UHGV virus genome: UHGV-0169625
Length of the DNA stretch: 44,509 bases
Strand: one strand, 5' to 3'
Source: a virus
In this document: piece after piece, positions 1 through 44,509 of the stretch
Position numbering within the stretch: position 1 is the stretch's first letter
Layout: every line of letters starts with the position of its first letter
Notes under the pieces: model-generated
What the model was told of the DNA's origin: nothing
The model's database searches: none
Seen by the model: only the letters and a program-made list of their open reading frames with translations
Position numbers and translations under genes: made by a program

Positions 1-1446
1 CGGGAAAGTTCCGTCTAAAGTGCGGGTCATATCGTTCAAATCAAGACCTAAGTTTTTAGCAAACGTGACGAAAGCACCGACACCCCCCGCGTAGCCGAGG
101 CCCAGAACCATTGCTTTGGCTATTTGTCTTTGGTCCTTTGTTACATCCTCATAAGCAACGTTGAACACCGTTGATGCGAGTTTCTTATACACATCAACCC
201 CGTTTACAAATACTTCGATTAAATCGTCTTCGCCCGCCAGCCACGCAAGCCCACGGCCTTCAACGTTAGAGTAATCGGCGACGACAAACTTGTGCCCAGC
301 TTCCGGTATGATGCAGCTACGTACCGTCGATGCCGTTAGCTTGGCTACATCGAAACGGCGATGAGCGCGACCCTTAAGTAACGCTGAAATTCCTTTATCC
401 AGTTCATCATCGTGATAGTACCCGCGCGCCAGGTTCTGTGGCTGGAAGCCTTTACCTGCAAATCGTAACGTACGCTTTGCCCCGCCATACTGTATGCAAC
501 CACGGCGACGGTCGTCAGAAGAACGGCCCAACAGCAGTGGGTTATATTTAGTTGATGCAGTTGAAGCAGCCCCGAGGCGCATTTCGATAATCGTACGCGC
601 ATCGTCCGGTAAATCATCATCTGCCAGCAGGTCATTCAGCGTCGACTTCTGCGCGTTGTGGATACGGTGCGCCGGTGCGAGTTCGCGAAGAATCGGAAGG
701 AAGTCTTTACCAGTAAGAGAGCCGCCGTATTTGCGCTGGGCTTCTTCCTGTAACTGTGCCTTGTGCTTCTCCACGGCCTCGATAGCGGCTTCCGCCAGTG
801 CGACGTCAACCTTAAACCCGCGGTCGTTGATTAACTGGTCAAGTTCCAGTACACGGTCTTCGAACTCGGAGTTACCCCACCGCGGCAGCTTATGGAAGAC
901 TTCACGCATCGCAGTGATGTCGCTCACGGCGTACTTGATGAACAGCGCCCACTCGTCCGGGTGTGTTTCTGCGGTGTAGCGGCGGATTTTGTAATTCTTC
1001 GGTGTCGGTTTAGAGAAACGCTGAATCAGCGCCTTGCCGCGTTTATCTTTTGCATTGTCAGCATACACGCCAAGCACTTCACACAGCGCATCAAGTGAAC
1101 CCGGCAGCGCGTGACGAAACGCCCAAATCATCGTATCAATGGTGTTGCTTACGGGAATATCAAAGCCCCAGCAGTGTTTCATGATGAGCCTGTCGAACAT
1201 TGAGCCGTTGTGCCACACCATCTTAATACGACTGTTCGGCTTAACCAGGCGGCGCAGTGCGCGGTGCAAATCACCCGGCATGTCGCTGCCGTCGGTGCAA
1301 TCCCATACCCGCACAGGCTCGTCGTCAAAAGCATATGTGCAGATAAGCACTTCGGTAGTCGGGTGTTCGGCGTAAGCGTAGGAGCCGACTTTCTTTAAAT
1401 CGATGCCGCTGTAGGTTTCAAAGTCTAGATAGAGTAATTCTGGCAT
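1..1446 (-). CDS. DNA polymerase, family A (Pol I-like): N-terminal part with 3'-5' exonuclease domain through motif B; partial, runs off left edge
   Basis: ATG at 1446 (minus) with AAGGG upstream; translation MPELLYLDFETYSGIDLKK (Exo I DxE motif); near position 100 the same frame encodes RQIAKAMVLGLGYAGG (motif B); no stop before position 1, so absent from the ORF track. Confidence 0.85.
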   Translation of the reverse strand, partial: MPELLYLDFETYSGIDLKKVGSYAYAEHPTTEVLICTYAFDDEPVRVWDCTDGSDMPGDLHRALRRLVKPNSRIKMVWHNGSMFDRLIMKHCWGFDIPVSNTIDTMIWAFRHALPGSLDALCEVLGVYADNAKDKRGKALIQRFSKPTPKNYKIRRYTAETHPDEWALFIKYAVSDITAMREVFHKLPRWGNSEFEDRVLELDQLINDRGFKVDVALAEAAIEAVEKHKAQLQEEAQRKYGGSLTGKDFLPILRELAPAHRIHNAQKSTLNDLLADDDLPDDARTIIEMRLGAASTASTKYNPLLLGRSSDDRRRGCIQYGGAKRTLRFAGKGFQPQNLARGYYHDDELDKGISALLKGRAHRRFDVAKLTASTVRSCIIPEAGHKFVVADYSNVEGRGLAWLAGEDDLIEVFVNGVDVYKKLASTVFNVAYEDVTKDQRQIAKAMVLGLGYAGGVGAFVTFAKNLGLDLNDMTRTLDGTFP

Positions 1447-1463
1447 GGTATTTTGACCCTTAG

Positions 1464-1486
1464 TAAAAAGGCCCAATGAAGGGCCT
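1464..1486 (-). terminator. intrinsic terminator-like hairpin between SSB-like gene and polymerase start
   Basis: minus-strand stem AGGCCC/GGGCCT, 6-nt loop, then UUUUU; lies about 18 nt upstream of the polymerase ATG so may attenuate rather than fully terminate. Confidence 0.4.
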
Positions 1487-1506
1487 TAGTTAAATTAATT
1501 CAGATA

Positions 1507-2133
1507 TTAACGGCGACGACGTTCTCGGCGCGGTGCTTCATCTTCTTCTTCGTCTTCCAGGTCGTCGACACTTGCAGCTACTTTAGAACCGCCGAACGCT
1601 TTACCTTCGCCGACGTATTTAATAGCCAGCAGGTTAACGCCGAGGACTTTGTATTTCTGGCTGAACCAGATTTCAACGCTTACGTTAGCGACGCAGCCGC
1701 TGTAAACCTGTTCACCTTCAATCTGTTCCCCGTCTACGTTGAAGTCCTGTTCTACCTGAGTCTCACCCTTTTTAGAGGTTACGATCAGTGGCTGTTTCTG
1801 TGCCTTCGCTTTGAAGTAGAAGCCTTCCGGGAAGTCTTCAAACGGATTGTCGCGCTCGGCAATGTCTTTAATCGCGCATTTATCCATGTGCTTCCCTTCG
1901 CCGTAGTTGGACTTCATCCATTTCTCGGCAGCGGCTGCGCCTAACGCTTCTTCAACTACAGCGTAAACTGTGTCGTAGAGCGCGTCGATTTGCGCATGGT
2001 CAGACGACAGAATGATAGTCGCGCTGTACTGACCTTTAGTGATTGAGCCATCATCGTTTTCACGGTCTTTTTCGCGTTCGAATACGTTAACCCAAGCAGT
2101 GTTTACTTTACGCAGATTCAGTTTCAGTCCCAC
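1507..2133 (-). CDS. putative ssDNA-binding protein (T7 gp2.5-like architecture) with acidic then basic C-terminal tail
   Basis: 208-aa ORF, GTG start with GAGGG SD; C-terminus SVDDLEDEEEDEAPRRERRRR; sits in replication block; family assigned from recollection of pattern, not searched. Confidence 0.45.
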   Translation of the reverse strand: MGLKLNLRKVNTAWVNVFEREKDRENDDGSITKGQYSATIILSSDHAQIDALYDTVYAVVEEALGAAAAEKWMKSNYGEGKHMDKCAIKDIAERDNPFEDFPEGFYFKAKAQKQPLIVTSKKGETQVEQDFNVDGEQIEGEQVYSGCVANVSVEIWFSQKYKVLGVNLLAIKYVGEGKAFGGSKVAASVDDLEDEEEDEAPRRERRRR

Positions 2134-2196
2134 AGTTCAGCCCTCATTAAGTTTAGATTTTCAGTTTACTCCGGGAACTGCCCGGCCAGTGATTTA

Positions 2197-2225
2197 ACTA
2201 TAATAGTTAGCTATTCAGGTGTCAA
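2197..2225 (-). promoter_or_regulatory. sigma70-like promoter (leftward) with embedded palindromic operator
   Basis: minus strand TTGACA (2225-2220), 17-nt spacer, TATAGT (2202-2197); plus strand 2200-2217 reads ATAATAG-ttag-CTATTCA; about 57 nt upstream of the GTG start at 2133. Confidence 0.5.
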
Positions 2226-2229
2226 CACT

Positions 2230-2385
2230 TTATTTAAACGTTTCTTTTGTCATACGGATAATTTTCGCCGACTCGTCTCTAATTACCATACTGAATACAC
2301 GGTATACGGCTTTGCTCCGGCCTAGCTTTGCTCCGTTTCGGTGTTGTTGTAGATAGCTTTTATGCAGTTCTTGAATCGTGCTCAT
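2230..2385 (-). CDS. hypothetical small protein (51 aa)
   Basis: ATG at 2385 overlaps stop of upstream nuclease gene (ATGA), GGAGGA SD 7 nt upstream; track ORF 2230..2415 trimmed to this start. Confidence 0.4.
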   Translation of the reverse strand: MSTIQELHKSYLQQHRNGAKLGRSKAVYRVFSMVIRDESAKIIRMTKETFK

Positions 2386-3647
2386 TCCAAATCCTCCTCT
2401 GTTACCTGATTCCACTCAGGACGTTTGTCGTCCGCCGTTGCGACACATGGTGCACCCGGCTTACGTGTGATAAATGGCTCAAGCGCTGCCATCTCATCTG
2501 CCGAAAGAACTTTTGCCGCCTCCGTAGGGGACATCAATACCTCTTTTTTGAGAATGTCTCCGTGCGACACTTCAATCGCATCGGCGTCTTTCCACGCACG
2601 ATTACCAGGACGACCTTCTACCAGCTTGTACCCCGGTACTTTTTTACCGGAATGCAACGCAGCAGCCATCGCTTTCTCAACCTTGTCGATGTGCTGGCGC
2701 AACAACGGCAACTTCTCATACTCAGCTACAAGTTGCTCTGGCGTAAGTTCCAGTGCAAAGTCGTCTTCCAGTTCTTCCGCCAGTACATCGTTAACGGTTT
2801 TTGTACGCGCGGCGCACTGTTCCGAGAACCGACACCACTGACAACCGTCGACAGACGGCCGGAAGTCCGACGCTTTCAGGTTCTTCTTACCTCGGGAATA
2901 AGCATCAAGCGCTAACAGTGCTCGTTTCTGCGCGAACTTAGCGAACAGTTCCAGGCCTTCAACCGAGATGTCCCACTCCGACGCACCGCCCGCGTACGGC
3001 TGGAAGATGACCAGACGAACAGTCGTTATGTTATAACGTCTCTTGAGCCGGCGATAAACACCGAGAGCATAGAGCATAAGCTGCTTGTTTTCTTTCGCTT
3101 CGACACGATGCCGTCCAGTTTTCAGGTCGCCGATGATAAGCATGTGCTCGTCGGTGTTAGCCAGTTCCTGGACGGCAACAAGGTCAGCAGTTCCGAACGT
3201 CTCAACGCCTTCATACCCCGGATGCAACACCTCAGTAAGATTGACACGCATCTCGAGCTTCGCATAAGTCGCTACGTCGATAATCGGTTTGCAGTAGTCC
3301 GTGTACTTGCGCACCTGCTCAATCATGTCCGCCGTAATCAGTACCGCGCCTTTCATCGGACTGATTAGTGCCTTAATCTGACCTTTACCTTCATCCAGCA
3401 CGTAAGCGCCGACTTCACGCTCTAAAGGCAACGCAGTGCCTTTGATGTACTGGTTTAGATGGACCTCAGCTATGGTGTGCATGGCTGTACCTAATACAGC
3501 GGCTTTACCCGACGTGTTAGGAATATCTTTTTCACAAGCCAGAGATGCACTGCACGCCAGCCACTTTTTAGCGCCTGATGGTGACAGTAATGCGTGAACA
3601 TCGTTATTGCCACCGCGTTCCTTTAAAATCATACCCTGTTCTCCCAC
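2382..3647 (-). CDS. PD-(D/E)XK nuclease, Cas4/RecB-like (DUF2800-type) with 4-Cys cluster
   Basis: 421 aa; IIGDLKTGRHRVEAKENKQLMLYALG matches the D...ExK...QxxxY nuclease core; N-terminal Cys plus C-terminal CQWCRFSEQC resemble the Cas4 Fe-S cluster ligands; ends in acidic tail VTEEDLE. Confidence 0.6.
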   Translation of the reverse strand: MGEQGMILKERGGNNDVHALLSPSGAKKWLACSASLACEKDIPNTSGKAAVLGTAMHTIAEVHLNQYIKGTALPLEREVGAYVLDEGKGQIKALISPMKGAVLITADMIEQVRKYTDYCKPIIDVATYAKLEMRVNLTEVLHPGYEGVETFGTADLVAVQELANTDEHMLIIGDLKTGRHRVEAKENKQLMLYALGVYRRLKRRYNITTVRLVIFQPYAGGASEWDISVEGLELFAKFAQKRALLALDAYSRGKKNLKASDFRPSVDGCQWCRFSEQCAARTKTVNDVLAEELEDDFALELTPEQLVAEYEKLPLLRQHIDKVEKAMAAALHSGKKVPGYKLVEGRPGNRAWKDADAIEVSHGDILKKEVLMSPTEAAKVLSADEMAALEPFITRKPGAPCVATADDKRPEWNQVTEEDLE

Positions 3648-3901
3648 TGGTCAATTAAATGCCTGGTCTTGTGGTCGCAATGTAAGGCCCACCCATACAT
3701 CGACTCGAAGACATAAAAGTCAGGTTTGGCGAAAGTTGTGCGCTTAATCTGTGACACGTGACGGCCAATATCTTTATGCCGTGGTACTTTGCCTAAGTAC
3801 GCCATCTCTTCCATCTGGTGAGCACCGGACGGCGCACGCAATAGCCATAGCGCCTCTGTGTTATCCCGCCTGTCGACGGCGCGGTAGAGTTGGTAAATCA
3901 T
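3629..3901 (-). CDS. hypothetical protein (90 aa)
   Basis: track ORF in minus-strand operon, overlaps start of downstream nuclease gene by 19 nt; no recognisable motif. Confidence 0.35.
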   Translation of the reverse strand: MIYQLYRAVDRRDNTEALWLLRAPSGAHQMEEMAYLGKVPRHKDIGRHVSQIKRTTFAKPDFYVFESMYGWALHCDHKTRHLIDQWENRV

Positions 3902-3944
3902 AATTCCGACCCTCAGTTAAAGCGGCCCGAAGGCCGCGGGATAG

Positions 3945-4463
3945 TTATTCTTCTTCGAAATACTTGTTCTTGATTGCCATCAGGCGTTCCAGGTACTCGG
4001 CCAGGTCTTCGTCTTTAATCGCAGCAATCTTCATCTTCTTACCCGTGAACTCCTCCAGCAGTTCATCAGAATCGTCGCACGCGGCGTCGCTCGGGCCTTC
4101 GTTAATCGCATCGTCGATAGCCTGAATCTGGTCACGAAGAGACTGATAATCGACTTCCTTATCCTCTTCCGGCTCTGGCGTTGGTTCCTCTACTTTAGCT
4201 TTACGCGGCTTGCGTTTCGGCTTCTCTTCCTCCGCAGGTTTAGTGTCGACGATGTCTTCACCTTCAACCGGGATTTCTTTCGCCTTCTCGACTTCTTCAA
4301 GTGCTTTAGCCAGTTCTTTTTTAACTGTCTCTACCCCAGTTACCGCGACGTCAACAGTCAATTCACCTACAGATTTGCTAGTCGGTTGTTTCACACTGTT
4401 TGCAGCAATCAGTTCGTGGGCGACTACGAAACGTTCCAGTAATACTAAGAATTTCTCTAACAT
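3945..4463 (-). CDS. hypothetical acidic protein (172 aa)
   Basis: ATG at 4463 with GAGGAGAG SD; first gene downstream of leftward promoter 4495-4523; Glu/Asp/Lys-rich, ends YFEEE. Confidence 0.5.
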   Translation of the reverse strand: MLEKFLVLLERFVVAHELIAANSVKQPTSKSVGELTVDVAVTGVETVKKELAKALEEVEKAKEIPVEGEDIVDTKPAEEEKPKRKPRKAKVEEPTPEPEEDKEVDYQSLRDQIQAIDDAINEGPSDAACDDSDELLEEFTGKKMKIAAIKDEDLAEYLERLMAIKNKYFEEE

Positions 4464-4494
4464 TTGTTTCTCTCCTCTCGTTTGGTATGGGCTA

Positions 4495-4523
4495 ACTATA
4501 ATAGTGAACTATTCACATGTCAA
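4495..4523 (-). promoter_or_regulatory. sigma70-like promoter (leftward) with embedded palindromic operator
   Basis: minus strand TTGACA (4523-4518), 17-nt spacer, TATAGT (4500-4495); plus strand 4498-4515 reads ATAATAG-tgaa-CTATTCA. Confidence 0.55.
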
Positions 4524-4541
4524 TGGGCTTTTCTAAAATAA

Positions 4542-4559
4542 TTAATATGGTACTATTCA
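4542..4559 (+). promoter_or_regulatory. operator-like site overlapping extended -10 (TGgTACTAT) upstream of the HTH regulator gene
   Basis: TTAATAT-ggta-CTATTCA (degenerate copy of the recurring palindrome); TACTAT at 4551-4556 preceded by TG; weak -35; about 30 nt upstream of ATG 4588. Confidence 0.35.
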
Positions 4560-4587
4560 CATATCAACTAACTAAGGAGTAATTGTC

Positions 4588-4803
4588 ATGCAACCATCTG
4601 AACTAGGCATCCGTGTAGAAAAACGCCGTAAAGAACTCGGCATCTCCCAGCGCCGTCTGGCGGTGCTGACCGGGGTTTCCCAGGGCGCAATTAACCAGCT
4701 GGCACTTGGGGTAACCCAGGACGTCCGCCCGGCAACGCTGTTTAAACTGGCGGAAGTGCTGGAGGTAGACGCCAAGTGGCTGGCGCTAGGTGAAGGGGCT
4801 TAA
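4588..4803 (+). CDS. XRE-family (Cro/CI-type) helix-turn-helix transcriptional regulator
   Basis: 71 aa; ISQRRLAVLTGVSQGAINQLALG is a classic HTH_3 signature; AGGAG SD; the only plus-strand gene inside the minus-strand replication block, divergent from operator-bearing promoters. Confidence 0.8.
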   Translation: MQPSELGIRVEKRRKELGISQRRLAVLTGVSQGAINQLALGVTQDVRPATLFKLAEVLEVDAKWLALGEGA

Positions 4804-4820
4804 CGCCCCTTTCTTTTTAC

Positions 4821-7061
4821 CTATTCCAAATCCTCTTCTGTCACTACCAGCATTTCATTCGGTTCGTATATTGTCTTCGGTCTTAGTCTATCCCCTATTC
4901 TTTCAGGTATACGATACGTTCTCGGTACTACTTCGCCATTAGCATCACAGCCTAGCATTAGTTCACCATCTTTCAGCATTTTATCAAGATGGGTGTTAGT
5001 CACAGAAAAGTCACCGGAACGGGCCACTATCTGCTGCTGAGTAAAACCGCGACCTGTGTCATCTGACTGTTGCAGGTCTTCCAGTGCCGAAAGTATCGAC
5101 TCCTTCCTTACTTCATCCCTGCCGCGTTTAACTTCTTCCTTTACTTTTTGTTTACCTTCGTTAGTTAACCCTTCTTCCCGCTCCTTCTCCTCGTCAGTTT
5201 TGAACGGCTCGAAGCCCCACGGCATCAGAACAAGCGCCTTGTGTGGTTCCGGCAGGTCGAGGTTTACGATTGTGCCGTATTCCTCTGTGCTGCCCAGGAA
5301 CTCAACAGCACGGTACTCTTTCGGCGGTGGTGCTTCACGGAACTGTACAGACTCCAACACCATGCCAACCGTTTTCTGTTGAGGGCCGTGCTTAAATTTT
5401 GAGTGGTATACGTTTATCTGACGGTCGGTTGCGCGTTCAATTGTCAGTTCCACGTCGACCCCAGCATACAACGCCCCGCTGCCACGGGCTTTCTTTCCAC
5501 CTTTCGGTGTATGGTGGACAACACCCACCGCGGCTTTGGTTGCGTCGCGTACTTCTTTCAGGATGGCGATAACCTTACCCATGCCGATTGCCGTTGATGA
5601 ACTGTTCTCGTCGAACTTATCAATCGTCAGGGCCAGTGTCTGGTTGAGAGTATCGAACGCGACCATGCCGATGGGTTCGCCACCCGCAGTTTCTCGCATT
5701 AGCTTAATCAGGCTTTTCAGTTTGCCAACTTCGCCCATATCGATGACATGTACATAATATTTACCTTCCTCGCCGTATTTAGCCGCGAGTGCATCAATAC
5801 GGGTGCGTGTGGCAGCACCGCCCTCGCCGTCAATATAGAAATGGTGGCAACGCTGTGTATCAGCGCCGGCAAACCGGTACCCGGCGGCGCTCAGGTACAT
5901 CATCCCCAGCGTATAGAAGGATTTGTACGTGCCGGATTCCCCGACGATGTCCCAGATGCAATCCGAGGGCATGTACCCTTCAACGACGAAATCAGCCTTT
6001 ACCGGTTCAGGTAACTCGTCCTCCTCTGAGCCTTCGTCATCTTCCAGGTCGTCCAGGCTGCATGAAACGGACTCTCGCGCACCCCAACCGATAGCCTCTG
6101 CTACTTCACTGAATGGCAGCCCGGTCGCATCGCACGCATACTTCCACACCTCTTTCGGTGACATGCCTTCGGTTGCCGTAATGTCGGTGTCGTGAATCAT
6201 GGTTACGTTTGGCGCGGCGTAACCCTCTCGCGGAAAGCACAGCAGGAAATCATCCGGGCGTGGCGTCGGGTCGCTGTAGTTTTCTGCGTGTTCTGGTGTG
6301 GCAGGCATTTTAAGGCCGCGGGGTGTCATAATACCGCCATACTCGAATGCCAGTGCTTCAAACGCATCGGTAAACGCAGTGCGCAGTTCTTCCGGTATCT
6401 GGTAATCCGATGCGCTGCTAACGTCAACGGCGGGGATGCCTTCCAGCAGTTCTTCCGGGTCAATCAGGTCGTTGCGGCGCGACCAAATAACGGTAGAGCC
6501 AACCGGCGGCAGGTACATCGGCTGCGACAGAGTGAACCCGCTGCGGTCAGCGCCCATGCCTTTGAAGAAGTGCTCGAGCAATCCGTGGCGAACGCGGATG
6601 ATGTCGCCACCTTCGACCGGGCGACCAAGCGGCATAACGACGCGAAAGCGCGGTGACCCATCGGTATGTGATGCCGTGGTATAGAGGCACATGGCCAGGC
6701 GGCTGCGCTTAACCAGGTGCACAGCTTCCTGATACTCTTCCGGCGTTGCACTGTCGAAGTCCAGGTAGGCCAGTGATGATTTGCTTACAGAGGCGTCGCA
6801 GCGATAGAAGAAGCCTTTACGCGCTTGCTTAAAGTCCCCGGTTTCCTGGTCTTTTACGGTGCTGTGTGTTGAGTCGCACGCGGCTGTGATATAGCCGGGC
6901 GCGGTCTTAGGGTTAACCCCATCACGAACAGCATCGAGCGGCCGGATTAACTCTTTCAGGTCGTCCAGTGTTGCCGTGTGTGTGGTTCTGACGTTTATAT
7001 CCTTTTTCTCTGCCCGCGCGTTGCGACGAGACCACGAGTAGGATAAAATTACATCGGACAT
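4821..7061 (-). CDS. putative primase/replicative ATPase (prim-pol-like N-terminal domain plus P-loop-like ATPase domain)
   Basis: 746 aa; LAYLDFD (DxD) and TASHTDG resemble archaeo-eukaryotic primase motifs; central GESGTYKS P-loop-like and VHHTPKGG segments; ends in VTEEDLE; assignment by motif only. Confidence 0.5.
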   Translation of the reverse strand: MSDVILSYSWSRRNARAEKKDINVRTTHTATLDDLKELIRPLDAVRDGVNPKTAPGYITAACDSTHSTVKDQETGDFKQARKGFFYRCDASVSKSSLAYLDFDSATPEEYQEAVHLVKRSRLAMCLYTTASHTDGSPRFRVVMPLGRPVEGGDIIRVRHGLLEHFFKGMGADRSGFTLSQPMYLPPVGSTVIWSRRNDLIDPEELLEGIPAVDVSSASDYQIPEELRTAFTDAFEALAFEYGGIMTPRGLKMPATPEHAENYSDPTPRPDDFLLCFPREGYAAPNVTMIHDTDITATEGMSPKEVWKYACDATGLPFSEVAEAIGWGARESVSCSLDDLEDDEGSEEDELPEPVKADFVVEGYMPSDCIWDIVGESGTYKSFYTLGMMYLSAAGYRFAGADTQRCHHFYIDGEGGAATRTRIDALAAKYGEEGKYYVHVIDMGEVGKLKSLIKLMRETAGGEPIGMVAFDTLNQTLALTIDKFDENSSSTAIGMGKVIAILKEVRDATKAAVGVVHHTPKGGKKARGSGALYAGVDVELTIERATDRQINVYHSKFKHGPQQKTVGMVLESVQFREAPPPKEYRAVEFLGSTEEYGTIVNLDLPEPHKALVLMPWGFEPFKTDEEKEREEGLTNEGKQKVKEEVKRGRDEVRKESILSALEDLQQSDDTGRGFTQQQIVARSGDFSVTNTHLDKMLKDGELMLGCDANGEVVPRTYRIPERIGDRLRPKTIYEPNEMLVVTEEDLE

Positions 7062-7119
7062 GTTGTATTTCCTTCAGCAAGTAATTTGGCCTCGGCGTTC
7101 ACCGCGTCGGGGCTTTCTT

Positions 7120-7353
7120 TTATTCCAGGTCTTCTAAAGTAGCGGTCATTCCGCGAACTTCAGCAACGGCGCTATATTTCCCGCCAACATTTTTCACGAC
7201 ACCAGATTTAACCAGCACCTTCAACGACCCTTCAATAATGGCTGAACTATAGTACTTAAAATAACTACGGCGCAAGTCAATAACGCTACACGACCCTTTT
7301 TTACGTGTTAACGAAACGACTGCTGTAAATACGCGTGACTGAAACTCGGTCAT
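7120..7353 (-). CDS. hypothetical protein (77 aa), C-terminus LEDLE
   Basis: track ORF, start overlaps upstream gene stop; no domain recognised. Confidence 0.45.
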   Translation of the reverse strand: MTEFQSRVFTAVVSLTRKKGSCSVIDLRRSYFKYYSSAIIEGSLKVLVKSGVVKNVGGKYSAVAEVRGMTATLEDLE

Positions 7354-7520
7354 TTCACGTTCTCCTTAATCCATGCTTCCACTTTCTCCGGGTCAAACGT
7401 ACCTGGCTGACGACGGCCCATAATGCGGATGCAGCAATCCGGGAACTTCCCGCTCTTTAACCAGTTATTCAGCGTGCGACGGGTAACCCCGATACGCTCA
7501 GCTACCTCATTCTGTGTCAT
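7350..7520 (-). CDS. AlpA/Xis-like HTH DNA-binding protein
   Basis: start moved to ATG at 7520 (MTQNEVAERIGVTRRTLNNWLKSGKFP...EAWI) because the predicted -10 overlaps the track start at 7553; GAGGG SD. Confidence 0.6.
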   Translation of the reverse strand: MTQNEVAERIGVTRRTLNNWLKSGKFPDCCIRIMGRRQPGTFDPEKVEAWIKENVK

Positions 7521-7552
7521 TCTCAAACCCTCATTATTAGTTAACGAAACCA

Positions 7553-7581
7553 AGTATACATTGCGAATAATGGGAAATCAA
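7553..7581 (-). promoter_or_regulatory. sigma70-like promoter (leftward) for the minus-strand early operon
   Basis: minus strand TTGATT (7581-7576), 17-nt spacer, TATACT (7558-7553). Confidence 0.45.
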
Positions 7582-7960
7582 ACATAATCGCACCTATTGA
7601 CATTATGAAAATCTTCGTTTAAGGTGCTTCTATATCTTAGTTACTTTGATTCCTGTTCACCTTGTAAAACCGCTTAAAACGCAGCTGCGCGCAGCGCAAG
7701 CAAAGTGTTAAGCGAAAGTTTACTGAACACGAGAATTATCGTAACTTTCCTTCCTAAGTATCTCCGGTTGCCCTGGGCAAGCTCTATTCACATCGGCAGC
7801 ATATCTCTTAAGTATCTGATTTTCTTAATGTGCCGTAGATTCGCAACCGTAAAAATGTAACGATTATTGGGCAGGCTTAGGGCCTGCCCTTTAGTTACCA
7901 AGTAATAAGAATAAAGGCACAACCTTCCCAGAAGAATCACAACGGCAACGTAACTATCTC

Positions 7961-7989
7961 TTGCACGCCCCAACATAATAGGATACTAT
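7961..7989 (+). promoter_or_regulatory. sigma70-like promoter (rightward) with embedded palindromic operator
   Basis: TTGCAC (7961-7966), 17-nt spacer, TACTAT (7984-7989); 7975-7992 reads ATAATAG-gata-CTATTCA; about 35 nt upstream of ATG 8024. Confidence 0.5.
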
Positions 7990-8023
7990 TCACTTATCGA
8001 AACGAGACAGAGGAGTGAGGGTT

Positions 8024-8215
8024 ATGTTTAAGAAGGGTCAGTTGGTTAAATGCGCCGACGGTAAACACGGTGTGATTGAATTAAAATCCGCTTTATTTCC
8101 GGGAGAGTACCTAGTTACTGTGCAAAAGGTGAGAGGAGTAAATTCGGCGGCATACGTAGCGGAAGAGAATTTAAAACTCATCGGCAACAATTTTAAATTC
8201 AAAGAGGTGAAGTGA
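8024..8215 (+). CDS. hypothetical early protein (63 aa)
   Basis: ATG at 8024 with AGGAGTGAGGG SD; first gene of plus-strand early operon. Confidence 0.5.
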   Translation: MFKKGQLVKCADGKHGVIELKSALFPGEYLVTVQKVRGVNSAAYVAEENLKLIGNNFKFKEVK

Positions 8216-8424
8216 TGGAAGAATTAATTTGCGTGAAAAGTAAATTAACGGAGTTTAAGCCGGGGCGTTTATACAGCAGTTACCCAACACCTGATTACGA
8301 TTATGTTATTGATGAAACAGGAGGCGAATGGGTAGTTGACCAGTTCGGAGATGATGAGTTCGGTATATTTGATGGTGGACTGAGAGCCTCATTCACAACG
8401 GCATCGGATAAAGAGGCGAAGTGA
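8212..8424 (+). CDS. hypothetical early protein (70 aa)
   Basis: track ORF, start overlaps upstream stop (translational coupling). Confidence 0.45.
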   Translation: MMEELICVKSKLTEFKPGRLYSSYPTPDYDYVIDETGGEWVVDQFGDDEFGIFDGGLRASFTTASDKEAK

Positions 8425-8627
8425 TGCAAGAATTATTTGAAGAACTGAAACATCATGAACTAGAAGAAGTGCATTTCATAATTGGCCATTACAAAGTCAC
8501 TTTATTAGACGGTACAACCATTTCTTCAGGGGCAAGTGACGATTTGTTGAAATTTTTACGTTTACTACGAACGGCATCGAATCATGATGCGAGTGTCGAC
8601 GACTCTGAGGGAGGTTGCCGTGAATAA
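8421..8627 (+). CDS. hypothetical early protein (68 aa)
   Basis: track ORF, start overlaps upstream stop. Confidence 0.45.
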   Translation: MMQELFEELKHHELEEVHFIIGHYKVTLLDGTTISSGASDDLLKFLRLLRTASNHDASVDDSEGGCRE

Positions 8628-8681
8628 GTTTGTTTTAATCATCAGCGCCGTTTATGTGGTGCACGCGTTGCGGGGGTTAGT

Positions 8682-8837
8682 ATGAGAATCCGTATAACTG
8701 ACCGCAGGCTTATAGATTTCGGTATCTCGGTAGGTGATGTTTTTCTGGCGTTCAGCAGCAACCATTATGGTTTTATGATTGAGTACAAAGGGTCGTTATT
8801 GTTCGTGTATCGGGATGAGTGCGAGGTTCTGGTATGA
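8682..8837 (+). CDS. hypothetical small protein (51 aa)
   Basis: ATG ORF below track cutoff; stop overlaps next ATG (ATGA). Confidence 0.3.
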   Translation: MRIRITDRRLIDFGISVGDVFLAFSSNHYGFMIEYKGSLLFVYRDECEVLV

Positions 8838-8977
8838 GAGAAGCATTTGAACGGTGGGCCGTCATCGAGGGGCTGCCTGTTAATAAGGGTTCGAAGAAAG
8901 AGTACCTGAACGTTAAGACGCGTCTCGCGTGGCGGGCGTGGAAAGCTGGTGTGCAAGCTGTGATGAATACGAGGTGA
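8834..8977 (+). CDS. hypothetical small protein (47 aa)
   Basis: ATG ORF below track cutoff, coupled to flanking ORFs. Confidence 0.3.
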   Translation: MREAFERWAVIEGLPVNKGSKKEYLNVKTRLAWRAWKAGVQAVMNTR

Positions 8978-8980
8978 GAT

Positions 8981-9181
8981 ATGAGTAAGTGGATTAAGTG
9001 CAGTGAGCAGATGCCCGCTCCTTTCTCTCATGTACTTGTGACCGATGGGGGAGAGGTTGAGATTAAATGGTTCGATGATGATTCGGATGAGTGGGATAGT
9101 TGGGATGAATTCAACTCTGTCATAGACAACGAGGATATAACGCACTGGAGGAAATTGCCTAAACCGCCGAAACTGGTGTAA
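8981..9181 (+). CDS. DUF551-like small protein
   Basis: 66 aa; MSKWIKCSEQMP...ITHWRKLPKPP resembles the DUF551 pattern (W-I-x-C ... THW-x-x-LP-x-PP) from recollection. Confidence 0.5.
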   Translation: MSKWIKCSEQMPAPFSHVLVTDGGEVEIKWFDDDSDEWDSWDEFNSVIDNEDITHWRKLPKPPKLV

Positions 9182-9316
9182 CAGGTCAATAGGTTACTAT
9201 TTGACTGAGTGACTTACGCTGCTACACAGCAGCGTACAACTTTAGATTAGTGTCGTCAAAAAGCGACACTTTCACCGAACGCAACAATCGAAGCGACTAT
9301 TGCAGGAGATGCAACA

Positions 9317-9487
9317 ATGAAACTGAATGACATCGTAACCTGGACCGGTAGAAACGGAGAAAAGCGATTCGGGCTTATTGTTGCGTCAGACGGCAACAAG
9401 TACCGTGTTATGCGATGGCGTCAGTGGGCGAGACGCCCGAGATACTACTGGATTCGCAGCGAACGATTATCGTTAAAACACCAATAA
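9317..9487 (+). CDS. hypothetical small basic protein (56 aa)
   Basis: ATG with AGGAG SD; follows two hairpins after the 8981..9181 gene. Confidence 0.35.
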   Translation: MKLNDIVTWTGRNGEKRFGLIVASDGNKYRVMRWRQWARRPRYYWIRSERLSLKHQ

Positions 9488-9494
9488 AATTTAC

Positions 9495-9523
9495 TTGCAC
9501 GCTAGGATAGAATAGGCTACTAT
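9495..9523 (+). promoter_or_regulatory. sigma70-like promoter (rightward) with embedded palindromic operator
   Basis: TTGCAC (9495-9500), 17-nt spacer, TACTAT (9518-9523); 9509-9526 reads AGAATAG-gcta-CTATTCA. Confidence 0.5.
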
Positions 9524-9554
9524 TCATTTACACGAACGAGAGGAGAGACAGAAG

Positions 9555-9677
9555 ATGTACAGCGAATTTGATTTGTGGGACGTGGTTCTTATGTGGGCCT
9601 CCGGGGAAGATGTTGTTTGCGACGGCGACACATTAAGTATCATATGCGAGGAGCCAGAAGATGTTCCTGGAATGTAA
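9555..9677 (+). CDS. hypothetical small acidic protein (40 aa)
   Basis: ATG with GAGAGGAGAG SD; 3' end overlaps next gene. Confidence 0.3.
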   Translation: MYSEFDLWDVVLMWASGEDVVCDGDTLSIICEEPEDVPGM

Positions 9678-9879
9678 ATCCTACGATGGCTATTGGGTGC
9701 TGACTAAAAACGACCTGTACCACCTCAAAGAAGACGGCGACGAGAGCCGCTGCTACATAATAGACGACAACGGCACTGAACTCGATGTCTATTACACCGG
9801 GTATGGTCGATGGGCGTTATCGGCGGACGACGACTTTGTGTTCGAAGAATATAACGGGGAGGAGCCAGAAGATGAGTAA
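9661..9879 (+). CDS. hypothetical acidic protein (72 aa)
   Basis: track ORF; start lies in 16-nt repeat GAGGAGCCAGAAGATG that supplies SD and ATG. Confidence 0.45.
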   Translation: MFLECKSYDGYWVLTKNDLYHLKEDGDESRCYIIDDNGTELDVYYTGYGRWALSADDDFVFEEYNGEEPEDE

Positions 9880-10186
9880 CAAAAACGAGGTATTCGAGTA
9901 CCTGATTGACCAACTACGGCAGCAGGTAAATAACAACCAGTGCGAAGACCTGGCGCATGAGGTGCAGTCACTTAAGAATCAGTTACGTGATGCGTCGGCG
10001 CAGATTAAGGAGTTGAAGCTGGTGCTGGCAAAAGCTACAGGTGACGTAGAGGCGTACAAACTTATCCGCGAACAGGAGCAATCCGGTTGCCGTAAGGAAG
10101 ATACTCAGGAATGTGAGCACGTGTGGAATAGGTACATTGTACACCCTCACAGAAAGATATGTTTAGTATGCGGGTTAAAGAAATGA
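9872..10186 (+). CDS. hypothetical coiled-coil protein with C-terminal Cys/His cluster (104 aa)
   Basis: start trimmed to ATG 9872 inside the second copy of the 16-nt repeat; C-terminal CEHVWNRYIVHPHRKICLVCG. Confidence 0.45.
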   Translation: MSNKNEVFEYLIDQLRQQVNNNQCEDLAHEVQSLKNQLRDASAQIKELKLVLAKATGDVEAYKLIREQEQSGCRKEDTQECEHVWNRYIVHPHRKICLVCGLKK

Positions 10187-10386
10187 CCAGCATCCTATTT
10201 ATCTGGGTATTGTCCGCAGGCCAGATGCAACTCGCGGCAGCAGAAACGTTTTATTCGATGGAGGCGTGCCAGTCAGCGGCGCGCGCCGCAGAAAACGCGC
10301 ACTTCCTGTTTCAGGGCGACAAGCCCAACGATTCAGAGGTACGCGCTATCTGCTCACCTAAGCGACTTGGTAAACAGGAGAAGTGA
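10183..10386 (+). CDS. small exported protein (signal peptide)
   Basis: start trimmed to ATG 10183 (ATGA overlap); MTSILFIWVLSAGQMQLAAAE looks like a cleavable signal peptide. Confidence 0.45.
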   Translation: MTSILFIWVLSAGQMQLAAAETFYSMEACQSAARAAENAHFLFQGDKPNDSEVRAICSPKRLGKQEK

Positions 10387-10592
10387 TTATGGTACAGAGA
10401 TACTCTAAGTATGGGTCTGACAACCATTTCGGGGACCGTCACGGGGCGTGGGTTAAGTTTGAGGACTACCAGAATCTTGACCACAAGCTGTTGGAAGTTG
10501 AAGCCGAGTTACAGAAATACAAAGACCAGTTTCCGGATTACGTCGAGTGCGCGAACTGCGGGTCAATTACACATGTGGAAGGGGTGGAGTGA
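10383..10592 (+). CDS. hypothetical protein (69 aa)
   Basis: track ORF, start overlaps upstream stop. Confidence 0.45.
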   Translation: MIMVQRYSKYGSDNHFGDRHGAWVKFEDYQNLDHKLLEVEAELQKYKDQFPDYVECANCGSITHVEGVE

Positions 10593-10897
10593 TGATTGAC
10601 GCGTATATCTATTGGAGTGGGGTAGCTTTTAATTTTACCCTTATCCCTGTGATTCTTTGGGCACTTTGGTGTTTGGTACTGTTCCCCGCCGTAGAAGCTG
10701 CTAGCATGGCGCGGTACTACCGAAGAATCGGAAAAGTTCACGGGATTAAAGTGCACAGCTGGTTCAGGCTTTTCCGCGCTAACTACGAATTGTTTGGGCG
10801 CACGTTCACAGCACAGCGGTGCTCTTACGGCTATTGGGAAGGAGTAGGGCGATGGGAAGTATTTCCTGCGGAGGCCGAAAATGAGCCTCGCAACTGA
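10592..10897 (+). CDS. small membrane protein
   Basis: start trimmed to ATG 10592 (overlaps upstream TGA); hydrophobic segment FTLIPVILWALWCLVLFPAV. Confidence 0.45.
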   Translation: MIDAYIYWSGVAFNFTLIPVILWALWCLVLFPAVEAASMARYYRRIGKVHGIKVHSWFRLFRANYELFGRTFTAQRCSYGYWEGVGRWEVFPAEAENEPRN

Positions 10898-11174
10898 TAT
10901 CCTGAAACGAAGCGGCCTTGCGCCGCTGTCACCGAGAGTTAGAACACAGATATACAAGCGCCGCCATAACGCGCTGTACCCTGAGATTCAGGCCAGACGC
11001 AAAGCGGTCCGCGCCTGTGGATTCCAGAACGGGAAGGCCGTTAACCTCGGTGAGTTTAAAACACAGGAACGGGCAGCTATTGCGAACCGGCTATTTAATT
11101 ACTGGAAATCGCTGGGATACGATGATATTCCGACGAAACCACAGAGGCGACAATACATCTGGAGACATAAATAA
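10881..11174 (+). CDS. hypothetical basic protein (97 aa)
   Basis: track ORF; last gene before the lysis cassette. Confidence 0.45.
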   Translation: MSLATDILKRSGLAPLSPRVRTQIYKRRHNALYPEIQARRKAVRACGFQNGKAVNLGEFKTQERAAIANRLFNYWKSLGYDDIPTKPQRRQYIWRHK

Positions 11175-11206
11175 ACCGTTATTAGGATAATTCCTACCCG
11201 TGGTAT

Positions 11207-11242
11207 CCTCCAGTTACTGCATACTTAATACGCACCTGGAGG
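11207..11242 (+). promoter_or_regulatory. hairpin sequestering the holin Shine-Dalgarno site
   Basis: CCTCCAG (11207-11213) pairs with CTGGAGG (11236-11242) across a 22-nt loop; the 3' arm contains the GGAGG SD located 7 nt before the holin TTG start. Confidence 0.4.
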
Positions 11243-11249
11243 ATTCATC

Positions 11250-11558
11250 TTGGATAAATTTACTGAAACAGTGACGGGGTGGCTTCTCGCCGCCGCACTG
11301 GTCGGTGGATTGGTCGGGCTAAGACAACATAAAAAGTCTATATCCGGGCCGATTGACGGACTGGTATTTCTTCTCACCGGCTTCGCGTGTGCCATTTTCG
11401 GCGCACCTCTTGCGGCTCAATGGTTCGGTATTACTGGTGAGCGCGAGATAGCTGGCCTCGGATTCATCATTGCCATTCTCTGGATGCCTATCTATTCCCG
11501 CCTTTCTGGCATCGTATCGGGCGGCGATATTGCCCGCCCAGGAGGACCGCATGACTGA
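11250..11558 (+). CDS. holin (three predicted TM segments), TTG start
   Basis: 102 aa; hydrophobic stretches GWLLAAALVGGLVGL, LVFLLTGFACAIFGAPLAA, GLGFIIAILWMPIY; immediately upstream of endolysin. Confidence 0.6.
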   Translation: MDKFTETVTGWLLAAALVGGLVGLRQHKKSISGPIDGLVFLLTGFACAIFGAPLAAQWFGITGEREIAGLGFIIAILWMPIYSRLSGIVSGGDIARPGGPHD

Positions 11559-11823
11559 GCTATTCTGGTTTGTCGTAATGCTGGCGATGGGCGCTTCGTC
11601 CCTGTTCAACGTGTATAATGAACACGTGGACGACGGGCTATTTGGGCGTGTGCTCTATATCCTGACTGCTATCGTCTGCGCCGCCGGGTGTATCCACCTG
11701 TTACAAGGCAGCATGTCACCTACGTTGCCCGAGACGTTAATCACATTAGTTGCGCTGCGTCAGATTCGTCAGGCGTGGCTGTCGTATGGAGGACATAAGT
11801 GTGTCTCGAAATATTTCAGATAA
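11551..11823 (+). CDS. holin/antiholin-like membrane protein (two TM segments)
   Basis: start trimmed to ATG 11551 (overlaps holin stop); LFWFVVMLAMGASSLF and VLYILTAIVCAAGCIHLL. Confidence 0.45.
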   Translation: MTELFWFVVMLAMGASSLFNVYNEHVDDGLFGRVLYILTAIVCAAGCIHLLQGSMSPTLPETLITLVALRQIRQAWLSYGGHKCVSKYFR

Positions 11824-12286
11824 TGGATTGCATTTCACTGCCGCATTTGAGGGGTTCCGTGGAACTGCGTATCGTGCTACCCCGAATGAGAAGTACCTGA
11901 CTATTGGTTACGGGCACTACGGGCCAGACGTAACGCCCGGAAAGACCATCACGCCGGGACAAGGACTCCTGCTACTGAATCGCGATATGGCTAAGGCCGT
12001 AGCTGCGGTTGACGCAGCAGCACACCATTCACTGGCACAGGCGCAGTTCGATGCAGTGTGCGACCTGGTGTATAACGCGGGTGCTGGTGTGATTGCAGCT
12101 ACTACAGGCACGGGTAAGGCGCTGCGTTCCGGTGATATTGCGACTCTGCGGGATAAGCTGGCGCTGTTCATCAACCAGAACGGCAAACCGTTACTTGGCC
12201 TGCGTCGCCGTACAGCCGGTCGTTTGGCGCTGTTCGACGGTAAACCGTGGCGGGAGGCGGAAGCTATCGGGAGGGCTGTTAAATGA
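11786..12286 (+). CDS. endolysin, phage lysozyme (GH24-like)
   Basis: AAFEGFRGTAYRATPNEKYLTIGYGHY matches the lysozyme catalytic region (E...D...T); start set to first ATG 11786, in-frame GTG 11801 has a better SD. Confidence 0.8.
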   Translation: MEDISVSRNISDNGLHFTAAFEGFRGTAYRATPNEKYLTIGYGHYGPDVTPGKTITPGQGLLLLNRDMAKAVAAVDAAAHHSLAQAQFDAVCDLVYNAGAGVIAATTGTGKALRSGDIATLRDKLALFINQNGKPLLGLRRRTAGRLALFDGKPWREAEAIGRAVK

Positions 12287-12413
12287 TGGACGAATATGAA
12301 GGCGTTTAGTAAACTTATCCCTACGCTGTTTGTGCTTGCATACTAAGCCCCGGTAAACCCGAAGCAGCAGCCCAAGCGGTGGAGACTGCGTAGGGTTCAA
12401 GGGCTTATGACCG

Positions 12414-12444
12414 AAACCCGGACCGCGAATCCGGGTTTTATTTT
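12414..12444 (+). terminator. rho-independent terminator after lysis cassette
   Basis: stem ACCCGG/CCGGGT with 9-nt loop, then TTTATTTT. Confidence 0.7.
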
Positions 12445-12449
12445 ACCAA

Positions 12450-12478
12450 TTGACACCTGAGACCAATCAGACGATACT
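12450..12478 (+). promoter_or_regulatory. sigma70-like promoter between two terminators
   Basis: TTGACA (12450-12455), 17-nt spacer, GATACT (12473-12478). Confidence 0.4.
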
Positions 12479-12484
12479 TAAATC

Positions 12485-12549
12485 ACCTCCTGTTCCATCC
12501 CTCTGCTCTCCAGTTTTATCCCGGCACTGACCCAGCCGGGATTTTTTTT
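12485..12549 (+). ncRNA. candidate small RNA (~65 nt) with anti-SD-like 5' sequence
   Basis: predicted transcript from promoter 12450-12478 to terminator 12518-12549; no ORF with SD; 5' region AUCACCUCCU resembles the 16S rRNA 3' end. Confidence 0.3.
12518..12549 (+). terminator. rho-independent terminator
   Basis: stem ATCCCGGC/GCCGGGAT, 9-nt loop, then TTTTTTT. Confidence 0.7.
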
Positions 12550-12571
12550 ATCTATTTTCTGCAATGACTAG

Positions 12572-12600
12572 TTGACTATTACCCTCGACCTTATTATATT
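12572..12600 (+). promoter_or_regulatory. sigma70-like promoter
   Basis: TTGACT (12572-12577), 17-nt spacer, TATATT (12595-12600); about 30 nt upstream of ATG 12634. Confidence 0.45.
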
Positions 12601-12633
12601 TACTCCATCGACAACGAGAACGGAGTAGAGAAG

Positions 12634-12831
12634 ATGAGTAACGTATCGACGATAGAAATAACCGAGGAACTTGAAGCTAAATGCATCGCGTCTGCTATGG
12701 GTGGGGATTCGGTGGAAAAACTACAGATGAGGGCCGCTGCGGGCTACATACGTAGAGCTAATTCCGCGATGACTGATGTTTTACGTAAACGTTACCTCGT
12801 GAAAGCGTTAGAAATCCTGGAGAATAACTAA
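12634..12831 (+). CDS. hypothetical protein (65 aa)
   Basis: track ORF with GGAG SD. Confidence 0.45.
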   Translation: MSNVSTIEITEELEAKCIASAMGGDSVEKLQMRAAAGYIRRANSAMTDVLRKRYLVKALEILENN

Positions 12832-12980
12832 TGAAAATCACGGATATCGAAGCATTCAAAGACGCACAACTGATGGCGCGCATCGCCGTTAGTAACCTGA
12901 GCAACAGCATTCCCGCGGACGCGTTCTGGTTCGCTGCAATGCAGACACTGAAAGCAGCTTATGCAGGAGAGAAGAAATGA
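12831..12980 (+). CDS. hypothetical small protein (49 aa)
   Basis: ATG overlaps upstream TAA; below track cutoff. Confidence 0.3.
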   Translation: MKITDIEAFKDAQLMARIAVSNLSNSIPADAFWFAAMQTLKAAYAGEKK

Positions 12981-13135
12981 GCGAACACGGTGAAGTAAGC
13001 CAACCCTTACGAGTAGGCCGTAAAGTCAGTCACACCCCGTTCCCGACACGCGAGGAACTGATGAAACGTAACAGTTTCCCGGGACCGGACAAGAACAAGT
13101 ATCTCAATCGCATGTGGGGAGAGCGTAAAGAATGA
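12977..13135 (+). CDS. hypothetical small protein (52 aa)
   Basis: ATGA coupling at both ends. Confidence 0.3.
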   Translation: MSEHGEVSQPLRVGRKVSHTPFPTREELMKRNSFPGPDKNKYLNRMWGERKE

Positions 13136-13350
13136 AAAAGTATAAATTCATAATTGGTGACAATCTTATGTATAACTCAACCCATTTGCGCCGTGTCCGT
13201 TGGTACAATCTACTATTTGTACGTGCAGGATTAGTTAACGTTATTGAGTGGGAGGGCATTGAGTCTGACGTTAAGGTGGCGGAGGGTTTTGCGCGCTTGT
13301 ACTTCAAGAAACGCGGCATGACACCGCATGTTATGGGGCACGAGTTATGA
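13132..13350 (+). CDS. hypothetical protein (72 aa)
   Basis: track ORF, coupled start. Confidence 0.45.
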   Translation: MKKYKFIIGDNLMYNSTHLRRVRWYNLLFVRAGLVNVIEWEGIESDVKVAEGFARLYFKKRGMTPHVMGHEL

Positions 13351-13592
13351 CCGACCGTGAATACGAAAAGATGATGGTAGAGGCTGTTAACGGCGGCGTA
13401 GACATCGGTCGCGTGATGCACGTCCTGAATACTAAAATCGCGGTAGCGGAGCAAATGGTTGAGTCGCTCTATGAGACACGCCGTGAACTGATTAACCGCT
13501 TCAACCTGAACAAGTGCGAACATAAGTTCGACTACAATCCGAAAGATATGTGCGGCCAGTGTGTTAAATGTGGGGTACAGAGACATGCCTAA
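13347..13592 (+). CDS. hypothetical protein with C-terminal Cys cluster
   Basis: 81 aa; CEHKFD...CGQCVKCG. Confidence 0.45.
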   Translation: MTDREYEKMMVEAVNGGVDIGRVMHVLNTKIAVAEQMVESLYETRRELINRFNLNKCEHKFDYNPKDMCGQCVKCGVQRHA

Positions 13593-13788
13593 AATCACAA
13601 TCGCATCACTCGAGCGCCGTATCCTGGTGCTTGAGTCTGAGAAACAGACGTTAGGCGGACAACTGTCAATTAACGGTGAGTTTCAACTGGAGGCGTTTAA
13701 GTTGTTGCTCGTGAAATTGAAGGAAGAAGAGCAGAAGCTACTACTTTCCCCTGAGTTCGATTACGGTGTTGACGATGAAAGCGCCTGA
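13585..13788 (+). CDS. hypothetical coiled-coil protein
   Basis: start trimmed to ATG 13585; track shows GTG alternative at 13561. Confidence 0.4.
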   Translation: MPKITIASLERRILVLESEKQTLGGQLSINGEFQLEAFKLLLVKLKEEEQKLLLSPEFDYGVDDESA

Positions 13789-13957
13789 GCCAGTAGTTAT
13801 CGATGACGTCCTGTGGAAACCTTACTCGGTTAACCACATCGACGCCGACGGGAAGAAGTTCAGCTTCTACATTTTTGCAATTAGCCGTGAACACGCCGCT
13901 TGTGTGGTCGACGATATACGAGAAACGGCGTGGCTCGGTGATGAGATAGTGGGGTGA
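13775..13957 (+). CDS. hypothetical protein (60 aa)
   Basis: start trimmed to ATG 13775. Confidence 0.4.
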   Translation: MKAPEPVVIDDVLWKPYSVNHIDADGKKFSFYIFAISREHAACVVDDIRETAWLGDEIVG

Positions 13958-13961
13958 GAGT

Positions 13962-14192
13962 ATGTTTCACGAACTAAAGATATTACCTGAGCATTTTGAA
14001 CCTGTTATGGTAGGAATCAAGCTGGCGGAACTGCGATTAAACGACCGCGATTTCAAGGAAGACGACACTCTGTGCCTGCGAGAATACGAAAACGGTGAAT
14101 ACACAGGCCGTATCGTTTACCGCCGCGTTATTCATGTTGCGGACGTAGGTGCTTACCTGCCTGGATACGTGCTATTAAGTATGGAGGATTGA
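13962..14192 (+). CDS. DUF3850/ASCH-like (PUA-fold) small protein
   Basis: 76 aa; HELKILPEHFEPVMVGIKLAELRLNDRDFKEDDTLCLREY resembles the DUF3850 pattern from recollection. Confidence 0.45.
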   Translation: MFHELKILPEHFEPVMVGIKLAELRLNDRDFKEDDTLCLREYENGEYTGRIVYRRVIHVADVGAYLPGYVLLSMED

Positions 14193-14194
14193 TT

Positions 14195-14365
14195 ATGTTC
14201 AGTGACATTAACGCAGCAATAGAAGAAGCAATCTGGCGCCGGTACAACGGCGATCAACAACGGCACTTCTGCCTGGTGCAGCGCGGTAACATGATTGCCG
14301 TAGTGCAGGACCGCGATAATAAATACCCAAATGCAATGTGGACGACGAGGAATTTCTTAGGATGA
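14195..14365 (+). CDS. hypothetical small protein (56 aa)
   Basis: ATG ORF coupled to both neighbours; below track cutoff. Confidence 0.3.
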   Translation: MFSDINAAIEEAIWRRYNGDQQRHFCLVQRGNMIAVVQDRDNKYPNAMWTTRNFLG

Positions 14366-14598
14366 TTACCAGCATTCCGAACCTGATTAAAGAATTTGGC
14401 ACGATGGCCGAGACATGCCGACAAACCGGCCTCAACGAAATGACGATTGCGAAGTACAGTAAAGACGTTAACTGTGAGCGCCACGTAATTTATAACAACC
14501 GTCTCATGACGCACGTTAAGACAAGCCCTGTGTTATTCACCCGCCGGGGTATCACTAAAACTGAGCAACGTATCGCACGAGAGGAGGGTGATGTATGA
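14362..14598 (+). CDS. hypothetical protein (78 aa)
   Basis: start trimmed to ATG 14362 (ATGA overlap). Confidence 0.4.
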   Translation: MITSIPNLIKEFGTMAETCRQTGLNEMTIAKYSKDVNCERHVIYNNRLMTHVKTSPVLFTRRGITKTEQRIAREEGDV

Positions 14599-14750
14599 AA
14601 AAGTTAACGGTGTACTGGAAGACAGGCGCTACATCAGAACTTGATGTTTTCAGCGTAACGCAATGTGAGAAGTTCTGGTACGCCGAAACATTCAACGGTG
14701 AAGTGAGAATCCCGTTAGCACTGGTAGACGGCGGATATATCACCGGGTAA
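14595..14750 (+). CDS. hypothetical small protein (51 aa)
   Basis: ATG with GAGGAGGG SD; last ORF of early block. Confidence 0.35.
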   Translation: MKKLTVYWKTGATSELDVFSVTQCEKFWYAETFNGEVRIPLALVDGGYITG

Positions 14751-14760
14751 CCGACCATCA

Positions 14761-14785
14761 AGCCCTCTACGGAGGGCTTTTCTGT
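14761..14785 (+). terminator. rho-independent terminator closing the early block
   Basis: stem AGCCCTC/GAGGGCT, 4-nt loop, then TTTCTGT. Confidence 0.6.
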
Positions 14786-14877
14786 ACATCCAGCCCAATC
14801 CCCTTATATAATCCCTTTAGACGCGTAGGGCGCGTCTGATGCGCTCTGATGGTCAGACGCATATGTCAGGGGGTTAT

Positions 14878-15423
14878 ATGAAACTTACACTTAAGCAACC
14901 ATCACCTGAGGTGGTGCAAGCTGCACATGAAGAGGCTGTTAGTGCCAACCGTCGCCGTAAACGACCGCGCGGTAAACAGAGTCTTTATCAATCATCCCGT
15001 AATTCCGCCGCGTTGTGGGACCCGGACTATTGCGACGCGTTAATCGAGTTCTTCGACCGCACGTCTTGGGAGCTTGTGCCTACGTCTAAGGGTGACGAAC
15101 GCCCGTTGATTCAGGATAAACCCCCGTCACTGGCCCGCTTCGCCTTACATATCGGCGTCACTATCCCTATTATTAAGCTGTGGCTGCGCGAGATTCCCGC
15201 ATTTGCAGAAGCCTGGGAAACCGCTCAGGCGCTGGAAGAGGCGTATTTCACTGAGACAGGCGCTGCCGGTATCTCCGCTACGTTTGCTGCGGCTAAGCTG
15301 GGCTTAAGCAAAGAGAAACCTGTTGAATCCTCCGAAGAAACTGCGCCGACTGAGATTGTGTTCACCGTAGCGGAGCCGGTAGGTAAAATCGTTACCACGA
15401 ACATGGGTGAGGTAGGGGAATGA
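14878..15423 (+). CDS. terminase small subunit (putative)
   Basis: start trimmed to ATG 14878 (AGGGGG SD); basic RRRKRPRG patch; stop overlaps terL start; assignment mainly by position. Confidence 0.5.
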   Translation: MKLTLKQPSPEVVQAAHEEAVSANRRRKRPRGKQSLYQSSRNSAALWDPDYCDALIEFFDRTSWELVPTSKGDERPLIQDKPPSLARFALHIGVTIPIIKLWLREIPAFAEAWETAQALEEAYFTETGAAGISATFAAAKLGLSKEKPVESSEETAPTEIVFTVAEPVGKIVTTNMGEVGE

Positions 15424-16670
15424 GTATTCAGCTATCCGCTCCTCAGGCGCTGTTCCTTAACTGCGATAACAAATACAAGGCCTATGTCGGTGGCTTCGGT
15501 AGCGGTAAGACGTTTGTTGGCTGTCTGGACCTGCTTACATTCATGCTTAAGCACCCCGGTACGCGCCTTGGTTACTTCGGCCCGACCTACCCGGCTATCC
15601 GCGACATCTTCTACCCGACATTCGAGGAAGCTGCTAACCTCCTGGGCCTTGATGTGCTGGTTAAATCCGGCGACAAAGAGGTCGTCGTTGCGAGAGGTAA
15701 GACAGTAATCGGTACAGTAATCTGCCGTTCGATGGATAACCCAGGCTCTATCGTCGGTTTCAAAATAGCCGCGGCGGTCGTTGATGAACTGGACGTTCTG
15801 AGCCGCGAGAAAGCGGAACTGGCGTGGAACAAAATCGTAGCCCGTATGCGTCTGGTTATCCCTGGAGTGGTAAACCACATCTCCGTTACCACGACACCGG
15901 AGGGATTCAAGTTCGTCTATGCCAAGTTCAAAGAGAACCCGACACCTAGCTACTCGATGGTGCAGGCTTCCACACACGAGAATGCGCGGTTCCTCCCGCC
16001 GGATTACATTAGCTCGCTGACCGAGACTTACCCCGCGCAGCTGATTAACGCGTATCTTAACGGGGAGTTCGTCAACCTGACATCCGGCAGCGTGTATTAC
16101 GCCTACGACCGGCGCAAGCACCGCAGCAAAGAGACAATTCAACCTGGTGACACTTTGTACATCGGCCAGGACTTCAACGTTACGAAGAATGCAAGCGCCG
16201 TGTATGTGCAACGTAAAGACGGCTGGCACGCAGTAGCAGAACTGAAAGGTCTGTTCGATACGCCGGATACCGTGCGCGTAATTACAGAGAAGTGGAAGTC
16301 ACAAGGCCACCGCATCGTCGTTTACCCCGACGCCAGCGGCAAGAACCGCAAGACCAACTCGGCGTCCATCTCTGACATCGCCTTACTACAGCAGGCTGGT
16401 TTCGATGTACGGGCTAAATCAGCCAACCCGCCAGTTAAAGACCGTGTTTTAGCAGTGAATACCGCACTGGAAAAAGGTAAGCTGTGGGTTAATGACCACT
16501 TATGCCCTGAGATAGCGAAGACGCTGGAGCAGCAGGCTTACGACGATAACGGGGAGCCATCCAAAGACGGCATCATAGACCATATGGCGGATGCTCTCGG
16601 CTATCCTGTAGTTTACGAGATGCCGGTGGTTAAACCAGTAATCAACATCCCGGTGACTTTTGCACTTTAA
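15420..16670 (+). CDS. terminase large subunit
   Basis: 416 aa; Walker A GGFGSGKT near N-terminus; precedes portal. Confidence 0.85.
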   Translation: MSIQLSAPQALFLNCDNKYKAYVGGFGSGKTFVGCLDLLTFMLKHPGTRLGYFGPTYPAIRDIFYPTFEEAANLLGLDVLVKSGDKEVVVARGKTVIGTVICRSMDNPGSIVGFKIAAAVVDELDVLSREKAELAWNKIVARMRLVIPGVVNHISVTTTPEGFKFVYAKFKENPTPSYSMVQASTHENARFLPPDYISSLTETYPAQLINAYLNGEFVNLTSGSVYYAYDRRKHRSKETIQPGDTLYIGQDFNVTKNASAVYVQRKDGWHAVAELKGLFDTPDTVRVITEKWKSQGHRIVVYPDASGKNRKTNSASISDIALLQQAGFDVRAKSANPPVKDRVLAVNTALEKGKLWVNDHLCPEIAKTLEQQAYDDNGEPSKDGIIDHMADALGYPVVYEMPVVKPVINIPVTFAL

Positions 16671-16682
16671 GAGGATTATTCA

Positions 16683-18164
16683 ATGTTAACTATGAACGGT
16701 CAGAATCAGGGTGTTAAGACAAAACACCGGGAATGGCTGCATCACTTCGATAAATGGCAGAAGGTACGCCACGCTCTGGAAGGCGACCTTATTCGTTATC
16801 TGCGCAATGTCGGGAAGAACGAGCCGGACCCGACCTACGCGGCACAGCGGCAGGAAGAATACGAGAACGGCGCTATCTGCTACAACTTCACCAAGCGCAC
16901 TCTGGCGGGGATGGTGGGGTCGGTGATGCGCAAAGACCCAGAGCAGATTATTCCGCCTGAACTGGAGTACCTGTTACGCAATGCGGACGGTTCCGGTGTC
17001 GGGCTGTGGCAGCACGCGCAAGACACTCTTATGGAAATTGACTCGGTAGGCCGTGGCGGGTTGCTGGTCGACGCCCCGGAGACCGCCGCCGCAACGGCAG
17101 CAGAGCAGAACGCAGGATTATTAAACCCGGTCATCGCTTTCTATACCGCAGAGAACATCATCAACTGGCGACTGACCCGCATCGGTTCGGTTAACCGTGT
17201 GACAATGGTCGTGCTGCGTGAGGTGTGGGAATACTCAGAACCTGGCGCAGAGTTTGAAACCAAGTTCGGTGGGCAATACCGTGTCCTTGACCTGATTGAC
17301 AGCCGCTATCGCCAGCGCATATACCGTTTCGATGCCGAAGGTGGTGCGCAGGGCGAAGTAATCGAAATATTCCCTGAACTTGGCGAACAGTTACGCGGCA
17401 AAATCCCGTTCACGTTCATCGGGGCAAGCAACAACGATGCCACCATCGACGACGCACCTTTGCTACCGTTAGCTGAGCTGAATATCGGGCATTTCCGTAA
17501 CAGCGCGGACAATGAAGAGTCCAGTTTCGTTGTAGGCCAGCCCACTCTGTTCATCGCCCCGGGCGAGAACATGAGCATGGAACAGTGGAAAGAGGCCAAC
17601 CCACACGGCGTGCGCATGGGGTCTCGTTCAGGCCATAACATCGGGTACGGCGGCAACGCGTTTCTGGTTCAGGCAGGGGAGAACAACCTGGCTAAGCAGA
17701 ACATGCTGGATAAAGAGAATCAGGCCATCCAGATTGGCGCGCAGCTTATCACCCCGACGCAGCAAATAACCGCTGAATCGGCCCGCCTGCAACGTGGTGC
17801 GGATACGTCTGTTATGGCGACAATCGCACGTAACGTAAGCATGGCGTACACCGATTCGTTGCGCTGGGTGGCTGCGATGCTAGGGTTGCGTGAAGGCACA
17901 GAGATTGAGTTCAAACTTAACATGGAGTTCTTCCTGCAACCGATGACCGCTCAGGACCGCGCTCAGTGGATGGCGGACATTAACGCTGGCTTGTTACCCG
18001 CCACTGCTTATTACGCCGCGCTGCGTAAGGCTGGCGTAACCGACTGGACCGACGAGGACATTCAGAACGCTATTGAGGATGCGCCGCTGCCGTTGGGTGC
18101 GGTTACTCAGGTGACAGGCGAGATTCCGCAGGAGGCGCAGCAACAAGACGCCACTCAGCAGTAA
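16683..18164 (+). CDS. portal protein
   Basis: 493 aa, AGAGGA SD, immediately downstream of terL; by position and size. Confidence 0.65.
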   Translation: MLTMNGQNQGVKTKHREWLHHFDKWQKVRHALEGDLIRYLRNVGKNEPDPTYAAQRQEEYENGAICYNFTKRTLAGMVGSVMRKDPEQIIPPELEYLLRNADGSGVGLWQHAQDTLMEIDSVGRGGLLVDAPETAAATAAEQNAGLLNPVIAFYTAENIINWRLTRIGSVNRVTMVVLREVWEYSEPGAEFETKFGGQYRVLDLIDSRYRQRIYRFDAEGGAQGEVIEIFPELGEQLRGKIPFTFIGASNNDATIDDAPLLPLAELNIGHFRNSADNEESSFVVGQPTLFIAPGENMSMEQWKEANPHGVRMGSRSGHNIGYGGNAFLVQAGENNLAKQNMLDKENQAIQIGAQLITPTQQITAESARLQRGADTSVMATIARNVSMAYTDSLRWVAAMLGLREGTEIEFKLNMEFFLQPMTAQDRAQWMADINAGLLPATAYYAALRKAGVTDWTDEDIQNAIEDAPLPLGAVTQVTGEIPQEAQQQDATQQ

Positions 18165-18174
18165 GTTCACATAT

Positions 18175-18196
18175 AGCCCCGAAAGGGGCTTTCTTA
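18175..18196 (+). terminator. rho-independent terminator-like hairpin
   Basis: stem AGCCCC/GGGGCT, loop GAAA, then TTCTTAT. Confidence 0.5.
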
Positions 18197-18200
18197 TAGT

Positions 18201-19277
18201 ATGCTATTAACTTTAGCGTCACAGGGTTTATCTATGAGCTTACTTACATCCCTAATCAGCCACCAGATATGGCTGCAACGCACCGCATCCGGTGAAGTGA
18301 AAGACCTCGCACCGTTCCTTCAGGAGATGCGGGACGAAATCAAACGGCAGGTGCTGTTATTCGGCGACGACGGGCGAAGCACCGCGCGACTGAATAAACT
18401 GTTACGCGACCTTGAAGAAGCACTTACCGCGCTTACCGGTGACTGGCAAACGAAGCTGACAGAAGACCTTAAGGAGCTGGCCGCGTATGAGGCTGAGTGG
18501 AACGTAAAGACACTGGCAACCAACGTTAACGCGGAATTTGTTACGCCTACCGCCGAACAAGTGTGGGCCGCTGCTGAGTTTCAACCGCTCTCACTGAGCG
18601 ACAAGCCAGTTGATTTCGTGAAGCTGATGGAAGGCTGGGGTGAAACGGAAGTATCGCGCCTTGTAACCGGCGTTAAGATGGGCTTTGTACAAGGTCAAAC
18701 CACACGGCAGATTGTTAAGAATGTTGTAGGTGCTGGTGGGCTGGCGGACATCTCTGAACGCAACGCGGCTACGGTAATCCGCACCGCGCTTTCCCATGTA
18801 TCAAACGAAGCCCGTAACGAGACGTACCGTCAGAACGACGACATCATCGAGAAATACGAGTGGGTGTCAACGCTGGACAGCCGTACCAGTACGATTTGCA
18901 GAGCCAGAGACGGAATGACATGGGAAATTGGTAAAGGGCCGATGCCCCCCGCCCATCCGAACTGTCGGTCGTGCACGGCGCCAGTAATCAGTTCCGAGTT
19001 CGACTTCCTAGATAAAGGTGCAAAACGCGCGGCTAAGGGTGCGGACGGCGGTATGCAGGTAAGCGCAGACACCACCTATTACGAGTTCCTGAAACAGCAA
19101 CCGGCATGGTTCGTGGATGAAGCACTCGGCCCGGTGCGGGGTAAGATTTTCCGCAACAGCGGTATATCGCCGGAAGAGTTTCGCGTAATATCTGTAGATG
19201 GTTTCGGGAATCCGCTGACGCTTAAGCAGATGGCGGAACTCGATAAACGTGTTGCTGATTATCTGAAAGGGGAATAA
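18201..19277 (+). CDS. head morphogenesis protein (Mu F / SPP1 gp7-like)
   Basis: 358 aa, directly after portal; by position and general similarity to minor head protein F pattern, not searched. Confidence 0.5.
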   Translation: MLLTLASQGLSMSLLTSLISHQIWLQRTASGEVKDLAPFLQEMRDEIKRQVLLFGDDGRSTARLNKLLRDLEEALTALTGDWQTKLTEDLKELAAYEAEWNVKTLATNVNAEFVTPTAEQVWAAAEFQPLSLSDKPVDFVKLMEGWGETEVSRLVTGVKMGFVQGQTTRQIVKNVVGAGGLADISERNAATVIRTALSHVSNEARNETYRQNDDIIEKYEWVSTLDSRTSTICRARDGMTWEIGKGPMPPAHPNCRSCTAPVISSEFDFLDKGAKRAAKGADGGMQVSADTTYYEFLKQQPAWFVDEALGPVRGKIFRNSGISPEEFRVISVDGFGNPLTLKQMAELDKRVADYLKGE

Positions 19278-19738
19278 TGATGGGCTTTTTCAAAGTAACT
19301 GATGTGCTGTCACGTCGTGTAGTCCAGTACGCCCGCGTGTCTGGCTCTGGCGAGAACGTGGTATTTATCGAAGATGAAAGTGTACTGGGTACACCAGTAG
19401 ACGATATGCCGTTTGCGGATAAAACCGGTATTGCGTTGCCAGCCGCGGGTATGCTTTATGAAATTCCGTATCTGGCTGACGCAGGCGACGTGTACTTCTC
19501 GGCGCAACCGCAGGACGCTGAACTGGCGGACGGCAGCGCAACTATCACTGTCGAAGTTAAGGCGGGCAAAGCGCCGTATGCTCTTACCTGGTACAAAGAC
19601 GGTAAGGAAGTTGTAAACGCACCTGAAGAGGCCTTGTCTCTGACGGTTAACGCAGCAGGTGAATACTTCGTTAAAGTCACCGATGCCGGTGGCGTAGAGG
19701 CCGTCAGTAAAGCGGCGAAGGTAACTAAGCCAGAATGA
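19277..19738 (+). CDS. Ig-like domain protein (probable capsid decoration)
   Basis: C-terminal ATITVEVKAGKAPYALTWYKDGKEV...EYFVKVTDAGG resembles a bacterial Ig-like domain; paralogous to 22475..22813. Confidence 0.5.
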   Translation: MMGFFKVTDVLSRRVVQYARVSGSGENVVFIEDESVLGTPVDDMPFADKTGIALPAAGMLYEIPYLADAGDVYFSAQPQDAELADGSATITVEVKAGKAPYALTWYKDGKEVVNAPEEALSLTVNAAGEYFVKVTDAGGVEAVSKAAKVTKPE

Positions 19739-19743
19739 TAAAA

Positions 19744-19765
19744 AGCCCCGTTAAGGGGCTTTTTA
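19744..19765 (+). terminator. rho-independent terminator
   Basis: AAAAGCCCCGTTAAGGGGCTTTTT, stem flanked by A and T runs. Confidence 0.7.
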
Positions 19766-19828
19766 GTGCCTGTGATTATTCCAGTTATTCCACTAAATTG
19801 TAAATGTTGGAATAAACTATTCGAATAG

Positions 19829-19857
19829 TTGACTTTTCACTGAAAATATGATAAGCT
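19829..19857 (+). promoter_or_regulatory. candidate promoter abutting a 16-bp perfect palindrome
   Basis: TTGACT (19829-19834), 17-nt spacer, TAAGCT (19852-19857); AACTATTCGAATAGTT palindrome at 19815-19830 overlaps the -35. Confidence 0.35.
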
Positions 19858-19864
19858 CCACCTG

Positions 19865-20035
19865 AGCTTGTGAAGTATGAACAAGCGACCGCGGCGCGGG
19901 CAGGTAACGGAGCGGGACGTAAGTCCTGAGTGTAGTTACGCTGACGCGTTCGGAAGGGCCATACTCTATTGCTTGTGTAAAAAGTAACTGGTTTACTGAG
20001 ATTACGCCGTTTCTATGTTTAAATGATAAGGACTA
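19865..20035 (+). ncRNA. candidate structured leader/ncRNA upstream of spanin genes
   Basis: about 170 nt without SD-led ORF between candidate promoter and terminator 20038-20062; several local dyads (CTTGT...ACAAG, CCGCGG, ACGCGT). Confidence 0.3.
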
Positions 20036-20037
20036 GC

Positions 20038-20062
20038 GCCCCGCTTTATGGCGGGGCTTTAC
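20038..20062 (+). terminator. rho-independent terminator 20 nt upstream of Rz start
   Basis: stem GCCCCGC/GCGGGGC, 6-nt loop, then TTTACTT. Confidence 0.55.
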
Positions 20063-20081
20063 TTATCGAGAAAGGAGAAAC

Positions 20082-20468
20082 ATGAATCTTAAAGCAACTG
20101 TCGTAGCGGGAGCATGTTTCATCATCCTGGCTTACGCACACGGCATCTACCAGTATCGCAGCGGCTGGAACGAAGGCCGGGCGAATCTCGTTTCGCAGCA
20201 ACAGCATGAAGCACAAGCTGAGTTAGCGAAGAAAACACAACGGCAGCAGCAGGATGAATCAAAGGCCGCCGCCGCCGACAACGAAGGCAAGACGAAATCA
20301 GAGGTCATTACCCGTGAAGTCGTTAAGTACATTAAAACGCCTGGTCGCAGCGTGTGCACTTTCGATGATGCTCGCGTCCTGCTCAAGTCCCGAGCCGTCG
20401 CAAACGCCAATTCCATACCCGGATACGACAATGATGCAGCCGCCGTGCAAACTGGCCGCACCAAGTAG
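20082..20468 (+). CDS. i-spanin (Rz-like)
   Basis: 128 aa; AAAGGAG SD; N-terminal TM segment ATVVAGACFIILAYAHGIY then charged coiled-coil periplasmic region. Confidence 0.65.
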   Translation: MNLKATVVAGACFIILAYAHGIYQYRSGWNEGRANLVSQQQHEAQAELAKKTQRQQQDESKAAAADNEGKTKSEVITREVVKYIKTPGRSVCTFDDARVLLKSRAVANANSIPGYDNDAAAVQTGRTK

Positions 20469-20577
20469 CGATGCCGACGAGGATTTGGCTATCGACGTCC
20501 AGAACGCCGAATGTGTACGGCAACTGAGGCTGAAAGTGTTCATGTTGCAGGATTACGTGAGGAATATTCTGGAATAG
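20314..20577 (+). CDS. o-spanin (Rz1-like lipoprotein) in +1 frame overlapping Rz
   Basis: GTG start with GAGG upstream; signal peptide plus lipobox (V)KSLSTLKRLVAACALSMMLASC, then Pro-rich PEPSQTPIPYP; starts inside Rz and extends beyond it. Confidence 0.6.
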   Translation: MKSLSTLKRLVAACALSMMLASCSSPEPSQTPIPYPDTTMMQPPCKLAAPSSDADEDLAIDVQNAECVRQLRLKVFMLQDYVRNILE

Positions 20578-20659
20578 TTGCCTTGCATGTTGGAATAATT
20601 TATTCTTGACATGTAAATCCGGGCGGCCCGGGTTCCAACGTCCAGGGGACATACTGACT

Positions 20660-21361
20660 ATGAATCGTTTTTTACGTTATCCGTTCCAGGAAGAAGCTGG
20701 AGCAGAAGATAAAGCTGGTGGCGGTGACGCACCAAAAATGTTCACCGCTGAAGAAGTTCAGGCGCTGATTGAGAAAGAAGTTGCCGGGCTTAAGGCAAAT
20801 CAGGAAGCGTTGCTGGCGGAGAAGAAAGAAGCCGCTCGCAAAGCAAAAGAGGCCGAAGAACAACGGCAGCGCGCGCACCAGGAGGCGTTAAAGGCTGCTG
20901 GTAAGATGGACGAGTTCGAAAAAACGATTCGTAGCCAGTATGACCCGGTGTTAGCCGAGAAAGATGGTCGCATCTCCAAAATGGCGGAGCGCATCCTCGG
21001 CAGCGAACGTAAAGCGGTGTTAGGCTCTTTTGCGGGTGACTTTATTACCCCGGAAGCAGCGGACATTCTTGCACCGTTCGTCAAGACTGAGTTCGAAGGT
21101 GATGATGTGGTTACTAAGTTTGTCGGCCCAGACGGCAACGTAATCACGACTGACCCGGAACAGTTCCGCAAATACCTGCGCGAACACAAAGCGTTTTCGC
21201 ATTTGATTAAAGCAAATGCAGCTTCCGGCGGCGGGGCTTCCGGTAGCAAAGGCGGCGGGGCCGCACCAGCGTTTAAAGACATGAGTGAAGCAGAGCGTTT
21301 AGCCCTGTATAAATCGAACCCTGCCGAATTTGAACGGCAACTTAAAGCCCTGAGGAAATAA
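20660..21361 (+). CDS. scaffolding protein (putative)
   Basis: start trimmed to ATG 20660; Ala/Glu/Lys-rich helical protein directly upstream of major capsid gene. Confidence 0.55.
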   Translation: MNRFLRYPFQEEAGAEDKAGGGDAPKMFTAEEVQALIEKEVAGLKANQEALLAEKKEAARKAKEAEEQRQRAHQEALKAAGKMDEFEKTIRSQYDPVLAEKDGRISKMAERILGSERKAVLGSFAGDFITPEAADILAPFVKTEFEGDDVVTKFVGPDGNVITTDPEQFRKYLREHKAFSHLIKANAASGGGASGSKGGGAAPAFKDMSEAERLALYKSNPAEFERQLKALRK

Positions 21362-21363
21362 TA

Positions 21364-22413
21364 ATGGCAATTACCACTATCGGCGATATCGTAACTGGCA
21401 ACATCCCGGTCCTGGCGTCTTACATGACCGAGGACCCGGTAGAAAAAACTGCGTTCTTCCAGTCCGGTATTCTGACCCCGACTCCGCACGCTGCCGAGAT
21501 TGCCCGCGGCCCGTCCAACGTCGCTAATATTCCGTTCTGGAAAGCGATTGACACTTCCATCGAGCCTAACTACTCGAACGACGTATACCAGGACATCGCT
21601 ACCCCGCGTAACGTGCAGACCGGCGAGATGATGGCGCGCGTTGCATACCTGAACGAAGGCTTTGGCCAGGCGGACCTGACCGTTGAACTGACCAGCCAGA
21701 ACCCGCTGCAATCTGTGGCTTCTCGCCTGGATAACTTCTGGCAGCGTCAGGCACAACGCCGTCTGATTGCTACTGCGCTCGGTCTGTACAATGACAACGT
21801 AGCTGCTACCGACGAATACCATGAGCAGAACGACATGGTAATCGACGTGTCCTCTACTCTGGGCTTCGACGCTGGCGCGTTCATCGACGCTACCCAGACT
21901 ATGGGTGATGCACTGATGGGTAACGGTGGTGAAGTGCTGGGCGCTATCGCTATGCACAGCTTCGTATACGCGCAGGCGCGTAAGCAGCAGCTCATTGACT
22001 TCACCAGAGACGCCGACAACGACACCCTGTTTGCCACCTACCAGGGCTACCGTGTGATTGTTGACGACAGCATGACTGTAGTCGGTACCGGCAGCAGCCG
22101 TAAGTTCATCTCCATCATCTTCGGCAACGGCGCTATCGGTTACGGAGAAGGTAACCCGACCAATCCGCTGGCATATGAGCGCGAAGAGTCCCGCGGCAAC
22201 GGCGGTGGCGTCGAAACCCTGTGGACACGTAAGACTTGGTTGCTGCACCCACTGGGCTACCGCTTCACCAGCGCGGAGATCACCGGCAACGGCACCGAGA
22301 CCGTCGCACGCTCCGCTTCCTGGCAGGACCTGGCGAACGCCTCCAACTGGAACCGTGTTGTTGGCCGTAAGCACGTACCGATTGCCTTCCTGGTAACTGG
22401 TGTAGGGTCTTAA
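21364..22413 (+). CDS. major capsid protein
   Basis: 349 aa, GAGGAAA SD, follows scaffold and is followed by a strong terminator; by position and size. Confidence 0.75.
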   Translation: MAITTIGDIVTGNIPVLASYMTEDPVEKTAFFQSGILTPTPHAAEIARGPSNVANIPFWKAIDTSIEPNYSNDVYQDIATPRNVQTGEMMARVAYLNEGFGQADLTVELTSQNPLQSVASRLDNFWQRQAQRRLIATALGLYNDNVAATDEYHEQNDMVIDVSSTLGFDAGAFIDATQTMGDALMGNGGEVLGAIAMHSFVYAQARKQQLIDFTRDADNDTLFATYQGYRVIVDDSMTVVGTGSSRKFISIIFGNGAIGYGEGNPTNPLAYEREESRGNGGGVETLWTRKTWLLHPLGYRFTSAEITGNGTETVARSASWQDLANASNWNRVVGRKHVPIAFLVTGVGS

Positions 22414-22430
22414 GGTTAAGATATAATCGA

Positions 22431-22454
22431 GAGGGACTTCGGTCCCTCTTTTCA
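22431..22454 (+). terminator. rho-independent terminator after capsid gene
   Basis: stem GAGGGAC/GTCCCTC, loop TTCG, then TTTTCATTT. Confidence 0.7.
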
Positions 22455-22474
22455 TTTACTAAGAGGATTCCTCA

Positions 22475-22813
22475 ATGGCAGACGTACTGAAACGACGCAC
22501 TACTGGTGTTTCTGCGGATTGCGGATACAGTTGGCGCATGGAGACGATTTCTCCCGCGTCTTTCTCATCCGCTCTTAACCCTACTACCGCGGTAACCGCA
22601 AGTGAAACTATGACACTGACCGTAACCGTAACAGGCGGTCTGGAGCCGTATTCCTACCAGTGGTACAAGAACAACAACGCTATCGCCGGGGCGAACGCTG
22701 CTTCCTATGTGAAGGCGTCCACTACTACCGCAGATTCCGGTACGTATAAAGTGGTTGTTCGCGATGTGTATGGTAATATTATCTCCAGCAGCACTGTAGC
22801 AACTGTGTCTTAA
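22475..22813 (+). CDS. Ig-like domain protein
   Basis: 112 aa; TMTLTVTVTGGLEPYSYQWYKNNN...GTYKVVVRD; paralogous to C-terminus of 19277..19738. Confidence 0.5.
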   Translation: MADVLKRRTTGVSADCGYSWRMETISPASFSSALNPTTAVTASETMTLTVTVTGGLEPYSYQWYKNNNAIAGANAASYVKASTTTADSGTYKVVVRDVYGNIISSSTVATVS

Positions 22814-22849
22814 TGCGACGGCCCTTCGGGGCCGTAATAAGGAAAGGTC

Positions 22850-23029
22850 ATGGCAGATAATTATGTAATCCGCGAAAAATACACCCACGTTGATGTTGTT
22901 GACGGTCAGGTGATACCAGTTCGCGGTGTTGTAGAAGCGGACGAGCTGGTTGCAACCCAACCGGACAGCGAAGAAGCGCACAACAACGGCGGCGGTACTA
23001 AGCGTCGTCGCCGTAAGTCAGAGGAATAA
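22850..23029 (+). CDS. hypothetical small virion-region protein (59 aa)
   Basis: ATG with AAGGAAAGG SD; basic C-terminus KRRRRK; just below track cutoff. Confidence 0.4.
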   Translation: MADNYVIREKYTHVDVVDGQVIPVRGVVEADELVATQPDSEEAHNNGGGTKRRRRKSEE

Positions 23030-23032
23030 TTT

Positions 23033-23545
23033 ATGCCGCTAATCGTGGAAACGGGAGAAATCGTACCTGGCGCTGACAGTTACATTAGCCTGGCTGACGC
23101 CCGCGCGTTAGCGGCTAATTATGGCCTTGAGCTACCGGAAGACGATACCGCAGCAGAGGTGGCCTTGCGCAACGGCGCTACTTATGTCGGCCTGTCCGAA
23201 CCGCAGATGTGTGGTCGCCGTGTGTCAGCCGAGCAGTCGCTGGCGTACCCACGAACCGGGGTAACGCTGAACGGCTTCCCTGTGGCGAACAATGTAATCC
23301 CTAAGCAGGTAATTCTTGCTCAGGTAATCGCCGCGGTAACATACGGCGCAGGCACAGAGGTGCGTGCTAACTCAGACGGGCGTTCAGTACAGACCGAACG
23401 CGTAGAGGGCGCGGTAACCGTCACCTACTTCAATAACGGCAGCTCTGGCGCTACTACATCAATCACCGCAGCCGATGACGCCTTACGCCCGCTTCTTTGC
23501 GGCGGACTTAACAATGGCTTCTCGTTTAACGTGTACCGGGGTTAA
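23033..23545 (+). CDS. head-tail connector/adaptor protein (putative)
   Basis: 170 aa, GAGGAA SD; N-terminal MPLIVETGEIVPGADSYISLADA resembles head-tail adaptor family pattern; mainly positional. Confidence 0.4.
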   Translation: MPLIVETGEIVPGADSYISLADARALAANYGLELPEDDTAAEVALRNGATYVGLSEPQMCGRRVSAEQSLAYPRTGVTLNGFPVANNVIPKQVILAQVIAAVTYGAGTEVRANSDGRSVQTERVEGAVTVTYFNNGSSGATTSITAADDALRPLLCGGLNNGFSFNVYRG

Positions 23546-23547
23546 AA

Positions 23548-24198
23548 ATGGCGAAGACTAAAACAGAGATATTTACGCTAATCGGGTCAGAATTACCGGA
23601 TAACACAACCGGGCTAATCACCCCGGAGAAGTTACGCGGGGTGCTAACCCAAATGGCCGACTCTCCTATTTATGCCACTCCTGGTGTGAAAGAGGTTGAG
23701 GTGCTTCGTGCGGCGTCTACTGTCGTCCAGGCTCCGTCCGCGGTTGATACCGCGTTGCAGCTAACCTTCGGTGCCGCGCAAGGCAGCGCCTCAGACCTGG
23801 TTATGATTAACGCGGCGGGTCTGGTGACTTTCAACACCGCCGGTAACTACGCCGTTCGCATCAAGTTACAGGCCGGGCGCACGGGCGCTAGCGGGACATC
23901 TATCCTGCTATCGCGCATCCTCATCAACGGCGCTCAGTACGGCTCTCCCGCTGCCACAAAACTGGTAAGTGCCGACACCACAATCCCGATTGAATCTCGC
24001 GTCGTTATCAATCCTACCGCAGGTCAGACGTTTTCCGTGCAGATTATGCGGGATAGCGCCTTCCGCACTACTGGTTATTTCGAGACTGGAGGCCGCCTGA
24101 TGAATAAGTTCACATGTGGTGTAGTTTTTGGTTTTCTTACCGCGGTAGTCTTGCACAGTTACGGTGTTCTTTTGACGCTGCAAGAGGTGCTAAAATGA
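23548..24198 (+). CDS. hypothetical virion structural protein
   Basis: 216 aa track ORF in head-tail joining region; hydrophobic C-terminal extension. Confidence 0.45.
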   Translation: MAKTKTEIFTLIGSELPDNTTGLITPEKLRGVLTQMADSPIYATPGVKEVEVLRAASTVVQAPSAVDTALQLTFGAAQGSASDLVMINAAGLVTFNTAGNYAVRIKLQAGRTGASGTSILLSRILINGAQYGSPAATKLVSADTTIPIESRVVINPTAGQTFSVQIMRDSAFRTTGYFETGGRLMNKFTCGVVFGFLTAVVLHSYGVLLTLQEVLK

Positions 24199-24554
24199 GC
24201 ACCGCTTTCAGTAAACGTATGCAAGGCGTCGGTACACGCCTGCTAACCAAATTTGGTAGCACGGTATCCCTGGTTCGCGCTGGCTCGAAAGTGTGGGATG
24301 AAGTTCTCGGTGAGTATGTCCGGTCCGCGGATGAAGTGCTGCCGTTGAAAGCTGTTCCGGTTCCTGTTAACGCAGGACTGGTGAACGGTACGACGATTCA
24401 GGCGGGCGACATGATTGTTAAAGCGGATTGCAGTGTCGTACCGAAGATGGAAGACAAGGTGCAATCCGGCGGCGAGCAATGGTCTGTCGTAGCCATTGAG
24501 AAGAAGATGGTTAACGATGATGTCGTGGCATACTTTATTCAGGTGAGAAAATGA
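24195..24554 (+). CDS. head-tail joining protein (putative)
   Basis: start trimmed to ATG 24195 (ATGA overlap, AGAGGTG SD). Confidence 0.4.
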   Translation: MSTAFSKRMQGVGTRLLTKFGSTVSLVRAGSKVWDEVLGEYVRSADEVLPLKAVPVPVNAGLVNGTTIQAGDMIVKADCSVVPKMEDKVQSGGEQWSVVAIEKKMVNDDVVAYFIQVRK

Positions 24555-24946
24555 GTTTCGCGCTTGATGTCTCTAAGTTCGTGGAAAAGGCGAAGAAGAA
24601 CCCAGAGAAGGTGATGCGTCAGGTGTCTATCAAGCTGTTTTCCGCTATTATAAAGGCGAGTCCGGTAGATACAGGCCGCTTTCGTATGAACTGGATGGTA
24701 TCTGGTGGTACTCCTGCTTCCGGGATTACGGACGCTACGGATAAATCAGGAAACACAGCAACCGGAAACGCTACAAGTTTCGTACTGAAAGCCGCCGACT
24801 GGCGCGAGTTCACGCTGACAAACAACCTGCCGTATGCTCAACGGCTGGAGTATGGCTGGTCGCAGCAAGCGCCCGCCGGGATGGTCAGGACTAACGTGTC
24901 TCGCTTCCAGCAACTCATTAATGAAGAAGCCAACAAGGTGAAATAA
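24551..24946 (+). CDS. HK97 gp10-like tail component
   Basis: 131 aa; KASPVDTGRFRMNWMVS matches the gp10-family vDTGrlr motif from recollection. Confidence 0.55.
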   Translation: MSFALDVSKFVEKAKKNPEKVMRQVSIKLFSAIIKASPVDTGRFRMNWMVSGGTPASGITDATDKSGNTATGNATSFVLKAADWREFTLTNNLPYAQRLEYGWSQQAPAGMVRTNVSRFQQLINEEANKVK

Positions 24947-25359
24947 TGGGCTACTTTGAGGACTTAACCAAAGCGTTTGATGTGCCGTTGGTAGCCTTCG
25001 GGAACGCAAACGGCATCAAGGTTGCGCTTGAAAACATCGACGCGCCGACGTCAACCGATACGCCGTATCTGGCGAGTTACATGTTGCTGGCAGATACGGA
25101 ACAGGCGGATTTGTTCTTCACCGAGCAACGCTCTGGTATCTATCAGGTCGACATTAACTACGCATCGGTGAAAGGTAGCGCGCCAATCAATAAAATGGCA
25201 GACTTACTTAACACGGCGTTTAAAGCAGGTAAGTCATTTTCACGTAACGACATCTGCGCCGAGGTTCAATCGGTTAGCCTGGGGCCGCTGATTGTAGAAA
25301 ACGGATGGGCCAAAAGACCATTGTCAATTAACTTTATTACATTCACCAAGAGGCTGTGA
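24946..25359 (+). CDS. tail terminator-like protein (putative)
   Basis: 137 aa, coupled start, immediately upstream of major tail protein; positional. Confidence 0.35.
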   Translation: MGYFEDLTKAFDVPLVAFGNANGIKVALENIDAPTSTDTPYLASYMLLADTEQADLFFTEQRSGIYQVDINYASVKGSAPINKMADLLNTAFKAGKSFSRNDICAEVQSVSLGPLIVENGWAKRPLSINFITFTKRL

Positions 25360-25361
25360 AT

Positions 25362-26528
25362 ATGGCTACAACTCCTTTTAAGGGCGCGACTACCGCGCAA
25401 TTCTATGTGGCGGAAGTCACCCCGGGCGTAACACCGGCTAACCCTGTCTGGTCGCCGTTGCGTAACACTGGCGGTGTTCCTGCTATCACCCGCGACACGC
25501 TGACCTCCAACGAACTGGACGGCAGCCGTGAAACTACATCCATCCGCACCGGTAACAAACAGGTTAGCGGTGAATACGCGATCGAGCTTAGCTCGAAAAG
25601 CCAGGATGACTGGCTGGCTGGTGCTTTAGGCTCTACGTGGCAATCCGGTGTTTCCCTGTCCAGTCTGTCGATTACCGTCGCACCCGCGGGCAAGACGTTC
25701 ACACGCGCTACCGGCAGTTTTATCGCTGACGGAGTTGGGGTAGGCGACCTGATTGCATTTACCGATTTAACAGGCGATAACGCAAAACCATTTATTGTTA
25801 CTGCAGTAACGGCTACGGTTGTTACTGGTGCGGGCATCCAACACACCCTGACCACCGAGACAAAAACTAGTAAGGCTAAAACCGGCGACACGCTGGAAAC
25901 CGGTAACACGTGTAAGACGTTCTCTATCCTTACCTGGTACAAAGGCCAGTGCGGCGGTACTGACGCGTACACGTTAACCAAAGGCGTGGAAGTTTCTGGT
26001 TTTACCATCGAACAGGCTGTTAACGCGATGGTAACTGGCAGTTTCCCGTTCATCGGGCGCAGCCAGGAGATTCTCGCCACGCCGCCGACAGGTTCTGATT
26101 TCTCCTCTGTCACGTTTGGTGACGAGCCGTTCTCTTCGGTTGACGTTTCTGTGTTCGATGGCTCAACACCGTTGCGCTGCGACAGCCTGACCATCACCAA
26201 CGATAACAGCGCGTCCGCTCAGTTCGAACTCGGTAATACTAACGTAGCGTTTATTGAGCGTAGCCGCGCGGCTAACACCTTCTCCATCTCCGGCAAGCTG
26301 TACGACATGGCTATGATTCAGAAGTTTATCAACGAACAACAGGTAGAGATTAACTCTATTCTGGCGGGGGTAAACGGGGCTATGTCTTTCAGTCTGAAAC
26401 GTGCAGAACTCACGGCGGTTACGCCAGAGATTGGCGGGCCTGAGTCAATCACTCAGAGCATAGAAGGACAGTCCACAGGCAATCAATACCAGTCGTCTAT
26501 TGTTATCCAGCGTATCACCTACGCATAA
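25362..26528 (+). CDS. major tail (tube) protein (putative)
   Basis: start trimmed to ATG 25362 (AAGAGG SD); Thr/Gly/Ser-rich 389 aa; followed by strong terminator. Confidence 0.5.
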   Translation: MATTPFKGATTAQFYVAEVTPGVTPANPVWSPLRNTGGVPAITRDTLTSNELDGSRETTSIRTGNKQVSGEYAIELSSKSQDDWLAGALGSTWQSGVSLSSLSITVAPAGKTFTRATGSFIADGVGVGDLIAFTDLTGDNAKPFIVTAVTATVVTGAGIQHTLTTETKTSKAKTGDTLETGNTCKTFSILTWYKGQCGGTDAYTLTKGVEVSGFTIEQAVNAMVTGSFPFIGRSQEILATPPTGSDFSSVTFGDEPFSSVDVSVFDGSTPLRCDSLTITNDNSASAQFELGNTNVAFIERSRAANTFSISGKLYDMAMIQKFINEQQVEINSILAGVNGAMSFSLKRAELTAVTPEIGGPESITQSIEGQSTGNQYQSSIVIQRITYA

Positions 26529-26534
26529 AACTAA

Positions 26535-26556
26535 GGCCCCTTTCGGGGCCTTTTTC
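26535..26556. terminator. bidirectional intrinsic terminator
   Basis: AAGGCCCCTTTCGGGGCCTTTTT with A-run upstream and T-run downstream; lies between convergent genes. Confidence 0.75.
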
Positions 26557-26560
26557 TCAC

Positions 26561-26737
26561 TCACTCACTTTTGAATGGCATTTCGTAGAAGTTAGTTAAC
26601 TGCCCCCGGTCACTCCGTTCTGTCATTTCTTTCGAAGCCTCTTCCTTACTACCCACGGCGTAAATATCTACCCACTCGTCCCATTCTTTGTCGTATACGC
26701 GGATTACGTATATTGTTTTCATTACATTCTTACTCAT
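26561..26737 (-). CDS. hypothetical small protein (58 aa), antisense island
   Basis: ATG ORF on minus strand; start overlaps stop of 26730..26936 gene. Confidence 0.35.
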   Translation of the reverse strand: MSKNVMKTIYVIRVYDKEWDEWVDIYAVGSKEEASKEMTERSDRGQLTNFYEMPFKSE

Positions 26738-26936
26738 CAATATTACTCCTGTACTCCCGTAACTTCTCCAGACTTTCTATTGCTTCTGCTAAGTCGGTTC
26801 CTGTGTCTTTGTGTCCGCGAAGGCCCATACACAACAGCTTCTTCAATGCGTGCTGTAGCGCCGGGTCGCGTATATCGAAGGCGCGTAGCACATCATAAAC
26901 GTCTACTGTCATAGTGCTGCCGTGAGTGTTTGTCAT
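26730..26936 (-). CDS. hypothetical protein (68 aa), antisense island
   Basis: start trimmed to first ATG (26936); track shows GTG alternative at 26960. Confidence 0.4.
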   Translation of the reverse strand: MTNTHGSTMTVDVYDVLRAFDIRDPALQHALKKLLCMGLRGHKDTGTDLAEAIESLEKLREYRSNIDE

Positions 26937-26965
26937 TGTGCGGTTGTATTTATTTGTCACTGTTA

Positions 26966-27015
26966 ACTCTCTTAAATCTGGCTATGCCTGACTCTCTTAA
27001 ATCTGGCTATGCCTG
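26966..27015. repeat. perfect 25-bp tandem duplication (2 copies)
   Basis: ACTCTCTTAAATCTGGCTATGCCTG at 26966-26990 and again at 26991-27015; spans the stop codon of gene 26972..27175. Confidence 0.9.
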
Positions 27016-27175
27016 ACTCGTTAATGCTGCCTATTTCAAAGAAGCTGCGATATTTAGGCGAATACATTCTTACGTCGCCGTTCTCTAGGGTGACCCCTTC
27101 ATATACAGCGCCTACTTCGAATCCATTTTTCTCCGCGTACGGACTCACATCGGTGCATTCATACATATCTTTCAT
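26972..27175 (-). CDS. hypothetical protein (67 aa), antisense island
   Basis: track ORF; last 14 codons are encoded inside the tandem duplication. Confidence 0.4.
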   Translation of the reverse strand: MKDMYECTDVSPYAEKNGFEVGAVYEGVTLENGDVRMYSPKYRSFFEIGSINESGIARFKRVRHSQI

Positions 27176-28302
27176 CCCAGCATCTCCGGTGAAATAGTTA
27201 AACGTGCGACCTCGCCATATTCGGCACTATAGGTAATTACATTTGCGCTACGGCCTGACATCCATCCACCGCGCGAGGCGTAGGCGTCTTTAGCCGCCAG
27301 GGTGCGGTGTTGCTCAACAATCATGTTACGGCTTTCCACAATCTTCTGATGGTGGAGGTGGCCTACGTGGGCGTAGCTGTAAACGCTTTCGCCAAATGCT
27401 TTGCGGAACTTGGCAATCATAACCGGTTCGATAGCGTCGAATCGTGCCTTATGCCCGTGGTGAAAGAACAGCGTCGTTTTGCCGTGTTGCACCATCTTGT
27501 AAACATCTGGCGACGTATCGACGAACACACGAGGCTCATTGTCGTACAGCGTACTAAACATCTCAGCTAACCAAATCATTCCGCTTTCGTCGTGGTTTCC
27601 TTGCACGATAAGCAAGCGAACATTTTTATGCTTAACCAGCGCCATACCGACAACACGGCGGACCATACGAATCATGTAGCGGACAAGTTTCTGATAGCGA
27701 GTGTCCGCATCAAGGGCGTGACCGCTTGCAGGCGTAACGGCAACCAGACTGTCGAAGTGCGCGAAGTCGCCCAGCAGGTTAATAACTCCAGTTCCTGCAT
27801 CCGGCGCTTTCTGGAACGCCGCATCGAACCAGCGAGAAAACAGGTCTTCCGCAATCTTCATATCCCAGTCGTCGCCACTCTCGTCGGCCCAGGCCAGCAT
27901 ACCAAGATGGAAATCAGATACAGTGTAAAGATTGAGTAGTTTATCGTCACGTTTGGTGCGAACGGCTTTAACTGGTACAACGGGAGTAATCTCCGACTTC
28001 ATGCCTTCGATTACGGCTTTCATCAACTCGACCTGACGTTCAGCGTCAGTGTCTGTCTTAACCCATTGCAACTTAGTGTTGCCGAACTCGTCCACAAGCG
28101 ACGACGTTCCTTTAATCTTGTAGCCGTCCGGGACAAGATGGCTAACGTCACGACCGTGACCTACGCCTTTCTTCGCCAGCTTCGCTTTACGGATACGAAT
28201 AACGCGGTCTGAGATGCCGTATTTACGGGCGATGTCTACATTCTTCATCCCGGCGTTCAATTCTTCCTGTAACTGTTCGTCGGTTATTTTCTTCTGGGCC
28301 AT
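27172..28302 (-). CDS. HTH domain fused to calcineurin-like metallophosphoesterase
   Basis: 376 aa; N-terminal NVDIARKYGISDRVIRIRK (HTH); metallophosphatase motif series SDFHLG (D-x-H), GDFAHFD, GNHDE, HHGH, GHLHH. Confidence 0.6.
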   Translation of the reverse strand: MAQKKITDEQLQEELNAGMKNVDIARKYGISDRVIRIRKAKLAKKGVGHGRDVSHLVPDGYKIKGTSSLVDEFGNTKLQWVKTDTDAERQVELMKAVIEGMKSEITPVVPVKAVRTKRDDKLLNLYTVSDFHLGMLAWADESGDDWDMKIAEDLFSRWFDAAFQKAPDAGTGVINLLGDFAHFDSLVAVTPASGHALDADTRYQKLVRYMIRMVRRVVGMALVKHKNVRLLIVQGNHDESGMIWLAEMFSTLYDNEPRVFVDTSPDVYKMVQHGKTTLFFHHGHKARFDAIEPVMIAKFRKAFGESVYSYAHVGHLHHQKIVESRNMIVEQHRTLAAKDAYASRGGWMSGRSANVITYSAEYGEVARLTISPEMLG

Positions 28303-28367
28303 GCTTACTTCCTCGTGTTTAGGATTTGTCCTATTTAACCACAGTGGATTCCTTTAAATAAAGGCAA

Positions 28368-28694
28368 CTATTTACTTTCTGCGCCTATTGCCCATCCAGT
28401 CATTACCATTTGCAGACGGGTGGCTGTCAGTAGGCTGTAAAACGCGTCTCCGTTTTTCTCTACCGAACGTATTACCGTGTATGTTACGGCTTGCGGAGGC
28501 AGGCCCGATTTACCAACCTCTACGGCGGACTCGCACTCGCGAACTGTAGAGTCCTTAAATGCCTTTACAAGAGTAGGGTTGGCTTTCTCAAGCACACCAG
28601 AAGTCATAAGAACAGATTCACTAAATACCTGTTCGCACGGGGACCCAAAAGTAGCAAAAGACATAAACCCCAGAGCTAGTACTAATTTACGCAT
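28368..28694 (-). CDS. exported protein with signal peptide, first gene of antisense island
   Basis: 108 aa; MRKLVLALGFMSFATFG signal peptide; GAGGAA SD; about 22 nt downstream of leftward promoter. Confidence 0.5.
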   Translation of the reverse strand: MRKLVLALGFMSFATFGSPCEQVFSESVLMTSGVLEKANPTLVKAFKDSTVRECESAVEVGKSGLPPQAVTYTVIRSVEKNGDAFYSLLTATRLQMVMTGWAIGAESK

Positions 28695-28712
28695 AATTAT
28701 TTCCTCGGTAAG

Positions 28713-28751
28713 TTACAAGTGAATAGTACCCTATTATATTGGGGTGCGCAA
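28713..28751. promoter_or_regulatory. overlapping divergent promoters sharing one palindromic operator
   Basis: leftward: TTGCGC (28751-28746), 17 nt, TACTAT (28728-28723); rightward: TTACAA (28713-28718), 16 nt, TATATT (28735-28740); 28720-28737 is the inverted copy of ATAATAG-N4-CTATTCA. Confidence 0.45.
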
Positions 28752-28858
28752 GTAGTGTGCTAGAATAAGTTTGCGCCTAGTGTCGCACACGAAAAGCGGG
28801 TGGTTCCCGTCTGGCGCGTCAACCTTAACCTGTAACCTCTTAACCAAAGGATTAAAGA

Positions 28859-29275
28859 ATGAAACTTTCTGATTTTTATTTTGCCGACCGCCACGCTACT
28901 GGCACTAAAATGCCTATCCTTCTGCCGAGTGGTAAAGACTCCGGTGAATGGCTGCAGGTCATTGGCCCCGATTGTGATGCGGGTGTTCGTGCAGGCCGCG
29001 CCTACACAACGGCAATTCGACGCCTTACGGAAGAACTTGCGCCATTAGATAAAGAGTGTGAGGCGCTGAATAACTGGGCGCGCTATAACGATGAGAAGGG
29101 CTGGCGGGTGATGGACCTGAACAAGCAGCTCGCTGTCGAAATCGTCACCGGTTGGTCATTCGACGAGCCGTTCAGCAAAGAGGCGCTGGCTAACCTGTTC
29201 GACCAGTACAGCGGACTGGCAGAAGCCGTGGTTAAACACCACACCGATAGCCGCGAGAAACTCTCGGAAAAGTAA
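28859..29275 (+). CDS. tail assembly chaperone (G-like)
   Basis: 138 aa, AAAGGA SD, immediately upstream of tape measure; -1 frame stays open from 29251 to 29637. Confidence 0.6.
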   Translation: MKLSDFYFADRHATGTKMPILLPSGKDSGEWLQVIGPDCDAGVRAGRAYTTAIRRLTEELAPLDKECEALNNWARYNDEKGWRVMDLNKQLAVEIVTGWSFDEPFSKEALANLFDQYSGLAEAVVKHHTDSREKLSEK

Positions 29276-29637
29276 AAGCGCTGTATGAATTTGCGCAATG
29301 GTGCTTTGTCGACCGCCACAAACGTAAGCAATTCGACGACATCGCGGCAGGCCACCAGGCGGCTTTGATTGCAATGGGCGTGATTAAAGAACCGCAGATG
29401 AAAGAAGCGACGGGGCCAGAATGCCCCGTTTCTCTTATCGACGCGTTCGAGAAATACCGTGCCATTAAATTCCTACAGCGCGAAACAGATGATACTATCG
29501 TTATAATCCCGCGCGATGCGCTCAAATGGCAAGATTTGGTAGCGTTTCGTGATGTCGCCGGTTACGGCATAAGTTTGTTCGAGGCCGAGGTTATCATGGG
29601 CTTAGACGGAATATTTGAGGGCAGAGAAGATGGCTGA
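28859..29637 (+). CDS. predicted tail assembly chaperone -1 frameshift fusion (GT-like)
   Basis: -1 frame has its last stop at 29248-29250 and is open to 29637; candidate shift site CGGAAAAGTAA at the last sense codons of the zero frame; downstream ORF has only a TTG start. Confidence 0.4.
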
Positions 29638-31942
29638 TACGGCTTCCCTAATTGCCAGAGTAAAAACAGAAGGTGCTGACGTAGCTGCCAAACAGCTTGA
29701 CGCTATGGCGTCGTCTGCAGACCGCGCGGATACCGCGGTAAACAAGCTGACTCCGGACGTTAATAAAGTAAACTCCACCACGTCTAAAGCGGCCTCCGAC
29801 GGTTTCGCTAAGTTCCGTAACGCCGCAGGGCAGGTTGGCTTCCAGGTGCAGGACATGGTGGTCCAGTTGCAATCCGGCACGTCTGCATTCGTCGCGATAG
29901 GGCAGCAAGGTTCGCAGCTTGCCGGTGCTTTCGGTCCAGGTGGCGCGGTGCTAGGTGCGGTAATAGCGCTAGCGTCGGCGGTTGGTGGCGTTCTTTACAA
30001 ATCATTAACTGAGGCTGAGGGTAGCTCAAAAGACCTGGAAGCCGCACAGAAACAGTTAAAGGACACCTTCCAACAAACGGCATCTGGCTCTCTTGAATTG
30101 ACAGATGGTCTTATCCAGCTTACCCAAATCAGCAGAGAAGCGGCGGAGACTCAGCTTGCTCTGGCTAAGGCTAACGCGGACCTTATTGCACAGCAAACAG
30201 CTAAAGCCGTTCGTGAGGACGCAGAGTCGTGGGAAACGTGGAAGGCCTCCACGACATCGGCGATCAGCCAGTATGATGCGCTGGTCTCTAAGGGCGCCGA
30301 TGTAGGCGACACATTAGAAAAACTAGGCGGCACTTACGAGGGTAACATCGTAGGCGTCAACATGCTGGCGCAGAATATCGCGGAGCTTAGCAGTAAGTTC
30401 GGGGTTAACCGTGACCAGGCGCTGGAGATGATAGCGGCGCAGAGTGCGTTTAACAAAGAACCAACCGCCGAGAATGCCCGTCGTATCGCCGATGTGTTTA
30501 CCGACTGGCTAGGTAATACAAAACAGTTGAACCCGGAACTTATCCGCCTGACCGACAACGCCAACAAGAACGCCACGGCACTGGAGAACGCGGAGAAGTC
30601 AGCAAACGCGGCGGCAGAGGCCCAAAAGAATCTCGGTCGTAACGTCAACTCGACCACGCAGAGGTTCCAGGAACAGAACGAAGCTATCGTCAAAAACCAG
30701 CAAATTGCCATCTTAAGTGACCGTGAGCGCGTCCGGGCGCAAGCTGAACTGGATAAGCAGGCGTTTGCTAAACGTGAAGCTGTCACCAAAGAACAGATAG
30801 CCGCGTATAACGCTGCCCGTGACGCGGAAGCACAGCAAGACATCGCTCGCATCGACGCGACCGAAAAAGCGAAGGCAGACCGCGAGGCTAAATCGAACGA
30901 GAAACGTCTGGCGGCACAAGCCAAACGCGAAGAAACTGCAGCGCAACGCCAGAAGAAAGCCGCGGAAGATTTCCTCGCTACGGTCGACCGAACAACGGGG
31001 GATGAAATTTCTCGTATCACAGCGGCAGAAGAGCAGAAACTGGCGAAACTTGAAGAGTTCAACCGCGCCGGAACAATAAGTCAGCAGCAGTACGAAAACG
31101 CCAAAACGCAGATTATGCTCACCGCCGAGCAGGCCCGACAGGAAGAACTGGATAAGAAAAGAAAAGAAGCCCAGGAAAAGCAGCAGAAAGGTGACGACTT
31201 CATGGCTCAGATTATGGGCCAGAACGCCGCTGAGCTTGAGCTTCTCGACATCCAGGAACAGCAGAAACTGGCGGTCGCAGATAAGTACCGTGAGCAAGGG
31301 CTTATTAGTGAGAAGCAGTATCAGGCCGCGCTTAACGCCATCAACGAGCAATACGCAACCAAGCGTGCCGACGCAACGGCAACCGCCTTCGGTAACATGG
31401 CCTCAAACATCGGGTCTGCGTTGGGTGAGGCTTCTGGCGCGTACAAGGCATTCGCTATCGTACAGGCCACCATAGCCACGTACACCGCAGCTATCGAGGC
31501 GTACAAGTCCACGGCGGCTATCCCCGTAGTCGGCCCGTTCCTGGCCCCTGTAGCCGCTGCCGCTGCCGTTGGGGCGGGTATGGCGCAGATTTCCGCTATC
31601 AGGTCCGCGCGTGAGCAGGGCGGTCAGTTGTCCGCAGGGCAGGCTTCCACCATCGCAGAACGTGGTAAACCAGAAGTTATCATGCCCGCTGGCGCATCGC
31701 GTGTTCGCACCGCACAGCAGATGAAGGAAATTATGGGCCAAAACGGGTCTTCTTCCGGCCCATCTAATGTTACCATCGTAAATAACACATCGAGTCAGAT
31801 TGGCAACGTATCCACTGAGCAAGATGATGAAGGCCGTTTGCGTATCATCATCGAAGAGCAAGTGGCGGCCTCTTTGCAGAACAGCAACAGTAAGATTAGC
31901 AAGGCTCGCAAGGCCACAAGAAACGCGCCGGGGTTCAAGTAA
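29630..31942 (+). CDS. tail tape measure protein
   Basis: about 770 aa, Ala/Gln/Glu/Lys-rich coiled coil with C-terminal hydrophobic segment; start trimmed to ATG 29630. Confidence 0.85.
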   Translation: MADTASLIARVKTEGADVAAKQLDAMASSADRADTAVNKLTPDVNKVNSTTSKAASDGFAKFRNAAGQVGFQVQDMVVQLQSGTSAFVAIGQQGSQLAGAFGPGGAVLGAVIALASAVGGVLYKSLTEAEGSSKDLEAAQKQLKDTFQQTASGSLELTDGLIQLTQISREAAETQLALAKANADLIAQQTAKAVREDAESWETWKASTTSAISQYDALVSKGADVGDTLEKLGGTYEGNIVGVNMLAQNIAELSSKFGVNRDQALEMIAAQSAFNKEPTAENARRIADVFTDWLGNTKQLNPELIRLTDNANKNATALENAEKSANAAAEAQKNLGRNVNSTTQRFQEQNEAIVKNQQIAILSDRERVRAQAELDKQAFAKREAVTKEQIAAYNAARDAEAQQDIARIDATEKAKADREAKSNEKRLAAQAKREETAAQRQKKAAEDFLATVDRTTGDEISRITAAEEQKLAKLEEFNRAGTISQQQYENAKTQIMLTAEQARQEELDKKRKEAQEKQQKGDDFMAQIMGQNAAELELLDIQEQQKLAVADKYREQGLISEKQYQAALNAINEQYATKRADATATAFGNMASNIGSALGEASGAYKAFAIVQATIATYTAAIEAYKSTAAIPVVGPFLAPVAAAAAVGAGMAQISAIRSAREQGGQLSAGQASTIAERGKPEVIMPAGASRVRTAQQMKEIMGQNGSSSGPSNVTIVNNTSSQIGNVSTEQDDEGRLRIIIEEQVAASLQNSNSKISKARKATRNAPGFK

Positions 31943-33354
31943 TGAGCGACTTATATTTCCCACGTAGCCTTAAGCCAGTGGTATCGAAAGGCTACTCAAT
32001 GACCAGACGCAACAACGTCTGGAGCGTCGATTTAGCCGGTGGCGGGGTGCGTCAGGGGCGTGACACGTATTACGACGTGTTTCCGATAAGCGTAACCCTG
32101 ATTACATCTGCACTAGGGCGGCAGGCGTTCCTGTCGTTCCTCGAAAAAGTCGATGGTGGTGCGTCAAGTTTCTGGATGGCGCACGACTTCGGCATGGGCA
32201 TCGAGGATTATCAGGTAACAATCACGTCAACCATCGCCGAGTCCACAGAAGATGGGATTAACTGGACAATCACTTTCACAGCAACCGCCGAGAAATCCCC
32301 GTTCCAGAACCTCGAGAATCAGTGCCTGATTAACAATCTGCCAGATTTGTATGGTTGCTACGGGGATTGTCTGGGTAGTTTCCTGAAAATATACGCGAAC
32401 TATGAGACTACGTTCCCGCGCATCTGGAGCGATGAAGGGCCCGCAGGATACCCGCCGATTAACCTTCTGGCGTCCGCCCTGGATAGCCGCATTGTGTACG
32501 ACGGGCCGCAGGTTTATTACATCAACCGCAACGGCAATCTTGTGCAATCAGCCACTAATGAATGGCCCCTAACATTTATTGATGGTGTTGCCGTTGGGCG
32601 TGTGCCGCCAGAAAACGCTGCTACAAATTTACTCTATAAATCTGAGGATTATTCTATTCAAGACGGCGCCTGGAGTAGCGTAAGGGTTAGCGTAAACTAC
32701 GGCGAAACTGAGGCGCCTACAGGAGAGAATACCGCAGGAAAAGTTACACCAACAACTGATAACAACACCCATACAATTATACAGACTATTACACCGGACG
32801 GTAATTCTGAATATGTGCTATCAGTATTTCTCAAGAGTAACGGCTACACCAACGCTATGGTTCAGATAGGCATCTTCGCAAGCCAAACAGCGCGCAACGT
32901 GGTACATGTAGATTTATCAAATGGGGTTATCACTTCGGCCTCCGATAGTAGCCGCTGTGGCATTCATATAATCGGCGACGGTTGGTACCGGGTGTGGACG
33001 AGAGTATCCACCATTGAATCCCCCACGACAATAAATGCTTCGGTATACGTAGCCGGTACCCGCGGTAATACTTCATTTGCGGGAGACGGTGTTAGTGCTA
33101 TATCAGTTTTTGGCGCCCAAATGGAGAAATCTACCAATTCATCGTCGTATGTTAAAACCGAAGAAAATTTAATTACACGCCCCGCGGCATCGGCAAAAGT
33201 AGCCATGAATGGTGCGACAAGCATCGACATTACATACTCTGATGGTTCCACCGTAAACGTGCCCGCAGTAGATAACTACGCCACCATCCCCCAAGCGGAT
33301 TCGGCGTGGGGTAGTAAATATATCACCCGTATTGATTTTAATGTGGACGGTTAA
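31942..33354 (+). CDS. minor tail protein (distal tail protein position) with C-terminal extension
   Basis: 470 aa, start overlaps TMP stop; positional. Confidence 0.45.
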   Translation: MSDLYFPRSLKPVVSKGYSMTRRNNVWSVDLAGGGVRQGRDTYYDVFPISVTLITSALGRQAFLSFLEKVDGGASSFWMAHDFGMGIEDYQVTITSTIAESTEDGINWTITFTATAEKSPFQNLENQCLINNLPDLYGCYGDCLGSFLKIYANYETTFPRIWSDEGPAGYPPINLLASALDSRIVYDGPQVYYINRNGNLVQSATNEWPLTFIDGVAVGRVPPENAATNLLYKSEDYSIQDGAWSSVRVSVNYGETEAPTGENTAGKVTPTTDNNTHTIIQTITPDGNSEYVLSVFLKSNGYTNAMVQIGIFASQTARNVVHVDLSNGVITSASDSSRCGIHIIGDGWYRVWTRVSTIESPTTINASVYVAGTRGNTSFAGDGVSAISVFGAQMEKSTNSSSYVKTEENLITRPAASAKVAMNGATSIDITYSDGSTVNVPAVDNYATIPQADSAWGSKYITRIDFNVDG

Positions 33355-33357
33355 CTT

Positions 33358-33873
33358 ATGAGCCAGGAATCAGTAGAAGCAGCCTACCGCCGTAAGCTGG
33401 CGTCTAACCCGGACGGCGAGATGGATTACATCACGTTGCAAATCAGCCATCCGTTGCTGTCAAAGACGTATTATCTTGTGCGCGGGCTACAGGAACTTAC
33501 GGCAACACTGGAGACAGGCGAAACAATAACATTCGAGCCAACCCCGATGGAGGCGTCGGGAGCGGCTAACAACAGTGATATGGACCAGACTACGACGTTT
33601 ACTTTACCGGATATCCTCAATCAACTGGATGATGAGATGGATAAAATCCCGATGAGCAATACTGAGTTGCCTAAGTTCGTCTTCCGTCGTTATGTCAGCA
33701 CCGACCTGTCTTACCCGGCTGACGGCCCTGTCGTGTACGAGTTACAGGCCATCAACCAGGAGAAGGGCGAGTTCTCCGCGGATGTCGGTACACCTATGCT
33801 GAACCAACGAAGCACTGGTATACTGATGACACCTAAAGAGATACCGTTATTACGCGGCCTGTTGACAACATGA
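33358..33873 (+). CDS. minor tail protein
   Basis: 171 aa track ORF in tail tip module; positional. Confidence 0.4.
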   Translation: MSQESVEAAYRRKLASNPDGEMDYITLQISHPLLSKTYYLVRGLQELTATLETGETITFEPTPMEASGAANNSDMDQTTTFTLPDILNQLDDEMDKIPMSNTELPKFVFRRYVSTDLSYPADGPVVYELQAINQEKGEFSADVGTPMLNQRSTGILMTPKEIPLLRGLLTT

Positions 33874-34235
33874 ATATTAACGACTACACGGGCATACCTT
33901 ACGACTTTCGCAAGCGCAATTGCTGGCATCATGTGCGAATTGTGCGGGCGGATGCCGGGTTAGAAACCCCGGCGTTCGACGTCACAAGCCCAACGGCAAT
34001 TAATGAAGCGTTCGACGAAGGACATCGCAACACGAAGGGGCTTACGAAAATAGATAAGCCTGAAAACTTCTGTGCGGTGCTTATGGGGTATCGCCGTGGT
34101 GGTCGTATCGTGTGGCACGCAGGAGTTTACTTCGACGGGATGGTTAGCCATTGCGAGCTTGCTTCTCGTCAGGTACGGCTTGACAGGCTGGCGGACCTCA
34201 GAGACACGTACACGGAGATTGAATTTTGGCGATAA
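33870..34235 (+). CDS. small tail protein, possible Cys-His hydrolase fold (lambda K-like position)
   Basis: 121 aa; NCWHHV and WHAGVY segments could supply Cys/His catalytic residues; weak. Confidence 0.35.
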   Translation: MNINDYTGIPYDFRKRNCWHHVRIVRADAGLETPAFDVTSPTAINEAFDEGHRNTKGLTKIDKPENFCAVLMGYRRGGRIVWHAGVYFDGMVSHCELASRQVRLDRLADLRDTYTEIEFWR

Positions 34236-36781
34236 TCCTGCACTACACGCGAAACGCTGATGGCGCTTTCGACCGTACAAAACACGTCGGGATGCCGATG
34301 GAGTTTGTCGTTAACCGTATCCCGGACGGCGTGCCGGTGCGCGTCTACCTCGGCGAAATTGGTGATGATACCGACGTAACTGACGACTTCGACGCACTCA
34401 AAGACGAAGACGCCGTGTACCACATTATAGAGGGTGCTGGTAGCGGGGCGCTTGGTGCCGTTAGTAAGGTGTTTGGTTTTATCCTTAAGCCAATCGCTAA
34501 GTTGTTTGGTCTGAACATGTCCGCAAACGCCAACTATACGGCGACTAACAACCAGACAACATCACCAAATAACAGCCTCACAGACCGCTCAAACAAACCA
34601 CGCCCTTACGAGCGCTCCTATGACATCTGCGGGACCGTGCAGACGATCCCTAATGACCTGATGCGGACGTATAAGGCGTTCAACTCCACTGGTGCTTTGC
34701 TGGAATATTCGTACTATGACGCAGGGCGCGGACATCTGCATATTGAGGCTGATGGCGTCACAGAGGGCGACACCCTGATAAGCGACATCACAGGTTCCTC
34801 TGTTGCCATATATGCACCGTATACGTCACTGAACAACACCACATCGCCGCAACTACAAATCGGCGACGTCATTGACCAGAAACTCTATGTGACATACTCC
34901 AACGACGACGTTGACGGTATTGTACTGAAAGCACCAAACGACATCGGGGCCAACCCAAGCTCCGGTGGAACCGCCAAACGTATTTCGACCACCGGCTACC
35001 TATATGACCCGTCGGGTGATTCTGCTTTTTCTGAGTTTCTTAGTGTTGGTGATGTCGCAGTGTTGAGCAATTTCGACGTTAAGGACGTCACTAACCTAAA
35101 CGGCTCGTTTGAAGTTTTATACGTCGACGACTTTGAGGTTCGGTTGTACGTCGGGGATATAGGTAACTGGGGCAATCTTAATAACGGAGAGACTTACGCA
35201 CTTACAGAGCGTTCTGACACGTTTATCGCCCCGAGCAACACCTATGACGTATCTCTTACGGACTGGTATTACATGGTGCGCGGAGAGGTTGACCGGGTGC
35301 TTGCTAACGTTGCCGGGCAGAACGGCCTCTACAAATACGACGGGGGCTATAACCGCACCAGTGTAACGGTGGAACTCCAGTACCAGATGATTGACTCCCA
35401 ACGCAACCCTTTGAGCGACATTTACACGGTACAGGCTACAATTACAGGCAACAGTACGGATTACGTCGGTACGTCTATCTACGGGCAGTTGCCGACCGCG
35501 TCTCGTTTCCGCGCCCGCATGCGCCGTATAACTAATTTCGACAAGGACTACGACGGTACAGTAAGCGACGAGATAACGTTCATCAACCTGTACGGTCAGT
35601 CACTGGACACTACCCCGCATTACGGCAACCGAACTACAGTACATTGCGCCCGTAAACAGACACCACGCGCCGCCAGTATCGATAACCCTGAACTGCGCAT
35701 GATTGCTACAGAGATGTGCTATAAATACCTCGGCAATGGGGTATTCGATACAGTAATGTCGCCAAACACTCAGGCCGTGCAGTCGCTAATCAGACTGGCT
35801 CGCGACCCGGCGGTGGGCAATCTGGAACTGACAACGGCAAACATGGATAAGTTGCTTGCCGTGCAGGAAGAAATTGAGTCCTATTTTGGCAGTGAATTAG
35901 CCGGACAATTCTGCTACACGTTCGACGACTACGATACCACGATGCAGGACATAGTTCAGACCATAGCGGAAGCCGTATTCTGTACTGCGTACCGCAAAGG
36001 TGCAGATATTATGCTGCGATTCGACCGTCCGGTTGCGGGGCCTGAAATGGTGTTCACCCACCGCAGTAAGACGACCGGTACGGAGAAATGGACACGCACG
36101 TTCAATGATTCGACAACCTACGATAGCTTGTCGTTCTCGTACATCGACCCGGATACTAACGTACAGGAAACGATTTATATCCCGGAAGAACTCGGCGCAA
36201 ACACCGAGGAATACGAATCGAAGGGCGTACGTAACTATCAGCAGGCGTATTGGCTGGCGTGGCGGCGCTACCAACGCAACGCGTTAAGTAAAGTTGTCGT
36301 AGAGTTTGAAGCTACCGAAGAAGGTGCGCTCGCTACCCCAGGCGGCGTAATCAGCGTTGTTAAAGGTTCACGTATTGCGCCGCAGGATGGTTATGTTGTT
36401 GCCGTTAATGGGCTCACACTTACGCTGTCACAGCCAGTTACGTTCACACCCGGCGACGACCACTCAATCATCCTCAAGAAGCGCGATGGCTCCGTGCAGA
36501 GTATCTCGGTTATCAAAGGAAGCCACGACCGCGAGGTGATTATGCTATCCGCGCCAGAGGAAGCGATTTATACCGGGAATAGCGCACTAAAAACTGAGTT
36601 TTCATTCGGCAACGAAGCAAGGCATAATGCACAGAGGATAGTTGTCTCTTCAATAGACCCTGGTGATGACCGCACGGTTAAGATTACAGGTTACAACTAT
36701 GACGAAGGTTTCTACAAATACGACGGCGTCGCGCCTTTCGGTCGCGGTTTCTCCGACGGATTCAGCAACGGTTTTTATTAA
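34226..36781 (+). CDS. tail tip/central fibre protein (host specificity J-like)
   Basis: 851 aa, TTG start with GGAG SD overlapping upstream stop; by size and position. Confidence 0.5.
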   Translation: MAIILHYTRNADGAFDRTKHVGMPMEFVVNRIPDGVPVRVYLGEIGDDTDVTDDFDALKDEDAVYHIIEGAGSGALGAVSKVFGFILKPIAKLFGLNMSANANYTATNNQTTSPNNSLTDRSNKPRPYERSYDICGTVQTIPNDLMRTYKAFNSTGALLEYSYYDAGRGHLHIEADGVTEGDTLISDITGSSVAIYAPYTSLNNTTSPQLQIGDVIDQKLYVTYSNDDVDGIVLKAPNDIGANPSSGGTAKRISTTGYLYDPSGDSAFSEFLSVGDVAVLSNFDVKDVTNLNGSFEVLYVDDFEVRLYVGDIGNWGNLNNGETYALTERSDTFIAPSNTYDVSLTDWYYMVRGEVDRVLANVAGQNGLYKYDGGYNRTSVTVELQYQMIDSQRNPLSDIYTVQATITGNSTDYVGTSIYGQLPTASRFRARMRRITNFDKDYDGTVSDEITFINLYGQSLDTTPHYGNRTTVHCARKQTPRAASIDNPELRMIATEMCYKYLGNGVFDTVMSPNTQAVQSLIRLARDPAVGNLELTTANMDKLLAVQEEIESYFGSELAGQFCYTFDDYDTTMQDIVQTIAEAVFCTAYRKGADIMLRFDRPVAGPEMVFTHRSKTTGTEKWTRTFNDSTTYDSLSFSYIDPDTNVQETIYIPEELGANTEEYESKGVRNYQQAYWLAWRRYQRNALSKVVVEFEATEEGALATPGGVISVVKGSRIAPQDGYVVAVNGLTLTLSQPVTFTPGDDHSIILKKRDGSVQSISVIKGSHDREVIMLSAPEEAIYTGNSALKTEFSFGNEARHNAQRIVVSSIDPGDDRTVKITGYNYDEGFYKYDGVAPFGRGFSDGFSNGFY

Positions 36782-36793
36782 AGAGGATTCTAT

Positions 36794-39031
36794 ATGTCAA
36801 GCGGATGCGGTGACGTTTTAAGCCTGGCGGATTTACAAACCGCCAAGAAGCACCAGATTTTCGAAGCTGAGGTTATCACCGGTAAATCCGGCGGTGTTGC
36901 TACGGGTGCTGATATCGATTACGCGACAAATCAGGTTACTGGGCAGACACAGAAGACGTTACCTGCCGTGTTGCGTGATGCTGGTTTTTCTCCTGTATCG
37001 TGGGACTTTTCTACAGGCGGTACGTTAACAGTTAATGACCGCGACAAAGTGGTGTACGACCCTGTAAGTAAAACGTGGTACTCGTACGCGGGGACGTTAC
37101 CAGTTACAGTTCCCGCGAGTTTTAATCCTGTAGGTAACGCTAACTGGAGGCCACAGACCGATCCTAATTTACGTGGTGAGTTATCCATCATTGAAAACAT
37201 AGCTGAGCTTATGTCTAAAACGCCAAACCCAGAACTCACGTACACCGTGAAAGGCTATGCCCCAGGTACGACTTTCGGCGGGGGCATTTTCTACTGGGAC
37301 GCCACCCTCCCTAAGTCACAACACAACGGCATCACTGTATTTAGTCCAACGGTGCCATGGGACGGAACCTACACCACTCTCGCGACCTTCTTAGCTGGCA
37401 CAGGGGAAACCACCCCATCCGGCAGCGGATGCTGGGTCCGTATGCAGAACAGCCGCGACATGCTCGTTTCTTGGGGCGGCGTTGACATCACAGGGACGAA
37501 CGTTGCGGACGCCGCTGTAACCGCTGTTATTAAGTATGCTAATACGGTCAAGCGTTCTGTTAGATTTGACTCTGGTGCAAATATTAAATGGGGCTTCTCT
37601 ACCCTTGTCCAGCACTTTGACAAGTTCAATCGTAATGTGCAATGTTCTGTTGTTCTGGAGAATATCAGCGGGATTAAGGTTTACGCGGAGAATGACGTTG
37701 AGTTCAACACTGACCACCCTACTTATGCGGAGCGTGTTGTCTTTCGCCTTAAAAACTGTAGCGAAGTAGAATTCTCTGGATTCAACTTCAACTCCAATTT
37801 CACCGACTATTCGACGACGACATCGGACACTACGTACAAGCCCCAAGAATGGTGGCAGGGCTTCACGGCCGAAGGTTGTTCTAATCTAGAAATCACTAAG
37901 CATCACGTTAATGCGTGCCAAGTATTTGTAGGGGCTGATTGTACAAACTTAGCAGCAAACCTTCATAACATAGATATTCATGTTACAGATAACATGTTTA
38001 AGTATGTAACGAATTACTGCGTTATTTCCAGAAACATAAATCTGGTTGAATTCAGCCGCAACAAGGTTTCATTTAATGGGCGTAACTGGCACACATTCGG
38101 AGAGGCGTTCGCCCCTACGACAGGCTCCCTTAATATAATTGCCAAAGATAACATTTTTACTAACCAAATTGCGCAGCAGTCGTGTATTACGCCAACTCTG
38201 GGCGCTTCATCTGTAACTATTCAAGGTAATTATTGCCGTCGACATTATGGTATTTTTGTCGAACTCGGTAGTTCGAGCAATGTGTTAATTTCAGGTAACA
38301 CATCAATAAGTACTGGCGAACGTGCGGATACACCACACATTCTTATGGTTGGAGAGGTAGACGGCAACCCGGCGGGAGGTCTTTCAAACGTCAACATTAC
38401 TGCAAACTATTTTGAGGGTGGTGGTTTTGCCGTTCAAGAATACAATACCGGGTCTGCATTGCGCAGGGGTTTCAGTATAACTAACAACCATATGGTTGAC
38501 TGCAAGTTACCCGCCATAACCAACCAATCTTACATTGGCGTGACTGTTCGCGGTAACTATATGGAAGCACCCACTAACTTTCCTGATTTAGCTATCGCAG
38601 GACAGAGGCCTGTTATAGACGGTAACATGTTTGTTGGCGTTAGGGTGCGTGCAAGAGATTTAGGGTATAGCGTAATAGCTCCTAAGGTAACCAACAACGT
38701 ATGGAGAGCAAACTCCATAGGGGAATCATATCCAGCACTTATCGACTATACCGAATTCACCGCATTAGTGGCGGATGGCAACGACTCAACAGCAGCGGCG
38801 TACACGGACTTCATTGTCCACCCTTTAAATTGTAATAATGTAGGGTTCCGCAGAGTAGGCCATACTGAAGGGTTTACTGTCAGCCCTACTGCAAGATTTG
38901 GAGCCAAGCTCACTGATGCCAGAGTAGGTGATTTTGTAGCTAATTCGTCCCCTACAGCATCTGGTGCTTATGCGTGGGTATGCGTTAGCCAATCAACAAA
39001 AGCGTTCAGTTCTATCGCATTGCGCGCATAA
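36794..39031 (+). CDS. tailspike/tail fibre protein (probable beta-helix receptor-binding enzyme)
   Basis: 745 aa, last tail gene, AGAGGA SD, Asn/Gly/Thr/Val-rich repetitive C-terminal two-thirds; followed by strong terminator. Confidence 0.55.
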   Translation: MSSGCGDVLSLADLQTAKKHQIFEAEVITGKSGGVATGADIDYATNQVTGQTQKTLPAVLRDAGFSPVSWDFSTGGTLTVNDRDKVVYDPVSKTWYSYAGTLPVTVPASFNPVGNANWRPQTDPNLRGELSIIENIAELMSKTPNPELTYTVKGYAPGTTFGGGIFYWDATLPKSQHNGITVFSPTVPWDGTYTTLATFLAGTGETTPSGSGCWVRMQNSRDMLVSWGGVDITGTNVADAAVTAVIKYANTVKRSVRFDSGANIKWGFSTLVQHFDKFNRNVQCSVVLENISGIKVYAENDVEFNTDHPTYAERVVFRLKNCSEVEFSGFNFNSNFTDYSTTTSDTTYKPQEWWQGFTAEGCSNLEITKHHVNACQVFVGADCTNLAANLHNIDIHVTDNMFKYVTNYCVISRNINLVEFSRNKVSFNGRNWHTFGEAFAPTTGSLNIIAKDNIFTNQIAQQSCITPTLGASSVTIQGNYCRRHYGIFVELGSSSNVLISGNTSISTGERADTPHILMVGEVDGNPAGGLSNVNITANYFEGGGFAVQEYNTGSALRRGFSITNNHMVDCKLPAITNQSYIGVTVRGNYMEAPTNFPDLAIAGQRPVIDGNMFVGVRVRARDLGYSVIAPKVTNNVWRANSIGESYPALIDYTEFTALVADGNDSTAAAYTDFIVHPLNCNNVGFRRVGHTEGFTVSPTARFGAKLTDARVGDFVANSSPTASGAYAWVCVSQSTKAFSSIALRA

Positions 39032-39035
39032 AACT

Positions 39036-39058
39036 AAGGCCCCTAACGGGGCCTTTTT
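39036..39058. terminator. bidirectional intrinsic terminator (near-copy of 26535-26556)
   Basis: AAGGCCCCTAACGGGGCCTTTTT between convergent tailspike and replication-block genes. Confidence 0.75.
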
Positions 39059-39059
39059 C

Positions 39060-39197
39060 TTACTCTTCTGATAACTTCTCCAGTACAAACGCCAGTTGCG
39101 CATTAGCGGCATATCTTTGCTGGCGTAGGCGTAGAACCTCCTCCTCGAGTTCCTTGATACGTTTTTGCAATGCTGGAATCGGGGCTATGATGTTCAT
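39060..39197 (-). CDS. hypothetical small coiled-coil protein (45 aa)
   Basis: ATG overlaps stop of TOPRIM gene (ATGA); GAGGAAAT SD. Confidence 0.35.
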   Translation of the reverse strand: MNIIAPIPALQKRIKELEEEVLRLRQQRYAANAQLAFVLEKLSEE

Positions 39198-39709
39198 CTG
39201 GTAAATTTCCTCGCAAGATACGTTATTTCTTCTTCACAAAGTTCATCGAGGTCGTTAGATACAAATCCTCTGGTGAATGTTTTGCTGAACTTTAAGCCCG
39301 CTTTATCATTGTCACCGGCGCACACCCATTCATACGGCAAAAGTGACATTTGCTGCCGTAAGTCAGCTGGTATGTTCGACCCCAATGCGCTAACTGCATT
39401 AAACCCGCAATTCATCAAAGCAACAGCTTTAAATATGCTTTCGGTAACAAATACCACCCCGCTACTTGGCAAATACTCAAGTCCCCATAAACACGGCCTT
39501 GTTGTTCGGGTAAAGTACCGCGCATCCTTTGGGTTCTTGCAGTTCTTTTCAGCATGTGGCTTGTAATGCTGGTACCCGCGTAGCTTACCGTCAAAACCCC
39601 ACAGGTAAAACGTAGCTACTCCAGGGCCTAAGACTACACGTAAACGGTCCGCGTCAAAACCTCGTGACAGCAGATGCGCCTTAAGTAGTAACTCCTCGCC
39701 GTCCATCAT
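39194..39709 (-). CDS. TOPRIM-domain protein (primase-like)
   Basis: 171 aa; VFVTESIFKA (conserved Glu) and CAGDNDKAG (DxD) match TOPRIM motifs. Confidence 0.5.
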   Translation of the reverse strand: MMDGEELLLKAHLLSRGFDADRLRVVLGPGVATFYLWGFDGKLRGYQHYKPHAEKNCKNPKDARYFTRTTRPCLWGLEYLPSSGVVFVTESIFKAVALMNCGFNAVSALGSNIPADLRQQMSLLPYEWVCAGDNDKAGLKFSKTFTRGFVSNDLDELCEEEITYLARKFTR

Positions 39710-41049
39710 TTCTTACCTCGTCTCTTCATGTAATTAAGCAACTCTTCCTGTACCGATTTCTTCTCGTCCGTACGCGCGGCAACAACCTCATCCAGTGTGT
39801 CTTTAGCGACGATGTGATAGAGGAACACCGGGCGCTCGTGCCCCGCCTGCTTCTGGCGAACAGGGCCTATGCGCTCGACAACCTGCAAATAGTGTTCAAG
39901 GTTCCAGCCTTGTGAGATGAACGCCAGATGATGCCCGCCGTCCTGTAAATTCAAACCATGACCGGCTGACGCAGGGTGCACGCATAAAATCTCGATTTCA
40001 CCACGGTTCCATGCTTCCATCTGCTTGTTCCCCTTAGCGCCTTTGGCGAACGCCTGTGCCTGTGGGAATCGCTTAAGGATACGCTCCAGTTCGTGTTTAA
40101 ACTGATAGGCTACCAGCAACGGCTCACCCTGCAACTCCTCAACAATCGACTCGAGCGCATCCAGTTTCGTGTCGTGCACTTTCTCCCAGTCTTTGGTCGC
40201 TTCGCCATCCGGCCCTGACACATACACGGCACCGGATGCAATCTGCAAACATTTCGACGTCTTCGCCGCGGCGTTAGCCGCTTCGACTTCTCCGCTCTCC
40301 AGCTCAGCGAATAACTTCTCCTCCATATCGATGTACGCCTGACGCGCTTTCTTCGGCAGGTCGATTTCAACCGGCACAATAATCGGCGCTTCACAACCGA
40401 ACCACTCGGCAGGGTCGATGGTCAGGCTGATGTCTTTCATCTTCTGATGAATTTCATTATCTGCACCTGGTCGCGCATGATATTCACGCGCCATAGCCGA
40501 CTTACCTTTCTGTACCGAGTTAAACCAGCGGTCTGTGAATGCCGTATACGAAGAGCCGAGGCGCTCGCCAGCGTCGATAAACCAGTTCTGACCCCACAAG
40601 TCTTTGAGGCCGTTTGGTGACGGTGTGCCAGTCAGGTTGATGAAACGCTTAACCTTTCCGAACGCAACCTTGCTGAGCGCCTTTGCCCGCTTGCTACCAC
40701 CCGAACGGCTGCGGAACGATTTAAGCTTCGTGCTTTCATCGGCAACGATAACCGTAAAAGGCCAGTCGTCTTTGCCGTAGTAGTCAATTAGCCACTCGAT
40801 AACTTCGTAGTTAGTGCACACCACGTTAGCATCTGACTCCAGCCCCCCGATGGCGCCCTTCTCCGCACCACATGCATCTAACAAACCCAGACAACCGGAA
40901 TCGCCCTGTCGTGTTGGCGTTAGTTGCCAATTCGCCAGCCTAAATTTGGGTTTTTTGTCAACACCACGTTCCCATCTCACTCCCGGGCCGCGAGGGGGCG
41001 CTTCTCCGAACCAGTTGCATCTACGACACGCAGACAAGGGAATTGCCAT
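39706..41049 (-). CDS. SNF2-family helicase, C-terminal ORF (lacks Walker A)
   Basis: 447 aa; VIVADESTKLK (motif II-like), LTGTPSPNGLKDLW (motif III); N-terminal 50 codons read a diverged duplicate segment in an alternative frame. Confidence 0.6.
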   Translation of the reverse strand: MAIPLSACRRCNWFGEAPPRGPGVRWERGVDKKPKFRLANWQLTPTRQGDSGCLGLLDACGAEKGAIGGLESDANVVCTNYEVIEWLIDYYGKDDWPFTVIVADESTKLKSFRSRSGGSKRAKALSKVAFGKVKRFINLTGTPSPNGLKDLWGQNWFIDAGERLGSSYTAFTDRWFNSVQKGKSAMAREYHARPGADNEIHQKMKDISLTIDPAEWFGCEAPIIVPVEIDLPKKARQAYIDMEEKLFAELESGEVEAANAAAKTSKCLQIASGAVYVSGPDGEATKDWEKVHDTKLDALESIVEELQGEPLLVAYQFKHELERILKRFPQAQAFAKGAKGNKQMEAWNRGEIEILCVHPASAGHGLNLQDGGHHLAFISQGWNLEHYLQVVERIGPVRQKQAGHERPVFLYHIVAKDTLDEVVAARTDEKKSVQEELLNYMKRRGKK

Positions 41050-41273
41050 TTCTCTTGTTCAGCGGGCCACGTACCGGACGCAACACGTAACGGGGCAAGG
41101 ATTAACACGCGGTCCTCTTCCGTAAGCTGCCCGTTGCGGAACAGGCGGTTGAGCACCCACATAGTGGAGGAGGTTTTACCTCCCCCCATTCCGCACCAGA
41201 TATTACAGCGCGGGTGTTGCAGCATGAACGAAGTCATGAGCTTCTGGTATTCGCGCCTTTGAAACTTACTCAT
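40977..41273 (-). CDS. SNF2-family helicase, N-terminal fragment with Walker A
   Basis: 98 aa; CGMGGGKTS Walker A and LILAPLRVASGTWPAEQEKW; terminates at TGA inside a diverged duplicate segment, different frame from the C-terminal ORF. Confidence 0.5.
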   Translation of the reverse strand: MSKFQRREYQKLMTSFMLQHPRCNIWCGMGGGKTSSTMWVLNRLFRNGQLTEEDRVLILAPLRVASGTWPAEQEKWQFPCLRVVDATGSEKRPLAARE

Positions 41274-42219
41274 TTACCGCCCCCATGAATGCCTTTATAA
41301 ATTCAGCGGCTACTTGCGGGACGATGGCATTGCCATAACCGCGCAATCGTCCCACTCTGGCGGGTATCCCATTAGCCAGCGGGAATGCGCCGGGTTCAAC
41401 TGGCCTGAATTTTCCATCCCGGCATCCGAGCCAGTCAGTATCTGACCAGAAGCCGTGATGCGGATTGGTTGTGTTATTTTCAGACCCTGCTCCGTCGAGT
41501 AGTCCAGCCTGTCGAATGTTCTGTCTTTTCCGTCCTTGCGAATAACTGTCTCTCCGCTCCCTCTGTAATCGTTCGCTGTTGGGGTCGGCCATGCCAAAAG
41601 GTATTGTGCGTGCGTCGCCAGATTGCAATTCGCATTCGGTCTGTTGAAGCGTTTTTCCGCGTAGGCTTGTGGGTCTTTCGCTCTGCTGTTGTTGTCGTCC
41701 GCAACCGCTGGCGTCGGCCAGGTTGTGCGCGCCGAAGAACAGTCTGTCGCGTTTGTGCGGTGCGCCGACGCTACAAGCTGGGAGTACGGCAAACCCGACG
41801 GCGTAGTCTTCTCCTTCCAGGTGAGTTTGTAAATCGCACATCCACGATTTTGCAATTGCTGGCGCAACCTGCTCCCCAAAGAGGACTGGAGGTCGGCACT
41901 CGCTGATAAGGTCGAGGAACACAGGTGCGAGGTGTCTCTGGTCGAACTGTCCGAGTTGCTTTCCCGCCGCGCTAAACGGTTGGCAAGGCGGGCTTCCCGT
42001 CCAGAGAGGCGCATCTTCCGGAACTCCCGCAAGTCTGAGCGCGAGAGGCCAGCCGCCGATACCAGCGAAAAAATGACACTGGGTGAACCCGTCAAGGTCT
42101 TCTGGCTTAACTTCGGTAATGCTTCTTTCATCTACAACTCCAAAAGGTATGTGACCCTGTTTTATCAACTCACGCAGCCACGCGGCTGCGCCTTTATCCC
42201 ATTCATTGTAATAGTTCAT
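41266..42219 (-). CDS. DNA (cytosine-5) methyltransferase, orphan
   Basis: 317 aa; FAGIGG (motif I), PPCQPFSAAGK (motif IV PCQ), FGEQV (ENV-like), GNAIVPQVA (motif X); no adjacent restriction endonuclease. Confidence 0.8.
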   Translation of the reverse strand: MNYYNEWDKGAAAWLRELIKQGHIPFGVVDERSITEVKPEDLDGFTQCHFFAGIGGWPLALRLAGVPEDAPLWTGSPPCQPFSAAGKQLGQFDQRHLAPVFLDLISECRPPVLFGEQVAPAIAKSWMCDLQTHLEGEDYAVGFAVLPACSVGAPHKRDRLFFGAHNLADASGCGRQQQQSERPTSLRGKTLQQTECELQSGDARTIPFGMADPNSERLQRERRDSYSQGRKRQNIRQAGLLDGAGSENNTTNPHHGFWSDTDWLGCRDGKFRPVEPGAFPLANGIPARVGRLRGYGNAIVPQVAAEFIKAFMGAVNE

Positions 42220-42407
42220 TTCGCCACCAGAACTAACTCTTTACGACCGAACGCCGTAACGTTACCGGTTACATCTTCGATAACCAGTTTACCGTTTGAC
42301 TCGACGTACACCGTATCAACGGCAACAGGGTGGCGGGTCTTAACGCTGAAAATCATGTCGCCTGGTACGATGTCACGTGCTGGCTTGCGGTCATATTCGT
42401 GTTTCAT
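42216..42407 (-). CDS. hypothetical protein (63 aa)
   Basis: track ORF, AAGGAA SD, first gene downstream of promoter 42441-42469. Confidence 0.45.
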   Translation of the reverse strand: MKHEYDRKPARDIVPGDMIFSVKTRHPVAVDTVYVESNGKLVIEDVTGNVTAFGRKELVLVAK

Positions 42408-42437
42408 TTCTCAATTCCTTATATTGTTGGTGTGTGA

Positions 42438-42722
42438 TTAACTATAATAGCTCGCTATTAGGTCGTCAACCTGTTTAAACGAACCAACGACAAAAACATT
42501 TGCACCACGTTTACGCATCCGCTCATGCTCGCGTAACTGGTGCGGGTCTGGCTTCGTGTTTTCGTCTTTTTTAACCTCGACGAACCAGATGATGCCGCCG
42601 GGGAGAATTACCAGCAGGTCGGGAGCGCCGGAGCGCCCCTCGTAGGAAAGTTTACGAACGAGGCCCCCAATGGCCTCGAATCGCTCTTTTGCGTATTTCT
42701 GAATCTTGCCTTCCGGTGTCAT
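42438..42722 (-). CDS. VRR-NUC domain nuclease
   Basis: 94 aa; PDLLVILPGGIIWFVEVKK gives the PD...(D/E)xK core. Confidence 0.6.
   Translation of the reverse strand: MTPEGKIQKYAKERFEAIGGLVRKLSYEGRSGAPDLLVILPGGIIWFVEVKKDENTKPDPHQLREHERMRKRGANVFVVGSFKQVDDLIASYYS
42441..42469 (-). promoter_or_regulatory. sigma70-like promoter (leftward) with embedded palindromic operator, inside 3' end of VRR-NUC gene
   Basis: minus strand TTGACG (42469-42464), 17 nt, TATAGT (42446-42441); plus strand 42444-42461 reads ATAATAG-ctcg-CTATTAG. Confidence 0.5.
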
Positions 42723-43002
42723 CAGTCCGTTACCTTACACAAAACGGCAACACCTAAAAACACGGCTACGATTACCATAATAAGGGTAAGCATTGTCATA
42801 ATACACACCCCTCACGTTTCGTATGCTCAATCCCGCAGCGCGGACAGATTCGACAGTCTTCTTCGTAGAACCAGTAAATTTTCATTCCAGCACCCACAGA
42901 TAAATTGCGATGAGCATGCCTAATACGGCGACAGTCATGCCGTATTGACCCTCGTGACAGTAGACACCGGCGGCGAATCCCGCCAGTACCGCGATAATAA
43001 GT

Positions 43003-43698
43003 TTACTTAGCATCTCTACATTCTCCTTCAGGCCACCTATTAGGGAAAGACGGTATATGTGAAACTTCTCTCGCCGCTTTTATTCTTTTAATGGCGGGAC
43101 CTATCTCCGTAACCATTTCGATGAATGTAAACCGGTGTCCTCTGGTAAGATTACATGTCTGACAACAAGAAACGCAGTTAGATACTATGTGTCCGCTTGT
43201 GTTATCAATGCGGTCTACCCCGACTTTTGTAGTGCTTCCGCAATAATGACACGGCTGTGATATCAGTTTAATAACACTTTCCAGTGTTAAATCGCACATA
43301 AGCCCTTTCCCTGAATCCGCTCTTTTGTACCCCAACAAAAGCGCGTACGCCCGCGTCCTTTGGTCCTTATTCACCAGTTCCCTGCGTTGCTTGTTGAGAC
43401 ACTCTCGGCAATCTTTCCGGATATGAGAGCCGTTGCTTTTATTTCCTTTCCGGAAGTTTTCCTCTGTTAAGGGTTTTATCTCTCCGCACTTTCTGCATTT
43501 AACAGGCTTCCCCGTGAAAACATACCAAGGGCTTTCTCGCCGTGATTTACCTTGTAATTTAAGTTTTTCGTCATACTTTTCCTTCCTGTTGGCGTTTACA
43601 CACTCTTTACACCAGCTTTGCAGACCGAGGCGCGTTGACTTTGAAAAATACTCCGTAGTCGCGGGTTTATCTTCACCACATCTTGAACACTTTTTCAT
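43003..43698 (-). CDS. HNH homing endonuclease (free-standing)
   Basis: start trimmed to ATG 43698 (MKKCSRCGEDK, GGAG SD); C-terminal CHYCG...VDRIDN...GH...N...CN matches the HNH motif; lies directly downstream of the polymerase gene. Confidence 0.7.
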   Translation of the reverse strand: MKKCSRCGEDKPATTEYFSKSTRLGLQSWCKECVNANRKEKYDEKLKLQGKSRRESPWYVFTGKPVKCRKCGEIKPLTEENFRKGNKSNGSHIRKDCRECLNKQRRELVNKDQRTRAYALLLGYKRADSGKGLMCDLTLESVIKLISQPCHYCGSTTKVGVDRIDNTSGHIVSNCVSCCQTCNLTRGHRFTFIEMVTEIGPAIKRIKAAREVSHIPSFPNRWPEGECRDAK

Positions 43699-43708
43699 TA
43701 GTAACTCC

Positions 43709-43741
43709 AAAAAAAATACCGACATAGTCATTATATCGGTA
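43709..43741 (-). terminator. terminator-like hairpin between polymerase stop and HNH gene
   Basis: minus strand stem TACCGA/TCGGTA, 13-nt loop containing TATAAT, then eight U. Confidence 0.45.
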
Positions 43742-43774
43742 TTTACATTTTCTACAGCGTATTTCCTAAATCTA

Positions 43775-44509
43775 CTACTTGGCGTATCTGTACATTTCGC
43801 TGCCTTCTGCAACCAAAGGGAAGCCTTCTGCCCATTCCGGTAATTCGCACATCAACCGCTCAAGCTCTGCGACATTGTATTCCGGTAAATCTGGCGTCTC
43901 GCAGATAATCTCATCGTGTACGTGAAGTACAATCGGGTAGCCGTTTGCTTCTACGTTCAGCAGTGCATTAGCCAGCAAATCACGGCACAGCGCCTGAGTA
44001 CAGTTTTCCACCAGTTTACCGGAGTAGGTGTACTGGAATCCCCACTGACGAGTTAACTGGTTTTCTCCCTGATACTTGATGCGCACGTTAGTAGACACCT
44101 TTCCATCTTCGTCTGTCTCTTTCGACACGCTCAATCCGACGCCGGGGTAGGACATAACGCGGCCAGACGGCAACGTCATACGCAACCACCAACCGGCGAC
44201 CTTGTTGCCGTTGTTGTCCGTTTCTACGTTGCGCGAAAACTTAACACCCCGCGGCCCTGCAGTGAACTCTTTACCAGGATTGCGGATGGCCGCCATAGCC
44301 GCGTCTTCAATATCGCGCCAGAATTGTACTATCGCCGGATTGGCCTCTCGGTACATGCGTTTCAGAGCGTCACATGTTCTCCATACTTTCTTATCAAGTA
44401 TATATGATGGTCGGTCATCCTTTTCACCAGGACGCGGTGGTCGCTTGGCGTCCTGAATACGCGCCCACTAGTAACCGCGTGCGGTAGCCCCCCAAATATG
44501 GTCCGGGAA
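43775..44509 (-). CDS. DNA polymerase, family A: C-terminal part incl. motif C; runs off right edge; in-frame TAG at 44468-44470
   Basis: frame of track ORF 43775..44356 (YPIVLHVHDEIICE = motif C) stays open upstream to a TAG at 44470-44468 and again to the window end; same frame as the N-terminal part at the left edge if the window is circular. Confidence 0.75.

Follow-up and report, generated by a model that had tools for sequence, protein, structure and literature searches.

An in-frame amber codon at the end of a Kagunavirus-like metagenome contig as a probable sequencing error in an ordinary polymerase gene

We conclude that the amber codon interrupting the DNA polymerase frame of a 44,509-nucleotide viral genome record is not a real feature, and that the underlying gene is an ordinary Kagunavirus family A polymerase. 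The TAG is very probably a read-tail sequencing error at a coverage gap in a low-coverage metagenome contig, a cause that we infer from the pattern of differences between this record and other assemblies of the same strain. The phage itself has a polymerase gene of 724-734 codons in one uninterrupted ORF. The record contains a second artefact, in its SNF2 helicase gene. Throughout, "the window" means the whole stretch of 44,509 nt that was analysed; positions are numbered along it, and the main features are collected in Table 1.

Table 1. Features of the polymerase gene, of the junction between the two ends of the window, and of the helicase artefact
Feature	Position	Strand	Description	Basis
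Family A DNA polymerase, 5' part	1..1446	-	3'-5' exonuclease-like region, motifs A and B	Translation; Pfam DNA_pol_A; same-strain 734-aa product
Family A DNA polymerase, 3' part	43775..44509	-	Junction to TAG TAG terminator; motif C (HVHDE)	In phase with the left part
CGGGAA	44504..44509	.	Redundant copy of window 1-6; overlap of the circle's two ends	One copy in relatives and same-strain contigs
GGG (Gly487)	44489..44491	-	True codon TCG (Ser); two transversions, 44491 and 44490	Same-strain contigs
In-frame TAG	44468..44470	-	True codon GAG (Glu494); G>T at 44470	Same-strain contigs and relatives
GAC (Asp500)	44450..44450	-	True codon GAA (Glu); A>C	Same-strain contigs and relatives
Assembly artefact in SNF2 helicase	~40843-40996	-	143 nt added; two error-rich read tails joined	Same-strain contigs and relatives

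The record and its polymerase gene

The window is the ENA metagenome contig ERZ1311714 NODE_200_length_44509_cov_3.797826, and the end of the contig as fetched was identical to that of the window. Its SPAdes-style name gives a k-mer coverage of ~3.8x, a contig-wide figure. The window contains the complete genome, circular (permuted), of a Kagunavirus-like (Guernseyvirinae) coliphage. Its nucleotide identity to many E. coli phage records is 88-94%, with a common gene order, and Kagunavirus records match 73-86% of each window half at 89-94% identity; this genome-wide similarity and the synteny with classified members place the phage in Kagunavirus, within the Guernseyvirinae. The polymerase has its nearest known counterparts in the family A enzymes of Kagunavirus and Jerseyvirus phages (Guernseyvirinae), among them those of Escherichia phages Shashou (MK931440), JSSK01 (OQ442786) and vB_Eco_ORH_001 (PV656001) and of Salmonella virus VSe101 (MN393078). 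These phages have the gene order of the window (ssDNA-binding protein, polymerase, small ORFs, VRR-NUC, methylase, SNF2 helicase) and are 88-93% identical to it in nucleotide sequence around the junction of its two ends; identity to JSSK01 reaches only ~90%.

Within the plus-strand structural module, a minus-strand ORF of 551 aa (20800-22455) lies antisense to two co-directional plus-strand ORFs, 20606-21361 (251 aa) and 21364-22413 (349 aa). A counterpart 98.7% identical to it is annotated as a hypothetical protein in PV656001. There are two readings of the 551-aa frame: a long antisense ORF that is conserved, or a miscall in annotation.

The polymerase is encoded on the minus strand and is cut by the ends of the window. 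From ATG 1446 an ORF of exactly 482 codons stays open to position 1. As the preliminary description had proposed, the frame resumes in phase at the right edge, and it runs on from 44509 to a stop at 43777-43775, with a second TAG directly after. Pfam DNA_pol_A (PF00476) scored 78.7 bits against a cutoff of 34.3 over residues 372-468, which places the product in family A. Motif A (VADYSNVE) and motif B (RQIAKAMVLGLGY) lie in residues 374-478, a stretch that aligns to the Bst, Taq and Klenow Pol I enzymes; in a weak second stretch, motif C of Bst Pol I (QVHDE) is matched by HVHDE at ~676, which completes the catalytic motifs A, B and C of a family A polymerase. In the N-terminal part the 3'-5' exonuclease domain (PF01612) scored 23.2 bits, just below its cutoff of 23.6. 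HMMER aligned the product to Bst and Klenow Pol I over residues 374-478 and again, weakly, over 660-702, so that additional residues separate motif B from motif C. An insertion of about 55 codons after motif B had been noted before; the extra sequence is indeed there, while the figure of 55 was a reading by eye only.

The start of the gene is ambiguous: gene callers on the same-strain contigs chose TTG 1476, giving 734 aa, whereas ATG 1446, giving 724 aa, corresponds to the annotated polymerase starts of the GenBank relatives. Those relatives have one single polymerase ORF of 723-751 aa, and the 3' part of the window's gene is collinear both with these single CDSs and with the 734-aa genes in the same-strain contigs. 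Among Kagunavirus polymerases, the Golestan type carries an extra segment of ~27 aa (PKNKKKKVRYDWMSEKDWWRVTHPLSYGID) at about 355-385 (Golestan residues) and has a finger region diverged from the type found in the window, which indicates mosaicism within the polymerase gene.

The first and last 6 nt of the window are identical (CGGGAA), an observation made earlier that we can now extend: this is the sole overlap of the two ends, and no longer one exists. When the last 400 and the first 400 nt of the window were joined into an 800-nt query, it matched 794 contiguous nt within a single polymerase CDS in many GenBank phages, including Shashou, Sciku, JSSK01 and VSe101, implying that CGGGAA is the 6-nt overlap of the ends of one circle. 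Once the overlap is removed, the window aligns gap-free across the junction to contigs of the same strain. The ends of the window abut in related genomes, as those of a complete circular or circularly permuted record should, and the suggestion that such a record had been opened inside the polymerase gene is therefore upheld.

The TAG codon in the same strain and in relatives

The TAG at 44470-44468 is present in the sequence and in frame, as the preliminary description had reported. To compare it with the same strain elsewhere, we used five assemblies located through exact-sequence lookup of neighbouring proteins: ERZ28659941 scaffold_738 (44,364 nt), ERZ1307772 NODE_1619, Logan SRR27172620_4024, ERZ1310531 NODE_6301 and ERZ1310596 NODE_10658. 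They are 99.1-99.9% identical to the window, and all five cross the junction without a gap. At the position of the TAG every one of them has GAG, in the context TGG TCG GCT ... TAC GAG TGG ... CAG GAA GCC. The three in which the whole gene was called (scaffold_738, NODE_1619 and SRR27172620_4024) have an intact 734-aa polymerase. Two of these, scaffold_738 and NODE_1619, are 99.9% identical to the window over 6.5 kb and have the same gene content in the polymerase region. An interruption in the true sequence, which the preliminary description had made to depend on there being no sense codon at 44468-44470, is in effect refuted by the GAG found there in five independent assemblies.

The TAG does not stand alone. 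We compared scaffold_738 with window 4463..7 joined to 44509..42448, a stretch of 6,519 nt, and found 99.94% identity, zero gaps and four mismatches only; at the other 6,515 positions, the whole left end included, the two are identical. Given as minus-strand bases, the private changes are 44491 T>G, 44490 C>G, 44470 G>T and 44450 A>C. All four are transversions, their distances from the contig's right end are 19-60 nt, and together they alter three codons; those at 44491 and 44490 create a run of six G. If mismatches were placed uniformly, the probability that all four would fall in the terminal 60 nt is, by our own arithmetic, (60/6519)^4, or ~7e-9.

This clustering bears on the idea that the TAG is a real polymerase amber allele of the sampled population, complemented by co-infecting wild type or carried in an amber-suppressor host. 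The codon is genuinely present in the public record, GAG becomes TAG by one base change, and sequence alone cannot prove a TAG to be an error; in a supE-type suppressor host, Gln would be inserted, a residue similar to Glu. We nevertheless consider such an allele very improbable. It would have to coincide with three more private transversions within 41 nt at the extreme end of a contig that otherwise matches its strain along the compared stretch, and one of these changes also strikes an invariant Glu. The contig has 3.8x coverage and contains another clear read-tail artefact, the window has no tRNA, and the five same-strain assemblies, of which three have ERZ13 accession numbers close to that of the window, all have GAG. 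A laboratory amber mutant propagated on a suppressor host, one of the explanations suggested earlier, is contradicted by the source, which is a metagenome contig and not a cultured isolate. Slightly less credible again is the narrower proposal that the codon is real in that one sample; a polymerase-null Kagunavirus genome would then persist in its natural community by cheating on co-infecting wild type or by growing on an amber-suppressor host.

The relatives agree with the same strain. Alignment with polymerases of related phages, a check that the preliminary description had recommended, showed Glu at position 494, the site of the TAG, in 85 of 85 relatives (a segment alignment reaching down to ~55% protein identity), within the motif G[YWF]E[WYF]A[RK]I. 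Position 500 was likewise Glu in 85/85 of that alignment, and both residues are invariant in a full-length alignment of 76 relatives. From the residues invariant in those 76, the window departs at only 2 of 724 positions, namely 494, where a stop replaces Glu, and 500, where Asp does; when the 23 close relatives are taken, the sole additional departure is at position 487, which in other relatives is A, S, T or K and never G. Positions 487, 494 and 500 all lie within 14 codons next to the contig end. The segment that contains them, DGTFPDHIWxATARGYEWARIQEAKRPP, is nearly invariant in Kagunavirus/Jerseyvirus polymerases; the window alone has Gly487, the TAG and Asp500 in it, whereas scaffold_738, which gives the true sequence of the strain, has Ser487, Glu494 and Glu500. 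Exact and degenerate sequence searches of IMG/VR and JGI metagenome contigs did not find the TAG variant.

This lack of conservation effectively refutes programmed readthrough. Both before and after the TAG the frame is open, and motif C, which is essential, lies downstream, as would be expected if UAG were read through or recoded by design, by reassignment or by regulated readthrough, to yield a full-length polymerase. Yet a stop at this position occurs in 0 of 85 relatives and 0 of 5 same-strain contigs, TAG terminates at least four other genes in the window, and the polymerase itself ends in TAG TAG. An ARAGORN scan detected no tRNA gene in the window, implying that the phage encodes no suppressor there; neither a suppressor tRNA nor avoidance of TAG, as stop reassignment would entail, was seen. 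The 94 nt starting at the TAG fold no better than shuffled sequence (MFE -24.3 kcal/mol, z = -1.23; 24 of 200 shuffles fold as well), so that they offer no stimulatory structure for readthrough. The base after the TAG is U, and in E. coli termination contexts a U after the stop favours efficient termination. We therefore give readthrough or recoding almost no chance of being correct.

A natural division of the polymerase into a 493-aa product that stops at the TAG and a 193-aa product initiated at ATG 44356 is refuted by the continuous 734-aa gene in the same-strain contigs. Split polymerase genes exist in some phages, and the 193-aa ORF was indeed called by the gene caller on the source contig; it is on record on exactly one public contig, ERZ1311714 NODE_200. 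Against such a split, the relatives, like the same strain, encode a continuous ORF, 37 conserved codons between the TAG and ATG 44356 would be lost, and that ATG has no Shine-Dalgarno motif: the 25 nt upstream (GAGAACATGTGACGCTCTGAAACGC) hold none, in agreement with what had been said of them before. The chance that the gene is really divided in this way is, in our view, just as negligible as that of readthrough.

A read tail at a coverage gap

Three explanations of the TAG had been offered at the outset. The first, an error of sequencing or assembly close to the contig end, has strong support; the other two, the amber mutant on a suppressor host and programmed readthrough, are not supported. 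As expected of errors at a contig end, the differences (4 mismatches in 6,519 nt) occur in this contig only, all of them near its end; the other contigs of the strain lack them and agree with one another there. We propose that there was a local coverage gap within the polymerase gene, where reads from the two sides would overlap by 6 nt only. An overlap of 6 nt is shorter than any assembly k, which would explain why the circle was left open at this point. The last 60 nt of the right end are probably one low-quality, poorly supported read tail, and this tail would carry the four miscalls (44491, 44490, 44470 and 44450), one of which turns GAG (Glu494) into TAG.

This proposal fits known artefacts of low-coverage de Bruijn graph assemblies, in which contig ends may be rich in errors and untrimmed low-quality read tails may be misjoined. 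The window resembles them in its 3.8x coverage, its end-confined private transversions and its internal duplication with decaying identity (see below), and, judged from the contigs alone, it does not differ from them in substance.

Two features run contrary to a read-tail error. A simply decaying tail is expected to be worst at its very end, yet no error occurs in the final 18 nt (44492-44509). In addition, the error sites are regularly spaced: 44450, 44470 and 44490/44491 are exactly 20 nt apart, with 19 and 19 clean nt between them and 18 beyond the last. With this spacing there is no error-free 21-mer in the last 60 nt; the regularity may have been selected for by error correction or graph merging at k=21, or may have arisen by chance.

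Irregularities occur in other contigs as well. In ERZ1310522 NODE_1099, a low-coverage contig with a nearby ERZ13 number, position 1 is the equivalent of window position 44468, so that it ends 41 nt from the break of the window. At the equivalent of 44450 it has T, where the window has C and the true base is A. That two contigs break and are miscalled in one small region may point to a stretch that is locally hard to sequence. ERZ1310596 NODE_10658 (coverage 1.42), which also has a nearby ERZ13 number, has 11 private mismatches against the strain, all of them transversions and all in two patches, at the window equivalents of 44397-44326 and 44135-44114; its error profile is that of the read tails described here, and the data set is evidently error-prone in this way.

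The helicase gene

The second artefact lies in the SNF2 helicase gene, where a break was flagged when the proteins of ORH_001 were compared with the window. The window has 143 nt more here than ORH_001, JSSK01, Golestan and a contig of the same strain. The insertion is a duplicated, degraded copy of helicase sequence, and it breaks the gene in two, leaving one ORF of 98 aa (40977-41273) and one of 424-447 aa (39706-41049); the same-strain contigs have one intact SNF2 helicase of 474 aa. Identity to the true sequence, counted per 20 nt, falls from both sides: from the upstream side it is 20/20 and then 18, 15, 13, 13, 14 and 12, and from the downstream side 20/20 and then 18, 16, 14 and 9. Such two-sided decay of identity is the signature of a join between two low-quality read tails.

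Both genes are thus intact in the same-strain contigs (polymerase 734 aa, helicase 474 aa), which have neither the four terminal substitutions nor the 143-nt insertion. The corrected genome is the record without its 6-nt overlap, without these four substitutions and without the insertion. Removing the overlap and the insertion leaves ~44,360 nt, near the 44,364 nt of scaffold_738.

ERZ1311714 NODE_200 should not be cited to show that the polymerase or the helicase is recoded, split or defective. The finding matters for quality control only; artefactual gene calls from the record are already in protein collections: the 193-aa polymerase fragment and the helicase pieces of 98 and 424 aa. For in-frame stops near the ends of low-coverage contigs, sibling assemblies should be compared before any biological reading is attempted.

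The divergent N-terminus of the helicase (NIWCGMGGGKTSST) was considered as a further error and rejected; the same residues are encoded in a same-strain contig. In Shashou and VSe101 the SNF2 helicase gene is 2.4-2.5 kb long and is interrupted by an intein right after the P-loop (GSGKC...), annotated as such in Shashou; the strain represented by the window is without this intein.
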